A DNA stretch of 64,000 bases from Bythopirellula sp. Its GTDB lineage: Bacteria > Planctomycetota > Planctomycetia > Pirellulales > Lacipirellulaceae. Below are positions 1 to 64,000 of the stretch, piece after piece. The notes beneath the pieces were generated by a model. It was not told the DNA's origin. It saw only the letters and a program-made list of their open reading frames with translations, and did not search any database. Every line of letters begins with the position of its first letter. Position 1 is the stretch's first letter. A program made the translations under genes and the position numbers. Location of the stretch: contig OZ244170.1 of NCBI GenBank assembly GCA_965216565.1, positions 1,568,001 through 1,632,000 of the forward strand. Reading direction: 5' to 3'.

Positions 1-416
1 GGATGTCGATTGACGACCTCACCGGAAAACAGTTTGCCGGCACGGTAAGCGCCCTCGGCTATATGCGAGCCCGCGAAACTTCTGTAGCCGCCAGTCGGAT
101 GATGAACTCCCTCGCCAACCAATTCCGCATCGGACGACCGGAGTGCCGCGACATTGCCGAGCGCCTCGTCGACGGGACTTTCGTCTGTCCCTTAGGCGGT
201 GAGTATCAACTGCTTGCACCAGAACGTGATCTAGAAGTGTGGGCCTCGTCCGCGGTGACACCCGAAAATCGATTCTTGCTTACCGAAGTCCCCGAGGATT
301 TTCAGCTGCCCCTCTTGCAATGGTTTCGTGGTGTGAACGGCGATTTGAGCTACGTGGAAGACGCACTTTCAATTCATCTCGAACTCAACTTGGCAGCCGA
401 TTCGGTGCCCCAATGA
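1..416 (+). CDS. Hypothetical protein, C-terminal part (5' end outside the window)
   Basis: Open frame from the window edge; its TGA overlaps the next ATG (ATGA at 413-416). Confidence 0.6.
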   Translation, partial: MSIDDLTGKQFAGTVSALGYMRARETSVAASRMMNSLANQFRIGRPECRDIAERLVDGTFVCPLGGEYQLLAPERDLEVWASSAVTPENRFLLTEVPEDFQLPLLQWFRGVNGDLSYVEDALSIHLELNLAADSVPQ

Positions 417-895
417 GCAAGCCGCCCCGTTACAGTAATCGCGATTTCCCGCCCTACACCTACGTCCCCGGCAAGCAACCGCACCCGATTAGCGACCCCC
501 GCGGCCACATGCACGGGCACGAAGCCCCCGATCCGCCGCCACTAGATCCCGAGCAGTGGAACCAGTCCGCAAGCTACCTCTTCGCGGTCGACCTATTCAA
601 CCACGGATTCTATTGGGAAGCCCACGAAGTTTGGGAGTCGCTCTGGATTGCCGCCGGCCGTGCGGGCATTCTGGCCGACTTTCTCAAAGGGCTCATCAAA
701 CTCGCCGCGGCAGGAGTAAAGGAACTGGAGGGAAATCCCACGGGCATCGACCGCCATCGATCGCGAGCCCTTGAGCTCTTAAGCGATACCTCTGCAAATT
801 CTCAGTCCTACGGTGGACTGCACTTGCCAGCACTCCTGACCCAAGTGCAAAGAAAACAAAAAATTTCTGAGATCGCCCTCACATTAGGCGAGTAA
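413..895 (+). CDS. DUF309 domain-containing protein
   Basis: Motifs LFNHGFYWEAHEVWESLW and LKGLIKLAAA; start moved to the coupled ATG at 413. Confidence 0.85.
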   Translation: MSKPPRYSNRDFPPYTYVPGKQPHPISDPRGHMHGHEAPDPPPLDPEQWNQSASYLFAVDLFNHGFYWEAHEVWESLWIAAGRAGILADFLKGLIKLAAAGVKELEGNPTGIDRHRSRALELLSDTSANSQSYGGLHLPALLTQVQRKQKISEIALTLGE

Positions 896-1114
896 GCACC
901 GATTTACAGAACAGGTACCCAGATATTGGTTCGCTATCCAATCCCGGCCTGAAACTTCGAGGCTCCCCCGCAAGTGCCCGTCTCGTCATTACCCTCACAA
1001 CATGTCCGACGCAACATTGGGTCCATTCATGAAGATTTGCGGAAGCGGTGTTTTTGCCAGGTCCTAGAGAGGCAAGCGTTTTCTAAGTTCGCCCAATTGA
1101 CTACAATCTAAGTC

Positions 1115-3181
1115 ATGAAGAAGAAACGTCGACAGCGGAAAAACAAGAACAAGAAACCGGCTCATGCGAAGATGGGAGCCGCTCAGAAGCCTGATGCCGA
1201 GGCTCGATCGGCCGCTGGAAAGAAGGGCCCTGGGTTAGTCATGTTTGCGGGACTGCTGGCCGTGGCACTCGCTATCGCTTTTTATGTGGTGCGCTCGTCT
1301 GAGACTCCACAAGAGACAGACGACCAGCAGGCTGTACTTGCTCCCAGCGAAATCGATTCCTCAGAGAAGGCGGCCCGAGTACCGCTCAGGCAGACTTCTT
1401 CCTGGACAGAGCTCGACGATCCTGCCAGCGATGGCTGGGATACCGAAGTGTTTGCTGAGAAAGCAAAAAAGCAGCTGGTAGCTCTTGGGAAAATAATGGT
1501 GGATGTCGAGGAGGTCGACGCAGCCGATGTGAAAAAACTTATCGCCAAGGAATTCGCTTGCGAACCACTACGGCCTGCTAATCTGGTTGCCGTCCACGAC
1601 GATCCCCACTTGAAGATCGAGCGTGCCCCCTCCTCGTCATCTGGCCTAAGTTCCCTGGACCAGTTGCCAGAATCGGAAGAGCAGAAGTATCACGGGGCCG
1701 ACGGACTTGTGCAAGCACTGCGCGATGCTGCGGCTTCCTTTGCAGAAGCCGAGGATTTGCGATTTGAAGTCAAGATATTTCGAGTCTTTCCCGCCCCGGG
1801 CAAAGTGACCACACGCCAGTACTTTTCCATTACTGGCCATACTGAGTCGGGTACATTGGAACAGCACGCAACCTGGGACATCGGTTGGGAAGTAGGGACA
1901 GGCAAATCAAAACCCCATCTCCAGTGGATCCGCGTAGAAGAATTCGAACAATCGGAAAGTCGCAATGCCGAGGAGACTCTTTTTGCCGACTGTACCGAGT
2001 CTGTTCTGGGTGGCAACGATTGCTACACGGAGCAGTTTTTGCGCGGCATGAACTATTGGTACGAGCGAATTCAAGACCGAAGTCCGTTCGGTTTGTTCGC
2101 AAACCCTGGGTTGGCGGTGGGAGATGTGAATGGTGACGGGCTGGACGACCTATACGTCTGTCAGGAGGCCGGTCTCCCGAATCGGCTGTTCGTCCAAAAT
2201 CCTGATGGCTCAGCAACCGATCAGTCGACCTCTTGGGGAGTCGATTGGCTGGAGTCATCTCGGAGCGCGCTCTTGGTCGATTTGGACAACGATTCCGACC
2301 AGGATTTGGTAGTGGCGATTCTTGGTGGAGTGGTCGTGGCTGAGAACAACGGACAAGGGCAATTTCAAATACGAGACGTACTGGCGACCTGCGACGACAC
2401 CATGTCTCTAACTGCGGTTGACTACGACATGGATGGCCGCCTCGATATCTATGTCTGTGCCTATCATCAGAACAAATCACTGGACTCCACTGAACTTACG
2501 GGCATGCCGGGTGCCGCGGAGGGTTTTGTTGTGCATGATGCGAACAATGGAGGAAATAACAGCCTCTTTCGCAATCTGATTTCTAAACAGGGTGAATGGC
2601 AGTTTGAAGACGTTACCAAAGAAGTTGGACTAGACGAGAAAAACTATCGCTGGAGTCTCGCCGCGGCTTGGGACGACTACGACAAGGACGGCGACCAAGA
2701 TCTTTACGTCGCCAACGACTACGGACGCGACCATTTCTATCGCAACGACCTTCTCGGTTCGTCCTCCTCCGATCAGGAACAGAATACGGGGCCGCAGTTC
2801 GTCGACATTTCCGATCTCGCCCACGTAGAAGACAGTGCCACGGGTATGTCGATTACCTGGGGCGATTACGATCGCGATGGATGGATGGACGCCTTGGTCA
2901 GCAATATGTGGTCCTCTGCCGGCCAGCGCGTAACATATCAAAACAATTTCAAGCCCGATGCACCGCAAGACATCAAAAATAGGTATCAACGTCAGGCTAG
3001 GGGCAACACGCTGCTGAAGAATCAAGGCGATGGAACCTTTAGCGACCTCAGCGGCCCAGCTGGAATAGAAATGGGACGCTGGGCTTGGGGTTCGCGGTTT
3101 GCGGATCTTAACAACGATGGCTGGGAAGACCTGTTTGTTTCGAACGGATACATCACGGCAGACGACACTGGGGACTTGTGA
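1115..3181 (+). CDS. Membrane-anchored FG-GAP/VCBS repeat (CRTAC1-like) protein; probably the N-terminal part of a UGA-readthrough protein that continues to 5707
   Basis: Basic N-terminus plus one TM helix; repeats GDVNGDGLDDLYV, DLDNDSDQDL, DYDMDGRLDIYV, DYDKDGDQDLYV, DYDRDGWMD, DLNNDGWEDLFV; ends at an in-frame TGA (3179-3181). Confidence 0.85.
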   Translation: MKKKRRQRKNKNKKPAHAKMGAAQKPDAEARSAAGKKGPGLVMFAGLLAVALAIAFYVVRSSETPQETDDQQAVLAPSEIDSSEKAARVPLRQTSSWTELDDPASDGWDTEVFAEKAKKQLVALGKIMVDVEEVDAADVKKLIAKEFACEPLRPANLVAVHDDPHLKIERAPSSSSGLSSLDQLPESEEQKYHGADGLVQALRDAAASFAEAEDLRFEVKIFRVFPAPGKVTTRQYFSITGHTESGTLEQHATWDIGWEVGTGKSKPHLQWIRVEEFEQSESRNAEETLFADCTESVLGGNDCYTEQFLRGMNYWYERIQDRSPFGLFANPGLAVGDVNGDGLDDLYVCQEAGLPNRLFVQNPDGSATDQSTSWGVDWLESSRSALLVDLDNDSDQDLVVAILGGVVVAENNGQGQFQIRDVLATCDDTMSLTAVDYDMDGRLDIYVCAYHQNKSLDSTELTGMPGAAEGFVVHDANNGGNNSLFRNLISKQGEWQFEDVTKEVGLDEKNYRWSLAAAWDDYDKDGDQDLYVANDYGRDHFYRNDLLGSSSSDQEQNTGPQFVDISDLAHVEDSATGMSITWGDYDRDGWMDALVSNMWSSAGQRVTYQNNFKPDAPQDIKNRYQRQARGNTLLKNQGDGTFSDLSGPAGIEMGRWAWGSRFADLNNDGWEDLFVSNGYITADDTGDL

Positions 3182-3192
3182 AGTTTCTGGTG

Positions 3193-3209
3193 GCGGCAGG
3201 TCGTGTCGC
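3193..3209 (+). promoter_or_regulatory. Candidate bacterial SECIS hairpin
   Basis: GCGGCA-GGTCG-TGTCGC stem-loop starting 11 nt after TGA 3179-3181; shares GCAGGUC with the apex of the E. coli fdhF SECIS. Confidence 0.6.
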
Positions 3210-5707
3210 ATGGAATCACGGATAGCGAAGCGAGTGCCACCGATGCGCTTGAGCACGCTGGGACTGCGCTGACAAACATGATGAGAGGGGGTCGCTCCTT
3301 TAGCGGAAACGAGCGGCACTGTTGTTTTCTCAACACGGGCGGAGAGCCGAACGCGGAGGGACGTTTCGCAAACATCTCCGCGGTCAGCGGTCTTGACTAT
3401 CCCGACGATGGTCGGGCGGTGGCTTTAGTTGATTGGGATCACGATGGCAGACAGGACATGTGGATTTCTAATCGCAATGCCCCTCGTCTCCGACTCATGC
3501 GTAACGAAGTGCCAGGCGAGAATCATTTCCTGGCGCTTCGTCTGGAAGGCAATGGAACAGACACCAATCGCGATGGCATCGGAGCTCGAGTAGAAATCAT
3601 TCTAAGACAAGTTGACGTAGCCGCTCCTGAATCACAGGCGGGCAAGCAGAAACCACAAGTTAAGACTCTGCGTGCCGGAGAAGGGTTGTTAGCCCAATCA
3701 AGCAAATGGCTGCACTTTGGCTTGGGGCAGGCTGACACCATCGAAAGTGTGACCGTCTATTGGCCGGGCGGCGAAGCCGAGCAATTTATCGGTTTCGAAG
3801 CTGACCATCGGTACCGGCTCGTCCAAGGTTCGGCCACAGCTCAGGACGCAGCAATGCCTGCTCGCGCGACTAAGCTTGAACGTTCCAACCAAAATGTTCC
3901 CCCCGCGTCGCAGGTTGCCCGAATTCGGATGGTGCAGTTGTTGACGGTACCGGAATCTCCCTATCAAAGCTTCGATGGACGGCGACGCAAACTCCCGACT
4001 AAGCAAGGAGAATTGCTACTGGTAAACCTGTGGGCCAGTTGGTGCCGCCCCTGTTTAGCTGAACTCACCGAGTTTTCTAATCGCTACGAAGAGCTACAGA
4101 ACGAGGGAATCGAGGTTCTTGCGCTTACGGTCGAAGGTCTTAAGGGAGAAAAAGAAGCAGCCAAGCAAGCGGCAAACCTCGCCGCCAACCGAAAGTTTCC
4201 GTTTCTGGTGGGACAGGCAAGCTCAACATTACTCGCAGATTTCAATTACCTCCATAGTCTTCAGATTCCACTGCTTCGAGAACTGCCGCTGCCATGTAGT
4301 TTCCTGATTGATCGAGAAGGTCGTTTAGCTGCAATCTACAAAGGCCCCGTGTCGGTTGATGCATTACTGGAAGACACTTCCTACAGTAAAGACAGTCGAG
4401 CCGAACGACAATTGCGGTCCGCTTCCATGGCCGGCCAATCGATTCAGCACCCACTCGTAGAACAAGTAGAAGACAATTCAGGCGTGTCGCTTCGTTTTCT
4501 GCTCGCAGAGTATCTTCAACATTCCGGACGCAACGACCAGGCGGCCCAGCAATACGCGGACGTGATTAAGCTCAAGCCCGACAACTCGGGTGCCCATAAT
4601 AACTTGGGTAGCACCCTCTTAGAGCTTGGAAAAGTTGAAGAAGCCGTTAAACATCTTCGGCGTGCCCTCGAACTCAATCCCGAACACCCAGGAGCCCACA
4701 GCAACCTGGCAAACGCGTTACAACGCCAAGGGAAGTCGGAAGACGCAATCGAGCATTTACAACAAGCAATAGAGGACGATCCCGATTTCGCGCAGGCTCA
4801 CTACAACCTGGGAAACACACTCTTGCTACAAGGAAAGGCCGAAGAAGCTTCTCCGCATTACGAGCGAGCCCTTGAGATCGACCCAGACTACGCCCATGCC
4901 CACAGCAATCTGGGGATCGCTTTGCAGCGTCAGGGCAAGATTGAAGAAGCTATCGAACACTATCGGCGTGCACTGCAGATCGAACCAGATTACGCGGACG
5001 CGCATTACAACCTGGGAATTGTTCTCCGAGGTCAGGGGAATACCTCAGAAGCGATCAAACATTACCAACAAGTCGTAAGGATCAAACCCAATTACGCTCA
5101 GGCACACAACAACTTAGGGAACGCAATCCAAGCGGAAGGGAAACTTGAAGAATCCATCACGCATTACCAACGTGCCATTCGGATCAAACCCGATTTCGCC
5201 GAAGCTTATAACAACCTGGGCAATGCGCTACTGGGGCAAAAGAAGATCGCAGAGGCGATCAAGTGCTATCAACAAGCTCTAAAGATCCAACCCAGCTACC
5301 CACAAGCGCACACCAGTCTAGCAGTCGCGTATCAAGCTCGCGGTGATGTCCCCAAAGCTATCCAGCACTACAAGCAAGCGCTCGTTCTAAATCGGGACAA
5401 CCCCATGGCTCTGAACAACCTGGCATGGATTCTGGCAACACATTCAGATTCCAAATTACGCAATGGCTCTCAGGCCGTCATGCTAGCCGAGTATTGTTGT
5501 GGACTGGAGGGACTGCGGGTGTTTGCTACGCTCGACACGCTGTCCGCCGCTTACGCAGAGGCAGGCCGTTTTGAAGAAGCAGTTGAAGCCGCCACCGAGG
5601 CGATCGAAGGAGCAACCGCCGCAGGAAACGAAGAAGTAGCCCAAGCGCTTCGCAAGCGATTAGAGCTGTACCGTCAGGGCACTCCCTATCGAGAACCGAA
5701 GAAATGA
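3203..5707 (+). CDS. FG-GAP + ASPIC/UnbV + TlpA-like thioredoxin + TPR repeat protein; probably the C-terminal part of the 1115-5707 readthrough product
   Basis: DWDHDGRQD repeat; NRDGIGARV...LHFGLG...WPGG (ASPIC/UnbV); LVNLWASWCRPC; about 9 TPRs (AHNNLG/AHYNLG); same frame as the ORF starting at 1115. Confidence 0.85.
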   Translation: MSHGITDSEASATDALEHAGTALTNMMRGGRSFSGNERHCCFLNTGGEPNAEGRFANISAVSGLDYPDDGRAVALVDWDHDGRQDMWISNRNAPRLRLMRNEVPGENHFLALRLEGNGTDTNRDGIGARVEIILRQVDVAAPESQAGKQKPQVKTLRAGEGLLAQSSKWLHFGLGQADTIESVTVYWPGGEAEQFIGFEADHRYRLVQGSATAQDAAMPARATKLERSNQNVPPASQVARIRMVQLLTVPESPYQSFDGRRRKLPTKQGELLLVNLWASWCRPCLAELTEFSNRYEELQNEGIEVLALTVEGLKGEKEAAKQAANLAANRKFPFLVGQASSTLLADFNYLHSLQIPLLRELPLPCSFLIDREGRLAAIYKGPVSVDALLEDTSYSKDSRAERQLRSASMAGQSIQHPLVEQVEDNSGVSLRFLLAEYLQHSGRNDQAAQQYADVIKLKPDNSGAHNNLGSTLLELGKVEEAVKHLRRALELNPEHPGAHSNLANALQRQGKSEDAIEHLQQAIEDDPDFAQAHYNLGNTLLLQGKAEEASPHYERALEIDPDYAHAHSNLGIALQRQGKIEEAIEHYRRALQIEPDYADAHYNLGIVLRGQGNTSEAIKHYQQVVRIKPNYAQAHNNLGNAIQAEGKLEESITHYQRAIRIKPDFAEAYNNLGNALLGQKKIAEAIKCYQQALKIQPSYPQAHTSLAVAYQARGDVPKAIQHYKQALVLNRDNPMALNNLAWILATHSDSKLRNGSQAVMLAEYCCGLEGLRVFATLDTLSAAYAEAGRFEEAVEAATEAIEGATAAGNEEVAQALRKRLELYRQGTPYREPKK

Positions 5708-6416
5708 CCTTCTCTCGTCCGGGGGCAAAGAAATTCCAAAGTCATCATTCTAGCCGCTCTTCAACCGCGCGGTTAACAACCCAACACCGAACTAGGACGG
5801 TGCCTCAAGGGGTCCCAAGGCCTGCCGCAAAACTCGGGAGTATTGCATTGCGTTCTACGTAGTCGAGTCTATTAGCCCCCAGCATCGACAATCCCAAGTA
5901 ATGCAATAGCCTGTTACCTTTTGTTTTTGACCGGGCCCTCTCCAGAGGTGAAAGGCTTGTTGGCTGTGGCTGTCAGCTTTCACATTTTGAAAGAACGCGA
6001 GTGCTTTGTACTTGCTCGATATCCCCATCCGCTGGCTAAAAGACCGGTTAATGTTTGACCGTTTTTTGGTGGTAGTTGGAACCCACTAAGAAAGCCGCAC
6101 TTAAGGATGAAGCTGAGGGTGCTGGTTCACTTCTCAAGATAATTTCGGTCTGCCGCTCCTGAGCATGTTAGTGGGCCTATCCGTTCAACTGAACGTTTCA
6201 AGTGCGGTGAGTAAGTTCGAATTCGAGAGACCGATGCAAGAATTGCAGGTTGTAACGGCTGCAGTTGCGGGGGTCCACCACCCGCCAGTTAACCAATTCG
6301 TTCACATGCAACAGAAAACCTTCGTAGTACCTCAGCGGAATCTCCAACTGTCATCGTAGTGAACTATCTTTACAAGGTAGACCATTGAAGACGTAATTCC
6401 GACTGAGATATCTAGA

Positions 6417-8111
6417 ATGGCAACAAGCATAGAGAACAATCCTTTCTTGGACCAATTCGCAGACCTGAGCTCATTACCAGGTTTTCAACCGCAAGGACTT
6501 TGTCACTTCGACAAGGACCATCGGATCGTGGTGATGAACCGGCAATTTCAAACGCTGTACGGGTTACCCGAGAGTCTGCTCAAGCCGGGCACACATCGGG
6601 ATGAAGTCATCTCAGCAATTGAAGATGCCACCTTGCGTGATTTACTGACGGACGTAACGTCCAACCCATGCGGATTCGGATCGACGAATCGGGTTTGGCA
6701 AACTGAACAAGGACGGCTGATTGCCGTCTCTTGCGAACTCTTGCCCGATGGCAGTTACACAACCTTGCATGAAGACATCACCACGTCGAATCAAGAGAAT
6801 GCGAAATACGCTAGACTTGCGACTCATGACCCTTTGACAGGATTACTCAACCGCCAGGCGTTTGACGATGAATTGCAACGGGTGCTTTCGCAAAACGAGA
6901 GCATGAAAGAACATGCCCTGCTGTACATCGACCTCGACCGATTCAAAATAGTTAACGACACTCTCGGTCACCCCATCGGCGATCAAGCACTGATAGCGAT
7001 TACCGAGCGGATTCGAAATGTCATCCGGTCTGAAGACAAGCTTGCCCGACTGGGGGGCGATGAGTTTGCGTTGCTGCAGGTGGAGGCGCAACAACCAGAT
7101 GCATCACGCTCTGCTGCCCGCCGGATTATTGATACCGTCGCTCAACCTCTCTCAATCAGTGGACACTCCGTGAATCTCGGTGCCAGCGTGGGCATAGCTA
7201 TCGCCCCCTTCGACGCTGATAACGCAGAGCTGCTGCTGCAGAATGCCGACCTGGCTCTCTACCGCGCGAAGCACGATGGCCGCAACACATTGCGTTACTT
7301 CGAGCCAGAAATGAGCAGACGTCTAGTCTTACGGAGAAAACTGGAATGCGAGCTTCGTTCGGCAATTGAGGCGGGTCAGTTCGAAATGCTCTACCAGCCC
7401 GTAATGAACCTTAACTCGCAGACAATCGAGTGCGTGGAAGGGCTCGTTCGGTGGCAGCATCCCGAGCTAGGGCTCGTCTCGCCCGACGACTTCATACCTC
7501 TCGCTGAAGAGACTGGCTTAATCAATCCACTCGGTGAATGGGTTCTCCGGCAAGTTTGTCGAGAAGCCGCTGAATGGGACGAAGGGATTCGCGTAGCGGT
7601 TAATGTATCTCCTGTCCAGCTTCGTTGTCGGATGTTTGCGTCGACTGTACAGAACATTCTCCAGGAAACGGGACTCGATCCTTCGCGCCTCGAAGTGGAG
7701 ATTACCGAAACAGCGCTGGTGGCAGATATAGAATTGACGATCGCAATCCTTACGGAGTTGCGTCAATTCGGAGTAAAAGTCGCCATGGACGATTTTGGCA
7801 CGGGCTACTCCTCGATCAGCTATTTGCGACGCTTTCCGTTCGACAAAATTAAGATCGACCGATCTTTTGTTTCCGGAGTAGATGCCGATCCCGAAGCTGC
7901 TGCTCTGATAAAGATGATCGCTGCTTTGGGGGTAAGCCTGGCGGTCTCGACAACCGCCGAAGGTGTCGAAACAGATTCCGAATTGGATTTGGTTCGTCAA
8001 GCAGGTTGCACCCACATCCAGGGGTATCATCTAAGCAAACCTGTCAACGCGGGAGCAATCGTCGCTCTCCTGGAATCAAACAAAGATGACAAGACTTACT
8101 TGGGAGAATAA
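6417..8111 (+). CDS. PAS-fold GGDEF-EAL diguanylate cyclase/phosphodiesterase
   Basis: HDPLTGLLNR, DLDRFK, RSED I-site then GGDEF, EGLVRW (EAL variant), DDFGTGYSS, IKIDRSF. Confidence 0.92.
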   Translation: MATSIENNPFLDQFADLSSLPGFQPQGLCHFDKDHRIVVMNRQFQTLYGLPESLLKPGTHRDEVISAIEDATLRDLLTDVTSNPCGFGSTNRVWQTEQGRLIAVSCELLPDGSYTTLHEDITTSNQENAKYARLATHDPLTGLLNRQAFDDELQRVLSQNESMKEHALLYIDLDRFKIVNDTLGHPIGDQALIAITERIRNVIRSEDKLARLGGDEFALLQVEAQQPDASRSAARRIIDTVAQPLSISGHSVNLGASVGIAIAPFDADNAELLLQNADLALYRAKHDGRNTLRYFEPEMSRRLVLRRKLECELRSAIEAGQFEMLYQPVMNLNSQTIECVEGLVRWQHPELGLVSPDDFIPLAEETGLINPLGEWVLRQVCREAAEWDEGIRVAVNVSPVQLRCRMFASTVQNILQETGLDPSRLEVEITETALVADIELTIAILTELRQFGVKVAMDDFGTGYSSISYLRRFPFDKIKIDRSFVSGVDADPEAAALIKMIAALGVSLAVSTTAEGVETDSELDLVRQAGCTHIQGYHLSKPVNAGAIVALLESNKDDKTYLGE

Positions 8112-8114
8112 CAA

Positions 8115-8534
8115 ATGTTTCGACGATTACTTTACACCAGCCATGCGGCAGAAGGCGTGGATTCAAGACAGGTCTTCGATATCATACGAACATCCCACAA
8201 TCGCAATAGCCGTGCTGGTCTGACTGGAGGCCTACTATTCGTGGACGGCTATTTCTATCAGTTGTTGGAAGGACTGCGGGGCGCTGTCGAGCAAAGGTAC
8301 GATCGAATTGCGGCGGACCCAAGGCACCACAGTGTTGAGCTGCGTCTCGACGAGACGGCTGACGAGCCGATCTTCGCCAATGACTGGATGGCACTTCGCG
8401 ATGCTTCTCAAATCGACGATTCGATTCTAGCCCATTTTGGTTGTTCACCAGGGTCGCCACCCGAAGCCATGCAAGACGACCAAGTGTTTGAGTTCTTGCT
8501 CACCTGCTTTGAGAAGGAAATAGTTCATTGCTGA
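8115..8534 (+). CDS. Stand-alone BLUF blue-light sensor protein
   Basis: LLYTS, N..GLTG.L, FYQLLEG, DPRH and WM motifs; conserved Tyr/Gln/Met present. Confidence 0.92.
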   Translation: MFRRLLYTSHAAEGVDSRQVFDIIRTSHNRNSRAGLTGGLLFVDGYFYQLLEGLRGAVEQRYDRIAADPRHHSVELRLDETADEPIFANDWMALRDASQIDDSILAHFGCSPGSPPEAMQDDQVFEFLLTCFEKEIVHC

Positions 8535-8667
8535 TTGAAATAGCTGGTCGGAAAAGAATCCATAGCCCGTAACCTGGGTAGCCGGTAGGCGTAACCCCAC
8601 GTCCTTTCTCGCCCTCGTCTTTGTCGTTGTCACTCGCAAGCCAGGCAATACCTGAGGGCGACTCAGA

Positions 8668-9600
8668 TTACGAGTTATGGCTTGTCGCTGCTTCCTGCAT
8701 CAACTGCCCCGCGCGGTACGAGCTGCGGACGAGGGGTCCTGCGGCGACGCCGCCGAAGCCCATCGCGCGGGCTTCGCTTTCCCACTCGGCAAATTGGTCG
8801 GGGTGCACGTAGCGATCGACCGGCAAGAATCGCGTTCCCGGTTTTCCCGGGGCGAGGTATTGGCCGAGCGTTAAGAGTTCCACGCCGGCGTCGCGCAACA
8901 GCCGCATGGCTGAGACCACTTCCTCATCGGTTTCGCCCAGGCCGACCATAATACTGCTTTTGGTCCACATGTCGGGACGCAACCGTTTGGCGCGCTGCAG
9001 AACTTCCAAGCTTTGTGCAAAGGAAGCCTTGGGATCTCGGACAAGGGAATCGAGTCGCGGAACGCACTCCACGTTGTGGGCAAAAACGGCGAGTGGAACT
9101 CCGTCGAGAAGATGTGCCAATGCCTCCCAATTGCCATCCAGGTCGCTGGAGAGCAGCTCCACGTCGGTGTTCGGGAGTCGATTTTTGACTGCCACCACGC
9201 ACTTCCTGTAGTGATCGGCACCACCATCGTCCAGGTCATCGCGATTTACTACCGTGATCACCACATGCTCTAGCTCCATCCGCTCTACGGCGTCGGCCAG
9301 TCTTTCCGGCTCGTCGACTTCAAGTGGCGGCGGTTGTCGCAGGGTTTCGACCGAACAGAATCGGCAGCCGCGGGTACATTCCTTGCCCGCCACCATAAAC
9401 GTGGCCGTCCCTCGTGCCCAGCAGTCGTGAATGTTGGGGCAGCGAGCCTCTTCGCACACGGTGTGTAGCTCGTTGCCGAGCACGGTAAGCTGCGTGCTAT
9501 TGAAGGTACCCTGCGCACGCCCCGTCGGCAGGTTCACGCGCAGCCATTCGGGCAGACGTGGACGGGAAAAGACGATTTCAAGCGGCGGGCTGTTTTCCAT
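8668..9600 (-). CDS. lipA: Lipoyl synthase
   Basis: CEEARCPNIHDC, CTRGCRFC radical-SAM motif, C-terminal RSSY. Confidence 0.95.
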   Translation of the reverse strand: MENSPPLEIVFSRPRLPEWLRVNLPTGRAQGTFNSTQLTVLGNELHTVCEEARCPNIHDCWARGTATFMVAGKECTRGCRFCSVETLRQPPPLEVDEPERLADAVERMELEHVVITVVNRDDLDDGGADHYRKCVVAVKNRLPNTDVELLSSDLDGNWEALAHLLDGVPLAVFAHNVECVPRLDSLVRDPKASFAQSLEVLQRAKRLRPDMWTKSSIMVGLGETDEEVVSAMRLLRDAGVELLTLGQYLAPGKPGTRFLPVDRYVHPDQFAEWESEARAMGFGGVAAGPLVRSSYRAGQLMQEAATSHNS

Positions 9601-9616
9601 CAGACTAATTCTACGC

Positions 9617-10558
9617 TTAGCCTGTCAAACCTTCAAACAGTGGCGTTGAGAGATAACGTTCACCCAGGCTGCACATGATGGTGACAATCCGCTTGCCAGC
9701 CATCTCGGGTCGAGCCGCCACTTTGGCTGCGGCACACATGTTCGCCCCACTGCTGATGCCGCCGAGGATGCCCTCTTCGCTCGCCAATCGTCGGGCCCAT
9801 TGGAAAGCTTCCTCGTTACTGACAGTGACCGTTTCGTCAACGATCGAGGTATCCAAGTTGCCGGGAATAAATCCAGCGCCGATGCCCTGAATTTTGTGCG
9901 GGCCAGGTTCTCCGCCACTGATGACCGGTGAATCGACCGGCTCGACAGCAATCGCTTTGAACTCTGGATTCTTTGATTTCAAGAATCGAGAAGCTCCTGT
10001 AATGGTGCCACCGGTGCCGACGCCGGCAATAATCGCATCGATCTTTTGTCCGGAGTCTTCCCAAATTTCAGGACCGGTGGTCGCTTCGTGGATTGCCGGG
10101 TTGGCTGGGTTCTCGAATTGCTGGGGCATCCAAGCGTTCTTGCCGGTTTCCACCAACTCGGTCGCTTTGGAAATGGCACCTTTCATGCCCTTGGCGGCGG
10201 GTGTCAAAACGATCTCCGCACCGAGAATTCGCAATAGGGCACGACGCTCTAGAGACATCGATTCTGGCATCGTCAATGTCAGCTTGTAGCCCTTGGCCGC
10301 ACAGACAAACGCCAAGGCGATCCCCGTATTGCCACTGGTGGGCTCGATGATGTGCGTGTCGGCGTTCACCTTGCCATCTTTCTCCCCCGCGGCGATCATT
10401 GCGGCGCCGATACGATCTTTCACGCTATTCAGCGGATTGAAAAACTCGCACTTGGCAAAAACGGTTGCGTGGCCTTCGGGGACCAGACGGTTAATCTGAA
10501 TCATGGGCGTATCGCCGACGGCTGCTGCTGCGTGCTCAAAAGTTTTGTTGCGGGGCAT
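9617..10558 (-). CDS. cysK: Cysteine synthase A
   Basis: SVKDRIG (PLP lysine), EPTSGNTG, GTGGT, PHKIQGIG, GERYLST. Confidence 0.95.
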   Translation of the reverse strand: MPRNKTFEHAAAAVGDTPMIQINRLVPEGHATVFAKCEFFNPLNSVKDRIGAAMIAAGEKDGKVNADTHIIEPTSGNTGIALAFVCAAKGYKLTLTMPESMSLERRALLRILGAEIVLTPAAKGMKGAISKATELVETGKNAWMPQQFENPANPAIHEATTGPEIWEDSGQKIDAIIAGVGTGGTITGASRFLKSKNPEFKAIAVEPVDSPVISGGEPGPHKIQGIGAGFIPGNLDTSIVDETVTVSNEEAFQWARRLASEEGILGGISSGANMCAAAKVAARPEMAGKRIVTIMCSLGERYLSTPLFEGLTG

Positions 10559-10710
10559 GATGGCTCCTGGGAGCTAAGGGGGAAATATGGAGAGTGAGAG
10601 AGTCCGCTAAGCCGTCTCTCCCATCGATTCACTGGTAGTTGCCTGGATTATCAACGTTCCCTCTCAGTCGAGCAACCCCGACGTGTGATCCCGACGGGCC
10701 ACCTAGTTGC

Positions 10711-13700
10711 TCATGGAGATTCTCGCAGTTTCCCATAGCCCCCACCGCCCGGTGTCTTGACGATCAGCCGATCGCCGGGTTCCACGTCTAGCTCGCAAAT
10801 ACCGGGGAGTTCCACTTGGTCGCCGCCGTCGGGGAGATAAACATTTCTACCCGCGGCCCCTGGCTCACCGCCTGCCATGCCGTAAGGTGGATGAGGACCC
10901 CGTCGCTGAGAAATCAGCGATAGCTTGAAGGAATCGAGAAACTCCAGCGTGCGGATTACCCCCTCGCCGCCCGACTGGGCTCCCTTCCCACCCGAGCCAT
11001 GCCTGATTGCGAACTGCCACAGCCGAATTGGGTGCCGTCGCTCGAGCACCTCCGGATCGGTCGCCCGCGTGTTGGTCATGTGAACCTGCACTGCTGTGGC
11101 TCCCGGTTGCTCGGCCGTGGCCCCGGAACCCCCGCAGATGGTTTCGTAGTAGCCGAACTTCTCGTTGCCAAAGAGCAGATTGTTCATGGTGCCCTGGCTG
11201 GCTCCGGCAATGCCGAGCGCACCCAACAGGACGTCGACCACACGCTGAGAGGTCTCCACGTTCCCCGCCGCCATGGCAGGAGAATCGATGGGGTCCGCAG
11301 CGGGCCCGGGATTCAACATGCACTCAGGTAGGTAGATCTCGACTGCCCTCAGCACACCCTCGTTGAGCGGGATATCTTCGTCGACCAGTAGTCTCAAAAC
11401 GTACAGCACCGCTGCCGTGACGATCGCCCGATTGGCATTCAAGTTCCCGGCAACGACGGGCGCACTCCCTGTGAAATCGAATATAGCCGCGGGGCTGTTT
11501 AGCTTTTGCGAGAATGTGATCGCTACCTGGATCGGTACGCTCTGGGAGTCGCTTGTCTCGAGATAGTCCACAAACGAACAACTTGTCTTGTGCAACTTGG
11601 CGACAGCAGCACGCACTTTCGATTCGGCTGCCGTTTGGATTGATTCCACATTCTCTTTGACGACCGGCAGACCATAGCTGGCGACCAAACCGAGCAAGTC
11701 GTGGGCGCCATGCAAGTTGGCCGCGACCTGGGCACGGATGTCGGCCAGATTCTCTGCAACGTTCCGGGAAGGGTAGGGCCCGGAAGAGAGGAGAGCTTCC
11801 AATTCCGACTCATGCGAGTTGCCGTTCTTAACAAGTGCGAAATTGCTGATCAAGACGCCTTCTTCGCCCAGGCGTTTCGAGTTGGGCGGCATCGAGCCGG
11901 GACGGATCCCACCGATTTCCGCATGATGAGCTCGACTGGCGGTGAAAAAGATTAGCTCTTGTGAATCTGACTGGAAGACCGGTGTGATGACCGTCACATC
12001 GGGAAGATGCGACCCGCCTCGGTAGGGATCGTTCGTCACAAAGACGTCGCCGGAAGACACATCCGGGTAAGCGGCCAGCGTGGCCCGCACGCTCTCTCCC
12101 ATCGCCCCCAGGTGCACCGGCACATGCGGGGCATTGGCAATAAGTTCGCCCTCTGCCGAGAAGATAGCGCAACTAAAGTCGAGTCGCTCCTTCACGTTGA
12201 CGCTACTCGCCGTGCGACGCAGCACATGGCCCATTTGCTCGGCGATTCCTGCAAATAGATTGCTAAAGATTTCCAGCATCACGGGACTGGATTCTACGAT
12301 CGCTGTGGGTTGCCCCTGCGAATCGGACTGATCAACAAGTAACACTTCGCCGCCCGAGAGCACTTCCGCTTGCCAGCCCGGTTCCACGACCATCGTGGAA
12401 TGAGCATCCGCAATGATTGCAGGCCCCGGGACGGCGTCCCCAGCATCAAGCTCAGTTCGCTCCCAGTAGTCTGCCTCAACTTCTTTGCCTTGGAAAACCG
12501 ACGTCGATCGGTTGGGCGTCTTCGGAAAACTCAGTTTGCATCGTTCCGTTTTCTCATCAGGCGCTGGATTCTTGCCAATGGCTTCCACACGAGCCGTCAC
12601 CAGTTCTAGGGACCGCCCCTGGTGAACATAGCCGAAGTTGCAACGATGTTCCGCTGCGAAGCTTTCAGCCAGGTCGACGTGAGGGGAGTAGAGTATATTC
12701 AGCGGAACGTCGGTTCCCTGGTATCTCACATCGACCGTTTGCCGAACCTCAATTTGCTCGGCAACAAAACCTTCTTCCGCAAGTTGTTGGACCGGCTCTG
12801 TGGACAGCGTATCAAATAGCGAGGGCAATTCTCGCAGCGTGTTTTCGTTGAGCTCTTTGGCAACACCCATGGCGGCATGCCGCGAGGCGTCGGCCTGGCC
12901 GATACCATAAGCACTGAGGATCGCTGCGTCGGGGTGAATGAGAATTTGCGCGATCCCCAATTCTCGCGCGATAGCGCAAGCATGTTGAGACCCCGCGCCC
13001 CCGAAGCAAACCAGCACATACTCGGCGGGGTCCGCCCCCTTGGCGATGGAGACACTGCGAATTGCCCGCACCATGTTCGCGTTGGCGATGTGCAAGAGCC
13101 CCTCGGCCAGTTCGTGCTCCGAGAGTACTTCGCCCGTGGTGGATTGCACGCGAGTAGCCAGTTCGGCGAGTCGATTTTCGGCTGCCCTACGGTTTAGTTG
13201 AAACGGAAAGTGGTCTACGGCGATTCGTCCCAGGAGGAGGTTTACGTCGGTGACCGTGAGCGGCCCGCCCCGTCCATAGCAGGCGGGACCTGGATCGGCT
13301 CCCGCGCTCTCTGGACCCACTACGAGGTTGGTGCCGTCGAAACCGCAAATCGACCCACCCCCTGCCGCCACCGTATCGATGGCCAGGGTGGGCGTCATGA
13401 TTCGCACACCTGCCTTGCGCGATTCGTATTCGTACGCGTAATGACCATCGAAGCGCGAGACATCGGTACTGGTGCCTCCCATGTCGAAACCAATCGCCTT
13501 GGAGAACCCAGCGGCCTGGGCGATTCGCGCGTAACCAACCACGCCTCCCGCGGGGCCGGAGAGCACACTTTGCGAACCGCGAAAATCGTCCGCTGGCACC
13601 AGACCTCCCGCGGAGGTCATGAACCGAATGTGACTTCCCGGCAAAGAATTCTGGAGATCTGCGAGGTAAGTCCTAAGCACCGGGTTCAAATAGGCATCGA

Positions 13701-14544
13701 CCACGGTGGTCTCCGCACGTGGAACGATCTTCACTAGCGGAGCGACATCGCTCGAGCAGCTTACCTCAGCAAAGCCGACCTCCTTGGCCAGTTGCTTGAT
13801 GCGCTGTTCGTGCTCAGGGTACAAATCGGCGTGCAAAAAACAGATCGCCAGAGATTCGATCCCTTGCTGCTTGAGCTTCTCTAAATATGCACGCAGCACT
13901 TCGTCTTCTGGCGTTTGCAAAACCTCACCGTCAGCCGTGACCCGCTCGTTGATTTCTACAGAGCGTTCCGTGAGCGGGGATGATTTACGAACCGCCAGAT
14001 CGAACAACCGTGGCCGTTCTTGGCTGCCAATTTCCAATAGGTCGCCGAATCCTTTGGTGATCAGCAGTGCCGACTTCGCTCCGGTACGGGTCAACAGGGC
14101 ATTCGTCCCCCGAGTGGTACCGAGCCGCAAGCGAACCGGCGGGACTTGCTCGCAAAGGGGCAAGCCTAACAGAAGTCGAATGGCCAGGACGGGGGCCTCT
14201 AAATCGCAGAAGAGCTCATAGTTTATCGCCGAATCCGCCGCGATTGGCTCCGCCAGTTCGATCGCGCCGGCTTTCGAGTCGAAAGAAACCACCTTGGTCT
14301 CGGCAACTGAGGCACCTGCTCGATCAAGCAATCGGCAGGAGAAATCGACCCAAAAGTCGATGGGATCGCCAATGCGTGCTGCGTCGAGAACACGCACCCC
14401 GCCAGAATCTGCACCGACGGTTCCCTTGGTGATGCCCGAGCTGAGGATCTTAAATCGCTGCTGGGTACCCTTGGGATCGCGCGCTACACAGTCGGTAAAC
14501 GTCCCACCGACGTCAATCCAGAATTCCCAGGGCAAAGCTTCCAT
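10711..14544 (-). CDS. 5-oxoprolinase / hydantoinase A+B fusion
   Basis: [52 protein letters not shown]; start placed at MEALPW. Confidence 0.92.
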
Positions 14545-14618
14545 CTGGGAGATCTTATCACAAGAGTTGCCAAATCTGTATGAGCCCCGCGACTGAACTC
14601 GCCGCAAGCGGTGCCAAG

Positions 14619-14714
14619 TGAACCAGATGCCAGAACGACGAGCCCCCCACAGGCGAGCGAACAATCACAAGGAGTTGTCCGCTGCGCCCTTCGTCGTTCT
14701 GGAATCCTGGCTCA
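14619..14714 (-). other. Long intergenic stem-loop
   Basis: On the minus strand TGAGCCAGGATTCCAGAACGACG pairs with CGTCGTTCTGGCATCTGGTTCA; inner helix AGCGGACAA/TTGTTCGCT. Confidence 0.55.
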
Positions 14715-14720
14715 AGAAAT

Positions 14721-15743
14721 CTAGCGTCTGAGATTGCGATTGAATTTTCGCCACGCCGTGGAGATGCCGTTCCCCTGAGAAGACTTGCTACTCCGTTTGC
14801 GGGTTAAATCCGCTAGCGTTCTCCCTGGTGGGGGATCCACAAAGAACTCTGGATCGTCGATGACCCACGGTGTCGACCAATTCTTGCCATTGTCCCAGTT
14901 GGCAACGTTTAGGAAGAACACATCAAAGTAGGTACATTTCGAGCCGTACGGAAAACTCGAATACAGATGGTCTTCTTCGGTCAAATCTTCGACACCTGCG
15001 TGTGCATAGTAATGCACCTGACCGTCGGGCGTGAACGACATGCCGAAGGTCCACCAGCCTGGTTCGTAGATCTTCGGACCGCCGAAGTCGCGACCGTTGG
15101 GTTGGGCCCGAAAGCTGATCTGTGCAAAATCTTTGTCAAACCGCTTACTCGTCTCACTGCGGAACAGAACAAAGAAACCGGGCCAATAGGGCTCGACTTC
15201 GCCGTCGCGAGTTTTACCGCGTACGTCCGCGCGGATTCCAAAGGACGCGCCGGTGCGATTTTCCCATTGATCGAACTCGGGCAGGTAAACCCGCACCGTG
15301 CAACTCGGTTTCCAACTGACGTGAACCGGGCGACCGATTCTGGTAGAAACGCCCATCAACAGGTCGTCTTGCATTTGAATCCCGCTCAGCTTGCCAGGGA
15401 TGCCGGAAAGCCGGGTCCGCATCAACAACGCTCCTTTGCTCCCTGCCAGTCCGCCTGGAGGTGTCTGCACTCGTTTCACTACATCGGGTTGGCCCCGCAT
15501 TCCACTTTCGTACCAGCGGCCATTGTTGGATTTGCCGCCCGGTGGCCGTTGCTGCTCATCCTGCTCGTAGCTCGCCTTGGCTCCGTTCATTTTGTACGAC
15601 CAACGAGGGTCTTCAAAATTGTCGCCCACTTGGGGCACCTTCACGCCTTCGCCAGGGACAAAGGCAGTGTCGCCCTGCGCGTAAGGAGTCGACAGCATGA
15701 ACAAGCACGTCAGCAGCAGAGCAAAAAAACAGCGGTGGACCAT
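14721..15743 (-). CDS. Secreted hypothetical protein
   Basis: Long ORF with a signal-peptide-like N-terminus (MVHRCFFALLLTCLFMLSTPYAQG); Trp/Gly/Pro-rich. Confidence 0.7.
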   Translation of the reverse strand: MVHRCFFALLLTCLFMLSTPYAQGDTAFVPGEGVKVPQVGDNFEDPRWSYKMNGAKASYEQDEQQRPPGGKSNNGRWYESGMRGQPDVVKRVQTPPGGLAGSKGALLMRTRLSGIPGKLSGIQMQDDLLMGVSTRIGRPVHVSWKPSCTVRVYLPEFDQWENRTGASFGIRADVRGKTRDGEVEPYWPGFFVLFRSETSKRFDKDFAQISFRAQPNGRDFGGPKIYEPGWWTFGMSFTPDGQVHYYAHAGVEDLTEEDHLYSSFPYGSKCTYFDVFFLNVANWDNGKNWSTPWVIDDPEFFVDPPPGRTLADLTRKRSSKSSQGNGISTAWRKFNRNLRR

Positions 15744-15966
15744 CCTTGGTCTCCGGATAGAACAAAAAAGTAGAGTTATCAGACTAGTACAGTGTTTCAA
15801 CTTGAATCATGAGTTTGCTCAATAGCCGGACCGCCATGCGGTCCGGATGACTCCGGAGGCAAGTGTGCCTCCGGCTATTTAGGCGTACTCCAAATTCTTA
15901 GCTGAGACAGTGTGCTAGAACCAGTATCGGCAGAAACTGCGCAATCGTTAAACCTTTCCAGGCGTG

Positions 15967-16365
15967 CTAGCTCTCCGCCTGGGTACCGAGGGCTTCGGCG
16001 ATACGCAAATCCACAACCTGTAAGAGCAGATCGTGCAATCCCAGCGGGGCGGTTACCACGTGATCGACGCCTGGCTGCTGGTCAGCAGCCTCTTTCACCA
16101 AGCGAGGAATATCCTGAGAAGAATGGCGGCCGGGCCCAAGAAAATAAGGCATCACGACGACCCGCCCGGCCCCTCGCTCCACGCAGCGAGCAAACGCCGT
16201 TGCAATCGAGGGCTCCGCTAGCTCCATGTGTGCCGGTTCAACGATTTCCCAATCAAACTTTGCGCGGAAGGCCTCGGCAATCTCTAGGAGCAACTCGTTG
16301 CTAGCGGCAACTTTTGAGCCATGATCGACTAAAATCACGGCAGTACAAATTGCATCGGTATCCAT
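15967..16365 (-). CDS. Short CbiX/SirB-family tetrapyrrole chelatase
   Basis: ILVDHGS, HMELAEP, PYFLGPGRH...DIP, APLG. Confidence 0.85.
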   Translation of the reverse strand: MDTDAICTAVILVDHGSKVAASNELLLEIAEAFRAKFDWEIVEPAHMELAEPSIATAFARCVERGAGRVVVMPYFLGPGRHSSQDIPRLVKEAADQQPGVDHVVTAPLGLHDLLLQVVDLRIAEALGTQAES

Positions 16366-16437
16366 TCAACCGCAGCCTTCTTAGTGATCTGAGAATGTCC
16401 GCGAATTCAGCGAGGAACTTACCAACGCGGCGCCTGG

Positions 16438-16512
16438 TGTTACTGCGAGGTTTGCTGAGGAATTTGGCTAGATCCCTCGGCGGATCTCGGGATGACAATT
16501 ACTGACGTAGCT
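16438..16512. repeat. Palindromic REP/MITE-like element, degenerate copy
   Basis: 65/75 identical (counted by eye) to 36884-36958. Confidence 0.85.
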
Positions 16513-16566
16513 AAACAAGTTCGTTGGATAAAGCACAACGCATCCTCGTCAATACGTCACCAAGTA

Positions 16567-16851
16567 TTAGTTCTTGTAAATCTTGTGCTGGGGTCGACCA
16601 GAGAGAATCTGTTCTTTGCCCCAATTGGTCACGCCGCGGAACTCGTCGCTGCGGATGAAGTTGGTGAATGCCTCTTCGTCGGACCACTCGCTGGTGATCA
16701 GATAAGACGCCCCATCGGCGGTATCCTTCCACAGCGTACTGTTGGTATGTCCCTCGGCCGCATTGAGCGCATCGATCACCGCGGCAAACTTTTCTTCAAA
16801 ATCTTGTTGCTTGCCTTCGATAACGTGATAGTTCATCCCTACGGTGATCAT
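16567..16851 (-). CDS. Antibiotic biosynthesis monooxygenase (ABM) family protein
   Basis: 94 aa with the ABM pattern (EGKQQDFE...YLITSEWSDEEAF...F). Confidence 0.8.
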   Translation of the reverse strand: MITVGMNYHVIEGKQQDFEEKFAAVIDALNAAEGHTNSTLWKDTADGASYLITSEWSDEEAFTNFIRSDEFRGVTNWGKEQILSGRPQHKIYKN

Positions 16852-16891
16852 CGAGTTAGTTTCTCCGCTTCAAATGTGAAAAAAAAGTAGG

Positions 16892-17164
16892 TTACTCGTC
16901 TTCTGGCTCACCAACGTCAACCTTCGACCAATCAATCGGCTCTTCGTCGTTGGGGTGATTATCCAGGATCTCCCGTGCCTTTTCGACTTCGCTCTGTTTG
17001 ACGAGGATTTCGACGACTCCGGGTGCCTCGGCCTTGAAGCCTGCCGTAAAGCCGCCAACGGCTTGTGCTTTTACGCCTCCAGCCTCTAGGGCAGCTACGA
17101 TGGCGGCCGCTTCCATATCGTTGGGTGCGGTGATCAGTGTGACGGGGTTGTCGGAGTTTTCCAT
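16892..17164 (-). CDS. DUF2007-like putative signal-transducing protein
   Basis: EAAAIVAALEAGGVKA...VEILV...EKAREIL pattern. Confidence 0.7.
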   Translation of the reverse strand: MENSDNPVTLITAPNDMEAAAIVAALEAGGVKAQAVGGFTAGFKAEAPGVVEILVKQSEVEKAREILDNHPNDEEPIDWSKVDVGEPEDE

Positions 17165-17172
17165 GTGTCCAC

Positions 17173-17421
17173 CTAAATTAGCCCCACAGATTTACTGCGG
17201 CCGTTCTCTTGGATATCCACCTTACCTTCGCGCGCCAGCCAACCAATCGCCAGCATCACTTGATCCCGGGGGGCGTCGATCTCCTTGGAAACTTGCGTCA
17301 GGGACGAATTCCCTTGTTTGTCGAGAAAATGCCATACTTCGCCGGCAATTTCCCCCACGCGGTCGATGCCGGTAAGCTTGGGTGCCGGGGGCGGTGCCGG
17401 TTTGGCTTTCTTGCGTGCCAT
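17173..17421 (-). CDS. Small winged-helix protein (DUF2582-like)
   Basis: VGEIAGEVWHFL...AIGWLAREGKV. Confidence 0.8.
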   Translation of the reverse strand: MARKKAKPAPPPAPKLTGIDRVGEIAGEVWHFLDKQGNSSLTQVSKEIDAPRDQVMLAIGWLAREGKVDIQENGRSKSVGLI

Positions 17422-17514
17422 GGGAGTCCCTCATCCGAGTAATGGTGTGCAATACACAGGTCTGACAGCCGATTGTATCCCGCCCAACCCTATTGGCAAA
17501 GCCTGTCGTTGCTG

Positions 17515-18834
17515 TCAGTCCTCTCCGCGGAGTTTCTCTCTGAGCTCTTGCAATCGAGCCGCGATTTGCTGCTCAAACCCCCGATCGGTGGGACGGTAGT
17601 ACTCCTTCTCCACCCCTAAATACTCCTGAGCCACCACACCATCTTCCGAGTTGTGGGCATACTCGTACCCTTGGCCATGTCCCAGACGCTTGGATCCTGC
17701 ATAGTGACCATCTCGCAGATGCATCGGCACGGGGACCGTACGGCCTTGTTGAACGTCTGCCGCTGCCTCCCCGATGGCAACGGTTGCCGAATTCGACTTG
17801 GGCGCACACGCCAGATAGAGCACCGCCTGGGCCAAATTCAGTTGACACTCCGGCAGCCCCACAAATTCGCAGGCCTGCATCGTGGCGACCGCCAAGGGCA
17901 ACGCCTGCGGATCGGCATTTCCCACGTCTTCGCTGGCTAAAATGACAAGGCGGCGAGTCAGGAATCGCACTTCTTCCCCGCCAGCCAGCATTCTAGCCAA
18001 CCAATAGATGGACGCATCGGGATCGCTGCCTCGAATGCTTTTGATCAATGCACTAATCGAGTCGTAGTGCGAGTCGCCATCGCGGTCGTACTGAATCGCT
18101 TTACGCTGCATCGATTCGGCAGCCAACTCCAGCGTGAACTCTACCGGGCTTTCCTCGGTCGACAGAACGCCAATCTCCAAGGCACTCAAAGCTTGACGAG
18201 CATCGCCGTCCGAGGTGGAGCATAAAAACGACAAGGCATCGTCGTCGAGCCGCACGTCGTACCGGCCCAGCCCTCGCTCTTTGTCGGCCAGAGCGCGGCG
18301 GACAACGGTCGCGATTTCCTCCTCTGTCAGCGGGTGGAATTCAAATACACGACTTCGACTCACCAAGGCACTATTCACGGCGAAGAATGGATTGGATGTG
18401 GTCGCTCCGACCAAGATGACAGTGCCTTCTTCCACGTCGGGCAACAACGCGTCTTGCTGCGATTTGCTAAAGCGGTGAATCTCGTCAATAAACAACAGGG
18501 TCCTGCTGCCCTCGGCAGATAGATTCTCCCGGGCTTCGTCCAATACTGCCCGCAGGTCCTTCACGCCACTGGTGACGGCGTTGAGCTGGCGAAACCGGCA
18601 GCGAGTTTCCGTGGCCGAGAGATGCGCGAGCGTCGTTTTTCCAGTTCCTGGTGGACCGTAGAAGAGCAGGGCGGTGAGCCGATCGGCCTTGATTAACCGC
18701 CACAGCAGTTTGCCTTCGCCGAGAAAGTCCTGCTGGCCAACGAATTCTGCGAGCGACCTGGGCCGCATCCGCGCCGCCAGGGGTTGGGCTTGCCGCCGAT
18801 TATCTGCCTCTGCTGCCTCAAATAGAGAAGCCAC
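17515..18834 (-). CDS. rarA: Replication-associated recombination protein A (AAA+ ATPase)
   Basis: PLAARMRP, GPPGTGKTT, FIDEIHRF, KSIRGSDPDA, ASEDVG; GTG start preceded by an AGGAG RBS. Confidence 0.93.
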   Translation of the reverse strand: MASLFEAAEADNRRQAQPLAARMRPRSLAEFVGQQDFLGEGKLLWRLIKADRLTALLFYGPPGTGKTTLAHLSATETRCRFRQLNAVTSGVKDLRAVLDEARENLSAEGSRTLLFIDEIHRFSKSQQDALLPDVEEGTVILVGATTSNPFFAVNSALVSRSRVFEFHPLTEEEIATVVRRALADKERGLGRYDVRLDDDALSFLCSTSDGDARQALSALEIGVLSTEESPVEFTLELAAESMQRKAIQYDRDGDSHYDSISALIKSIRGSDPDASIYWLARMLAGGEEVRFLTRRLVILASEDVGNADPQALPLAVATMQACEFVGLPECQLNLAQAVLYLACAPKSNSATVAIGEAAADVQQGRTVPVPMHLRDGHYAGSKRLGHGQGYEYAHNSEDGVVAQEYLGVEKEYYRPTDRGFEQQIAARLQELREKLRGED

Positions 18835-19093
18835 CAGCAGGCTCCTTTCAATTAATTGAATATCCCTCACTCCTGTCTGCGGGGCGGGGGCTTCTAGAAC
18901 TGCAATAACCAGCAACACCTTCACAATTGTTGCAAGTGAATCACTTTGTGTCGCTAAGCATAACGGTAATAACGGCAGATTTTGCCTACCTTAAGAAATC
19001 CTAGGCACAGGTCCGATCCTAGAAGGGCGTCGATTTTTCGCCCCCCGCAACGTTCGCCTCAATACTCCCCCCTCCGCACAAAGGCAATTTCCT

Positions 19094-20524
19094 ATGAGAC
19101 ACTATGACTGTGTCGTGATTGGCACCGGACCCGCAGGCCAGAAAGCGGCCATTCAAGCCGCCAAACTAGGCAAGCGCGTTGCTATTATTGAGAAAAACAA
19201 AGTATTAGGCGGAGCTCAGATCAACACGGGCACCATACCTTCCAAGGCGCTGCGCGAAGCCGTGTTGCACCTGACCGGCGGCAACCAGCGCCACATGTTT
19301 GGACAGTCCTGCCAGGCGAAGGAGGAAATCACGATTGCCGACTTGGTGAGTTTCTCGCAGCAGGTCATCCGCCGCGAGTGGGAGGTGATCCGAAGCCAAT
19401 TTGAGCGGAACGGGGTGGAATTGCTGTGGGGCAGGGCGCGATTCGTCGGCCCCAACGAAGTGGTGGTTGAAAGCCAGGACGGTGAGCAAGTCATCTCTGC
19501 CGACAACTTCCTGCTGGGCGTGGGAACCAAACCGGCTCGTCCCACCAACGTCCCCTTTAACGGCAAGACGGTTTTCACCAGCGACGAAGTACTGCATCTG
19601 GACCACTTGCCCAAGACGATGATCGTGGTTGGCGGTGGAGTCATCGGCACGGAATACGCCTGTATCATGGCGACTCTGGGAGTTCGCGTCACGCTGATCG
19701 AAGGCCGCGACAAGGTACTTGGATTTCTCGATCAAGAGATTGCCGACGCCTTCCAATATTTCATGCGTCAAAGCGGAATCACCCTGCGATTGGGTGAAAA
19801 GGTGGAATCGATCGAAGAGGTAACGATCGAGAACGGCACCGTTCGTCACCTGGTTGAAGCTCAGCTTGAGTCCGGCAAGCGACTGCACGCCCAGACGTTG
19901 CTGTACGCGGTAGGACGGCAAGGCGTATGCAAAGATCTGGGACTCGAGAACGTCGGCATCGAGTTTGACGACCGCGAACGATTGCACGTCAATGACTATT
20001 ACCAAACCAATGTGGGGCACGTGTACGCCGCCGGCGATGTGATTGGTTTCCCAGCCCTTGCCTCGACGAGCATGGAACAGGGCCGTCGCGCCATCTGCCA
20101 TGCCTTTGAATGCAAAGACGTTGAGAACTACAACACGTCGCTGTTTCCTTATGGAATTTATGCAGTGCCTGAAATCTCGATGGTCGGCAAGACCGAAGAG
20201 CAGCTCACGGCCGAGGGAATTCCCTACGAATCTGGCGTGGCCCACTATCGAGAAATCGCGCGTGGCCAGCTCTTGGGCGACGAAATTGGCATGCTCAAGA
20301 TGTTGATCCATCAAGACACGCACAAGATCCTCGGGGTCCATGTCATCGGCACCGGGGCCACCGAATTGATCCACATCGGGCAAGCGGTGATGACGCTCGA
20401 CGGCGATGCGGAGTTCTTCGTCAACAACGTCTTCAACTTTCCGACGCTCGCTGAGTGTTACAAAGTGGCCGCCTACCATGGACTGAATAAGCTAAACGAC
20501 GTCTACAGTTTGGCGGCAGTTTAG
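19094..20524 (+). CDS. sthA: Soluble pyridine nucleotide transhydrogenase
   Basis: GTGPAG, TGTIPSKALRE (no redox-active Cys pair), GGGVIGTEYA, GFPALASTSMEQGR, FNFPTLAECYKVAA. Confidence 0.9.
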   Translation: MRHYDCVVIGTGPAGQKAAIQAAKLGKRVAIIEKNKVLGGAQINTGTIPSKALREAVLHLTGGNQRHMFGQSCQAKEEITIADLVSFSQQVIRREWEVIRSQFERNGVELLWGRARFVGPNEVVVESQDGEQVISADNFLLGVGTKPARPTNVPFNGKTVFTSDEVLHLDHLPKTMIVVGGGVIGTEYACIMATLGVRVTLIEGRDKVLGFLDQEIADAFQYFMRQSGITLRLGEKVESIEEVTIENGTVRHLVEAQLESGKRLHAQTLLYAVGRQGVCKDLGLENVGIEFDDRERLHVNDYYQTNVGHVYAAGDVIGFPALASTSMEQGRRAICHAFECKDVENYNTSLFPYGIYAVPEISMVGKTEEQLTAEGIPYESGVAHYREIARGQLLGDEIGMLKMLIHQDTHKILGVHVIGTGATELIHIGQAVMTLDGDAEFFVNNVFNFPTLAECYKVAAYHGLNKLNDVYSLAAV

Positions 20525-20677
20525 TAAGGTTCGGGGCGTGAGATTTGCCTCGCAATGGCTTTAAGCCACAACTGAGCCGTCGGCTCACGGAATGGGCCAA
20601 TCCACGGTAGCGACCTCGTCGCCACTTTTCTGCGCTGCGATTGTTGAGTATCTTTCACAGATACCCTGATCCGTTTA

Positions 20678-21088
20678 ATGGAAATCGCGGCGATGAATCT
20701 CTTTACTTATGGAACGCTAACCTTCCCCGAAGTCTGGAAACGGATCGCGGTTCGAGAATGCCCCGCGCAACGGGCGGTCCTGAGTAACTTCGCCATCTAT
20801 CGAGTGCGGAACGCCGTGTTCCCGGGCATCATTCGGTCGGAAGAAAAAGACTCGGTCGAAGGCATTCTTTACAGTGACGTCGACGAAGAAACGCTCTTTG
20901 AATTGGATGCCTACGAATCCGATTTTTACGATCGCGAATCGGTGTGGGTCACCACGGCAAATCTCGAACGAGTCGAAGCGCAGGTCTACCTAGTGCCGCC
21001 ATCGCATCGGCAGATGCTGACCCACGAACCTTGGGACGCGGCCTGGTTTGCGGAGCACGAATTAGAGCGCTATCTGGACGGAACCTAG
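20678..21088 (+). CDS. Gamma-glutamylcyclotransferase (AIG2-like) family protein
   Basis: LFTYGTL motif and LDAYE..Y.R. Confidence 0.85.
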   Translation: MEIAAMNLFTYGTLTFPEVWKRIAVRECPAQRAVLSNFAIYRVRNAVFPGIIRSEEKDSVEGILYSDVDEETLFELDAYESDFYDRESVWVTTANLERVEAQVYLVPPSHRQMLTHEPWDAAWFAEHELERYLDGT

Positions 21089-21107
21089 TACTACGCGGAG
21101 TTGGCTT

Positions 21108-21282
21108 GCGAAAAATAGGGACTGGCTCGACGCTCGAACACGTTTCGAACCCCCGGCGCACTCAGTGTCGTCGTGCCTGTCCCTTTTTTTCGCTATATGA
21201 AATGGGTACAGGCACGCGATTGCGGCAACGCGCGATCTACCTTCAAACATGACTTGGCAATCACGAGCCAGTCCCCATTTCA
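21108..21282. repeat. Two adjacent inverted-repeat units (GGGACTGGCTC/GTGCCTGTCCC type), REPIN/MITE-like
   Basis: Unit 1: GCGAAAAATAGGGACTGGCTCGACG...CGTCGTGCCTGTCCCTTTTTTTCGC. Unit 2: TGAAATGGGTACAGGCACG...CGAGCCAGTCCCCATTTCA. Confidence 0.75.
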
Positions 21283-21303
21283 AGCTCGCACTGCGACAGA
21301 GTA

Positions 21304-22542
21304 TTAAACGGATTCCGACCAGTCTTCCAAGGGCCCGATCGTCACCGTGGTATTCTTGGTGAGCGGATATTTACTCATTACACGGTGGACATCGTCGAGT
21401 GTCACAGAGTCGACCGATTCCAAATCGTCGGCCACGCTGCGATACTCGCTCCGTTGGAGCCAATTGCCTCCAACATTGAACAGCCGGCTGCGGGGACGTT
21501 CGCTACCCAGTACCACCCGCGATTGAACTTTGCTCTTGGCCTGTCGCAGTTCCTCGGCAGTAAAGCCATCCCGCTCCGCACGTTGTTGAACTTCCTGCAC
21601 CTTAGCAAAAATCTCCTGCGCCGTTTCTGGCACGCTGCTCACCCAGGTGAAGAACATTCCTGCGCCCAAATATTCGTAGTGCCCCAGGCTCGCTGATTCG
21701 ACAAGCCCAGGATCAACCAGTTCCCAGTAGAGCCGACTTCCGGAATCATCGCCAAACATCGTGGCAAGGAGTTTAGCGGCGTAGCGATCCTCATCCTCCG
21801 AGGGTGGAGCGTCGGCCAACTGCAAAACATATTGCTGAGTACTCGCCTCTCTGACGACCGAATGGAATGAAGAAGTCGATTTGGCGCTGGGAATCTCCCG
21901 TTGCGTCCCTTGGGGTTTCCATTCGCCACACCTTGTATTGACCTGTTCGACGAGCGAATCAAAATCCACTTTGCCCGCTGCCGCAAGCAGAACGTTTTCA
22001 GGGCTGTATCTTGCCTCGAAGTAGTTTCGCATTTGCTCGACGGAAAGATCACTGACTGTTTCCACCGTGCCCAGGACACTACGAGAGAGGGGATGTGACC
22101 CGTAATGAAGTTCCTTGATTTTGTCATCCATGCCAAACGGGGGTTGGTCGGCGTACATCTGAATCTCTTCCAGGATGACTTTCTTCTCCATCTCGAAGTC
22201 TTCGTCGCGCAGGCTCGGCCGCATGATGTCGGCTAAGATGTCGACGCACTGCTCTTGGCATTCGGGAAGCACTGCCGCGTAGTAGACGGTGTTTTCTTCA
22301 CTGGTAAACGCATTGTAGTGCGCTCCCAGTTCGTCAAACTCCCGATTGACATCCTCGGCGGTTCTGCGCGGGGTACCTTTGAACAACATATGTTCTAGAA
22401 AATGGCTGACGCCGGCTATCGCATCTGTTTCATCACGCGACCCCGTCCGCACAAAAAACCCGAGTCCCAGCGAATGGGCTGCCGAATTGCACTCGGCGAC
22501 GATTTCCAGTCCGTTATCGAGCTGGTGCTTACGAAATTCCAT
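21304..22542 (-). CDS. M16 family zinc peptidase, catalytic subunit
   Basis: GSRDE...GVSHFLEHMLFKG (HxxEH) and NAFTS.E.T.Y. Confidence 0.92.
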   Translation of the reverse strand: MEFRKHQLDNGLEIVAECNSAAHSLGLGFFVRTGSRDETDAIAGVSHFLEHMLFKGTPRRTAEDVNREFDELGAHYNAFTSEENTVYYAAVLPECQEQCVDILADIMRPSLRDEDFEMEKKVILEEIQMYADQPPFGMDDKIKELHYGSHPLSRSVLGTVETVSDLSVEQMRNYFEARYSPENVLLAAAGKVDFDSLVEQVNTRCGEWKPQGTQREIPSAKSTSSFHSVVREASTQQYVLQLADAPPSEDEDRYAAKLLATMFGDDSGSRLYWELVDPGLVESASLGHYEYLGAGMFFTWVSSVPETAQEIFAKVQEVQQRAERDGFTAEELRQAKSKVQSRVVLGSERPRSRLFNVGGNWLQRSEYRSVADDLESVDSVTLDDVHRVMSKYPLTKNTTVTIGPLEDWSESV

Positions 22543-22758
22543 GACTGTTGAAGTCCTATCGTTGATAATATCTTTTTCAGAGGGGGAAGTACCACAGAGG
22601 ATTCTACAGCTTGGGTCCAGCGGGGCAAAGCCAAGCTTCGGCGGGTCTAACCAATTACTTCCCGAATTGTTGCACAACTTTTCTCTATGTGTGGGGTTCA
22701 GCTACCTGTAACATTGCCAGATCATCAGTCCACGACACAGTACAGAGAATCCTTTACC

Positions 22759-23715
22759 ATGCCCCTGTTGTCTTCGAGCAAGAATAAGCCAAAACTCACC
22801 GCATGGGTTGTCGCAGTTTCAGTCATTGCGACAACCGTTCTCGTGTTTGCCCAGCGTCCCCCCATGCGGCGGCATACGGCCACGAATACCAAGCCTCTGA
22901 AACTCGTGCAGGCAACCGAGAAACCGCCCGTTGAAAACAGAAGTATCGTTGAGCATCAGGGGGACCACCGAGTCATCGTCTCCAATGGAATTCCTACGCA
23001 CACCGTTGGGCAGTTCCCCAATCGAGGCAACCCCAATGGTATTCGGCCTCAGCGATACGAGTTTCGCTTACCAGCGGAACCACGAGCAGCCAAAGTAATT
23101 ACGCCACTCCATACAGATACCGGTCGAGGCCCTCCCAACTTGCCGTTTGGGATTGCCGTGAACGGAGTTCTATTTGACCCCGGCACAGCCGAATACTGGC
23201 AAGGCGATCGCCGTGCAGATTGGAACTACGATGCCCTCGGTGGCGCGGTTCCATTGGGCATTGACGAGAATCATGCTCATGTGCAGCCCACCGGCGCGTA
23301 CCATTATCACGGCTTGCCGACGTTGCTCCTGGAGAAACTTGGCTGGAACGCCAACAGCCATTCACCCCAAATTGGCTGGGCCGCGGATGGATTCCCCATC
23401 TATGCAGTTTATGGGTTTGGCGAGCGTGAAGATTCTGATTCCAAGATCGTTGAACTGAAGTCGAGCTACCGGCTGAAAACCGGAACTCGTCCAGGTGGCA
23501 ATCGAGCACCCACGGGTAAGTACGATGGGACCTTTATCCAGGATTACGAGTACGTCGAAGACAGCGGCGACCTCGACGCGTGCAACGGACGGTTTTGCAA
23601 CACGCCAGAATTTCCCGCCGGCACCTATGCCTATTTCTTAACGTCTGATTGGCCTGTTATCCCCCGGGCATTCCGTGGCCAGCCGATCAATATGCGAGGT
23701 CCCAGACACCGCTAA
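22759..23715 (+). CDS. YHYH domain protein (exported)
   Basis: SNGIP.H, G.AVNGV, HAHVQPTGAYHYH, IGWAADGFPIY, GDLDACNGR. Confidence 0.9.
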   Translation: MPLLSSSKNKPKLTAWVVAVSVIATTVLVFAQRPPMRRHTATNTKPLKLVQATEKPPVENRSIVEHQGDHRVIVSNGIPTHTVGQFPNRGNPNGIRPQRYEFRLPAEPRAAKVITPLHTDTGRGPPNLPFGIAVNGVLFDPGTAEYWQGDRRADWNYDALGGAVPLGIDENHAHVQPTGAYHYHGLPTLLLEKLGWNANSHSPQIGWAADGFPIYAVYGFGEREDSDSKIVELKSSYRLKTGTRPGGNRAPTGKYDGTFIQDYEYVEDSGDLDACNGRFCNTPEFPAGTYAYFLTSDWPVIPRAFRGQPINMRGPRHR

Positions 23716-23726
23716 GTGAAGACACC

Positions 23727-25379
23727 TTAGAATTCCGTCTCCTCCGCGGCCTCGACAACCTCTTGGCAAATGCGCAGCAGTGCCACGCCTAATTCTCGTT
23801 CTTCGCAAACGACTGCATTCGCGCCCAGCTTCTTCGACTTTGCCACATTCGATCCGTATCGACAGCGAACAATGATCGACATCGACGGGTTGATGGATCG
23901 CAACGCAGGCACCGTTTGCAACGCGGCATCGTCGTTCGGTACACAAACAACGGCCAGGCGACAATATTCGGCTCGGGCTCGCCGCAAGACGTCCGGATCT
24001 CGGGCATCGCCGGCGATAGTGTGAAATCCTTGTTGGGCATAGTCATGCAGATTGATGGGGCTTTGATCGATCAGGCACACATCCACCCCTAGCATTTCCA
24101 GTCGCGACGATATCTGACGTCCAACCGCTCCAATACCGATAACAAGTGCTTGCGTAACCGGCGAATCGACCTTGATGGCGGTTTCCTCTTGGTCATCCTC
24201 CAAAGGATCTTCGCCTCCGGCCCACCGTAAACCGAATTTGATAAGTTGTGGCGACAAAATCAGCGTTCCCATCGCCAGAAAGAGCATACGGTTATAGGTT
24301 TCGGAACTGATGAGATCGTGGGACACTCCCTCGGACAGCAGCAAGAACGAGAATTCGCCCAATTGCGCGAGGCCGATTCCCATGCCGGCAGCAACTTTCC
24401 AATCCAATCCGGTAAACTTCAAGGCTACGGTTGCCGCAGTAGCCTTTAACAACAAAATCGCCACCAACCCGCCAGCAAGTAACAACGGTGCCTCGAAGAA
24501 CTCCATGGGCTCTAGCAGAGTCCCCAACGTGACAAAAAACACAGCTGCAAACGATTCGCGAAATGGCAGCGACAGTGTATCGATTTGCTTGCTCAGGTTG
24601 TTACCGCCCAGGACCAATCCTGCTGCCAACGCGCCCAGGGCACTCGACAAACCCAATGCAGATGTGCCCAAGCACACACCTCCCAGCATGGCAAGCGTGA
24701 ATAGCACCACCAGTTCCAGGCTCCGCAATTTCATTAAAAGGGGCACGAACACATCGGTTACTAAGCGTCGTAGCAATAAAATGGCGAGCAGAAATAGCAT
24801 CGTTTGCACACCTAGCCACCCAAATTTTTGCAACAATGGATCGTCACTAGTTGAAGTGAGCAATGGCACCAGCAGCATCAACGGCACCAGAGCCACGTCT
24901 TGAAACAACAGCAGCCCGACACCGCGACGTCCTGCAGGCGTAGCTGTCTGGCCCCATTCGGCTAACGCTTTAAAAACCAGGATCGTCGAACTCAGCGCGG
25001 CTGCACCTCCGACGATCACCGCCGGCTGCCATTCCATTCCCGCCATCATCGCGACAAATATCACCGGCAATGCAACCAGTGCCATCTGGACAGATCCGCC
25101 CAGGAAGATCACGCGGCTCATGCGACGGAGCAACGGCAGCGAAAGCTCGATGCCCACTGAGAACAACAGCAATAAGGCACCCGTGTGCGCCAGGAGCTCC
25201 AGCTCATGGTTATCCTGAGACACCAGGCCCAGACTCCCTTCGCCGATTAGGGCACCGATTACCAGATAGCCAACCAAGAGCGAAACGCCGATTCTTCGAC
25301 AAATAACTCCCGCCACAAACCCTGCTACCAGGACAATGAGCACGTCGACTAGCAGTTGATTGATATCGAGAGAGTTCAT
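23727..25379 (-). CDS. CPA2 cation:proton antiporter with C-terminal TrkA-N domain
   Basis: Multiple TM helices; LSST, LLFQD, LAQLGEFSF; GIGAVG and GDARD (RCK domain). Confidence 0.9.
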   Translation of the reverse strand: MNSLDINQLLVDVLIVLVAGFVAGVICRRIGVSLLVGYLVIGALIGEGSLGLVSQDNHELELLAHTGALLLLFSVGIELSLPLLRRMSRVIFLGGSVQMALVALPVIFVAMMAGMEWQPAVIVGGAAALSSTILVFKALAEWGQTATPAGRRGVGLLLFQDVALVPLMLLVPLLTSTSDDPLLQKFGWLGVQTMLFLLAILLLRRLVTDVFVPLLMKLRSLELVVLFTLAMLGGVCLGTSALGLSSALGALAAGLVLGGNNLSKQIDTLSLPFRESFAAVFFVTLGTLLEPMEFFEAPLLLAGGLVAILLLKATAATVALKFTGLDWKVAAGMGIGLAQLGEFSFLLLSEGVSHDLISSETYNRMLFLAMGTLILSPQLIKFGLRWAGGEDPLEDDQEETAIKVDSPVTQALVIGIGAVGRQISSRLEMLGVDVCLIDQSPINLHDYAQQGFHTIAGDARDPDVLRRARAEYCRLAVVCVPNDDAALQTVPALRSINPSMSIIVRCRYGSNVAKSKKLGANAVVCEERELGVALLRICQEVVEAAEETEF

Positions 25380-25449
25380 AGAGAGACCGAGCCAACCGCA
25401 GTAGTGAGGCAATCACCAGAGACTACTATCCTAGCATCGCAGAGGATTG

Positions 25450-26706
25450 CTAGGCGGGCAACTCAAGCGGCGTGGGGCCGAGAGTGGCAAATGTGAAGTT
25501 CGCTGGCGGTTGACGCTTGAGATATTCGTTAATGGCATCACTGGTAAGCTTGTCGACCATTTCACTAACTTCATCAAGCGGACGAACTCGGGCCAAATGG
25601 TACCAATCGCGCGCAATGGCCCCGCTCCGGGCGCTGGTCGACTCTTGTTGCATAATCAGCCCGCTTTTAATGCGTGCCTTGAGCCGATCCAGTTCATTGG
25701 CCTCGATTCCTTGGCCTAGACGTATTAATTCGGCGTAAGTCACATCGAGGGTTTCTTGGGCTCGTTCTGCCGTCGTGCCGGCATAGCATAGTACGCGAGC
25801 ACGATCTCGCTGCGTTTGGAGCGAAGCACTCACCGTGTAACAAAGTCCCCGCTTCTCCCGGACTTCGGTAAATAGCCTGGAACTCATGCCACTGGACAGA
25901 ACTCCCACCGCGGCCCAAGCCCGCAAATACTCCGCATCGCGGTAGGGAACGCTGGGAAAAGCGATGCCAATGTGGGATTGGTTCGATTCGTGCTCTGTGT
26001 GGAGCAAGTCGGAAGCGGGGTCGGTTTCAACAGGTGGCTTGGTCTCAACTCGCTGCCAATCGCCGAATAGGCTCTCGACATGGGCGATTAACTCATCCCA
26101 GTCGAAAGAACCAGCTACGCCTAAAATGGTTCCGTTCGGTCGGTAATTTGATTGGAACTGTTGTTGGACCGATTCGATGTCACATTGCCCGATGCCCTCG
26201 ATAGTTCCGTGGCTGGGTCGGCCCCATGGTTCTGGGTACGCTCTTCTTCTGAGTGCGATCATCAATTGTTGACTTGGCTCGTCTTCGGCTCCGTAGATTT
26301 CTTGGAGGCAAACCTGTTTGCCGGCGTCCAGCTGATCGGCAGGTATATGGGGCCTACGAACAATGTCGGCGTAAATCTCCAGCGCCGAATTCAGATTGGC
26401 CGCAAGTGTTGCCGCACTAAAGCTAGTTTGAGACGCCCCGACCGACTCGCCCCGTTCGACACCCAGATTTTCTAGATCGGTAATCAATGCTCGACTGTCG
26501 CGACTGCCGGCTCCACGCAAAACCATGTCGCACAGCAGCGACGAGAGTCCAAGCTGGTCGGCTGGGTCGGTACTGTATCCACATGGCGTCAGCAGTGTGA
26601 TTGCTGCCGATTGGACGCCCGCGGTTGGTTCGCCGATAATCACCATCCCGTTTTCGAGTTGGTGACTCTGCGCCTGTCGAGTTTGGACTTGTGAGGTAGT
26701 GCTCAT
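25450..26706 (-). CDS. M16 family peptidase, non-catalytic partner subunit
   Basis: LENG N-terminus; GMSSRLFTEVREKRGLCY; no HxxEH. Confidence 0.88.
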   Translation of the reverse strand: MSTTSQVQTRQAQSHQLENGMVIIGEPTAGVQSAAITLLTPCGYSTDPADQLGLSSLLCDMVLRGAGSRDSRALITDLENLGVERGESVGASQTSFSAATLAANLNSALEIYADIVRRPHIPADQLDAGKQVCLQEIYGAEDEPSQQLMIALRRRAYPEPWGRPSHGTIEGIGQCDIESVQQQFQSNYRPNGTILGVAGSFDWDELIAHVESLFGDWQRVETKPPVETDPASDLLHTEHESNQSHIGIAFPSVPYRDAEYLRAWAAVGVLSSGMSSRLFTEVREKRGLCYTVSASLQTQRDRARVLCYAGTTAERAQETLDVTYAELIRLGQGIEANELDRLKARIKSGLIMQQESTSARSGAIARDWYHLARVRPLDEVSEMVDKLTSDAINEYLKRQPPANFTFATLGPTPLELPA

Positions 26707-26808
26707 CGAATGCCAGGGTTTCAGAGATTCGTCGAAGGAGTCTGCGGCACAGGCGCGTCGAAAGTGACGCCCAATAGGCAAAATCCTGTTTCCACGTCGT
26801 TCCGCAGG

Positions 26809-27423
26809 TTACCTTGCGGGAAGACTAGGAGCAAGCTCAACCGCTTTGTAGAGAGTGCGCGTTGAACGGAAACCCAGCTTTTTGTACAGCCGCACCGCAT
26901 CCCCATTCTCTGCCGTAACCTCCAGGCTGATTCTTGGAACGCCGAGATATTGCAATCCACCCAGAGATGCCAGTATGAGCGCGGTACCAATGCTCCGTCC
27001 GCGATGGAAAGGCACGACACCAATGTTCTGGATATTCGCCCGCTGCCGATGGGTGCGAACCGCCTGAATCGTCCCGCAGTATTCGGTCTTTCTTGGTCCA
27101 GCACCAATATATTCGGCTAGCCAGGTAGCTTCGGGCAGGAAGCCTTCGCGTGCGTGAATCTCTTGCATCAGCTTCCAGCAGCCCTCGTACTCGCCCAAGC
27201 AAGGGAACACCTGGGCGTCTAGCTCGCCGCGGAAGCTCTGGTACTTGATCTCTGCGTGCTCTTCCAGCAGAGCATCGCTCCAGGCCACCAGCCGATAGTC
27301 TCGTGGCAAACGGAAGTCGGGGCGCCGCCAACGGCTTACATCCAACTCCATCCGATAGCGCTTTATATATTGATAATTCAAGAAACGCATGACGGACCAA
27401 CTTGACCTTTGGTGAGGGATCAT
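26809..27423 (-). CDS. GNAT family N-acetyltransferase
   Basis: NIGVVPFHRGRSIG (motif A), LEVTAEN..AVRLYKKLGF; the start may instead be 27390. Confidence 0.85.
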   Translation of the reverse strand: MIPHQRSSWSVMRFLNYQYIKRYRMELDVSRWRRPDFRLPRDYRLVAWSDALLEEHAEIKYQSFRGELDAQVFPCLGEYEGCWKLMQEIHAREGFLPEATWLAEYIGAGPRKTEYCGTIQAVRTHRQRANIQNIGVVPFHRGRSIGTALILASLGGLQYLGVPRISLEVTAENGDAVRLYKKLGFRSTRTLYKAVELAPSLPAR

Positions 27424-27543
27424 TTAAGGATACCACAACAGGCAGAACCGAACAGCAATTCTTTCGGCCCGAACCTCGCTGCGAAGCAGTATTTTAGCCT
27501 TCGGCAACGAATTTTCGCTGTAACCCCACCTGCCGACTCTACC

Positions 27544-27586
27544 TTGACCTGAATGGCTGCAGGCATTAGATTTGTAGCCGATGCTA
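27544..27586 (+). promoter_or_regulatory. Sigma70-type promoter with a candidate MntR/DtxR-type operator
   Basis: TTGACC (27544-49)-N17-TAGATT (27567-72), then the palindrome TAGC-CGAT-GCTA (27575-86). Confidence 0.5.
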
Positions 27587-27609
27587 AACTTTTGACGAGA
27601 GACCCTTCC

Positions 27610-28623
27610 ATGACATTGAGAGCCTGTTTTCCTAGCCTTTTTTGCCTGATCCTCTTCCTGGGTTGTACCCAAGCTGGATCTCACGATCATCGGCCTGCCG
27701 ATGTTTCGCCGCATACCTTCTCCGGCGACTATCCGATAAAGATCGTTTGCACGACAGAGCATATCGGCGAAATGATCTCTCACATTGGCGGCGACCACGT
27801 AGAGGTTGAAACGCTCATGGGCCCGGGGATCGATCCGCATCTGTACCGTCCGGTTGCCTCCGATGTTCGTAAACTTTCAGCGGCAGACGCCATCTTTTAC
27901 AACGGCTTGCACCTGGAAGGCCGCATGGGTGAACTCTTCGTGCAGATGGCACGTCGCAAGGCAACCTATGCCGTGACCGAAGGCCTCCAGAATCGCAAGG
28001 ATGAGCGGCTCCGCGAGCCCCCCGAGTTTGCTGGCATGTACGATCCTCATCTATGGCACGATGTTTCGCTCTGGGCCGATTGTGTGAGTGACATGACCGA
28101 CGTGCTGGCGAAGTTCGATCCCAAGAACGCAGCCGACTATAAGAAGAATGGCGCATTGTATGCCAACCAACTCAGGGAACTTTCTGCGTACTGCAAAAAG
28201 CAAATCGCCAGTATCCCTGAAAACCGGCGTGTCCTGGTAACCGCACACGATGCGTTCGGCTACTTTGGCGAAGCGTACGATCTAGAAGTTTTTGGATTAA
28301 AAGGAATTAGCACCGAAGAAGAAAAAGACATCTCTCACCAAGAAGAATTACAAGAGATGATCATCGAACGACAGATACCGGCCGTGTTTGTGGAATCAGC
28401 CGTTTCGAACCGCACCGTCGAAGCCCTCATCGAACCTTGTCAGGCTGCGGGTCACGATCTCAAGCTTGGCGGCGAACTCTATGCGGATGCGCTCGGCGAG
28501 AAAGGCACTTCCGCCGACACCTACGAGGGTATGATCCGCCATAACGTAGATACCATCGTTTCCGCGCTGAGTGGCCAAGAGACGAAGACCGCCCGACAAG
28601 ATTCGGACGCGGCAATCAATTAA
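27610..28623 (+). CDS. Mn/Zn/Fe ABC transporter substrate-binding lipoprotein (TroA/MntA-like)
   Basis: Lipobox LFLGC; DPHLY, YNGLHLEG, DPHLW, TAHDAFGYF, LYADALG. Confidence 0.92.
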   Translation: MTLRACFPSLFCLILFLGCTQAGSHDHRPADVSPHTFSGDYPIKIVCTTEHIGEMISHIGGDHVEVETLMGPGIDPHLYRPVASDVRKLSAADAIFYNGLHLEGRMGELFVQMARRKATYAVTEGLQNRKDERLREPPEFAGMYDPHLWHDVSLWADCVSDMTDVLAKFDPKNAADYKKNGALYANQLRELSAYCKKQIASIPENRRVLVTAHDAFGYFGEAYDLEVFGLKGISTEEEKDISHQEELQEMIIERQIPAVFVESAVSNRTVEALIEPCQAAGHDLKLGGELYADALGEKGTSADTYEGMIRHNVDTIVSALSGQETKTARQDSDAAIN

Positions 28624-28659
28624 TCCCATGCACCCTTCGTCCTTTCACGATTCACCGCA

Positions 28660-29424
28660 ATGTCGCAAATCGCGCTGGAATATCACGATGTTACTGTTGC
28701 CTACCACCGTCGGCCGGTTCTTTGGGATATCGATCTTACGGTCCCCGAAGGCAAGCTTGTGGGCATCGTGGGTCCCAACGGTGCTGGGAAAACAACCTTA
28801 ATCAAATCCGCTCTGGGGCTCGTGCCACTGGCGAGTGGCAAAGTGGAAATCTACGGCGAGAGCTATGAAGACCAACGGCATCTTGTCGGGTACGTGCCGC
28901 AGCGCGAGTCCGTGGATTGGGATTTCCCTGTTACGGTCCGTGATGTTGTGCTGATGGGCACTTATGGTCGGCTTGGTTGGTTCCGTCGTCCTGGCAAAGC
29001 GGAACGCGAAATCGCCCAGCGTTGCTTGGAAGAAGTCGACATTGCCGAACTTGCCAATCGGCAAATCAGGCAGCTCTCTGGAGGGCAGCAACAGCGGGTG
29101 TTCCTCGCCCGAGCATTGGCCCAAGAGGCCCAGGTCTATTTTCTCGACGAGCCTTTTGCTGGGGTCGATGCCGCCACCGAATCGGCCATCGTCCAGCTTT
29201 TGCACTCGCTCCGCTCCGCCGGCAAGACCGTGCTAGTGGTGCATCACGATCTGCAAACCGTCCGCGAATACTTCGATTACGTCATCCTGCTCAATATGCG
29301 ATTGATTGCTTGCGGAGACATTGAAGAAACGTTTACCACAGAAAACCTGCAGAAGACCTACGGTGGTCGGCTTACCATACTCGACGAAGCGGCAGAAGCG
29401 ATGCGGAAGCAGGAGCCGCTGTGA
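28660..29424 (+). CDS. Metal ABC transporter ATP-binding protein (TroB/MntB-like)
   Basis: [26 protein letters not shown]. Confidence 0.93.
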
Positions 29425-30719
29425 TGTTCGGCTTATCTCTCGGCGAAAAAGTCACGATTGGTACCGCTCTGCTGGGCGGCATGGCTGGTGTCGTGGGCAG
29501 CTTTGCGGTGCTCCGCGGAAGAGCCTTGGTGGGAGACATGCTTTCCCACGCTGCGCTGCCCGGCGTCTGTCTCGCCTTTCTGTTCATGGAGAGCCGCAAC
29601 CTGCTCGGACTGTCGTTCGGGGCACTGGCTAGTGGGCTACTTGCCGTGGGAGCCGTGACACTGATCGTCCGTTGGACTCGAACCAAACAGGATGCCGCTA
29701 TCGGAATTGTACTCAGCACCTTTTTCGGTGCCGGGGTAGTACTACTTTCGGTCGTTGCCAAGTCCGACCGGGTGACAAAGAAAGCCGGAATTGATCACTA
29801 CATTTTTGGCGAACCTGCCAACATTCTCACTAGCGATCTCTACCTCTTAATCGGTGTAGCTCTCGTCGTGATTCTGACGGTGATTGTTTGTTTCAAAGAA
29901 TTTCAAATCGTTTGCTTCGATCAGGATTTTGCCCAGACACAAGGCTGGCCAACACTCGCCTTGGATTTATCCATGATGAGTGCACTGACCGTCGTGACGA
30001 TTGTCGGCTTGCCGATCGTCGGTGTCATTCTCATGGCCGCAATGATCATCCTGCCTGCGGCCACGGCTCGGTTTTGGACCAACCGATTGCAAATCTTGTT
30101 GCTGCTGTCTGGGGCGTTTGGCGTGGCCTCCGGGGTGATTGGCACTCAGGTCGGGCGTCGCATCCCCGCGGCAGGTGCTTCGATCGTGCTGAGTGCGGCA
30201 GCAATGTTCCTGGTCTCGCTACTCTTCGCCCCGCAACGAGGCGTGGTCGCTAGGATCTATGCCGATTGGCAACTCCGCAAGCGAATTGCCCGCGAGCACC
30301 TGTTGCGTTCCCTTTATGAGCTGGGTGAGTCGGAGCTCCCCGAGCTTGTTGAACTGCCCATCGAACAGCTTCGCAACTATCGCTATTGGGGCCCGCGTGC
30401 TATGGAACGGCTGCTGAACTGGGCCGTTGACGATGAACTGGTGAAGACACGTCAAGACGTAGTCCAGCTAACGCCCTTGGGCCTAAAGCGAGGGGCAGAG
30501 CTCACGAAGGCACATCGATTGTGGGAGATGTATCTTATGGAATACGCCGACATCGCTTCGGATCACGTGGACCGCGATGCCGACGAAACCGAGCACCTAC
30601 TCCCCGACGCGCTTTTGATTGAACTAGAGAAGCAGCTGTCCGAAGAAGGCCGCATGCCGCAGGTTGTCGAAGAAGTGCCCGTCTCCCCCCACGAATTAGA
30701 CGCGGGTGAAGAAACATGA
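29421..30719 (+). CDS. Metal ABC permease fused to a DtxR-like metal-dependent repressor domain
   Basis: [10 protein letters not shown] permease motif; C-terminal LTPLG...AHRLWEMYL...[12 protein letters not shown]. Confidence 0.88.
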
Positions 30720-32026
30720 TGGGTTACATCTCACAACACGCGCTGCTTATTGCCGCGAACGCACCCTGGACGGCTGACGAAATGTGGATCGTTGCCACCG
30801 CTTGTGCCACGAATGTCGCTTGCGCAATCGTCGGATGCTTCTTGGTCTTACGCCGCATGAGCATGATGGGCGATGCGATTGCCCATGCGGTTTTGCCTGG
30901 ACTTGTGCTGGCCTTTCTGTTCTCTGGTTCGCTGGGAATCATTCCCTTGTTTATTGGTGCCGCCATTATGGGTTTGGCCACTACGTTTCTCACACAAATG
31001 CTGCACCAGCACGCCCGCGTTCCCAGTGATGCCAGTATGGGCGTGGTCTACACCTCGCTGTTTGCCGTGGGCGTTGTGTTGCTGAAGCTGAATATCACCG
31101 GAGTCCATTTCGACGTTGCCTGCGTTTACGAAGGTTCGCTGGAATTCGTCTCCTTCTCTGAATTCATCCTGGGCATCCCCCGGCCATTGCTAACGACGTT
31201 GATTGTTTTGGTGCTTAATCTTTTCATACTCGTGATCATGTGGAAAGAGCTCAAGCTCAGCACATTCGATCCGGGGTTGTCCACAACACTCGGATTCTCA
31301 GCAACCGGCCTGCACTATCTACTGATGACGTTGGTCGCACTCACCACCGTGGCTTCGTTTGAAGCGGTGGGGTCCATTCTGGTGGTGGCCATGCTAATTG
31401 TGCCAGCCGCGACGGCCCACTTACTCTGCGATCGGTTTGGGCTGATGGTTGTGCTCTCTGCTGTTGTGGGAATCGCAGCAGCCGTGCTTGGTTTTCTGCT
31501 TGGTCGATACTTCGACACCAACTATGCCGGCATGATGACTGTCGCAGCCGGAGGCTTATATAGCTTGGCCGTATTGTTCTCGCCGCGTTATGGCTTGGTC
31601 TCCGCAGTAGTGAGGAATGTGCGTCTTTCGACCAAGGTGCTTCGCGATGATCTGCTGGCCATGCTCTATCGAATCGAAGAGCTCGCCAGCGAAAAGCCCC
31701 TCTCTGCCACCCAGGCGCGGTCGGCCGTCGGCGGAGGCATCCTGGCCTACTGGGGTCTGGCGGGCTTATTACGAAATGGTCGCGTCGCCTCCCACAACAA
31801 TCACCTCCAACTCACCGAAAGCGGCAGGAAAATCGCTCAAAAGCTAGTCCGCTCGCATCGGCTTTGGGAAACCTATCTCGTTGAGCATCTGGGGATGCCA
31901 TTGGACCACGTCCACGAACCCGCGCATCGCGTCGAGCACTTTATCGATGATAGACTCCGAGAAGAACTTGAAGCCGAAGTCGATACCACCAGCGGTGATC
32001 CCCACGGGCGTAACATTCCAGAGTGA
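30716..32026 (+). CDS. Metal ABC permease fused to a DtxR-like metal-dependent repressor domain
   Basis: DAIAHAVLPG; C-terminal LTESG...RSHRLWETYL...DHVHEPAHRVEHF. Confidence 0.88.
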   Translation: MMGYISQHALLIAANAPWTADEMWIVATACATNVACAIVGCFLVLRRMSMMGDAIAHAVLPGLVLAFLFSGSLGIIPLFIGAAIMGLATTFLTQMLHQHARVPSDASMGVVYTSLFAVGVVLLKLNITGVHFDVACVYEGSLEFVSFSEFILGIPRPLLTTLIVLVLNLFILVIMWKELKLSTFDPGLSTTLGFSATGLHYLLMTLVALTTVASFEAVGSILVVAMLIVPAATAHLLCDRFGLMVVLSAVVGIAAAVLGFLLGRYFDTNYAGMMTVAAGGLYSLAVLFSPRYGLVSAVVRNVRLSTKVLRDDLLAMLYRIEELASEKPLSATQARSAVGGGILAYWGLAGLLRNGRVASHNNHLQLTESGRKIAQKLVRSHRLWETYLVEHLGMPLDHVHEPAHRVEHFIDDRLREELEAEVDTTSGDPHGRNIPE

Positions 32027-32126
32027 TTACCCTAAGAGCCTGTCCCAAATCTCCCTTTTCCGTATTCGGGGGAAGGGCTTTATGTCTTGAAAGAGGCTTT
32101 GAGTTTAGGAACTTGTGAGCTTGACT

Positions 32127-32594
32127 CTAAGCATGCAAGACAGGAGCGGCAGACTCCTCGGCTATTCGCTTTACGTCCTCTAGAACAGATTCGATACACT
32201 TGCTGGTGATATCGCCCGTAAGATTAACCAGAGGCAAGAGCAATCTGGCGAGCAACGTTTGCGGGGTCGCGTTGCACACCACTCGCAGATGTGTGCCAGC
32301 AATATCTGGGATCAACAGAAACTCGGTCCGATAGTGCGCACCGCTCGACTCACACTCCACGACATAGCTTTGAGGCGGGTCGAACGAGGTGATTACCAAT
32401 TCTTCCGTGGCTTGCTTACCAAACATCGTCCGAGTTTCACGAAACCGCGTGCCGACGCCGATAGGACCCTCCGTTAGGATCTCAAGCTCTTCGATTCCGC
32501 GGATGTTCTCTGGTGCATTGTGTAGATCGGCCAGCACTCGAAACACTTCTTCTCGAGTAGCATTGATGTGTTTACCGATAGAAATCTGGGCCAT
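32127..32594 (-). CDS. SRPBCC (polyketide cyclase-like) family protein
   Basis: INATREEVF..LAD, GPIGVGTRFRETR, FDPP. Confidence 0.8.
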   Translation of the reverse strand: MAQISIGKHINATREEVFRVLADLHNAPENIRGIEELEILTEGPIGVGTRFRETRTMFGKQATEELVITSFDPPQSYVVECESSGAHYRTEFLLIPDIAGTHLRVVCNATPQTLLARLLLPLVNLTGDITSKCIESVLEDVKRIAEESAAPVLHA

Positions 32595-32681
32595 GACTGA
32601 TTCGACCTCCGCGCTAGGGCAAAGTTCCGTAACACCGATTATTGGGCAGTGCGGTAGAAACCATTCTAGCGGACTGGCAGA

Positions 32682-33539
32682 TCAGGTAGAAATCAGTTTT
32701 TTTAACGTCTTCAAATTGATGACATCCAAATCCTTGCCTTTTTCTTCGCCTTTGGGTGTCTCTAAATATTTCGGGACTTTCCGGAATCTTCGATCGTTGA
32801 GCAAGAATCGGAACGGCTCGAGACCCATTTCACCCTTACCGATTCGGGCATGGCGATCGACGCGGCTGCCGAATTTGGTCTTACTATCATTGAAATGAAA
32901 TGCCTTGATTTGCTGGACACCTATGGTCTTATTCAGCTGTCGCATAGTCGCCTTGTAGTCTTTCTCCGTTCCCATCGGATAGCCAGCTGCAAAGACATGA
33001 CAGGTATCGAAACAGACGCCGACTAAGTCGGGGTTCTTCACACCGTCGAGTATCGTGGCAAGATGCTCAAACTTCCAACCGAGATTGGAACCCTGCCCAG
33101 CAGTAGTTTCCAGCAGGCACTTAGCCGAGCAACCCTTGGTTTGTTTGTGCACTTCGTTAAGTGCCTTGATGATCCGCCTCAGCCCGCGGTATTCCGTACT
33201 AGTGGTGAATGCGCCCGGATGAGCGACGACGTACTCGATACCTAGCAGTTCCGCCCGCTGCAGTTCGATCACAAACGCATCGACGGATTTCTTCCACAGC
33301 TCGTCGTCGGGACTAGCCATGTTGATTAGGTAAGAATCGTGAGAAATGGGGTACTTGATCCCGTGCTCTTGCAGCGCAGACCGAAATCGCTCAACATCCT
33401 CATCCGATATCGGCTTCGCGCGCCACTGGTTGTTGTTCTTAGTGAATAACTGGACACAATCGCAGCCTGCCTTGGCCGCTGCTTCCACAGCCTTGTAGTA
33501 TCCACCAGCGATCGACATGTGCGCACCGAGAATTGCCAT
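32682..33539 (-). CDS. nfo: Endonuclease IV
   Basis: GAHMSIAGG, HDSYLIN, LETTAGQG, DTCH, HFNDSK...DRH, ETP. Confidence 0.95.
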   Translation of the reverse strand: MAILGAHMSIAGGYYKAVEAAAKAGCDCVQLFTKNNNQWRAKPISDEDVERFRSALQEHGIKYPISHDSYLINMASPDDELWKKSVDAFVIELQRAELLGIEYVVAHPGAFTTSTEYRGLRRIIKALNEVHKQTKGCSAKCLLETTAGQGSNLGWKFEHLATILDGVKNPDLVGVCFDTCHVFAAGYPMGTEKDYKATMRQLNKTIGVQQIKAFHFNDSKTKFGSRVDRHARIGKGEMGLEPFRFLLNDRRFRKVPKYLETPKGEEKGKDLDVINLKTLKKLIST

Positions 33540-33748
33540 GCCTCAGAGGATAGTGGATCGTGCCGCCAGAGGGCAGGGGGGAGACGCTCCCCAGTCGGGC
33601 AAACGTTAAAGTAGCCGAGTAATCGTTAAAATCGGAATTGGAGAATCTCTACCAGGAAGATCCTCGCGTCCGTTTTCATTCAAAACAGCCCTTTTTATGT
33701 GGAAAACGTAGAGTCTTGTACTACCAGTTGTTCCTTTAATGCCTGCTA

Positions 33749-35770
33749 TTGAACCTGAGAACGAACTTCCCCGTGAACGAAAAAGCCCCCCCCATCCAAC
33801 GCGGCTCTGTGGTTGCGAATTGCGCCTTAGCTACCGGTTGCCTACTGGCAATCAGCTTCTATTCGTCCGGATTCTCCCTGCTCGCCTGGATTGCACTGGC
33901 ACCGTTAGGTGTCGTTCTGTCCACAAAAAAAATGACCCTACGCTGCTGGGCGGGAATCTACTTGGGGGGCCTGATTTTTCATCTGTGGGCGCTCGATTGG
34001 ATTCGCACCTTATACGGCGGCTTTGCGTTGGAAGGCAACTATGCACCAGGTTGGCTAATCTGCGGGCAACTCGGCGCTGTGATATTCTGCCTAATGATCC
34101 TTGCAGGTCGGCGGCTAGTTCTGACCTCGAAACTTCCCGTGACTCTCGCGCTTCCCTTTGCTTGGTACTTCTATGAAACGATGCAATCTTTGCTGATGAT
34201 GGCGTTCGACCAACACGCCATGCGCTACTTGAGCCTGGCTCATACGCAGGCCGATTACCCGCTCATCTCGCAAATTGCCGATCTAGGGGGCGAGTTAACT
34301 GTCAGCCTGCTCGTCGCCCTCGTGAATGGATTTATCTACGATCTTCACTTTGTGCGAATCGATCTCCCGTTCCGCAAGTGGGACTGGAATCTTGTGGCTC
34401 GTTGCGTCGGTGTTCCGATCATTTTCACGGGTTCGATTTCGTACGGATATTTTCGCATGCATCAACCCGTTCAAGAGACGGGACCCAACATTTGCCTCAT
34501 GACTCGGCACGACCTGCCGCCTTTGATCAAACCAGACCGATTGCCATCGGCGGACAAAACCGATCTATATGTCTGGCCCGAGCTGGCTTATCACCACGCC
34601 ATCATCGATGCCCAGAGCAGCGCTCAAAAAGAGGCCACAATTGCTGCTCATTGGCCATTAACTCGCGGCGACGTTGAGGGCTACAGACATCGAATTTCTG
34701 ACTATCTGCAGCAAACCGCACAAAACCTGAATGCGAACCTGTTAATCGGAGTCGAAAGACTCTCGGCCGAGGATGATCAAATTAGCACTTTCAACTCACT
34801 GGCGTATGTCCATCCGGAAGCCGGTGTTGTAGGAACCTACGATAAGGTGCACTGCGCACCATTCCGCGAATTTGCTCCCGCTCACTGGGAGTGGCTCCAG
34901 ATTGCTGTGCCCGTTGAATATTCCCGGGGCAAATCCCCCACAACATTTGCGCTTTCTACTTCCACGGGCGACGAGCTCACGTTTGGATGTGGCCTGTGCT
35001 ACGAAGTTGCCTTTCCTGACCATTTCCAACAGCAGATGGAAAACTCTCAGCTCGACTTTTTCGTCTTGGCTGGAAGCGAAGCAAGCGACTCAACAGGAGT
35101 CTTGGCGAAAACACTATTACGCATGGCCCAACTACGCGCCATCGAAACACGTCGGCCCATTGTTCGCAATGCACATAGGGGCTATTCGGGTTGGATCGAC
35201 AGTTGCGGACGAATCGTTTCTGTATCCGATCGCAACGAACTAGCGCAACCACGGGCTCTCACGCCCACTCAACTCGATGCCCGAATCAGCTACTACGCTC
35301 AGTGGGGCGATTGGCTTTCGCCACTCATGATTAGCCTCTTTGCAGTCGCATTGATCTTGCCCAACGTCCAGCAACTTATGAAATCACTCAGAACCATTGG
35401 CACGGGAACCACCTCGCCCAAATTCCCTCCACCAGTTCGACGAGCTCGCGGTAGCGGCTTCTCCCTCTTTGAACTGATGGCGGTTGTTGCCATTTTGAGC
35501 ACGATTGCAATATTGATACTACCTCGCGTCACGGGTGCTACCGATGCGGCCAAAGAACGGGCAGACAAAATGAATATTGCGTTGCTCAACTCTGCGGCCG
35601 AACGCTGGTATTTGGACAAAGGCGCGTGGCCCGCGATCAACCTGAGCGACATTGGCGCGGACCCCAACTATTTGCCAGAGGGTATTCCAGTTAGCCCTCA
35701 TACCGGCAAAGCGTACAAACTCAACTCATTCACGATGCGGGTCAACAGTACCGGCGGTGGCGGAAAATAA
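33749..35770 (+). CDS. Apolipoprotein N-acyltransferase (Lnt)-like protein with a C-terminal type IV pilin/pseudopilin domain
   Basis: N-terminal TM helices; QIADLGG; nitrilase triad VWPE / YDK / LCYE; LRAIE.RR; WGDW; then RRARGSG|FSLFELMAVVAILSTIAILILP. Confidence 0.8.
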   Translation: MNLRTNFPVNEKAPPIQRGSVVANCALATGCLLAISFYSSGFSLLAWIALAPLGVVLSTKKMTLRCWAGIYLGGLIFHLWALDWIRTLYGGFALEGNYAPGWLICGQLGAVIFCLMILAGRRLVLTSKLPVTLALPFAWYFYETMQSLLMMAFDQHAMRYLSLAHTQADYPLISQIADLGGELTVSLLVALVNGFIYDLHFVRIDLPFRKWDWNLVARCVGVPIIFTGSISYGYFRMHQPVQETGPNICLMTRHDLPPLIKPDRLPSADKTDLYVWPELAYHHAIIDAQSSAQKEATIAAHWPLTRGDVEGYRHRISDYLQQTAQNLNANLLIGVERLSAEDDQISTFNSLAYVHPEAGVVGTYDKVHCAPFREFAPAHWEWLQIAVPVEYSRGKSPTTFALSTSTGDELTFGCGLCYEVAFPDHFQQQMENSQLDFFVLAGSEASDSTGVLAKTLLRMAQLRAIETRRPIVRNAHRGYSGWIDSCGRIVSVSDRNELAQPRALTPTQLDARISYYAQWGDWLSPLMISLFAVALILPNVQQLMKSLRTIGTGTTSPKFPPPVRRARGSGFSLFELMAVVAILSTIAILILPRVTGATDAAKERADKMNIALLNSAAERWYLDKGAWPAINLSDIGADPNYLPEGIPVSPHTGKAYKLNSFTMRVNSTGGGGK

Positions 35771-35773
35771 CGC

Positions 35774-36796
35774 TCAGCTGGACGCATTGTCTTCGTATTC
35801 CTGCACGGAACTCTCGTCCGAGAGCTCCTGCACTCTACGCAACCCCGGCATTTTCCAGAGGCTGAATTGCGCGATGATCACCAGCGAGACGATCATTACT
35901 AAACGATCGAGTAGTGCTGCCGCCAGCGCCTCAGCTTTAGTCGCTCCAGTCACACTCGCGCCGTAGACAATTGCGGCTTCACGGAATCCCAAGTTGCCGG
36001 GGGTGAAGCTAAAAAAGAATGCCAAGTCGGCTAACAACGAAGCGACCATCACCCCGGTGAAATGCGTCTCGACGTCAATTCCCCAAAAGGCAACTTGCAG
36101 ACGCATCGCGCGAGCAAGGATCGACGTCAGTTGCAAGCCGACCAAGCGCAACAACAAGTTTCGATTGCGGCTCAACACATGCCACGATTCGCTAAGTCCT
36201 CGGAAAAAATGGGCAAGCTTGCCGGGCCAAGAGTCGGGGACCTTAACTCGCACCAACAAGGCAATGGCGGCACCGATCACGCAACAGACAAAAACAGTCA
36301 GGATTTCCCAGGGCGGAGCGATTCCTTCCAATCGCCACAGCAGCGCAAGACCTGTCATCCCTAACATGCCAATGACAAAGCACTGCACAAGCGCGATCGG
36401 GAACAACAAACCCGTGTAAGAAGCAAATCGAACACCATAGCGTTTCTTTAAGTAGACTCCCGTCACACCGAATCCAGAACGGGGAATGAACAATCCCGAA
36501 TAGGCGCGCAGCATCAACAGATTGAATGCTTCCATCCGACCGAGGCGAGTGCCAATCGCCAGCAGCGTCTGTCGGAAGATCTCCGACGCGAAAATCCGGT
36601 TTACGAATGAGATGGCTAATATTGCCGCCACATATCGGGGACTCACTTCCAGAAGCTTCGGCAGGTCGCCCCAATAGCGTCGTCCCAGATAGGCGAGCAG
36701 TACGAGCGAGGCCACCGACAGAACCTTCCGCCACGGTCCCGACCGTTTGCGAGGGTTGGCCTCCAGAGCCTCTTCGGTCGGTGCGTCGGTTGTCAT
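35774..36796 (-). CDS. Lysylphosphatidylglycerol synthase TM-domain (UPF0104, flippase-like) protein
   Basis: Multiple TM helices; FTPGNLGFREA...A.AAALLDR. Confidence 0.78.
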   Translation of the reverse strand: MTTDAPTEEALEANPRKRSGPWRKVLSVASLVLLAYLGRRYWGDLPKLLEVSPRYVAAILAISFVNRIFASEIFRQTLLAIGTRLGRMEAFNLLMLRAYSGLFIPRSGFGVTGVYLKKRYGVRFASYTGLLFPIALVQCFVIGMLGMTGLALLWRLEGIAPPWEILTVFVCCVIGAAIALLVRVKVPDSWPGKLAHFFRGLSESWHVLSRNRNLLLRLVGLQLTSILARAMRLQVAFWGIDVETHFTGVMVASLLADLAFFFSFTPGNLGFREAAIVYGASVTGATKAEALAAALLDRLVMIVSLVIIAQFSLWKMPGLRRVQELSDESSVQEYEDNASS

Positions 36797-36883
36797 AGAT
36801 AACAGGGCAGGCAATCGAGTGGAGCGGGAATAAGGTAAATCTGTCCGGCAATTGGGAAAAGGAATAACTTACGCGGAGCGAAA

Positions 36884-36958
36884 TGTCATTCCGAGGTCCG
36901 CCGAGGAATCTGGCTAGATCCCTCGGCGGACCTCGGGATGACAGCTACTGACGTAGCT
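36884..36958. repeat. Palindromic REP/MITE-like element, intact copy
   Basis: 28-bp arms TGTCATTCCGAGGTCCGCCGAGGAATCT / AGATCCCTCGGCGGACCTCGGGATGACA, plus a small AGCTAC-TGAC-GTAGCT hairpin. Confidence 0.88.
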
Positions 36959-37153
36959 GAGCATATGGCCCAAATTCCTAAACAGCTTAATGTAAGGTCT
37001 CACTATGTTAGTCTATCCTGCCTACCCGGAGCGAGAGCAGCCGACCGCTTGAGACTCAGGCAGTTTTCGCCTAAAATCTCGCCTCCTGCCTTCAGTTGAT
37101 CCGAAACTGATTGACGTCACTTTCTCCCTCGAAACAAGAGATATAAACGAACC

Positions 37154-37615
37154 ATGGAACGTACCTTTATTCTGCTCAAACCCGACTGTGTCCAGCGCCG
37201 CTTGATGGGGCAAGTGATTGCTCGATTCGAGCAAAAAGGGCTTAATTTCGTAGCGATGAAAATGCTCCGCATCACCCCCGAACTCGCCAAGCAACACTAT
37301 GCCGAGCATGTGGAAAAAGGTTGGTATCCCACGCTGGAAGAATTTATTACCGGCGGTCCTGTTTTAGCTGCCGTCGTCGAAGGACTGGAAGCGATCCAGG
37401 TGGTTCGCGACATGCTCGGTGCCACTAGCGGCTTGCAAGCAGCCCCGGGCACCATCCGCGGCGACTACAGTTCCAGCCGCCAGATGAATCTGGTCCACGG
37501 CTCGGACGGCCCCGAAGCGGCCCAGCGCGAAATCGGCTTGTACTTCTCTCCCGAAGACCTGTGCGACGACGACCCCACCATTAGCAAATGGCTCCGGGCA
37601 TCGGACGAAGCTTAA
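37154..37615 (+). CDS. ndk: Nucleoside diphosphate kinase
   Basis: ERTFILLKPD, PGTIRGD, NLVHGSD. Confidence 0.96.
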   Translation: MERTFILLKPDCVQRRLMGQVIARFEQKGLNFVAMKMLRITPELAKQHYAEHVEKGWYPTLEEFITGGPVLAAVVEGLEAIQVVRDMLGATSGLQAAPGTIRGDYSSSRQMNLVHGSDGPEAAQREIGLYFSPEDLCDDDPTISKWLRASDEA

Positions 37616-37639
37616 TGCCTTGGAGCAGAGGTGCAGCAC

Positions 37640-38536
37640 CTACTCTACTGACTGAACACGCAAACGAAAGATCACGACAAGCCCTGTCGCAAGAAGAGAG
37701 ATTGTCCCAGGCTCTGGAACGGGAATTTCAATCACTACGTTGTCGATGATTCCATATTGTTCAGCAGGCACACTGCCAATCGACGCGAAAGGATCTTCAT
37801 ACCCAACCATGATGTGCCCAGCCGTCGGAGTGTCAGCAATGGAAAAGAAATTCTGACCATTAAATGAAACCTGAACTGCTCCCTGATTCGCAGACACGCT
37901 AACCTGCACCCATTGGTTGGCCGCCGCATTGGCAGTATTAGGACCCGGTTGGGCAACAGTCCTTTCAAATGCAGCATTAAACAAACTCCGATGCGTACTG
38001 CCATCCTTCCGATCTTGCTCCGCAATCCCAGAAAAGGCTACCGCATCTTCGCTGTTATATCCGTTTTCCACGGCTAACCAACCATAAGTCCCATTCCCAG
38101 CTGTAAACCGGTTATTCCTTCCCAAGGCGGTGGCATTGGTCCTTCCAATGCCCCACAAACCTTGCTCCGTGCTTCCGGTAGAAGGCAACGGGTCGGAGGT
38201 ATTCAGCCACATGTCGTACTGCAGCTCAAACACTGGATAAGTCAAGTCGGCATTCGCACCGGGAACTATCCCCACTAGATTGGCTGCTGCTGGAACTCCA
38301 CTGGACATATTAGCCTTGAATACAACGCCAGTCGTTGCTGCCGAGCCCGGAACCGGATTCGGTGCTTCTGAGATTCCCAGAAGTCCATAATCAACTATCT
38401 CAGTCGTCGTGTCAGGTTGAGCGGCAAGAAACCAGTTCGATAAGTCGTCGAAACCGTCCGCTAATACGACGACAGCAGCACACGCCTGCTGTTCCACCAG
38501 AAACACTAGCACGGCGGCAATAAGTACTAACCTCAT
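37640..38536 (-). CDS. PEP-CTERM sorting domain exported protein
   Basis: Signal peptide; C-terminal VPEPGTISLLATGLVVIFRLR. Confidence 0.88.
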   Translation of the reverse strand: MRLVLIAAVLVFLVEQQACAAVVVLADGFDDLSNWFLAAQPDTTTEIVDYGLLGISEAPNPVPGSAATTGVVFKANMSSGVPAAANLVGIVPGANADLTYPVFELQYDMWLNTSDPLPSTGSTEQGLWGIGRTNATALGRNNRFTAGNGTYGWLAVENGYNSEDAVAFSGIAEQDRKDGSTHRSLFNAAFERTVAQPGPNTANAAANQWVQVSVSANQGAVQVSFNGQNFFSIADTPTAGHIMVGYEDPFASIGSVPAEQYGIIDNVVIEIPVPEPGTISLLATGLVVIFRLRVQSVE

Positions 38537-38558
38537 CAGATAACCTCATGGTTCAGTA

Positions 38559-38639
38559 CGTAGGGTGCGATGGAACAAAGTGGAATCGCACCAAAACCGC
38601 ATCTTGGCGCGATTACGCGTTGCTTCATCGCACCCTACG
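38559..38639. repeat. GTAG-type REP doublet
   Basis: Perfect 14-bp inverted repeat CGTAGGGTGCGATG / CATCGCACCCTACG, with inner AATCGCACCA / TGGCGCGATT. Confidence 0.8.
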
Positions 38640-38719
38640 GACTTCTTCGGTGCCTTCAGGGGCCAAATTTCAACTTATCGGGTGCCACTGCTAGCCCAAC
38701 CAAAAACGCTACGATGCGG

Positions 38720-40771
38720 TTAAACCGCCCGGGGACGTTCCTTAATAAGATCGTACCGGCGGATCTTTCGGTCGAGCGTCGAGCGTTCGATGCCCAGGAT
38801 GCCGGCGGCGCGGCTTTTGTTCCAGCCGGTGGCGTTGAGGGTGCGGAGGATGTGTTCGCGCTCTACGTCGGCTAGCGAAACGGCTTCGTATGTCCCGTAG
38901 CCGGAGGTGGTGGTCCCCGATTCGGTGTCGCCCGCTGTTTTTAGAGCAGACAGCACGAGATCATCGTGATCCACATACTCGCCACGGGCGAGTACCACGG
39001 CGCGTTCGATCACGTTTTTCATTTCGCGCACGTTGCCGGGCCAACGATAGCGGAGCAATTCTTCCATCGCCCGCGGCGAGAATCCCTTCAGCTTGCGGCC
39101 CGTCTCTTCGTTGAACTTGCGCAGGAAAAACTCCGCCAGTTCCGGGATGTCTTCCGGACGCTTCCGCAGTCCCGGTACTAGAATCTCCAGCACATGCAGA
39201 CGGAAATACAAATCCCTGCGGAATGATCCTTCGGCAACGTCTTTCTCCAAATCGCGATTGGTCGCCGCGATGACGCGGACGTCGACCTTGATTTGCTCGG
39301 CACCGCCCACACGCTCGAAAGGATGCCCCTCCAAGACGCGAAGGAATTTTGCCTGAATCGTGGGGCTCATCTCGCCGATTTCATCGAGCATCAACGTGCC
39401 CGTATCGGCTTGTTCGAACTTGCCAATCTTGCGGTCCGTGGCACCAGTGAACGCGCCTTTTTCGTGGCCGAACAATTCACTTTCCAGCAAAGTTTCCGAG
39501 AGAGCCGCACAGTTCAAACAAACGAACGGGCCTTTTTCGCGCGGGCTAGAGAAGTGAACCGCACGTGCAACAAGCTCTTTGCCAACACCACTCTCGCCGC
39601 GAATGAGCACGGTCGCACGACTGGGGGCAGCGCGGGCGATTTGCCGAGTGACTTGCATCATCACTTCGCTTGAGCCTACGATTTCGCTTTGCACACCCAA
39701 CTGCTCGCGTAGATTGGTGTTCTCTGAACGCACCTGGTTCAGGTTTTCTGCCAGCAATTGACGTTTACTTAGGTTTTCCAAGGCAACACCCACAGTGTCT
39801 GCCACCGCTAGCGTGAATTCCAAGTCCTCAGGGTCCGTGGGCTTTTCCACGTCCGTCGTGTAAAGATGCACAAGCCCCAGCACCTCGCCTTCCATTCGGA
39901 TTGGTGCACAAACTACGCTTGTCGCCAGAATTTCACCTCGGCTATCTCGGTTGCCCAGGTTGCTGTCGTCCATCACATTCCGTGCCATCACCGCCTGGCC
40001 ATCACGCAGGACGGTCGAAGACAGGAATTGGGAGACGCGGTGGTAGGAGTGGTCGCAATCGCTCCGCGAGGCAACCACTTCGAGGTCTTCGCTGGTCCGT
40101 TCGCCTTTGGAATCTCTCTGGCGAAGTAGGATCGCACCGGAATCGACCCGCGTGCCTTCAAACAAACCATTGAGCGCTGTGTTGGCCAGCGACAAGACGT
40201 CGGTGGAACGAGCAAGATCGAACGCGAGCCGGCAAAGCATTGCCGCGGCGCGCCCTACCTTGGGCAGCGATTCCTCGTCTGTCTCTTCCATCGTGGGCAG
40301 ATCAAGAAAACGACTTTGCCCTTTGCGATGCGTAATGGTGGTTGGCTCGAAGGCCTCGAAGATGCTTTCGGCTTCTTCGGTTTGATCGTCGACGCCCGTC
40401 TCACTCGTCTCAACCGACTTGGATCCACGCAGCAACGTATTCGTATCGGGAAAGGCCTGCGACAAATCGTGCACAAATGCGAGATGCGAATTGCCGATTT
40501 GAACAATATCGCCCGGCTGTAGCGTACGATCGCTGCTGACTGGATCGCCACTGACAAGCGTGCCGTTGCGACTTTCCAAATCGCGTAGTTTCCATTCGCC
40601 TTGAGCTTGAAACACTTCGGCGTGATTGCGACTGCAACGTTCGTCCTTCACGACAATTGTGTTGGTAGGCGCTCGGCCCAAAGTCACCGATTCGCCAGGC
40701 ACCAATCGCACCACGTCGGCCCATTTCGAGCCGTCGCGAATAATCAGGTATGCTGTCAAGGAGTCTGACAT
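38720..40771 (-). CDS. FHA-GAF-sigma54 AAA+-Fis transcriptional activator
   Basis: LGR...SRNHA...SRNGT (FHA); [25 protein letters not shown]-terminal HTH. Confidence 0.92.
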
Positions 40772-41198
40772 ATGTAGCGAATTGATACAGTCGTGGTAGC
40801 GGAGATTGTAAGTATAACTGGGAAAGTAGCTTACGAAAAAGCCACTCAGCTTCATCGGCCGGGGATTCCTACTCCTAGTATGCACGTAATTAAGCCAATA
40901 GCCAAGCATCGTCCCCCCTGTTCGGGCCTGTTGGAGTCTGAGAAAGTGCGTATCTTAGAGGCCGACTCGCTCGGTCAAATTTCGCTGTGTTTACGCGGGG
41001 AAACGTCAAAAGTGTTGAATATCAAGGGGTTTGCAACTACTCTGGAGATAGGGTAGCGCGCCGTAGGTCTAGCGGTTAAGAGATCTGGCGAAACCTTAGC
41101 GCCGTCGGTGCACAGCTACTTTTACGGAACAACCTTCGAGAAGCGTATCGCAAGCCAGCGTGCCGATTGGCGAAGTTGGCGAAACAAGGAGAAAACTG

Positions 41199-42536
41199 AT
41201 GAAACGGGCATCCCTCCACACCCGTCTGGCAAGTGTCGCCGTGTTGGCTCTCACTACGCTGTTCGCATTCGCCAACAACTCCAATGCCCAGATTGTCCAA
41301 CGGGCGGTCGGTGGTGTTGCCATCGATGCCGATGGCTTGCTCAGTAGTTTGACGCTGGAAGACTCGGAGCAATTGGAAAGTCTACGTAAGACTGCTCTGG
41401 ACCGCGTGCCAGAAGAGTTGGCCGCGTTTAACAAAATGCGAGGCGTGTCGATCAAGCAAATCAACTCAGCCGTCGCCAAGAGTGTGGCAGACAGTAGCCC
41501 ACTTCCCGAAGAGATCCGCTACCTCGCCGGTTTACAGCGCATCGAGTATGTGTTTGTCTATCCCGAGCGAAACGATATTGTCTTGGCCGGTCCTGCCGAG
41601 GGCTGGCAACTTGATGCACTTGGAAATGTGGTTGGCAAAACCACGAAGCGTCCTGTGATCTTGCTAGACGATTTGGTAGTTGCGCTACGCACGGCAGCTT
41701 CCTCGCGGTTGGAGCCTATTTCTTGCTCGATTGATCCGAGTCAAGAAGGCATGCAGCGACTGCAAGGGGTGCTACGCCAACTACAACGGGAACGTAATCC
41801 GCAAGTTGCGATGACTCGCCTCGAGGATGCTCTAGGCCCGCAGGAGATTTCGCTCACAGGAATTCCCGCGTCGAGCCACTTCGCCCGCGTGATGGTAGCC
41901 GCCGATTTCCGCATGAAACGTCTGGCAATGAACTTCGACGAAGCACCTGTGGCCAAAATGCCTAGCTTCATGGAACTGGCCAGTAGCAGAAATTCGAGCA
42001 TGACGCCCCGTTGGTGGCTGGCACCTAAATACGACTCTCTCGCTCGCGATGCCGAAGGCTTGGCCTGGCAACTTCGCGGCCAAGGCGTCCAATGCAAAAC
42101 CGAAGAAGACCAATTCAATGCCGACGGCAAGCGTGAGAGCAGCCGCGCTGCCAGCCCTGCGGCCCAAAAATGGGCTGAAATGATGACTGGCAATTATCCC
42201 AAACTGGCCGAGCATGACTCGGTCTTCGGCCAACTTCGCAACGTGATGGATCTCGCCGTCGTCGCAGCACTCATCGAGAAAGAAGAATTGCTCGCCACCG
42301 CTGGACTGGAGATCTCGAATTTGATGCAGGATGTCGAACTCGCCGAGTACCCCGTCCCTCGCTTTGTCGACACACAGGCCAGCTTCGTCCGTAATAGGGG
42401 CAGCTACACGGTTAGTGCTTCCGGTGGCGTACAGATGCTACCCTGGCACGTTGCAGACAAGACGGAAGAAGTTGCTTCGGTGAGCGAAGTGCGGAACACA
42501 TTCTCAGCCGACTCCGGCAACTGGTGGCTGCAGTAG
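41199..42536 (+). CDS. DUF1598 domain-containing exported protein
   Basis: Signal peptide; VGGVAIDADG, DIVLAGPAE, CSIDP, MVAADFRMKR; AGGAG RBS. Confidence 0.8.
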   Translation: MKRASLHTRLASVAVLALTTLFAFANNSNAQIVQRAVGGVAIDADGLLSSLTLEDSEQLESLRKTALDRVPEELAAFNKMRGVSIKQINSAVAKSVADSSPLPEEIRYLAGLQRIEYVFVYPERNDIVLAGPAEGWQLDALGNVVGKTTKRPVILLDDLVVALRTAASSRLEPISCSIDPSQEGMQRLQGVLRQLQRERNPQVAMTRLEDALGPQEISLTGIPASSHFARVMVAADFRMKRLAMNFDEAPVAKMPSFMELASSRNSSMTPRWWLAPKYDSLARDAEGLAWQLRGQGVQCKTEEDQFNADGKRESSRAASPAAQKWAEMMTGNYPKLAEHDSVFGQLRNVMDLAVVAALIEKEELLATAGLEISNLMQDVELAEYPVPRFVDTQASFVRNRGSYTVSASGGVQMLPWHVADKTEEVASVSEVRNTFSADSGNWWLQ

Positions 42537-42552
42537 TTCAAGTACGATTACC

Positions 42553-42586
42553 AAAAGGGTGTCCAGAACGCTGGGCACCCTTTTTT
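42553..42586. terminator. Bidirectional intrinsic terminator
   Basis: AAAAGGGTGTCCAG-AACG-CTGGGCACCCTTTTTT between convergent genes. Confidence 0.85.
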
Positions 42587-43598
42587 AATTCGCCTTCTCT
42601 TGCGTCCACACTCTCGGACGCACCACATCTTTCACCAGCCCCAGCTTTTCGAAGAGCCGAATCGTGAGCCACGTCAGATCGAATTCCCACCATTTGTGGC
42701 CGTGGGCGGCGGCGCGTTGATCGGCATGGTGGTTGTTGTGCCAGCCTTCGCCGTTGCTCCAGAGGCCCACCAAGATGTTATTGCGGCTGCTGTCGCTGGT
42801 TTCGTAATTGCGATAACCCCAGACGTGCGTCACAGAGTTCACACTCCAGGTAATATGCCAAGTTAGCACCGTGCGGACGAATACCCCCCAAACCACCAGG
42901 CTCAGACCAAATTGCACGGGTGGAAATCCGCCAATCAGCCCGGCGATTACACCAGCGGCAAAGTAAACGATCATGCTTGCCAAATAGACCCACACCCAGT
43001 TTCGATTGCGCTCAAGCTTCATATAGAAAGGATCGCGGAGGATGTCGCGGACGTAGCGCTGATAGTAGTTGACGTTTAAGAAGTCTCGGTTCTCCACCAT
43101 CAACCAACCGCAATGGCCCCAAAAGAAACTCACCAGCGGGCTATGGGGGTCGGGTTGTTCGTCGGAATGTTTGTGATGGATCCGGTGCATGGCCACCCAA
43201 CAAGCGGGCGTATCTTGCATGGTGCAAACACCCAGGATCGCGAGGCTATGTTCTAGCCACTTCGGCGCGACAAGGCCTTGATGGGTTAGCATCCGGTGAT
43301 AGCACAGGTTGACCCCCAACGTGCCAAACACATACAGTCCTAGCACAGCGAGTACGACACCCGTCCAACTGAAGAAATACGGAAAGAACGCCAAGCACGC
43401 CAGCACATGGATCCCTGGAATGGCGATGATGTACCGCCAACGAATTAACGTCGGATCGATCGTGGTTGCAGGCCAAGGAAGACGTTTCTTGGCTGGCTCG
43501 GCCACAGGGGCATCGTCATTATGGGAAGTAATATATTCGCTGTCGGCATGCGGCTCGACTTGAACTTCTGAGTCAGTAGGTTTGAGATCGGTCGCCAT
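42585..43598 (-). CDS. Delta-9-type fatty acid (acyl-CoA) desaturase
   Basis: His boxes YHRMLTH, HRIHH, WHNNHH; DPHSP. Confidence 0.92.
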   Translation of the reverse strand: MATDLKPTDSEVQVEPHADSEYITSHNDDAPVAEPAKKRLPWPATTIDPTLIRWRYIIAIPGIHVLACLAFFPYFFSWTGVVLAVLGLYVFGTLGVNLCYHRMLTHQGLVAPKWLEHSLAILGVCTMQDTPACWVAMHRIHHKHSDEQPDPHSPLVSFFWGHCGWLMVENRDFLNVNYYQRYVRDILRDPFYMKLERNRNWVWVYLASMIVYFAAGVIAGLIGGFPPVQFGLSLVVWGVFVRTVLTWHITWSVNSVTHVWGYRNYETSDSSRNNILVGLWSNGEGWHNNHHADQRAAAHGHKWWEFDLTWLTIRLFEKLGLVKDVVRPRVWTQEKAN

Positions 43599-43650
43599 GA
43601 TTTTCGGAGTGGTTCGTTGAGCAAGGCCGGCGCGGCGGCGTGATTAAACA

Positions 43651-44289
43651 TTATAGATGTCTGGCATGAGGTTCCAAAGTGCGAAATCTGGTCTCTTCGG
43701 GCGGATTTAGACGCAAATTGACAACTCGAAGCTGAGGAATTCCTGCGACAAACTGGCCCAAACCCTGATCAACCAGCCCGCTGGCTGTCAGCTCGGGAAG
43801 AATGTTTTCTCCGAATCGATCGGGCGTACATGACTTTAGCAGAACTAGTTCCGACGCCCCCAGACAAGTGGCTAGCCGAGCGGCGATCGAGTCGCTCGTC
43901 ACCTCCCAATTCGCTGGCAAGGCTCGACCGGGCAAATCGGGTTCACTTTCCCGCAGCCACTTAGACACATCGAAAAACGTGGCTCCGGGGGATTTCAGCC
44001 GATCTGTGAGACAACCTTCTTCCTTCGTCAGCGGTATACGTGGGAACCGAGATTGGAAAAGTCGGATTGTGGCCGACATCAAATCGACACAAACCCAGTG
44101 GGCCATTTTCTCGTCCAAAGGCCGCTGAGCATTCCAGCGCCGCACCTCCTCGACCAGGCTGCCTCCCCCGGTGATCAATACGTGGTGAGCAGGCGTCTGT
44201 ATATCGAGCCAACTCTTCAGTCGTGCATCTAAGTCTGGTAAATCGAGCAGACTGCCGCCTATCTTCACAACTCGCACGAGGCTACCCAT
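43651..44289 (-). CDS. Amino acid kinase family protein, MfnE/Orf21-like (methanofuran/C1 cofactor biosynthesis)
   Basis: VVKIGGSL, ITGGG, WEVTSDSIAA, LVLLKS; clustered with MfnF- and MfnD-like genes. Confidence 0.75.
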   Translation of the reverse strand: MGSLVRVVKIGGSLLDLPDLDARLKSWLDIQTPAHHVLITGGGSLVEEVRRWNAQRPLDEKMAHWVCVDLMSATIRLFQSRFPRIPLTKEEGCLTDRLKSPGATFFDVSKWLRESEPDLPGRALPANWEVTSDSIAARLATCLGASELVLLKSCTPDRFGENILPELTASGLVDQGLGQFVAGIPQLRVVNLRLNPPEETRFRTLEPHARHL

Positions 44290-45301
44290 GATCGGTTATC
44301 CTCTCTCGTGCCAGCACCGCCAATGCGTGTGCCGGTCCGCATCGACTTAACGCGGGACCAAGCTCTTGGTCTAGAGAAACCAACTTGGCATCGAATCCCA
44401 ATCGATTCAAAAGACATCGCGATAGAAATTCACCATGACCACTAAGCACAATAGTCTGCGGCTGCCTATCCATACGCTCCACAACCTTGCGGAAACCGCT
44501 TTCCAATAACGATAGCTGCGCGTCCTGAATTTCCTCCGCCACGCGATTGGCATCTTCGCTGTCGAATATCGTCGTATCGGCACATACCATCCTTGCTAGC
44601 CGTGCATGGGAATTGGCCTGGGTCAGCGGCCGGCCATCGGCGGTGTCTGTACTGTTTGAATCTTCAGCAAGCTTTCCCAGTACCACGTAAGCATCCGCAG
44701 CCGTCGCGAACAGTTCCTGCGCCACGCCACAACGCTCGCCACGCCATGGCAACGATTTCACTAGAGCACACACGGGGCTCCGTTCTATGCCCGTGTAAAC
44801 TAACTCACCCGTCGCCAGTCGCTCAGGGTCTGTGATGCCCACTGCGGTCGCACCATTGGTGCCAAAGGGAATAAAATCTGCCGTCGTCGATCCAATGTCG
44901 ATCAACATTGCCGGCATTGTGTTGCTATAGCGAGCGACAAAGCTGCCCAACACGTGCCAATTACTAGCGCTGGCGAGTAAATAGTTCTCACGCGCTTGTT
45001 TCGGGCTGCAGAAATCTCCGTTGCAAAGATAAACGTGAATCTCGCGCCCTGCGGCCACAACATCCACGGCAGACAGAATTCTATCGATTCCTTCCGCCTT
45101 GGTCTGAAAGCAGTCGGCCAGTTCGCCGGTGATCGTCACAGCCAGACAATCTGCCTCAGGCGACTCGCGCATCAAATCTCGGATGCCATCGGCAATCGAT
45201 TCAGGACGCTTCCACAGAGGAAAGCGATGAGACCTGGCAAATCCCAGCCCATCGGCAGCCTTGAGATTCGCACCGCCAATATCTAATGCCAACAGGCTCA
45301 T
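44282..45301 (-). CDS. H4MPT-linked C1 pathway hydantoinase/oxoprolinase-family protein, MfnF/Orf9-like
   Basis: LDIGGANLK, TGELADCF, ASNW, DIGSTT.D, GELVYTG, E.FAT.AD, TADGR. Confidence 0.85.
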   Translation of the reverse strand: MSLLALDIGGANLKAADGLGFARSHRFPLWKRPESIADGIRDLMRESPEADCLAVTITGELADCFQTKAEGIDRILSAVDVVAAGREIHVYLCNGDFCSPKQARENYLLASASNWHVLGSFVARYSNTMPAMLIDIGSTTADFIPFGTNGATAVGITDPERLATGELVYTGIERSPVCALVKSLPWRGERCGVAQELFATAADAYVVLGKLAEDSNSTDTADGRPLTQANSHARLARMVCADTTIFDSEDANRVAEEIQDAQLSLLESGFRKVVERMDRQPQTIVLSGHGEFLSRCLLNRLGFDAKLVSLDQELGPALSRCGPAHALAVLARERITDHG

Positions 45302-45304
45302 GGA

Positions 45305-46330
45305 TTATCGATCGCCAAGTTTTGTAACGGTCCCATCCGAGAGAAACTCGAATGCGTCTTCATTGAAATCAATGGCGGCAGACTCGCCAATTGCAACATC
45401 GACCAAGGTCTTGGCCAGATTGTCCTGCGTCATCGCTCTCAATCCCACATACGAAGTTGTCAAACGTGGATTCACCTCGATCACCACATCTTCGCTCCCA
45501 TCGGCCTCTCTTCCTACGATAACATCGATCCCCACATATCCTCGCGCCGGCGGCAATGCTGCCAGGCATTGTTCCGCGAGATTCGTAGCCCGGTCGGCTA
45601 ACTCGCGCTGCATCAGCCGCGAGCCTCCCAAATAATGAAAGCGCCCATTGTCTGAGAGATTCTGCATGCAAACCGGCAAAGCAATCTTATGCGACGGACC
45701 ACAGAGAAAGGAAACGCTCGCGGCCATGCCAGGATAGTACCGCTCCAATCGACGGGACCAGGCGTAGGGTGGGGGTTCATCGCTCGATTTGGAGACCAGC
45801 AGTGTATCCTGAGAACCTGCGCCATCCACCGGCTTCAGTACAGCGGGATAACTAAAATCGGCGGGCAGCTTCTCCTCATCTGGTTCCAAGAGAGTCGCTT
45901 CCGGCACAGGCACTCCGCACTCTGCAAGGCGCGTGGCGGTCTGATGCTTATCGGTCGTCAAAGAGACAAAATCTAGGTCGCAACCAAGCAGTTCGTTGCC
46001 ATGGTGAGAAACCAGTTGGTGAAGCCCACCTAGAATGCCATCAAATTCTGGAGCAATCACTAGCGTGTAATCTGCTCGCTCCGCTTGGTTGAGAAATTCT
46101 TCCTCGTGATCGGAGCGCGACTGCACTTCGTGAACCTCGCAGCCGGGCAGCGACAGCGAATCTAGCCGCATATCTTTCAGTATGCTGACGTGCGAATCGG
46201 GGATCGCTGCAAGATCTTTGGCCAGAGCCGTCACCATGGCCGAGCCTTCCACCAGCAACGACTTCGGCAACTGCCCCCACTCTTCGACTAACCCGCCACC
46301 CGTGACCCATTCATAGAGAAAAAAATGCAT
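45305..46330 (-). CDS. ATP-grasp ligase, MfnD (tyramine-glutamate ligase)-like
   Basis: YEWVTGGG...EG.AM, IAPE, KPVDGAGS, GYVGID, IEVNPRLTTSY. Confidence 0.8.
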   Translation of the reverse strand: MHFFLYEWVTGGGLVEEWGQLPKSLLVEGSAMVTALAKDLAAIPDSHVSILKDMRLDSLSLPGCEVHEVQSRSDHEEEFLNQAERADYTLVIAPEFDGILGGLHQLVSHHGNELLGCDLDFVSLTTDKHQTATRLAECGVPVPEATLLEPDEEKLPADFSYPAVLKPVDGAGSQDTLLVSKSSDEPPPYAWSRRLERYYPGMAASVSFLCGPSHKIALPVCMQNLSDNGRFHYLGGSRLMQRELADRATNLAEQCLAALPPARGYVGIDVIVGREADGSEDVVIEVNPRLTTSYVGLRAMTQDNLAKTLVDVAIGESAAIDFNEDAFEFLSDGTVTKLGDR

Positions 46331-46462
46331 GGCTAGAAGCAATTTCAAAGTCAATGAGCCGAACGCGCTAGCGTCGGGTAGCAGCAAGACAACACCAAAA
46401 CTGACGCTACCCGCGGCAAGCGCCGTCGGCTCACGACTGATGTGCCCTGATTTTCAACGATG

Positions 46463-46532
46463 CTCTCGACCCTGGTCTCTCGACTCTGAGCTCTCTGCTC
46501 TTAGCTCCTAGCTCTTTGCTCTTAGCCCTAAG
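46463..46532. repeat. Degenerate heptamer tandem repeat (10 units)
   Basis: CTCTCGA CCCTGGT CTCTCGA CTCTGAG CTCTCTG CTCTTAG CTCCTAG CTCTTTG CTCTTAG CCCTAAG. Confidence 0.75.
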
Positions 46533-46850
46533 CTAGAAAATCCCCAATTGATCGCGGGCATCTTCGGTCATCCGATCGGGAGTCCAAGGCGGCTCCATCA
46601 CCAGTTTCACATCGACTTCGTTGACTTCCTCGAGTCGGCCAACAAAGTCCTTCGACTGACCCAGCAATTGCGGGCCGGCGGGACAGGCGGGACTCGTCAT
46701 GGTCATCTCGACCTCAACGTCCGACTTCCCGGCGTCGTTTTCGGCGATTTTGATCTCGTAGATTAGCCCCAGATCAACGATGTTGACGAATAATTCGGGG
46801 TCGATCACTTGCTTCAAAGCTTCGCGAACTTTGTCTTCTGCAATCGGCAT
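46533..46850 (-). CDS. Fe-S cluster assembly factor, DUF59/SufT family
   Basis: DPEL..NIVDLGLIY, MTMTSPACP, PPWTPDRM. Confidence 0.9.
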   Translation of the reverse strand: MPIAEDKVREALKQVIDPELFVNIVDLGLIYEIKIAENDAGKSDVEVEMTMTSPACPAGPQLLGQSKDFVGRLEEVNEVDVKLVMEPPWTPDRMTEDARDQLGIF

Positions 46851-46882
46851 GATGAGTTGCTCCACAGTCGGACAGAAAGCTA

Positions 46883-47203
46883 TTAGGAATTTAGCCGTAC
46901 AAGCACTTGGTCACCATCCACCTTCACCTCGTGGCTGACCGTGGCCTTGGTGGCGGGCATCGTCATCGCGGCACCCGACTCGAGATTGAACTTGGCTCCA
47001 TGACGGGGGCAGGCAATCGACTTGTCCTCAGGATCGATGGGACCATCGCTTAGTGGACCGCCATCGTGTGTGCAGACATCGTCCAGGGCGTACCAATGGT
47101 CGGCGGCATGCACTAGCACGACTAGCCGTTCGTCGACTTCGACCAGCATCGAGCCAGGATCAGCCACTTCATCCGTTTTCGCCACACTCACAAATTCTGC
47201 CAC
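46883..47203 (-). CDS. Rieske-type [2Fe-2S] ferredoxin
   Basis: CTH...CPRHG; GTG start. Confidence 0.9.
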   Translation of the reverse strand: MAEFVSVAKTDEVADPGSMLVEVDERLVVLVHAADHWYALDDVCTHDGGPLSDGPIDPEDKSIACPRHGAKFNLESGAAMTMPATKATVSHEVKVDGDQVLVRLNS

Positions 47204-47229
47204 TGACGAGCCTTTATTCTTTTCTGAGT

Positions 47230-48543
47230 TTACTCTTCGATATCGCGGACACGACGACCAATCGCTTCGCCCAGGGCATCGCGTACGCTTTCGATGGTGA
47301 TGCGGTCAAATACCTGCTGGAAGAATCCTGTGACAATCATTCGGACTGCCTCTTGGCGAGTGTAACCGCGTGTCATGCTGTAGAACAGTTGCTCATCGTC
47401 TACGCGACCGGAAGTACTGCCGTGCGTGCAACGCACATCGTCGGCTTCGATTTCCAATCCTGGAATCGAGTCCGCCCGGGCCGTCGTAGCAAGCATGAGG
47501 TTGTCGTTTCGCTGATAGGCGTCAGTGCGTTGAGCGCCTTCGTCGACTTTGATCATCCCTCGCCACACGCTTCGCGAATCGTCTTGTAACGCCGTTTTGT
47601 AGAGCAAATCGCTGTGGCAGTAAGGCGCCTTGTGATGCTGGTGCGTGTTGTACGACAGATGCTGCCGACCTTGGGCAAACATGGCCCCATTAACCTGGGC
47701 TTGTGCGTCCTTGCCTGTGAGGGCGACATGCTGGTTCACCTTCGCCAATCGGCTGCCGAGGGCCCCAATGGTCCACTGCAAACTGGCTTGCTCAGCGACA
47801 TGCGCCATTTGATGAGCAAAGTGCCACACCTTGTCCGACCAGTTTTGCAGGTTCACATACCTTAGGTGAGCATTGGCTCCAACGATCAACTCGATTGTTC
47901 CGCAATGTAGGCCTTTGGCCTGTTCGTTGGTGCTGACTGTCTCGGCAAGCAAGGTTGCTTCGGCGCCTTCTTCAAGAATCACAAGTGTACGATTCAGATC
48001 CGTGGCCCCATCACTCAGAACAGACAGCCCGTGAAGTGGCTCGTCGATGACCACACCCTTTGGCACATATAGGAGCGACCCACCACTCCAAACCGCGGCG
48101 TTCAACGCTGCGAATTTATCTTTGTTCGGATCAACCAACTGCTTTTCGAAGCTGGGACGAAGTTTCTCAGAGTGCTCCGCCAAGAGTTGACCGAGATTGC
48201 CGAACAAGACTCCCTTGTCGGCCCACTTCTTCTCTAGGGCACAGTCCGTTGAGTGGCTGTCGATGGTGACGCTATGCCCGCCGAGATCGACGCCCTCGCC
48301 TAATAGTGCCGCTGGTGCCGCTACGTCGGGAGTTTCCCCCGCCAACCCAAAGTCGTTGAGCTTAAAGAGACGAATGTCCGTTCGCATCCACTCTTCATCA
48401 CGTACCGAGGGCATGTCTAATGACTGAAATTGTTGCCAGGCATCACGCCGACGCTGCGTTAGCCAGTCTGGTTCGTCTCGGGATGACAGGAACTCGTCAA
48501 ACGCTTCTTGGGAAAATGAAGACTTGGTCAGCGTAGCACTCAT
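47230..48543 (-). CDS. sufD: Fe-S cluster assembly protein SufD
   Basis: EEWMRTD, PGLEIEADDVRCTHG, FYSMTRG; follows sufB. Confidence 0.92.
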   Translation of the reverse strand: MSATLTKSSFSQEAFDEFLSSRDEPDWLTQRRRDAWQQFQSLDMPSVRDEEWMRTDIRLFKLNDFGLAGETPDVAAPAALLGEGVDLGGHSVTIDSHSTDCALEKKWADKGVLFGNLGQLLAEHSEKLRPSFEKQLVDPNKDKFAALNAAVWSGGSLLYVPKGVVIDEPLHGLSVLSDGATDLNRTLVILEEGAEATLLAETVSTNEQAKGLHCGTIELIVGANAHLRYVNLQNWSDKVWHFAHQMAHVAEQASLQWTIGALGSRLAKVNQHVALTGKDAQAQVNGAMFAQGRQHLSYNTHQHHKAPYCHSDLLYKTALQDDSRSVWRGMIKVDEGAQRTDAYQRNDNLMLATTARADSIPGLEIEADDVRCTHGSTSGRVDDEQLFYSMTRGYTRQEAVRMIVTGFFQQVFDRITIESVRDALGEAIGRRVRDIEE

Positions 48544-48626
48544 GAATAACTTCTAGGTTCGAATTATTAGGTTGTCGAGTTTTTCAACTCGTGAGCTAGC
48601 GGGATAAGGCAAGATGCGGACCAGGC

Positions 48627-50033
48627 TCAGCCCACGCTGCCTTCCATTTGAAGTTCGATCAATCGATTCATCTCGACGGCGTACTCCATCGGCAATTCTT
48701 TGATCAGTGGCTCGATGAAACCACTGACAATCATCGAACTCGCCTCCGCCTCGGTAAGACCTCGACTCATTAGGTAGAACAACTGTTCTTCGCCGATCCG
48801 CGAGACGCTCGCCTCGTGCTCGATTTGCACGTCTTGCTCTTCAACTTCAATATAGGGGTAGGTGTCGCTGCGGCTCTCGGGATCGAGAATCAGTGCGTCG
48901 CACACCACATTGCTTTTGCAGTCGGTCGCACCGTCTTCCACTTTGCACAGCCCGCGATAGCTACTACGGCCACCGTTTTTGCTGATGCTCTTGGAAATGA
49001 TCCGGCTCTTCGTATTAGGAGCACAGTGAACGACTTTGGCACCGGCGTCCTGATGCTGCCCCTTCGAGGAGAAAGCGATCGAAAGGATCTCGCCGCGGGC
49101 GCCTGGTTCCATCATGTAGACGGCTGGATACTTCATCGTGAGCTGGCTACCCAGATTGCCGTCGATCCATTCCATCAGGGCGTTCTCGTAAGCCATCGCC
49201 CGTTTGGTCACCAGGTTGTAAATATTATTGGCCCAGTTCTGGATGGTCGTGTAACGGCAACGGCCTTCCTTCTTGACCATGATCTCGACCACTGCCGAGT
49301 GCAGGCTTTCGGTCGTGTACATGGGGGCGGTACAACCCTCGACGTAATGCACTTCGGCACCTTCGTCGACGATAATCAGCGTCCGCTCGAACTGCCCCAT
49401 TTGCTCCGCGTTGATGCGGAAGTAGGCCTGTAGCGGGAACTCGATCTTCACACCGGGGGGGACATAGATGAATGAACCACCCGACCAAACCGCCGAGTTG
49501 AGCGCGGCAAACTTGTTGTCCGAAGGCGGAATAATCTTGCCGAAGTATTCGCGGAGTAACTCGGGGTGTTCTTTGATGGCGGTATCCGTATCGGTGAAGA
49601 TAACGCCCTTCTTGCCCAAGTCGTCCTGCAGCGATCCGTAGACGACTTCGCTTTCGAACTGAGCCTTCACACCGGCGAGATACTTTTTCTCTGCTTCGGG
49701 AATTCCTAGCTTGTCGAAGGTGTCTTTGATTTCCTGCGGAACATCGTCCCAAGTCCGGCCTTGTTCGTTCGCCGGCTTCAGGTAGTAGTAGATATCCTGA
49801 AAATCAATGGCGATGTTGCCGCCCCACTTGGGCATCGGCTTCGACTCGAAAATCTCGTAGGACTTCAAACGAAAATCCCGCATCCAGCCGGGCTCGCCTT
49901 TCATCTCTGAAATCTGAGCCACGATCTCGGCATTCAAACCCTTTTCGGCCTTGAATACGTCGTGAGACGGGGTGACAAAGTCGTACTTATTGATTTCGCC
50001 AATAGTGGCGTCTTGTGTAATATCGGTTGCCAT
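48627..50033 (-). CDS. sufB: Fe-S cluster assembly protein SufB
   Basis: [37 protein letters not shown]. Confidence 0.96.
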
Positions 50034-50049
50034 GTTGTTCTCTGCTTTC

Positions 50050-50862
50050 TTAAACCGTTGCGGTTTCAGTCATCTCTTCTTCAGCGGCAGCGGCCTCGGG
50101 ATAAGCCGCCCGAATGCGATCGTAGCCTTCGGTGTACAGTTCCTTAGCCAATTCCACACCGCCCGACTCGACGATCTTGCCGCCCAGCATCACGTGAGTG
50201 TAATCGGGAGTGTTGTGATCGAGTAATTTGTCATGGTGCGTGATAATGAGGATGCCCATCTGTTCGCCACCAATTTCAGCGATACTCTGGCTAGCCAACT
50301 TCACGGCATCGACGTCGAGACCACTGTCGGTCTCGTCGAGAATGGCAAACTTAGGCCGTAGCATTGCCATTTGCAGAATCTCTGCCCGTTTCATTTCGCC
50401 ACCAGAAAAGCCGTCGTTGACGTACCGGCGAGCAAACTCCACGTCCATCCGTAGCTGCTCCATTTTCTCGGTCAGCTCTTTGCGGAATTGACGCATCGGA
50501 ATGAGCTCTTCACCTTCCTTGCGGTCGGGGTTGCGGACGTTGGTGGTGGCATGGCGGAGGAAGTCGGCCATCTTCACACCCGGAATTGCCATGGGACGTT
50601 GGAAGGCCATGAAGATGCCCGCCCGGGCACGTTCCGTGGCGTCCAGTTCGAGGACGTCCGTCGAGTCCAACTCGATCGACCCGCCAGTCACTTCGTAGCT
50701 GGGATGCCCCATAATGGCGTTGCCCAACGTGCTCTTACCCGAGCCATTAGGGCCCATCAAGGCATGCGTCTCGCCCTGGCGGATGGTGAGGTTCACCCCG
50801 CGCAGAATGGGTTTCGTTTCAACAGAAACTTGCAAATCAGTAATCTTCAGCGTTTCAGACAT
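50050..50862 (-). CDS. sufC: Fe-S cluster assembly ATPase SufC
   Basis: [28 protein letters not shown]. Confidence 0.95.
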
Positions 50863-50869
50863 TTGGGAG

Positions 50870-50897
50870 GGGATAGGTGTTAGGGGTTAGGGACTAG
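50870..50897. repeat. Short heptamer tandem repeat (4 units)
   Basis: GGGATAG GTGTTAG GGGTTAG GGACTAG. Confidence 0.55.
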
Positions 50898-50964
50898 TTT
50901 ATTTTCGACAATTGGATCAGCCGCGATGCCACAGTTCACTCGCCGAGGCGAGCATCGCAAGGCA

Positions 50965-51585
50965 CTAACCAGTAATCTTTTGGTGATCGTAAACGGGATC
51001 AATGTCGGCGGGAGCCGTTACGTAACCCGAGTGATGCGGCATCGGCAGTTCGTCTTCCACCTTGCGGCCAAGTTGGCCAAAGCCGGCACTTCCCGAATTC
51101 TTGGCTATCTTGTGACCTTTGATCTTGTCTTGAATTCGCATCAAACCTTCCAGCAGCGATTCTGGTCGCGGCGGGCAACCGGGAACATACACGTCCACGG
51201 GCACCACAAGATCGACGCCCTTCACAACGTGATAACCGTACTTGAAGTAAGGTCCACCACCCACGGTGCAGGCACCCATGGCGATCACGAATTTCGGATC
51301 GGGCATTAAATTGTAAAGCCGCCGCACTCGGCTGGCCATTTTGTAGGTCACCGTACCAGCCACAATCATCAGGTCGGCCTGGCGAGGCGTTGCTCGAAAC
51401 GCGCCGGCTCCAAAGCGGTCCAGGTCGTAGCGACTCGCCCCGGCGGCCATCATTTCAATGGCACAACAGGCCAAGCCAAACGTCATGGGCCAAATGCTCG
51501 ACTGACGGGCCCAGTTAATGGCCTGCTCGACCGTCGTCGTGATGACATTCTCCTCAAAACGCCCTTCAATCCATGGCTGAGACAT
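50965..51585 (-). CDS. nuoB: NADH-quinone oxidoreductase subunit B
   Basis: [33 protein letters not shown]. Confidence 0.92.
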
Positions 51586-51742
51586 CGAATTTCTACCCAC
51601 TCGTTCAGGTTATTGATTCGTTCACCGACCGAAATGTCTACCGCAGTTCGGCCCTACTAATACCGGTACAATCTGCCAAAAGTAACATGACTAGCACGGC
51701 ATGGCTAGTAGCTCGGCACCTCACTACCACAATCGACTTCCG

Positions 51743-52399
51743 TTATGTATTGATGGCCGGCGCCGAACTGGCCACAAAGTTGCAACTAACGGCCCCATCC
51801 AATCGACAACAATCCAAGCGGACCGATTCGCCCAACAGCTCAGAGAACAACATCTTCTCCATCGAGCAAATCGAACGATCCTGCTCAGCCAAATCGGGGT
51901 AAGGGCAGGCATATGCCTTGAGTATTGGTAATTGTTCGGGATCGTCTGCTTGTTCTACCTCAAACGAAATGTCCTGCTCCTGCATCAAGTTTTGCAGGGA
52001 GACAAATCGTTCAGCAATCGAGTCACCGCTAATTTGTTCTCTGTAAATATGACCCATCCGCTCGACAACGCGACGCAGCAAACCATGTTTGACATCGGGG
52101 TTATCAATTGCCCTCAACTCGGCCCAGAGGACCGAAGCCAGATCGCGGTAGTTATCTCCAGCGCTTCGTACGCCAGCGGAAGTCAGCGAGTAACGATGCG
52201 TAGGACGACCTCGACCGGCAGATTCCGCCTGCCGGACGATTAATCCCTGATCCATCAGCCGACTCAACCGCTGCCGAATCGCCGTAGCGGTGACCCCGGT
52301 GAAATCGACCAGTTCTTGAATCGAGCTATCGCCTGCTCGGCGAATAAACTCGACCAAGGTACGGTCAGAAATCGCTATGTTTTCTGGCTTTTCAGACAT
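51743..52399 (-). CDS. SufR-like winged-helix Fe-S-sensing regulator
   Basis: N-terminal wHTH (GVTATAIRQRL...GRGRP); C-terminal CPY...C..E...C Cys pattern; first gene of the suf cluster. Confidence 0.82.
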   Translation of the reverse strand: MSEKPENIAISDRTLVEFIRRAGDSSIQELVDFTGVTATAIRQRLSRLMDQGLIVRQAESAGRGRPTHRYSLTSAGVRSAGDNYRDLASVLWAELRAIDNPDVKHGLLRRVVERMGHIYREQISGDSIAERFVSLQNLMQEQDISFEVEQADDPEQLPILKAYACPYPDLAEQDRSICSMEKMLFSELLGESVRLDCCRLDGAVSCNFVASSAPAINT

Positions 52400-52714
52400 T
52401 CTTATCGCCGAATTGAGCACTCTACGGTAGGTTTTCGGTCACCTAACAACTGATATCATAACGACTTCCCTATTATTGACAATGATTAATGCGAAAATAT
52501 CAGTCTGGTGGTTCGAACGACGTAAACTGTTGATTCAAAAAAGGTTATCAGATAAAAGATCGCACTGGAGACAAGACTCCCAGCACTTCCACCCAAAATT
52601 GGTAGCAAGAGCCTTCCAAGTGCGCTTAACTACTGGAGAGGGGAAGGGGATGCCCCTCGATAGGGGTGCTCAGCGGATTCTGCTACTCCAACCACCCAAC
52701 CAGGAGCTGAAGAC

Positions 52715-54619
52715 GTGTCTAACCAAAATCAGCAAGGCAACGAACAATGGGCCACTCGGATTGGCGTCATCCTGGCGGTTGCCGGCTCGGCCGTGGGGCT
52801 GGGGAATTTTCTCCGCTTTCCTGGACAGGCTGCCCAAAACGGCGGTGGGGCTTTCATGTTGCCCTACTTTATCTCGCTGCTGATTCTCGGCATTCCACTC
52901 TGCTGGGCTGAGTGGACGATGGGCCGCTACGGTGGGCTTCGCGGCTTCAATTCTGCACCGGGCGTTTTCAGCACGATTTGGCGGCACCCGTTCTCAAAAT
53001 ATCTCGGCAGTGTTGCGCTGCTGATTCCACTAATCATCTATATGTACTACGTATTGATCGAAGCCTGGTGCCTCGGCTATGCCATTAGCTATATCAATGG
53101 CGATCTGGTGGTGGGTGGCGGCGGCTTTGTTGACGAAGTCTCGCAGCAACTCCAAAACTCGCCCGACGAACCTCCCGGACCCAACGCCGCCAATGCGGCA
53201 GCCTTTGACCAATTTTTTGGCAACTACGTAGGCATCGAGAAAGATGGCACCCTGCTATCGTCCGGCCACTACTGGAAACTTGCGCTATTGGCCGGCGTCT
53301 TTATGTTCAACTTCACATTGATCTATCGCGGCGTTAGTAAAGGCATCGAACTCTTATGCCGCGTGGCCATGCCAATCATGGTGGTCCTAGCGATCATCGT
53401 CCTCGTGCGCGTGCTCACCCTTGGCACCCCCGACCCCTCCAAGCCCGACCAATCTCTGCTCAATGGTCTAGGGTTTATGTGGAATCCCGATTTCAAAAAA
53501 TTGAGGGATCCCGAAACTTGGCTAGCCGCATCGGGACAGATATTCTTTAGTCTCTCCGTCGGCTTCGGCATCATTGTTAACTACGCCAGCTATCTTCGCA
53601 AAAACGACGACATCGTTCTCAGCGGGTTAACAAGCGCCAGTATGAACGAGTTTTTTGAAGTCTGCTTGGGTGGACTCATCACGTTGCCGGCGGCATTCAT
53701 ATTTCTCGGCGCCAGTGCCGGCGAGCAAGGAACCTTCGGCTTGGGCTTTGTTTCGCTGCCCAACGTCTTTGGCATGATGCAAGGCGGCCAGATATTTGGC
53801 TTCCTGTGGTTCTTCATGCTCTTCATCGCGGCCGTTACCAGTAGCGTTTCGATGCTCCAACCAGTCATCGCTTTCTTGGAAGAAGGCTTTGGACTCAAGC
53901 GACATGCCTCAGCCGCTCTATTGGGACTAATCTCGGCCCTAGGTTGCGGTTTTGTGATGTACTTCTCCGAGGGACTTGTGGCTCTCGATACTTTCGACTT
54001 CTGGGTTGGCAGCGTTATGATTTTCTTGCTCGCCCTGTTCCAAGCGATCCTCTATGGCTGGATTTTCGGGATCGGCAAAGGCCACGAAGAGGCACACATT
54101 GGTGCCCACATTCGCATCCCCTGGGTCGTGCAACTGATGCTCAAGTATGTTGTCCCCGTGTATCTACTAGTAATCTTTGTAATGTTCTGCTGGACGGGAA
54201 TCCCAAGCTCAGACAAAGTTCGGGAGGTCTTGCCCCCGGGAATCGTCGAAATTTTGAAGGACAACGATCTCGACGAAACAGAACGGACCACCCAACTCAT
54301 CCAACGGGCCGGCCTCGATGCCGACTCGACAGTAGAACGCAGTGGCACCGATTTGGATTGGACCATTCGCGACGAGGAGGGATCCGTCCACCAAAGAATC
54401 TTTGCCAACGCTGACGGCAAACTAGCGATCTACGATCACAAGGCCGGCTATCTGGAAACTATCGGCAACAATCAGGCCGCACTCTCTTCGGTGTTGTTTA
54501 TCGCGACGATCCTCGGGTTCCTTTTGTTGCTAATCAATATCGCCGGTCGTCGTTGGGAAGCCGAAGGCCGCTATAACGACGTAGACAGCGGAGCCAACGC
54601 AACCACCGCTGACGAATAA
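52715..54619 (+). CDS. Sodium-dependent transporter, NSS/SNF family
   Basis: [33 protein letters not shown] start with a GGAG RBS. Confidence 0.92.
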
Positions 54620-54660
54620 CTCGTCCTCAAACCACACTATTCCCCACTCACGGTACAGCC

Positions 54661-54870
54661 ATGGAATATCTATTCGCCGCCATTGAGAATCCTGTTCGAC
54701 CCATCGAGATCAACGGTGCCGGCTGGGCGACCATGCTGCTTTCGGTCGCCTCGGTTCTGACACTCCTCAGTTTTTGTCTGTACCGAGTGTTCACGTTGCC
54801 CCCGGTTGACGAAGACTCGGTCAAAGGCGAACTCGGCATCGATACGGGCGACACCGAGGACGCCGATTGA
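54661..54870 (+). CDS. Small single-TM protein, possible NSS accessory subunit
   Basis: 69 aa with one hydrophobic helix and an acidic tail; directly downstream of the NSS gene. Confidence 0.6.
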   Translation: MEYLFAAIENPVRPIEINGAGWATMLLSVASVLTLLSFCLYRVFTLPPVDEDSVKGELGIDTGDTEDAD

Positions 54871-54923
54871 CTGCCGAACTTTGCTGAACTTCTCCTCGAC
54901 TTCCCAGGATTTATGCAAATCCC

Positions 54924-55349
54924 ATGGCCGGTAAACCCGCTTGGCTTTTCAACCAGTCTGCCGTGATCCCTTACTTGCTGGAAGATGGCAACTTAAAGGT
55001 GGTTCTAATCACCTCCAACTCCTCGCGACACTGGGTGATTCCCAAAGGCGTCATCGAGCGAGACATGACTCCCAGCGAGTCCGCTGCCAAAGAAGCTTTG
55101 GAAGAAGCCGGCATTACTGGCGAGACATCCGAGAAAGTGATCACGGAATACCACTACGACAAATGGGGAGGCACCTGCCACGTGCAAGTCTTCCCGATGC
55201 GAGTTACAGAAGTTCTCGATGAATGGGATGAAATGCATGCTCGCAAACGGGAAATCGTCGCAGCCGAGTTGGCGATAACACAAGTGAAGCCCGTACTACG
55301 GAAAGTCCTAGAAGAGTTTGTCGAACGATTTCGCTCCAATGATATCTAG
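54924..55349 (+). CDS. NUDIX hydrolase
   Basis: PKGVIE...AAKEALEEAG Nudix box. Confidence 0.9.
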   Translation: MAGKPAWLFNQSAVIPYLLEDGNLKVVLITSNSSRHWVIPKGVIERDMTPSESAAKEALEEAGITGETSEKVITEYHYDKWGGTCHVQVFPMRVTEVLDEWDEMHARKREIVAAELAITQVKPVLRKVLEEFVERFRSNDI

Positions 55350-55393
55350 AACCAACGTTCGACCGTAAGCCTGAATTGCTGAGGAGTCTGGCC

Positions 55394-56101
55394 ATGAAAG
55401 TCGCTGACGTCTTGAAGAAACTCAAAGCGCTGGGCTCCGAGTCGTATCGAAAGATTCTCCTCAAACATGGCGCGAAGAATCCCATCTTCGGCGTGAAGAT
55501 TTCAGAGCTCAAGAAACTTCACAAACAGATCAAGACCAACCACGAGCTGGCTTGTGAGTTGTACGAAACGGGCATTTACGACGCCCAGTATTTGGCCGGC
55601 TACCTGGTCGTCGACGAGCAGATGACCAAGCGTGATTTGCAGCGCTGGGTTTCTCAATCGAATTCTCCGACACTCTGCGGAATCACCGTCGCCTGGGTTG
55701 CCGCGGAAGGTCCGCACGGCGAGGCGATGGCGCTCAAGTGGATTGATGCCAAAAACGAGAACGCAGCCCACACCGGCTGGAACACGCTCAGCCACCTGGT
55801 AGCCCTCACGGACGATGCCGACCTTGATCTCGCACTGCTGAAGAAGCTCCTCAAGCGGGTGGAGAAGACGATCCACAACGAGTCCGACTTGGTTCGCTAT
55901 GCGATGAACGGCTTCGTCATCGCCGCGGGAAGCTATGTTCCCGAACTCACGAAACCGGCAATAGAAACCGCCAAAAAAATCGGCACCGTAACCGTCGACA
56001 TGGGCGACACCGCCTGCACCGTCCCCGCCGCCGCCGAGTACATCGCCAAAGTGCAAAAACGCGGGTCGATTGGCAAAAAGCGAAAGACGGTGAAGTGCTG
56101 A
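55394..56101 (+). CDS. DNA alkylation repair protein (AlkD-like HEAT repeat)
   Basis: FGVKISELK, NHELA..L..TG.YDA.YLA, VDMG.TAC.VP; GAGGAG RBS. Confidence 0.82.
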   Translation: MKVADVLKKLKALGSESYRKILLKHGAKNPIFGVKISELKKLHKQIKTNHELACELYETGIYDAQYLAGYLVVDEQMTKRDLQRWVSQSNSPTLCGITVAWVAAEGPHGEAMALKWIDAKNENAAHTGWNTLSHLVALTDDADLDLALLKKLLKRVEKTIHNESDLVRYAMNGFVIAAGSYVPELTKPAIETAKKIGTVTVDMGDTACTVPAAAEYIAKVQKRGSIGKKRKTVKC

Positions 56102-56158
56102 TGTGATTACGATAAGTTATCGTTTGCTAGGAGAGAAACTTGCGGACAATTAAAGTTA

Positions 56159-56259
56159 AAGGGGACATTCTACTTTCTTGATCTCCACCTCGGCACCAGT
56201 ACCGACCGCTCAGCACATATCTGTTCACCCGCTAGCATAGAGAAGTAGCATGTCCCCTT
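56159..56259. mobile_element. MITE-like element with terminal inverted repeats
   Basis: AAGGGGACATTCTACTT ... AAGTAGCATGTCCCCTT (one mismatch in 17 bp); about 100 bp; non-coding. Confidence 0.6.
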
Positions 56260-56354
56260 AAATCCCCTGTTCCCCATCTCGCATCCTCCATTTTCATATA
56301 CAATCTGGTGTCGGATCAAAAGTCTTGACTATTCCTGAGCCGTAGAGTTGATAA

Positions 56355-57467
56355 ATGAATTCAAGGTGTTGGTATTTGGCTGCTGTTGTTGGACTCCTCT
56401 TAGCAATTCAGATGGACGCGTACGCAGCTTCGGCCTTTCGTTGTGTAGCTGAATTCCAAGGTTTCGAAAACCATATCTATTCGGTCTTCAGTAGTTCTGA
56501 TTCTAGTCAGGTTATGGCCAGCGGAGCGGGAGGAGTTTGGGTATGGGATAGATCCAGCGAAAAGCTATTTCATCACCTTGCGCCGAATGGGGCAACCTCT
56601 GCTGCATTGGCTCCTGATGATAACGTTTTCCTGGTGGGCATGGGTTATGGCAAGCTGGAGAAATGGAGCAACAGGACTGGAGACAGAATTCTTGAAGTTG
56701 ATATTTTGGACGGCAACGTCACTGCAATTGCTTTCGCTTCGGATCAAAGTTACTTCCTCGTCGGAAGTGGCTTTAAAATACGCGAGGGAATGGTCCTAGG
56801 TAGTGCCTATAAAATTCATTTATACGACGGACAAAATCTAAAACGCAAATCAAACTTTACAGGCCATATAGCTCCTGTCAGATCAATCCATGTAGTCGCC
56901 AATCGGACGAGATTCATCTCTGCAAGCGATGATGGTACACTTCGGATGTGGAATGTTAATCCGGCCGAAGAAATCAAAATTGCTGGTACAGCCATCCCTC
57001 CTGACACCACTGAATGGCAAGGAAAAGACATCATTCAGCCAAGAGACTTTCGTAATCGTGCTAGTCTATCAGTGTCTCAAGACGATAAGCTACTAATCTG
57101 GAATTCAAAAGTATGGGATATAGAAAATTGGCAAGAGATAAAGCAGTTAGTCCCCGCCAGTAAGAGTGAAAGAGTTATTTGCAGCGCGTTCTCATTTGAT
57201 AAGGAGCGATTTGCGACTGGACACACTGACGGAACAGTAAGACTTTGGAATACAGCAACACTTGAAGAAGTTGGGCGATTCTATGGGCATCTTAACAAAG
57301 CAGCTACGCTAGCAGTCGCTTTTTCACCTGATGGAAGGTTTCTATTAACTGGAGGTGAAGGATGTATCAGCGGGTTCGAGTCTATCAATTCTGGTCGTCA
57401 AACCTGCGATCTGACCGTTCGACTATGGAAGATCCCTGAAGCGAGAGAATCACCGCAAGCAGAATAG
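56355..57467 (+). CDS. Exported WD40-repeat protein
   Basis: Signal peptide; GH...SASDDGTLRMWN, TGHTDGTVRLWN, AFSPDG...TVRLW; visibly AT-richer than its neighbours. Confidence 0.85.
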   Translation: MNSRCWYLAAVVGLLLAIQMDAYAASAFRCVAEFQGFENHIYSVFSSSDSSQVMASGAGGVWVWDRSSEKLFHHLAPNGATSAALAPDDNVFLVGMGYGKLEKWSNRTGDRILEVDILDGNVTAIAFASDQSYFLVGSGFKIREGMVLGSAYKIHLYDGQNLKRKSNFTGHIAPVRSIHVVANRTRFISASDDGTLRMWNVNPAEEIKIAGTAIPPDTTEWQGKDIIQPRDFRNRASLSVSQDDKLLIWNSKVWDIENWQEIKQLVPASKSERVICSAFSFDKERFATGHTDGTVRLWNTATLEEVGRFYGHLNKAATLAVAFSPDGRFLLTGGEGCISGFESINSGRQTCDLTVRLWKIPEARESPQAE

Positions 57468-57733
57468 GAGTTAATAAGTAATGACTAGTTTAAGGGCCAA
57501 GGTTAACTTGAGGGAAAAAGAAGACATTCAACATTTCGATTGTTTGTGTTCGGTCGATTAATCCATTGAGATGCTCCCATCGCAGTTGGAGATGTTCGCA
57601 AGCGCATTCCGCGAAGAGATATGTACTGCCCCCAAACCGAATAGTCTGATTCTCTAACGTCGTGATCCATTCAATTAGGGATACTAAACACATCTGCTAG
57701 GTTATTGCCTCGCGACCTGATACAATCACCTTC

Positions 57734-58273
57734 ATGAAGATTTCCGCGTTTATCGCCACTAGTCTCGACGGGTTTATCGCTCGCAATGATGGCGATGTCG
57801 AGTGGCTCGGCGAAGTGGAGGCGGGTGGCGAAGACTTTGGCTACTACGCGTTCATCGAAGATGTCGATTATCTGGTGATGGGACGCAACACGTTCGACAA
57901 AGTCCTGACTTTTGGCGAGTGGCCTTATGACGGGCGGCGGGTCGTTGTCTTGACCAGTCAACCGCTCTCTATCCCCGAAGCTCTGCAAGACTCCGTGGAG
58001 TCGATGGCTGCCACACCGGACGAAGTCGTCGCTGCATTGGACAAGCGCGGCGCGCAGCATTTATATGTGGATGGCGGTAAGACGATTCAGGGATTTCTAG
58101 ATGCGGGTCTGATTCAGCGGATGATCGTGACGCGCATTCCCGTTGTGTTGGGCGAGGGCATCCCACTGTTCGGCCCTGTGCAGCAGGACATTCGGTTTGA
58201 GCATGTCGTAACCCGTTCCTATGACTGCGGCAACGTCCAGTCGGAATACCTGGTTTCAAAAAGCGTCGATTGA
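57734..58273 (+). CDS. Dihydrofolate reductase / RibD C-terminal family protein
   Basis: IATSLDGFIA, MGRNTF, YVDGG, PVVLGEGIPLF. Confidence 0.9.
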   Translation: MKISAFIATSLDGFIARNDGDVEWLGEVEAGGEDFGYYAFIEDVDYLVMGRNTFDKVLTFGEWPYDGRRVVVLTSQPLSIPEALQDSVESMAATPDEVVAALDKRGAQHLYVDGGKTIQGFLDAGLIQRMIVTRIPVVLGEGIPLFGPVQQDIRFEHVVTRSYDCGNVQSEYLVSKSVD

Positions 58274-58674
58274 CTGCCGGCGCTTTGCAATTTGCTTTGC
58301 AATTTTCTTCTCGAATTTCGGCCAGTCACTCTGATAGAATGACACGCAAGGTTGGCTCCCAACTAATTAAAAACTGGCGTCACACCTAAGCCGCATTGCC
58401 ACGCAATGCAAGGCAGCACTGGATCGAGGCCAGCACCAGGATTCAATCCACAACGCCGTACCGACTCTAAGTAGCGCAACTCCGCGCCATGACGTTGAGC
58501 CACTTCAAGCCGCTCAATTTCGACCGACAATGTCCCCGCGCCAGCCGCCATTTGCTCTGTCCACACCCTCCGTCTAGCGATAAACTGAAAATCGATTTCC
58601 GAAAAAGCACAACATCCTGTGTCACGACATTTCTGTCACACAAGATTTAGATCTGCCCAGGTTAGAATGCCGCC

Positions 58675-59715
58675 ATGGCTTCCGTCGTCTCCGAATCATC
58701 CGCCGCCGCCAAACCGATCGCCGAGCCGTTTTATATCGGCCCGCTGAAGATCGATCCGCCGATTCTGCAAGCGCCCATGGCGGGGTTCACCAACTTTGCC
58801 TTCCGGCAGATCGTCCGTGGTTTTGGCGGAACCGGACTTTTGGCGACCGAGATGGTGAATGCCCGTGGATTTGTCTGGCTCGACGAGAACGAAGCGGAGC
58901 ACCCCGACCGGCTCTGGGGCGTAAAAGACGAGCCCCGCCCGCTGGCCGTGCAGATTTGGGACAATGAGCCCGCCACCTTGGCCAAAGTCGGTGCCCGATT
59001 GGCAAGCGAGTATCAGGTGAGCGTGGTCGATATTAATTTCGGCTGTCCTGTGAAGCAGGTGACCGAAAAAGCCCACAGTGGTTCCTATCTGCTAAAACAC
59101 CCCGACCGCATGGGCCAGATCATCGAGCAGGTGGTCGCCGCCTGCGATCCCACGCCGGTGACCGCGAAAATTCGGCTCGGATGCACACGCGATCAGATCA
59201 ATGCGAACGATATCGCCCAGGTGGTGGAAGGTGCTGGTGCAGCCGCCCTCACCGTCCACGGCCGCACCGCTGCCGACATGTTCCGCGGTAGCGCCGACTG
59301 GGATCGAATCGCGGCGATTAAACCTTACCTTTCGAGAATCCCGCTGATCGGTAATGGAGATTTAGATTCAGCGGAACGCGTGGTCGACGCATTCCGCCGC
59401 TACGGGGTCGATGGTGTCATGATCGCCCGGGCATCGCTCAACAAGCCCTGGTTATTTGCCCAGGCGGCCGCCGCCCTGCAAGGAGAATCTCCCCCGCCCG
59501 ACCCAACTCCAGCCGAACAGTGCGAGCTAATGCTCCGTCATTTCGACTTGGTTTGCCAACGGTTTGGTTCAGAGCGGGGATCCGTTTTGATGCGAAAATA
59601 TGCTTGTTGCTATGCCCAAGGCCGCCCAGGCGCTCGGGAATTCCGCAAACAGGTGGCGCGAATTTGTAGCGCTGAGGAGTTTTATCGGGTCGTTGATGAG
59701 ACTTTTCCGAAGTGA
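58675..59715 (+). CDS. dusB: tRNA-dihydrouridine synthase (DusB-like)
   Basis: QAPMAG, DINFGCP, VTAKIRLG, TVHGRT, IGNGD. Confidence 0.88.
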   Translation: MASVVSESSAAAKPIAEPFYIGPLKIDPPILQAPMAGFTNFAFRQIVRGFGGTGLLATEMVNARGFVWLDENEAEHPDRLWGVKDEPRPLAVQIWDNEPATLAKVGARLASEYQVSVVDINFGCPVKQVTEKAHSGSYLLKHPDRMGQIIEQVVAACDPTPVTAKIRLGCTRDQINANDIAQVVEGAGAAALTVHGRTAADMFRGSADWDRIAAIKPYLSRIPLIGNGDLDSAERVVDAFRRYGVDGVMIARASLNKPWLFAQAAAALQGESPPPDPTPAEQCELMLRHFDLVCQRFGSERGSVLMRKYACCYAQGRPGAREFRKQVARICSAEEFYRVVDETFPK

Positions 59716-59815
59716 TTTCACGCGGAAATCGGCTGCCAACCGCACGGAACAGCCAGCTAGCTGCTACAATTAGAGGTTGCCCTCGAAGACAATCTCTCAC
59801 CTTAGCGTCCTTTCA

Positions 59816-61072
59816 ATGGCAACCTTAGCCACCATCGCCCTCTGTCTGCTGCTGTTTGTCGCTGCCGAACAAATTGCCGCTGTCGTACTATTTGTTCGAT
59901 ATTGCCGGAGGACTCCAAAAGGTGATGGCCATTATCAGCCGAAGGCATTGGTCGTGCTGCCCGTACGCGGAGCGGATGAAACGCTTGCCGACTGTGTAGA
60001 TGCACTCATTCAGCAGGACTATGCCGATTTCCGGTTGCGTGTGATTTTCGATTCACCATCCGACCCAGGATGGGAGATCGTCGAACAAGTGCTGGAATCG
60101 CATCCGAGCGCGGCTGTTGAATTGCTACAACTTGCTGAAATTCGCTCGACATGCAGTTTAAAGTGTAGCGCCGTCTATGAAGCAACAGAAGATTTGGGCG
60201 ACGCGGAAGTTGTTGCCTTAATTGACTCCGATATTGCACCAGATCGTAGCTGGCTCGCTGAATTGGTGGCACCTCTGGCTAGTGACGAAGTGGCTGTCGC
60301 GCATGGCAACCGCTGGTATTTGCCAACCGACAATAGTTGGGGATCGTTATTGCGTTACTTCTGGAACGCAGCTGCAGTTGCCACGATGTACTTCTGGGGC
60401 ATGCCTTGGGGAGGTTCGGTTGCGGTGAAACGCCAGCTGCTTGAGAAAACTGATATTCGACAGCGCTGGCTACGTGCGGGGTGCGAGGATGTGCCCCTGG
60501 GCAGTGTCGCCCGTAGCAAAGGTTTGAAGGTACGATTCGTTCCGAGCCTTATCATGCGTGATTGCGACAACACCTCGCTCCGCCAATGTTTTCCGTTTCT
60601 CGACCGCCAACTACTTTGGGCTAGGCTGTATCACCCGCTCTGTTGGTGGGCAAGCAATATTTGGCAAGTGCTGATTGCAGTGGCTATGTCGGCTGCATTG
60701 TTGAGTATTATCGTCGGCATTTGGAATGGCCAATACGCCGCGGTTGCGATCGGTGTGATGGCGGCAGCCCTGCCAAATCTGGTATCTATGGTGCTGGTTG
60801 GCTGGATCGAGCGGACGCTTCTCCCCACCGAGCAAGGCCCCGTTTCGCGCTCGCCCTTGCGAGGGCTCCTAGCCATCGCGTTCACCAATATTGCTATGAT
60901 TCGAGTTATTTTCGTCTCTTTGCTGGCCCGATCAATCGATTGGCGGGGAATCACCTATCGAATCGCTGGTCCCTGGCGGATTGAAATGGTGTTGTATCGC
61001 CCGTACGAGTCAAATCTCCAGCAGCAAAGCAAGCACGAAGCCGATCTGACAGAAGTTTCTGCTACTGTTTAA
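59816..61072 (+). CDS. GT2 glycosyltransferase, ceramide glucosyltransferase/HpnI-like
   Basis: N-terminal TM helix; LPVRGAD, IDSD, WGGS.A, ED, RQLLW; C-terminal WRGITY. Alternative TTG start at 59777. Confidence 0.8.
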   Translation: MATLATIALCLLLFVAAEQIAAVVLFVRYCRRTPKGDGHYQPKALVVLPVRGADETLADCVDALIQQDYADFRLRVIFDSPSDPGWEIVEQVLESHPSAAVELLQLAEIRSTCSLKCSAVYEATEDLGDAEVVALIDSDIAPDRSWLAELVAPLASDEVAVAHGNRWYLPTDNSWGSLLRYFWNAAAVATMYFWGMPWGGSVAVKRQLLEKTDIRQRWLRAGCEDVPLGSVARSKGLKVRFVPSLIMRDCDNTSLRQCFPFLDRQLLWARLYHPLCWWASNIWQVLIAVAMSAALLSIIVGIWNGQYAAVAIGVMAAALPNLVSMVLVGWIERTLLPTEQGPVSRSPLRGLLAIAFTNIAMIRVIFVSLLARSIDWRGITYRIAGPWRIEMVLYRPYESNLQQQSKHEADLTEVSATV

Positions 61073-61114
61073 CGCTCGGTCCAACAGCAAGCCCCGGTCT
61101 ATCATTAAGCGTCG

Positions 61115-61948
61115 ATGAAAACAGTTTTTGCCTTGGCAACCGGTCGATCGGGAACTCGATTTCTCTCTCACTTGCTTCGCAACAACGTGAAGAATGCCGT
61201 CTGCCGACACGAACCATATTTCGATTGGGGCAATCCCTCGATGTTCGGTCGGCCCATCTACGATCACACACATAGTAATTTGAAGCCAATCCAGAGACTC
61301 CTGGAACGTAAAAAGCGGTATATCTCCCGTCGCCGCACAGAAGCATATATCGAAACAAGCCATGCCTTTCTGAAGTCGTACTACGATTTGGCAGCCGACT
61401 ACTTCGACGACAGCCGCTTTGTCCACCTAATTCGCAACCCTCTAAAGACGGCCCGTAGCGAAGCTAACCGGGAACAGTGGATCGAGAGTATCCATTTCCC
61501 GTTACGACACTACCGCGTCGCCAACGGCCAGAAACTGTTCAATTGGTCGCTGACGGGGGACGAAGAGATTTACCAAAATATAGGAATTGAAGACCCTTCA
61601 CTGTTCCAGTTCTACGTCATTCAGTGGATCGAAATTGAAAACCGAGCCATGACCTTCCTCAAAGACTTCGACGCAACCGATCGCTGCGTCACCTTGCAAT
61701 CGCCACATGAACTAAACGATGCTGCCTCCATTCAGGACGCCATTTCGCGATTGGGGTTGGAACTTTCGGGCGAATCCATAGCGGTAGCTGGCAAACAAAA
61801 TCGCACACCCGGAGCTCGGACGGAAATCACAAGCCGCGAAGAGGATGAATTCCACGAGGTCGTCTCTCGCATACCGCAGGAATACCTAGAGATTTTTACC
61901 CTAGAACCCTATGCAGCCCAGGAATGGGTCCGTTGGCTAAAGAAATAG
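61115..61948 (+). CDS. Sulfotransferase-like P-loop protein
   Basis: TGRSGT (5'-PSB-like), HEP, HLIRNP...S (3'-PB-like). Confidence 0.65.
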   Translation: MKTVFALATGRSGTRFLSHLLRNNVKNAVCRHEPYFDWGNPSMFGRPIYDHTHSNLKPIQRLLERKKRYISRRRTEAYIETSHAFLKSYYDLAADYFDDSRFVHLIRNPLKTARSEANREQWIESIHFPLRHYRVANGQKLFNWSLTGDEEIYQNIGIEDPSLFQFYVIQWIEIENRAMTFLKDFDATDRCVTLQSPHELNDAASIQDAISRLGLELSGESIAVAGKQNRTPGARTEITSREEDEFHEVVSRIPQEYLEIFTLEPYAAQEWVRWLKK

Positions 61949-61966
61949 CAGTTGAGAGGCCGGTCT

Positions 61967-63136
61967 TTACCGTCGCTGTGGTTTAACCAGAATCGAGCGC
62001 TCACCCTTCACATCATCTGTGGGTTCGCGGCGGACGTTACGGTCTTCGCCGCTAAAAGTCTGTGGGCGTGTGCGAAGCGGATTGGACGAACGAAGAGGTT
62101 CTTCGCCGCTAGTCGTAGCGACTCCCGAATTGTCCCGTCCTGGCGGGGTGACAGAGGGCGTTTCGATTAGCATGGCAACCAATCGCCCTGTGCCAACGCG
62201 GCCTGGAGAAGCAAGTTCCGTATAGCGTACGATCTGCTGGTTGTAGTCCCGCAATGCTCGGACGAATTCGCGTCGGCGGAGGCTGACTAATTCGTGGGTC
62301 TTTAGCAGCAATTTGCCATCGGACTGAGGATTGCGTTGGCGGCTTACCAAGTCGAGCCAACTCTGGTCGTCGGTTACCTGGGCCGCCTGTAGCTTGAGGT
62401 GTGCGTACATGGCAGGAACTAGTTCGTGCAAATCTCGGGAACGATCAGTCTCGCGGCCATTAAAGTTCTGTTCGTAGCGAGTCTCGTATGCACCTGCATG
62501 GGGTTTATCTGCGGGTAAGGGCATGCCATCGGTGGCGGAGCCTTTCATCAAACGGTGTAAGCGATACTGGGCCAACTCGGCAGTGCGTCGGGCCACCTGC
62601 ATGCGATTTGTTTGCAACTGACGTGCTTCTTGCCAAGCAGGACTAGGCTGCGAGATACTTTGAAGCAGGGTCTTGAGCTCAGTCGACTCCCGGGCTGAGA
62701 GATAATAGTCGGTAAGAGCAGCCGACAGATCCCAATAGGCAGAGACGACTTCGGTCTGTTCCTCACGGGAATTGCAATTGGCAATGGCCTCGGTAAGCGT
62801 AACAATTTCGCCGCCAAGTCGACCGGAGATTGGCGGACGCGAGAGCGATTCCAACAGGTCGGCGGGTTTGACCGTTTGCTGAGCCGTTGCAGGACTCGTA
62901 ACTGAGGTAGAAGCGGGAGGGGCAGATCGCTCGAGAGGCTGCGATGCAGGGGGAGTTGCCGTATCGCGAGGAGTCACGGGCGGCTGATCCCAAGGCTCTG
63001 TGGTAGATGTCGTTTCAGCCGATGACGCCACGTCTTGCGGCGAACCGCCTGCCGCGGACGAATCGTACGCACCGTACCGACTATCCCCAGCAACTTGACC
63101 CAATAACACCAGCGCGACCAATGCGAGAGACTGCAT
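61967..63136 (-). CDS. Exported hypothetical protein (Pro/Ser/Thr-rich linker followed by a helical domain)
   Basis: GGAGG RBS, hydrophobic N-terminus, long ORF. Confidence 0.65.
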   Translation of the reverse strand: MQSLALVALVLLGQVAGDSRYGAYDSSAAGGSPQDVASSAETTSTTEPWDQPPVTPRDTATPPASQPLERSAPPASTSVTSPATAQQTVKPADLLESLSRPPISGRLGGEIVTLTEAIANCNSREEQTEVVSAYWDLSAALTDYYLSARESTELKTLLQSISQPSPAWQEARQLQTNRMQVARRTAELAQYRLHRLMKGSATDGMPLPADKPHAGAYETRYEQNFNGRETDRSRDLHELVPAMYAHLKLQAAQVTDDQSWLDLVSRQRNPQSDGKLLLKTHELVSLRRREFVRALRDYNQQIVRYTELASPGRVGTGRLVAMLIETPSVTPPGRDNSGVATTSGEEPLRSSNPLRTRPQTFSGEDRNVRREPTDDVKGERSILVKPQRR

Positions 63137-63424
63137 TTGGAAGCCTCCTCCATGAATACTAGATTCCCTCAAACCCAATCGGGCAGATACACAATTGCCC
63201 GCGACCACTGATTAAGGTCCCACGAAGTGCGCGCAGCGTCAATAACGCGGGATAGAGAAGTGAGAGAATGGATGAAATGCGAAGCTTGGGTGGCACCTGA
63301 CATCTGAAGTTTGAGGGCCAATATAGGAGGATGCAGACTGAAAACCGATGAACTCTAGGATTAACCGCACAATCTAGTTGCGTCCGCAATATCGAGAATT
63401 TCACTACAGCGATTTAGAGCTCGC

Positions 63425-64000
63425 TCAGTCAAGCTCTTCCAACCAGAGGCGAAGCTCGTTTTCATACTCACTGGCCAAGTCGCCGATGACCAGCGTTCGT
63501 TGGAACTCCGCGAGGCCCCCGGCGCCTGTGTCCGCATCTTCGGCGCTGGCGTAACGCTTCTTCGGGTCTGGTGCGGTAAGTCGTCGGCAAATACTCATTA
63601 GCAATTCACTGTTACCAACGTCGGGCGGCAGAATGTTCTCCAATCGCTGCGGCAGAGTCCACTTGGCTTCCAGTAATTCACCCAGGGAGTTGAGCCCCGA
63701 GAACAGCGGCCGACCGGCGAGAATTTCAATCAACACATAGCCCAGACTCGCAAGATCGGCATGAGGCGTGAACTCACTCCGCTCAAGCATTTCGGGTGCA
63801 GCATATTGGGGCGTGCAGGTGCGTTGTTCCGGCATGTTATTGAGATCGAGCGCCGAACCGATATCAACGATCTTCGCGTTACCGGCACGCTTAATCATGA
63901 TATTGGAGGGTTTCAGGTCGCCATGCACAATTTCCTCGCGATGCAACGCGGCAAGAGCGGAAAGGCATTGGCGAATGATGGCGACGGCGATGCCTGGCGT
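63425..64000 (-). CDS. Ser/Thr protein kinase, C-terminal part (5' end outside the window)
   Basis: HGDLKPSN, DIG (DFG variant), YAAPE, DLASLG. Confidence 0.88.
   Translation of the reverse strand, partial: TPGIAVAIIRQCLSALAALHREEIVHGDLKPSNIMIKRAGNAKIVDIGSALDLNNMPEQRTCTPQYAAPEMLERSEFTPHADLASLGYVLIEILAGRPLFSGLNSLGELLEAKWTLPQRLENILPPDVGNSELLMSICRRLTAPDPKKRYASAEDADTGAGGLAEFQRTLVIGDLASEYENELRLWLEELD

Follow-up and report, generated by a model that had tools for sequence, protein, structure and literature searches.

A UGA codon splits a conserved reading frame

Near the start of the window – the 64-kb stretch of DNA analyzed here, part of a 5.2-Mb genome – two open reading frames occupy a common frame (positions 1115–3181, 688 aa, and 3203–5707, 834 aa). 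A TGA at codon 689 (3179–3181) is the sole internal stop of the 1530-codon frame that spans both, and public collections store this frame as two proteins, corresponding to the 688-aa and 834-aa halves. The initial annotation had described two ORFs separated by the TGA alone, with FG-GAP repeats on either side of it. Both observations hold: translation with UGA read as U gives 1530 residues with one internal TGA, and Pfam agrees that FG-GAP repeats flank the site. The features of the joined gene are collected in Table 1. No Rfam family was found within the window at gathering thresholds, and promoter and terminator scans gave chance-level results.

The TGA is not an assembly error. Logan contigs built from sequencing runs also contain it. 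Those of two runs on a single sample, which may be where the assembly came from, are identical over positions 2600–3800, and a contig from a different study, representing a close strain, spans 2600–3505 with eight other letters and an unchanged TGA and hairpin. Each of the four runs also has contigs of other sequences that align over 3173–3210 alone – implying that this stretch is unusually conserved at the DNA level.

We considered whether the UGA might be read as tryptophan, glycine or cysteine, through reassignment or leaky read-through, or whether the split frame reflects a pseudogene or an error. Glycine at the corresponding site in 12 of the best 120 homologs would be compatible with such a reading. 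However, 447 long stop-free stretches of the genome (shadow frames included) terminate in TGA, in line with the initial view that the genetic code is not reassigned; tRNA-Sec is the only UCA-anticodon tRNA found in the genome at default stringency; and the TGA is kept across phyla as well as in the run contigs. We regard these explanations as the least probable of all those considered here.

A check of orthologue codons proposed in the initial annotation found the TGA conserved in both paralogs and orthologs. Two paralogs in the same genome, 50–52% identical over the core, carry the same TGA and hairpin; the neighboring genes of the three copies appear unrelated on inspection. Among 61 genomes (this one and 60 relatives), 20 carry the gene, and each of their 55 matches contains one TGA. 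In all 30 of these matches that were fetched, the TGA lies at the codon-689 position, and neither TAA nor TAG was reported within the 55 matches. Strong paralog expansion was observed in genomes G045 and G044, with up to 12 matches in one genome, several of them in tandem on one contig.

Table 1. Features of the probable selenoprotein gene and of related loci in the same genome (G000). Positions without a prefix are those of the window.
Feature	Position	Strand	Basis or remark
Single CDS with UGA read through, 1530 aa, second TGA as terminator	1115..5707	+	ORF/translation analysis
Predicted N-terminal membrane anchor, ~residues 41–59, after a basic stretch	1235..1291	+	Only hydropathy peak of the protein
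NTF2/SnoaL-like domain, ~residues 105–285	1427..1969	+	Model pLDDT 90.1
CRTAC1-like FG-GAP beta-propeller and ASPIC/UnbV (TTR-like), ~residues 280–906, across the UGA	1952..3832	+	Pfam FG-GAP_3, UnbV_ASPIC
In-frame TGA, predicted selenocysteine 689, at a helix start within a long loop inserted in one propeller blade	3179..3181	+	
SECIS-like hairpin, 6-bp stem, 5-nt loop beginning GG, loop 17 nt after the UGA	3193..3209	+	
Cys736, candidate partner of Sec689	3320..3322	+	
TlpA/ResA-type thioredoxin domain, CxxC = Cys977 (4043) and Cys980 (4052)	3965..4333	+	Pfam AhpC-TSA 951–1073; Foldseek ResA, TlpA
TPR array	4493..5704	+	Far shorter in both paralogs
Paralog with same TGA, hairpin, Cys736 and CxxC	G000:C1:1243248	-	Short TPR region
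Paralog with same TGA, hairpin, Cys736 and CxxC	G000:C1:4509442	+	Short TPR region
Peroxiredoxin-like lipoprotein, in-frame TGA in a W-U-x-x-C motif and downstream hairpin	G000:C1:1637274	+	~5 kb past window end; likely selenoprotein of a known type

A hairpin downstream of the UGA is conserved as RNA

The hairpin begins 11 nt after the UGA, at the coordinates and with the spacer first annotated; its arms (3193–3198 and 3204–3209) enclose the loop GGUCG (3199–3203). A comparison with Escherichia coli fdhF, also made in the initial annotation, proved sound: FdhF likewise has an in-frame UGA and a SECIS hairpin starting after 11 nt, and both hairpins contain the heptamer GCAGGUC, although in fdhF it lies one base farther from the UGA. 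The bacterial SECIS consensus given in PMC13188914 specifies a loop of 3–9 nt with a G in its first two positions, a stem of 4–16 bp, a loop 16–37 nt from the UGA, and an MFE of at most -7.5. The element fits this consensus: applying the criteria directly, we found a 5-nt loop beginning GG on a 6-bp stem at 17 nt and an MFE of -10.7 for the 45 nt following the UGA (-7.3 for the bare 17-mer). The single-sequence folding energy is by itself unexceptional (z -0.79, no better than shuffles), so we drew the significance of the hairpin from comparative data.

A synonymous-blind pattern search of GTDB identified at least 121 TGA loci. Among the matches listed, 120 are homologous, distributed over Planctomycetota (56), Verrucomicrobiota (49), Acidobacteriota (11), Pseudomonadota (2), Myxococcota (1) and one unlabelled genome. 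Removing 7 of the 121 that failed a flank filter left 114 TGA loci; as controls, 120 sense-codon homologs were reduced to 99 by the same filter (18 removed) and by the exclusion of 3 duplicates, both sets comprising the matches listed. The flank-filter failures were mostly homologs that the filter missed, and L111, L179 and L200 were unrelated. Most of the control set belongs to one clade, and kin are not independent.

The 6-bp stem is present in 109 of the 114 TGA loci and in 1 of the 99 sense-codon homologs that encode the same WRQV peptide (matches listed). This disposes of a caveat raised initially, namely that the hairpin might be a chance product of the WRQV codons. GC3 is equal in the two sets (0.67), and the difference lies in synonymous choice: GTC is used in 109 TGA loci versus 15 controls and GTG in 109 versus 24, while CGC is found in 0 versus 28. 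TGA forms also fix CAG (109/114) and TCG (112/114; matches listed), whereas the synonymous positions of the WRQV codons are free in sense-codon homologs.

The TGA pattern itself had fixed some of the stem bases, and we therefore analyzed a second set of loci obtained by protein search. In these 46 loci, 44 of them distinct, 99.6% of cells pair, and one base pair occurs as GU, AU, GC and CG types. Both sides have changed at two of the pairs, and the pairing is lost when the partners are slid against each other. In six distant loci, two amino acids have been swapped together (QVV to RVT or RVA) with the stem kept. By these patterns, the hairpin is kept as RNA beyond what the protein constrains. 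In one homolog with an AAC (Asn) codon at the site (L312, G562:C458), a perfect 6-bp hairpin is kept and Cys736 is absent; this locus is possibly a recent loss of selenocysteine.

The three codons that follow the TGA were left free by the search pattern. In the 114 TGA loci (matches listed), the first encodes Ser in 112, using four different codons, the second Phe and the third either Phe or Tyr; all three vary synonymously, never become a stop, and are therefore translated. This bears on the possibility of a split gene, in which translation would stop at the TGA and re-initiate at the conserved GTG at 3203 to give two subunits. Databases do call two proteins, and GTG or ATG stands at the 3203 codon in 111 of the 114 TGA loci (matches listed). 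We nonetheless consider a split gene very improbable: the Ser-Phe-Phe/Tyr codons between the TGA and the GTG vary synonymously without stops, gaps are absent in the 46 protein-found loci, the stop is always TGA and its presence follows the sel genes. The second half also lacks a hydrophobic anchor and would presumably not be co-exported.

The region immediately around the TGA shows a further bias. Within 3176–3181, the Leu codon directly ahead of the site is TTG in 91 of the 114 TGA loci, compared with 23 of the 99 controls (matches listed), and in 90 of the 114 the TGA region could form 5 or more of 6 pairs with the 3' arm of the hairpin. These features, together with the tolerance of intact homologs for Asn, Ala, Ser, Gly and Glu at the site, would suit a UGA that acts mainly as a selenium-dependent switch, yielding full-length protein with selenium and a truncated product otherwise, with selenocysteine chemistry secondary. 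We consider this improbable. Conservation of the TGA and of the stem partly accounts for the alternative pairing, which is also less marked in Acidobacteriota, where the codon before the TGA is mostly CTN; the truncated product would be an incomplete propeller; and selenocysteine co-occurs with redox cysteines, as described below.

Intact homologs rarely carry cysteine at the site

Intact homologs are continuous across the UGA position. In the best 120 of 2329 matches, the residue at the site is Asn (54), Ala (26), Ser (16), Gly (12), Glu (5), Cys (3), His (1) or Asp (1), with 2 gaps. The 3 Cys among 118 intact homologs are known from protein entries, in which a U may be stored as C, and Cys was found at none of 20 sense-codon genome loci that were read. 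In one set of 20 regions that were read, 14 could be parsed, and those left out comprised 5 sense and 1 TGA. The predominance of Asn, Ala, Ser and Gly, with Cys, which usually replaces Sec, in just 3 of 118, weighs against the selenocysteine reading and suggests that the propeller fold needs no chalcogen at site 689. It also exposes a blind spot in searches that depend on Sec/Cys pairs.

On a tree of 83 rows, built by a quick method with midpoint rooting and containing one very long branch, the Sec label must change 8 times, and strong branches force at least 5 of these changes. Several non-Sec rows are nested among Sec rows. This pattern fits repeated loss of selenocysteine. Among the acidobacterial non-Sec homologs (P0007, P0010, P0079 and relatives), a twin-arginine-like signal often takes the place of the membrane anchor, and the thioredoxin motif is degenerate in most.

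The UGA-containing gene follows the selenocysteine machinery

The initial annotation had proposed a check of the genome for selA, selB, selC and selD, and all four are present. They form one cluster (G000 683684–689624) that includes selA (TIGR00474, 510 bits), an adjoining selB-like ORF, selD and tRNA-Sec (72.6 bits). Assignment of selA was by HMM, and that of selB and selD was from their translations. The SelD has a Cys in its motif and, judged by eye, an N-terminal fusion to an FAD-dependent oxidoreductase-like domain. A second 'tRNA-SeC' reported by relaxed ARAGORN at G000 1235486 is poorly formed and lies inside an ORF, and was rejected. Simple scans, which may miss others, identified one other likely selenoprotein in the genome – a peroxiredoxin-like lipoprotein with a UxxC motif – and a simple scan for FdhA found none above cut-off.

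Apart from the genome studied here, all genomes with a TGA form in three samples encode Sec machinery (19/19, 15/15 and 20/20). Among the relatives, selB was found in 18 of the 19 that carry the gene and in 8 of the 41 that lack it; the one carrier in which it was not found (G058) has selA and tRNA-Sec. In the sample from the same phylum, where the TGA position was checked in a minority of TGA rows, selA is present in 20 of 20 TGA genomes against a background of 187/300, and also in all 4 genomes with sense forms only. In Acidobacteriota, selA is present in 15 of 15 TGA genomes versus 10 of 14 sense-only genomes, with a background of 195/251 (G088 included). Fisher tests on the three samples gave 3e-8, 5e-5 and 0.02, values that kinship inflates, and the high selA background in two of the three samples lessens the weight of the co-occurrence. 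The phylum searches scored 10–12 candidates per genome and therefore undercount.

Comparative genomics shows that the UGA is translated, that the hairpin is under RNA-level selection and that the trait follows the Sec machinery. No DNA-level refutation test set out in the initial annotation went against its reading. With coding sequence on both sides of an in-frame UGA at a conserved position, we conclude, with a probability of roughly 0.9, that the two ORFs form a single gene in which UGA 689 is decoded as selenocysteine, and that this gene belongs to a bacterial selenoprotein family not yet catalogued.

The read-through product is predicted to fold around a CRTAC1-like propeller

We modeled residues 99–1129 of the read-through product with AlphaFold2, placing Cys at the Sec position (pLDDT 91.2, pTM 0.94). 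According to the model, the product folds as one unit, with an NTF2-like domain ahead of the CRTAC1-like propeller/TTR core and a TlpA domain after it. The N-terminal NTF2/SnoaL-like domain was absent from the initial annotation; its best structural match is LinA 3a76 (Z 12.4, rmsd 3.2, 138 aligned), followed closely by many NTF2-like entries. The core, an FG-GAP propeller followed by ASPIC/UnbV, matches CRTAC1 (PDB 9etn; Z 39.0, rmsd 2.3, 463 aligned, 21% identity) over model positions 182–808, a range that takes in the Sec at model position 591. In the model's secondary structure, a long loop connects two strands of one blade; Sec689 lies where a helix of this loop begins, and Cys736 stands at the beginning of the strand that comes next.

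The thioredoxin domain predicted in the initial annotation is borne out by a Pfam match to AhpC-TSA, structural matches to ResA and TlpA, and an intact CxxC. The protein shares the WxxWCxxC domain with TlpA/ResA thioredoxins; it differs from them in that the domain is fused within a 1530-aa protein and the Sec lies outside the thioredoxin motif. One homolog (P0003) falls below the cut-offs of the TlpA/ResA NCBIfam models, and NCBIfam holds no model for the propeller region or for the family.

Upstream of the predicted anchor, residues 1–39 include 15 K/R and 2 D/E, and both paralogs have a similar basic-plus-hydrophobic N-terminus. By the type II topology rule, the C-terminus would lie outside the membrane.

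Co-occurring cysteines suggest an intramolecular redox relay

Residue conservation points to Cys736 as the candidate partner of Sec689. Cys occupies this position in 81 of the 114 TGA loci, compared with 0 of 96 loci that have a sense codon (matches listed), and all 3 homologs with Cys at 689 also have Cys736. The initial annotation had drawn attention to a CC pair here; its first member is indeed typical of TGA forms, but the second, Cys737, is variable (41/114, matches listed) and its role is probably structural. All 46 TGA loci for which long flanks were available retain the TlpA CxxC. Conversely, 56 of 64 non-Cys homologs lack both the CxxC and Cys736. It is this residue co-occurrence that suggests a redox relay. 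Weighing against the relay are the roughly three in ten TGA loci that lack Cys736, the retention of the CxxC in 7 of the 64 non-Cys homologs, and the origin of most controls in one clade. The genome also contains a DsbD_TM match.

A mechanism consistent with these patterns can be outlined. SelB bound to the hairpin would deliver Sec-tRNA at UGA 689, giving a membrane-anchored and probably periplasmic product in which TPRs follow the NTF2-like domain, the CRTAC1-like propeller/TTR core and the TlpA domain. Its exposed redox residue would be Sec689, carried on a loop of the propeller; this residue would attack or sense an extracytoplasmic disulfide or oxidant and, in most members, be resolved by Cys736 through a selenenylsulfide. 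The CxxC of the TlpA domain in the same protein would then re-reduce the Sec689–Cys736 pair, with electrons supplied by a DsbD/CcdA-type membrane protein along the DsbD/TlpA electron path. The substrate might be held by the TPR array or the NTF2-like pocket. Provided that selenocysteine is inserted, we put the chances as even that the protein is such a thiol/selenol oxidoreductase module, with an exposed Sec689, a Cys736 partner in most members, recycling by the TlpA CxxC and a DsbD/CcdA-type donor.

Selenocysteine could instead be inserted without forming a pair with Cys736, serving as a metal ligand, as a catalytic nucleophile, or as a direct partner of the TlpA CxxC or of an external protein. 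That 33 of 114 TGA loci lack Cys736 (matches listed), that the CxxC is kept in 46 of 46, and that the NTF2-like domain could be an enzyme pocket all make this a possible reading, if a less probable one. The presence of Cys736 in 0 of 96 sense-codon controls and in 3 of 3 Cys-689 homologs favors the Sec689–Cys736 pair.

Taking these observations together, we tentatively propose, at somewhat less than even odds, a CRTAC1-fold selenoprotein family almost without Cys counterparts, whose members (up to 12 matches per genome) would each be a self-contained extracytoplasmic relay from Sec689/Cys736 to CxxC. The family may be a main reason why Sec machinery persists in genomes that, like the present one, lack Sec-FdhA and carry a Cys-type SelD; on loss of selenocysteine, the gene would tend to vanish or to drop all three redox sites, not to switch to Cys.

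Relationship to known proteins and earlier candidates

The propeller and TTR-like core are common to CRTAC1 (9etn) and to bacterial FG-GAP/ASPIC-UnbV proteins. Beyond this core, the protein described here has a membrane anchor, an NTF2-like domain, a TlpA domain, TPRs and a helical insert that bears the Sec. A partial analogy is provided by plant SOQ1 (bioRxiv 10.1101/2021.03.16.435614), which is membrane-anchored, combines a thioredoxin-like domain with a beta-propeller and has been proposed to perform intramolecular disulfide exchange. We view this as analogy, not membership: SOQ1 has a six-bladed NHL propeller and another domain order, and selenocysteine is not mentioned in the parts of the preprint drawn on here, whereas the repeats of the present protein are FG-GAP and its best fold match is CRTAC1.

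Unlike catalogued SelB/SECIS selenoproteins, the protein has no UxxC or CxxU motif at its Sec, and the rarity of Cys homologs sets the family apart from the rule stated in the part of PMC13188914 considered here. By their labels, none of the 119 families in that 2026 catalogue is an FG-GAP, VCBS, CRTAC1 or propeller family. A term search of the deep-Sep paper and its supplements (PMC12013277) returned no mention of the family, nor is there any in the BSepDB passages and the part of its supplement consulted (PMC13326102).

Related candidates have nevertheless been listed before. Table S9 of PMC4807772 (PLoS One 2016) contains four planctomycete ASPIC-UnbV/FG-GAP gene pairs split by an in-frame UGA, with a SECIS called in three of the four and Gly at the site in the closest Acidobacteriaceae match. 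The table labels them 'hypothetical' only, and the paper's selenoprotein section and two supplementary texts make no mention of ASPIC-UnbV/FG-GAP candidates. They carry the same domain labels as the present gene and, in the parts of that paper seen here, come with no covariation, co-occurrence, structure or mechanism. Matched by description, the four very probably belong to the same family, and the Gly at their site agrees with the Gly forms observed here. The initial annotation described this fold as one not known to be an established selenoprotein family; with these earlier candidates, the novelty is lower than was assumed. Very likely, the gene represents a selenoprotein family that is built on a CRTAC1-like propeller and absent from the catalogue; a supplement had proposed it once, and codon-level, phylogenomic and structural evidence backs it here.

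With these results, the bacterial selenoproteome of Planctomycetota, Verrucomicrobiota and Acidobacteriota would gain a large multi-copy family, and a two-gene annotation would be corrected – an error that probably recurs in relatives. For bacterial CRTAC1-like proteins, they offer a testable redox hypothesis with three named sites. The family also provides a natural test of why selenocysteine persists where cysteine hardly substitutes.

Neighboring genes

Farther along the window, genes recognized by eye have no evident link to the probable selenoprotein gene: a GGDEF/EAL protein followed by a BLUF-like ORF (6417–8534), a lipoyl synthase-like gene (8668–9600, - strand) and a cysteine synthase gene (9617–10558, - strand). 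About 5 kb from one paralog, at G000:C1:1234000–1236351 (+ strand), lies an ORF that by eye resembles a cysteine desulfurase/selenocysteine lyase and has a rhodanese-like end.

Follow-up and report, generated by a model that had tools for sequence, protein, structure and literature searches.

The open reading frame at positions 33749..35770 of the window (the whole 64,000-nucleotide stretch of DNA analysed here) raises the question of why a planctomycete gene should encode, within a single frame, a divergent copy of the apolipoprotein N-acyltransferase Lnt along with an entire small pilus subunit, and what the two parts have to do with each other. Fusion and conserved neighbourhood are a classic mark of functional partnership, and the finding joins lipoprotein-type N-acylation with type IV filaments; both are well-studied systems of the cell envelope, and no meeting point between them is known. 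A full-text literature search found no publication on a link between Lnt and pilins.

Organization of the fused gene

A sequence-only reading of this DNA had claimed a single in-frame fusion. The analysis bore this out: a frame of 673 amino acids runs without a stop from the Lnt-like into the pilin half (Table 1), and the protein database holds a version of 665 amino acids (P0002) that starts at GTG 33773. The linker between the two halves contains six basic and no acidic residues, and the predicted mature pilin has 103 amino acids with GGGGK at its C-terminal end. The gene is solitary, lying between opposite-strand genes with no pilus operon around it. The neighbouring gene for an LPG_synthase_TM protein (35774-36814, reverse strand) was considered as a conserved partner and rejected for lack of conservation in L031, L032 and the unfused loci. 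No Rfam match to a regulatory RNA was obtained at E<=1 in positions 33300-36100, and scans for promoters and terminators returned sites no more numerous than in shuffled sequences.

Table 1. Features of the fused gene, in positions of the window.
Feature	Positions	Strand	Residues and basis
Whole fused open reading frame	33749..35770	+	673 amino acids from TTG 33749; stop codon 35768-35770
Seven N-terminal TM helices, Lnt-like body	33791..34459	+	Residues ~15-237; Pfam LNT_N (30-194), AF2 helices, Foldseek to Lnt structures
Predicted periplasmic CN-hydrolase (nitrilase-like) domain	34466..35308	+	Residues ~240-520; TIGR00546 (105-489), triad invariant in 17/17, E. coli Lnt motif alignment
Last (eighth) TM helix, with predicted cytoplasmic end	35315..35401	+	Residues 523-551 (AF2); holds in-frame ATG 35378 (M544)
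Basic linker ending like a prepilin leader (...VRRARGSG), Gly570 at -1	35402..35458	+	Low confidence (pLDDT 58-69)
Predicted start of mature pilin: Phe571 (+1), Glu575 (+5, 35471-35473), alpha-1 helix	35459..35620	+	Helix at residues 573-624; profile matches, family alignment, AF2, 1ay2 alignment
Small globular pilin head	35621..35746	+	Residues 625-666; ~55% identity to the free-standing major pilin encoded in this genome
Gly-rich tail STGGGGK with terminal Lys673, disordered	35747..35767	+	pLDDT <50; tail motif in 22/22 Lnt-linked vs 2/149 unlinked pilins

Conservation of the fusion

The fusion is real and old. It is common to 15 distinct sequences from different sources (35-52% identity), which form one clade in the enzyme tree (support 97) and all of which keep the frame open. 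An error of assembly or sequencing, or a stop codon lost only very recently between two genes (the latter an alternative offered by the sequence-only reading), is refuted by this conservation down to 35% identity and has practically no probability left. The junction, which that reading had wished to see verified, is bridged by contigs of two runs, and a metagenome contig from a different study (run X5) covers positions 33600-35899 with 19 substitutions, no indel and no new stop; in the pilin part of that contig the changes are three synonymous and none non-synonymous.

We also considered that the pilin might be made separately here by initiation at ATG 35378, with a leader of 27 residues, the read-through fusion being incidental. 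The ATG exists, and the MKSLR... that it would begin resembles leaders of free-standing pilins such as that of L091 (MKSLRIKKVSG/F), of which it may be an ancestral-start relic. However, as had been noted before, it has no visible Shine-Dalgarno sequence: the 20 nucleotides upstream lack any Shine-Dalgarno-like or purine-rich stretch, and promoter scanning gave no signal above chance level. Among the relatives, L032 has no ATG, GTG or TTG within the 40 codons before the G/F site, and the sole candidate start of L031 is a TTG inside a TM helix; therefore, internal initiation is not the route used by the family. Met is lacking altogether from about half of the fused linkers, and open frames throughout the 15 fused forms likewise speak against a separate start, which we regard as most improbable. 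The gene product is almost certainly one polypeptide.

The enzyme half is a paralog of Lnt

Profile searches of the fused protein gave a match to Pfam LNT_N (5e-19) and one to NCBIfam lnt TIGR00546 with 128.2 bits (123.8 in the genome search), just below the cut-off of 132.9; for Pfam CN_hydrolase no match was reported at E<=1. The AF2 model of the whole chain (pLDDT 90.5, pTM 0.87) was superposed by Foldseek on the solved Lnt structures 5n6m, 8b0l and 5n6h with TM-scores of 0.73-0.78; for 5n6m the TM-score was 0.77 (E 3.5e-21). A Glu-Lys-Cys triad had been described as apparently intact. It was located at E278 (WPE, 34580-34582), K366 (YDK, 34844-34846) and C417 (CYE, 34997-34999), three residues that are invariant in all 17 aligned paralogs. 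K366/E374 and C417-Y-E align with YNK, GEF and CYE of E. coli Lnt; the assignment of E278 relies on the family alignment, because the pairwise alignment near the Glu is unreliable. With its invariant triad and its match to the Lnt fold, the enzyme looks active, as judged from alignment and model.

A search for a separate canonical lnt, suggested by the sequence-only reading, located one elsewhere in the genome (C1:3960284-3961579), which scored 253 bits vs 124 bits for the fused gene. In the enzyme tree the paralogs form a clade apart from canonical Lnt (SH-aLRT 100), within which the enzymes linked to small pilins make up a subclade (SH-aLRT 98) of 12 fused, 6 adjacent and 3 members without known context. 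The enzyme half is an Lnt paralog and not the housekeeping Lnt. One unfused enzyme, P0008, is nested among the fused forms. A secondary loss of its pilin was considered and set aside, since this placement is not secure: the topology that unites all 12 fused enzymes could not be rejected (p-AU 0.46).

The pilin half carries a class III signal

The class III signal was found as claimed, with G570 and F571 on either side of the predicted cut, the Phe codon at 35459, and E575. It starts at residue ~566 of the 673, preceded by an enzyme with eight TM helices, rather than forming a short leader at the N-terminus. Residues 569-629 match GspG TIGR01710 (3.6e-8), and a 130-amino acid piece covering the pilin region passes TIGR02532 (18.0 bits vs a cut-off of 16.3). 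Pfam N_methyl stayed below its cut-off of 21.2, with 15.8 bits for the whole protein and 19.4 bits for the 130-amino acid piece; free-standing paralogs of the pilin pass it at 29-31 bits. Residues 571-639 align with residues 1-69 of gonococcal pilin (1ay2).

Within the family, F571, L573 and E575 are invariant in 10/10 aligned pilin modules. The residue at -1 is G in nine of the 15 fused forms and A in the other six, A being seen at this position in free-standing members of the pilin family as well, and a basic residue lies within -2 to -5 in every fused form. The module is 43-58% identical to free-standing pilins that stand in tandem beside GspE/PilB, GspF/PilC and minor pilins, also in this genome, where the free-standing paralogs lie within a GspE/GspF/minor-pilin cluster. 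The same genome encodes A24 peptidases, one of 454 amino acids (with a weak A24_N_bact match) and one of 191. From its sequence, the pilin module looks functional.

Enzyme and pilin are also linked outside the fusion

At seven loci, an unfused relative of the enzyme is encoded tail-to-tail with a small pilin from the family of the fused one, with gaps of -9 to +46 nucleotides (L010, L027, L028, L074, L083, L099 and L117, the last found afterwards). What the sister lineages have as partner is a conventional prepilin, free-standing and with a short leader, and no other neighbouring gene is conserved beside the enzyme-pilin pairs. The wider paralog clade adjoins DUF1559 pseudopilin-like proteins (L005, L007, L008, L013, L015, L030) or is fused to them (L025, P0163, P0203). 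Nine of the 25 paralog loci have no class III neighbour, and the same holds for L120 and L126.

A lysine in a Gly-rich tail was present in all 22 Lnt-linked small pilins vs two of 149 unlinked ones, one of these two standing at a contig edge; the unlinked small pilins mostly end in HRVN. The lysine is terminal in 14/15 fused forms, and in several pilins of the adjacent form it is followed by a short stretch (GGK-GGGNHSP, GGGK-SGGHPF). Independent contrasts of tail against linkage number one on supported branches and five on all branches, so that no significance can be claimed for the association, and the pilin tree is poorly resolved and too short for counting origins of the Lys tail. The sequence-only reading had been silent on the GGGGK tail, as on the paralog status of the enzyme. 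DUF1559-type partners of the sister paralogs have no Gly-Lys tail; therefore, the tail lysine is not the acceptor across the whole paralog clade.

The idea of a coupling between acyltransferase and pilin, put forward from the fused gene, thus gained independent support from the unfused tail-to-tail pairs and from the tail motif that is peculiar to the Lnt-linked pilins. Enzyme and pilin are very probably functional partners.

Proposed mechanism

Relatives keep enzyme and pilin fused or adjacent, and therefore the enzyme is likely to lipid-modify that pilin. Our reading of the whole, a tentative one that falls a little short of an even chance, is that the gene encodes an Lnt paralog, a linker and a Lys-tailed pilin, with a predicted cut between Gly570 and Phe571, and that the lysine in the tail of this pilin is N-acylated by the Lnt half. 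The chain would cross the membrane with seven TM helices, expose the catalytic domain to the periplasm and return to the cytoplasm with the eighth helix. The earlier placement of the G/F site on the cytoplasmic side agrees with this predicted topology. After the cytoplasmic linker the alpha-1 helix of the pilin would run from inside to outside, which would bring head and tail of the pilin next to the active site on the periplasmic side.

Cleavage between G570 and F571 by a prepilin peptidase is probable; the 454-amino acid A24 peptidase of the genome would make this cut and free the 103-amino acid pilin. The Lnt-like half would then transfer an acyl chain to the epsilon-amine of Lys673. The GGGGK tail is the best candidate acceptor, although we hold the identification of Lys673 itself only as a possibility, and a rather doubtful one. 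AF2 modelling of the complete polypeptide left the tail disordered (pLDDT <50) with no sign of docking, and the model is therefore silent on docking. The GspE/GspF cluster, 46 kb away, has a major pilin to which the fused pilin is paralogous, and the lipidated product would join the filament of that cluster as a rare hydrophobic or membrane-anchoring subunit. A broader formulation, namely that the Pirellulales clade of Lnt paralogs serves proteins with class III signals and that here a polyprotein would be split by the prepilin peptidase and then fatty-acylated on its C-terminal Lys, is somewhat unlikely to hold in full.

Two other fates of the pilin ends were considered and rejected. The alpha-amine of the N-terminal Phe, an acceptor by analogy with Lnt and AatD, was set aside because in the predicted topology this amine faces the cytoplasm, whereas the active site is periplasmic. 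Braun's lipoprotein is attached to peptidoglycan through a C-terminal Lys; an attachment of this kind leaves the link to an Lnt-like enzyme unexplained.

Other readings of the partnership

The internal position of the signal, behind eight TM helices, bears on whether it is used at all, and we know of no prepilin peptidase that cuts behind a 570-residue "leader" of this kind. If it stayed uncut, the pilin module would add a ninth helix and a periplasmic domain, which might act as a substrate-recruiting or regulatory lid, or as a tethered last subunit that docks the enzyme at the pilus base or anchors that base; the pTM of the whole-chain model is compatible with such a fixed arrangement. However, G or A at -1, F at +1 and E at +5 are strictly kept despite drift to 35% identity, which would be difficult to account for in a mere anchor helix, and the partner in sister lineages is an ordinary prepilin with a leader of its own. 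An uncut signal is judged unlikely. It is also improbable that enzyme and pilin cooperate on some other acceptor, for instance a protein (lipoprotein or secreted) that the pilus or pseudopilus machinery handles; the pilin-like partner would then only place the enzyme at that machinery or couple the two. The DUF1559 partners of the wider clade, adjacent and fused, would fit this arrangement without any Gly-Lys tail; yet it leaves unexplained why the Lys tail is confined almost entirely to Lnt-linked small pilins, and a third conserved gene beside the pairs is missing.

A different chemistry is conceivable as well. Most branches of the nitrilase superfamily are amidases, which attack C-N bonds, and the catalytic Cys might act as a transamidase on the Gly-Lys bond of the tail, passing the new C-terminus of the pilin to an amine of a lipid head group or of the cell wall while the Lys, or what follows it, leaves. 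The almost constant terminal position of the Lys in the fused forms would suit this chemistry, as would the dispensable-looking stretches after it in the adjacent forms, which resemble cleavage sites. We consider it very unlikely. Acylation of the tail lysine of the cleaved pilin remains our preferred reading.

If that reading is true, this would be the first lipidated type IV pilin, and so a new pilin modification, and the first lysine-directed member of the Lnt family, with a new type of acceptor. It would also provide the first natural precursor cut by prepilin peptidase behind a whole polytopic enzyme, meaning that class III signals work internally. The fused form would be a self-contained enzyme-substrate pair, easily tested by mass spectrometry, and the DUF1559 links would open a first biochemical route into the largest family of orphan proteins in planctomycetes.

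Comparison with known systems

Lnt of E. coli and P. aeruginosa (PDB 5n6h, 5n6m, 6nwr) shares with the fused enzyme a plan in which a periplasmic nitrilase-like domain stands between the first seven TM helices and the eighth (TM-score 0.77), as well as the Glu-Lys-Cys triad and the flanking PF.EF and CYE motifs. In contrast, the fused enzyme belongs to a separate, strongly supported clade, scores below the NCBIfam equivalog cut-off, carries a C-terminal pilin and occurs in a genome that retains canonical lnt; diacylglyceryl-cysteine is unlikely to be its acceptor. A natural fusion of an Lnt-family domain is found in Mycobacterium tuberculosis, where Lnt is fused to polyprenol-phosphate-mannose synthase (Ppm1), and there too the parts are separate genes in relatives. 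The partner in that fusion, however, is a glycosyltransferase of the cytoplasm, which, unlike the pilin, does not resemble a secreted substrate and is not released by proteolysis. An example of an enzyme that modifies a pilin end is the O-oligosaccharyltransferase TfpO/PilO, which reportedly glycosylates the C-terminal serine of the pilin of P. aeruginosa 1244. It shares with the fused enzyme an inner-membrane location, a periplasmic active site, a gene beside that of the pilin and an action on the exposed C-terminal end, but it belongs to another enzyme family and glycosylates where acylation is proposed here; the fused gene, moreover, makes one polypeptide.

The Lnt homolog AatD of enteroaggregative and enterotoxigenic E. 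coli acylates the N-terminal glycine of Aap and CexE; it is reported to N-acylate a dedicated non-lipobox protein using phosphatidylethanolamine (PMC8689077). Both cases have an Lnt-family enzyme tied to one co-encoded non-lipobox protein, here through fusion in 15 sequences and tail-to-tail pairs at seven loci, and an amine in a glycine context, which for the fused pilin is a proposal. The AatD acceptor is an alpha-amine that signal peptidase I uncovers on a soluble protein, in a system that works with the Aat exporter AatPABC. The fused pilin differs in having a class III signal, an N-terminal Phe predicted to be cytoplasmic, a membrane anchor and, as proposed acceptor, a lysine side chain at the C-terminal end. 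Modular type IV pilins such as PilB of Streptococcus sanguinis are reported to combine a pilin module with a functional module (PMC8179133). In modular pilins the additional module comes after the pilin, with the class III signal kept at the N-terminus, whereas in the fused gene a 570-residue enzyme precedes the signal, and release of the pilin therefore needs an internal cut.

Fused protein and its pilin module

The fused gene forms one uninterrupted reading frame, and its entry in the public collection, P0002, has 665 aa and starts at GTG 33773. The enzyme half matched Pfam LNT_N (residues 30-194, 5e-19) and NCBIfam lnt (residues 105-489), the latter with 128.2 bits, slightly below the cut-off of 132.9. 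An AlphaFold2 model built from a 134-row alignment was confident (mean pLDDT 90.5, pTM 0.87), and solved Lnt structures superposed on it, the top one being 5n6m (E 3.5e-21, TM 0.77). E278, K366 and C417 were unchanged in 17/17 aligned paralogs, and the K and C motifs matched YNK, GEF and CYE of E. coli Lnt in the alignment. In the model, seven helices precede the periplasmic domain and a single one (523-551) follows it; by homology with Lnt, residue 551 would be cytoplasmic. Judged from fold and triad, the protein probably works as an Lnt/AatD-like enzyme. Every feature that the sequence-only reading had described in this ORF (triad, last helix, linker, G570|F571, E575 and pilin) was recovered.

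The pilin half matched GspG (3.6e-8) and ComGC/ComGE models, and its alignment with gonococcal pilin 1ay2 begins at residue 1 of the latter. By sequence it conforms to the definition of a class III signal, in a position that is not N-terminal. Across the fused forms F+1, L+3 and E+5 were unchanged, a basic residue was found at -2 to -5 in 15/15, and position -1 was Gly in nine of the 15 and Ala in six, the latter residue also occurring there in free-standing members of the pilin family. Since these signal positions were kept even where the enzyme half has diverged to 35% identity, the comparison argues that the module of the fused forms is still pilin-like in processing and assembly.

Features of the fused gene, of DUF1559 partners in relatives and of the upstream pilin cluster
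Feature	Location	Strand	Description
Fused ORF	window 33749..35770	+	single open frame, 673 codons
Linker	after helix 523-551		basic, 6 basic and 0 acidic residues; pLDDT 58-69
G570|F571 site and E575	Phe codon at 35459	+
Pilin helix	residues 573-624		52 residues (AlphaFold2), followed by a small confident head
Pilin tail			STGGGGK, disordered in AlphaFold2 model
DUF1559, tail-to-tail	L005, L008, L030
DUF1559, co-directional	L013, L015		overlapping
DUF1559, divergent	L007
DUF1559, fused	L025, 1256-4012	-	919-aa ORF
ATPase and platform protein	cluster		GspE/PilB-type and GspF/PilC-type
Small pilin	cluster		GHNH end
Major-pilin-like gene	cluster		55% identity to fused module, end …HRVN
Other pilins	cluster		GspH-like pilin, 2 further minor pilins, PilX_N protein

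Occurrence and phylogeny of the fusion

Nine of the 16 closest database homologs had the same fused length (93-99% query coverage, 35-52% identity). GTDB representative genomes added two fused forms, L031 (= P0122) and L032, and a profile search covering 1.84 billion cluster representatives showed the fusion in at least seven of its best 150 rows (P0002, P0009, P0012, P0122, P0123 and the fragments P0126 and P0235), giving 15 distinct fused sequences in total. The junction was also checked in two metagenome runs: the X1 contig crosses it and is identical, and the X5 contig, from another study, covers 33600-35899 and differs there by 19 substitutions, without any indel. The X5 variant has four amino-acid changes, all within the enzyme, and no new stop; the three changes in its pilin part are all synonymous. 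A recent loss of a stop codon, proposed earlier as an alternative, is thus refuted by 15 fused sequences reaching down to 35% identity and by the indel-free X5 contig.

The genome carries a separate canonical lnt, as had been asked (C1:3960284-3961579; 253 bits, against 124 bits for the fused gene). Among the 55 enzyme domains of a maximum-likelihood tree, 38 rows formed a paralog clade (SH-aLRT 100) that stood apart from the named Lnts, including that of this genome, so that neither score nor phylogeny places the fused enzyme among housekeeping Lnts. Every small-pilin-linked enzyme fell in a subclade of 21 rows (98). Twelve fused enzymes lay in one nested clade (97), which also contains the unfused P0008 and whose sister (94) is L074, unfused with an adjacent pilin. 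The AU test did not reject a clade of the 12 fused enzymes without P0008 (p 0.46), and therefore one fusion event suffices.

The relatives were Pirellulales throughout according to record titles (Lacipirellulaceae, Bythopirellula, Aeoliella and others). A close paralog (E<=1e-55) was present in 15/401 sampled genomes of the order, two of them with the fusion (G000 and G733 = L032), and only in G000 among the 401 genomes of a phylum-wide sample. Within the genus of the window, a close paralog occurs in one of the 14 other genomes, as an unfused tail-to-tail pair whose identity to the window's enzyme is 35% (G725 = L099; locus L118/L099). The fused gene is a patchy accessory gene and, given this distribution (13/14 genus genomes without a close paralog), it may have moved horizontally.

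Partners of the unfused paralogs and the Gly-Lys tail

In L010, L027, L028, L074, L083 and L099, HMM searches across all fetched loci revealed a small pilin gene that meets an unfused paralog tail-to-tail, at distances of -6 to +46 nt. L117 (9 nt overlap), which came from a subsequent separate search, is a seventh such locus; the three other apparently new loci of that search were duplicates of L074, L032 and L099. Other neighbours in the paralog clade were DUF1559 proteins with a class III signal; P0163 (939 aa) and P0203 (915 aa) resembled the DUF1559 fusion of L025 by eye only, and G104:C190 is a further tail-to-tail case from coordinates alone. Since the five genomes with such pairs have just 17-32 DUF1559 matches each, a chance neighbour is expected in about one locus per 100, and these links offer a possible handle on DUF1559 function. 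Altogether, a class III partner was fused or adjacent in 16/25 paralog loci, the window included, and was not seen in 9/25, some of these at contig ends, nor in L120 and L126. No other conserved neighbours were found at paralog loci. An LPG_synthase_TM gene converging on the fused gene was rejected as a partner, being absent beside relatives.

All Lnt-linked pilins (fused or adjacent) have a Gly-rich C-terminal extension with Lys. It is GGGGK or similar in 14/15 fused forms, the exception being P0012 (GSGGGIGWKWS), and reads DSGGGGGK, DGISFGK, GTGKGVGH, GSGKLAGLHP, GGGKSGGHPF, AGGKGGGNHSP and GGGKGGDHSPP in the seven adjacent ones. Counted over distinct but mutually related sequences, the Lys tail occurred in 22/22 linked and 2/149 unlinked pilins, one of these two lying at the edge of a contig, so that a partner gene could have been cut off. 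In a Cys-containing pilin group, adjacent members have the Lys and non-adjacent kin lack it. The pilin tree (96 columns) is too short to count origins of the tail, and the independent tail-linkage contrasts numbered one if just the supported branches are counted and five if all are, so few that we claim no significance for the association. Fused forms differ in the number of Gly residues, 3 to 9, that directly precede the terminal Lys (window 35747-35767; P0005, P0126, P0235, P0122), and the Lys is constant, a pattern that would be expected of a flexible spacer.

Proposed mechanism and alternatives

The comparisons above show a single polypeptide whose triad is intact and whose class III motif is conserved, as is the partnership of enzyme and pilin, to which the tail is specific. 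Prepilin peptidases cut at the cytoplasmic face. We infer that the G|F site lies at that face, and that the pilin head and tail are periplasmic, beside the catalytic domain. Based on this topology, we favour a route in which cleavage at G570|F571 would be followed by transfer of an acyl group from phospholipid via Cys417 to the epsilon-amine of Lys673. A precedent is described in PMC8689077: AatD, an Lnt homolog dedicated to a non-lipobox substrate, modifies Aap and CexE at their N-terminal glycine, which it acylates with PE as donor. The fused protein is related to two known kinds of enzyme, Lnt homologs with a dedicated substrate and pilin-modifying enzymes whose genes lie next to those of their pilins. 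In the full-text literature searched, with matches judged mostly from titles and abstracts, no Lnt-pilin fusion or link was reported.

Lys673 as acceptor has against it the disorder of the tail in the AlphaFold2 model and the lack of a Gly-Lys tail in the DUF1559 partners; another group might be acylated, the pilin acting as adaptor, or the Gly-Lys bond might be attacked in a transamidase-like reaction. The pilin might also stay uncleaved as a tethered domain, a reading to be set against its conserved signal positions. Finally, the pilin could be made by internal initiation in the window's genome, as suggested earlier for ATG 35378. Apart from two TTG codons inside the helix, this codon is the only possible internal start there, and no purine-rich stretch was seen upstream of it. 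As a family-wide route, internal initiation fails: L031 has one TTG only, inside the helix, and in L032 the last 40 codons ahead of G|F include no ATG, GTG or TTG. In at least these two relatives, the pilin part must therefore be translated within the fusion. The residues that follow ATG 35378 (M544), MKSLR…, resemble the start of free-standing prepilin leaders, e.g. L091:4934-5254, and the codon may be a relic of an ancestral pilin start retained inside the fusion.

Free-standing pilins and other genes

The fused module is 43-58% identical to a free-standing pilin family (~107-120 aa) common in the order. A GspE/GspF pilin cluster lies ~46 kb upstream of the fused gene, and the genome encodes two A24 peptidases, of 454 aa (weak A24 N-terminal domain) and 191 aa. 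The GspE/GspF clusters of the order (L026 = own genome C1:1545000-1557000; L033-L109) hold three classes of small pilins by C-terminal end: most end exactly in …T(H/K)RVN, a second class in …GH(T/N)H and a third in …GH…DH(SP). The His-rich ends could be metal-binding tails.

Elsewhere in the window, 30716-32026 (+) encodes a 436-aa protein that is an unusual permease-sensor fusion: residues 26-288 correspond to an ABC-3 metal-transporter permease, and residues 367-436 to the metal-binding/dimerisation domain found at the C-terminus of an iron-dependent repressor. An FHA-GAF-sigma54-activator-HTH_8 regulator (38720-40909, -) adjoins a PEP-CTERM protein (37640-38536, -), neither being tied to the fused gene.
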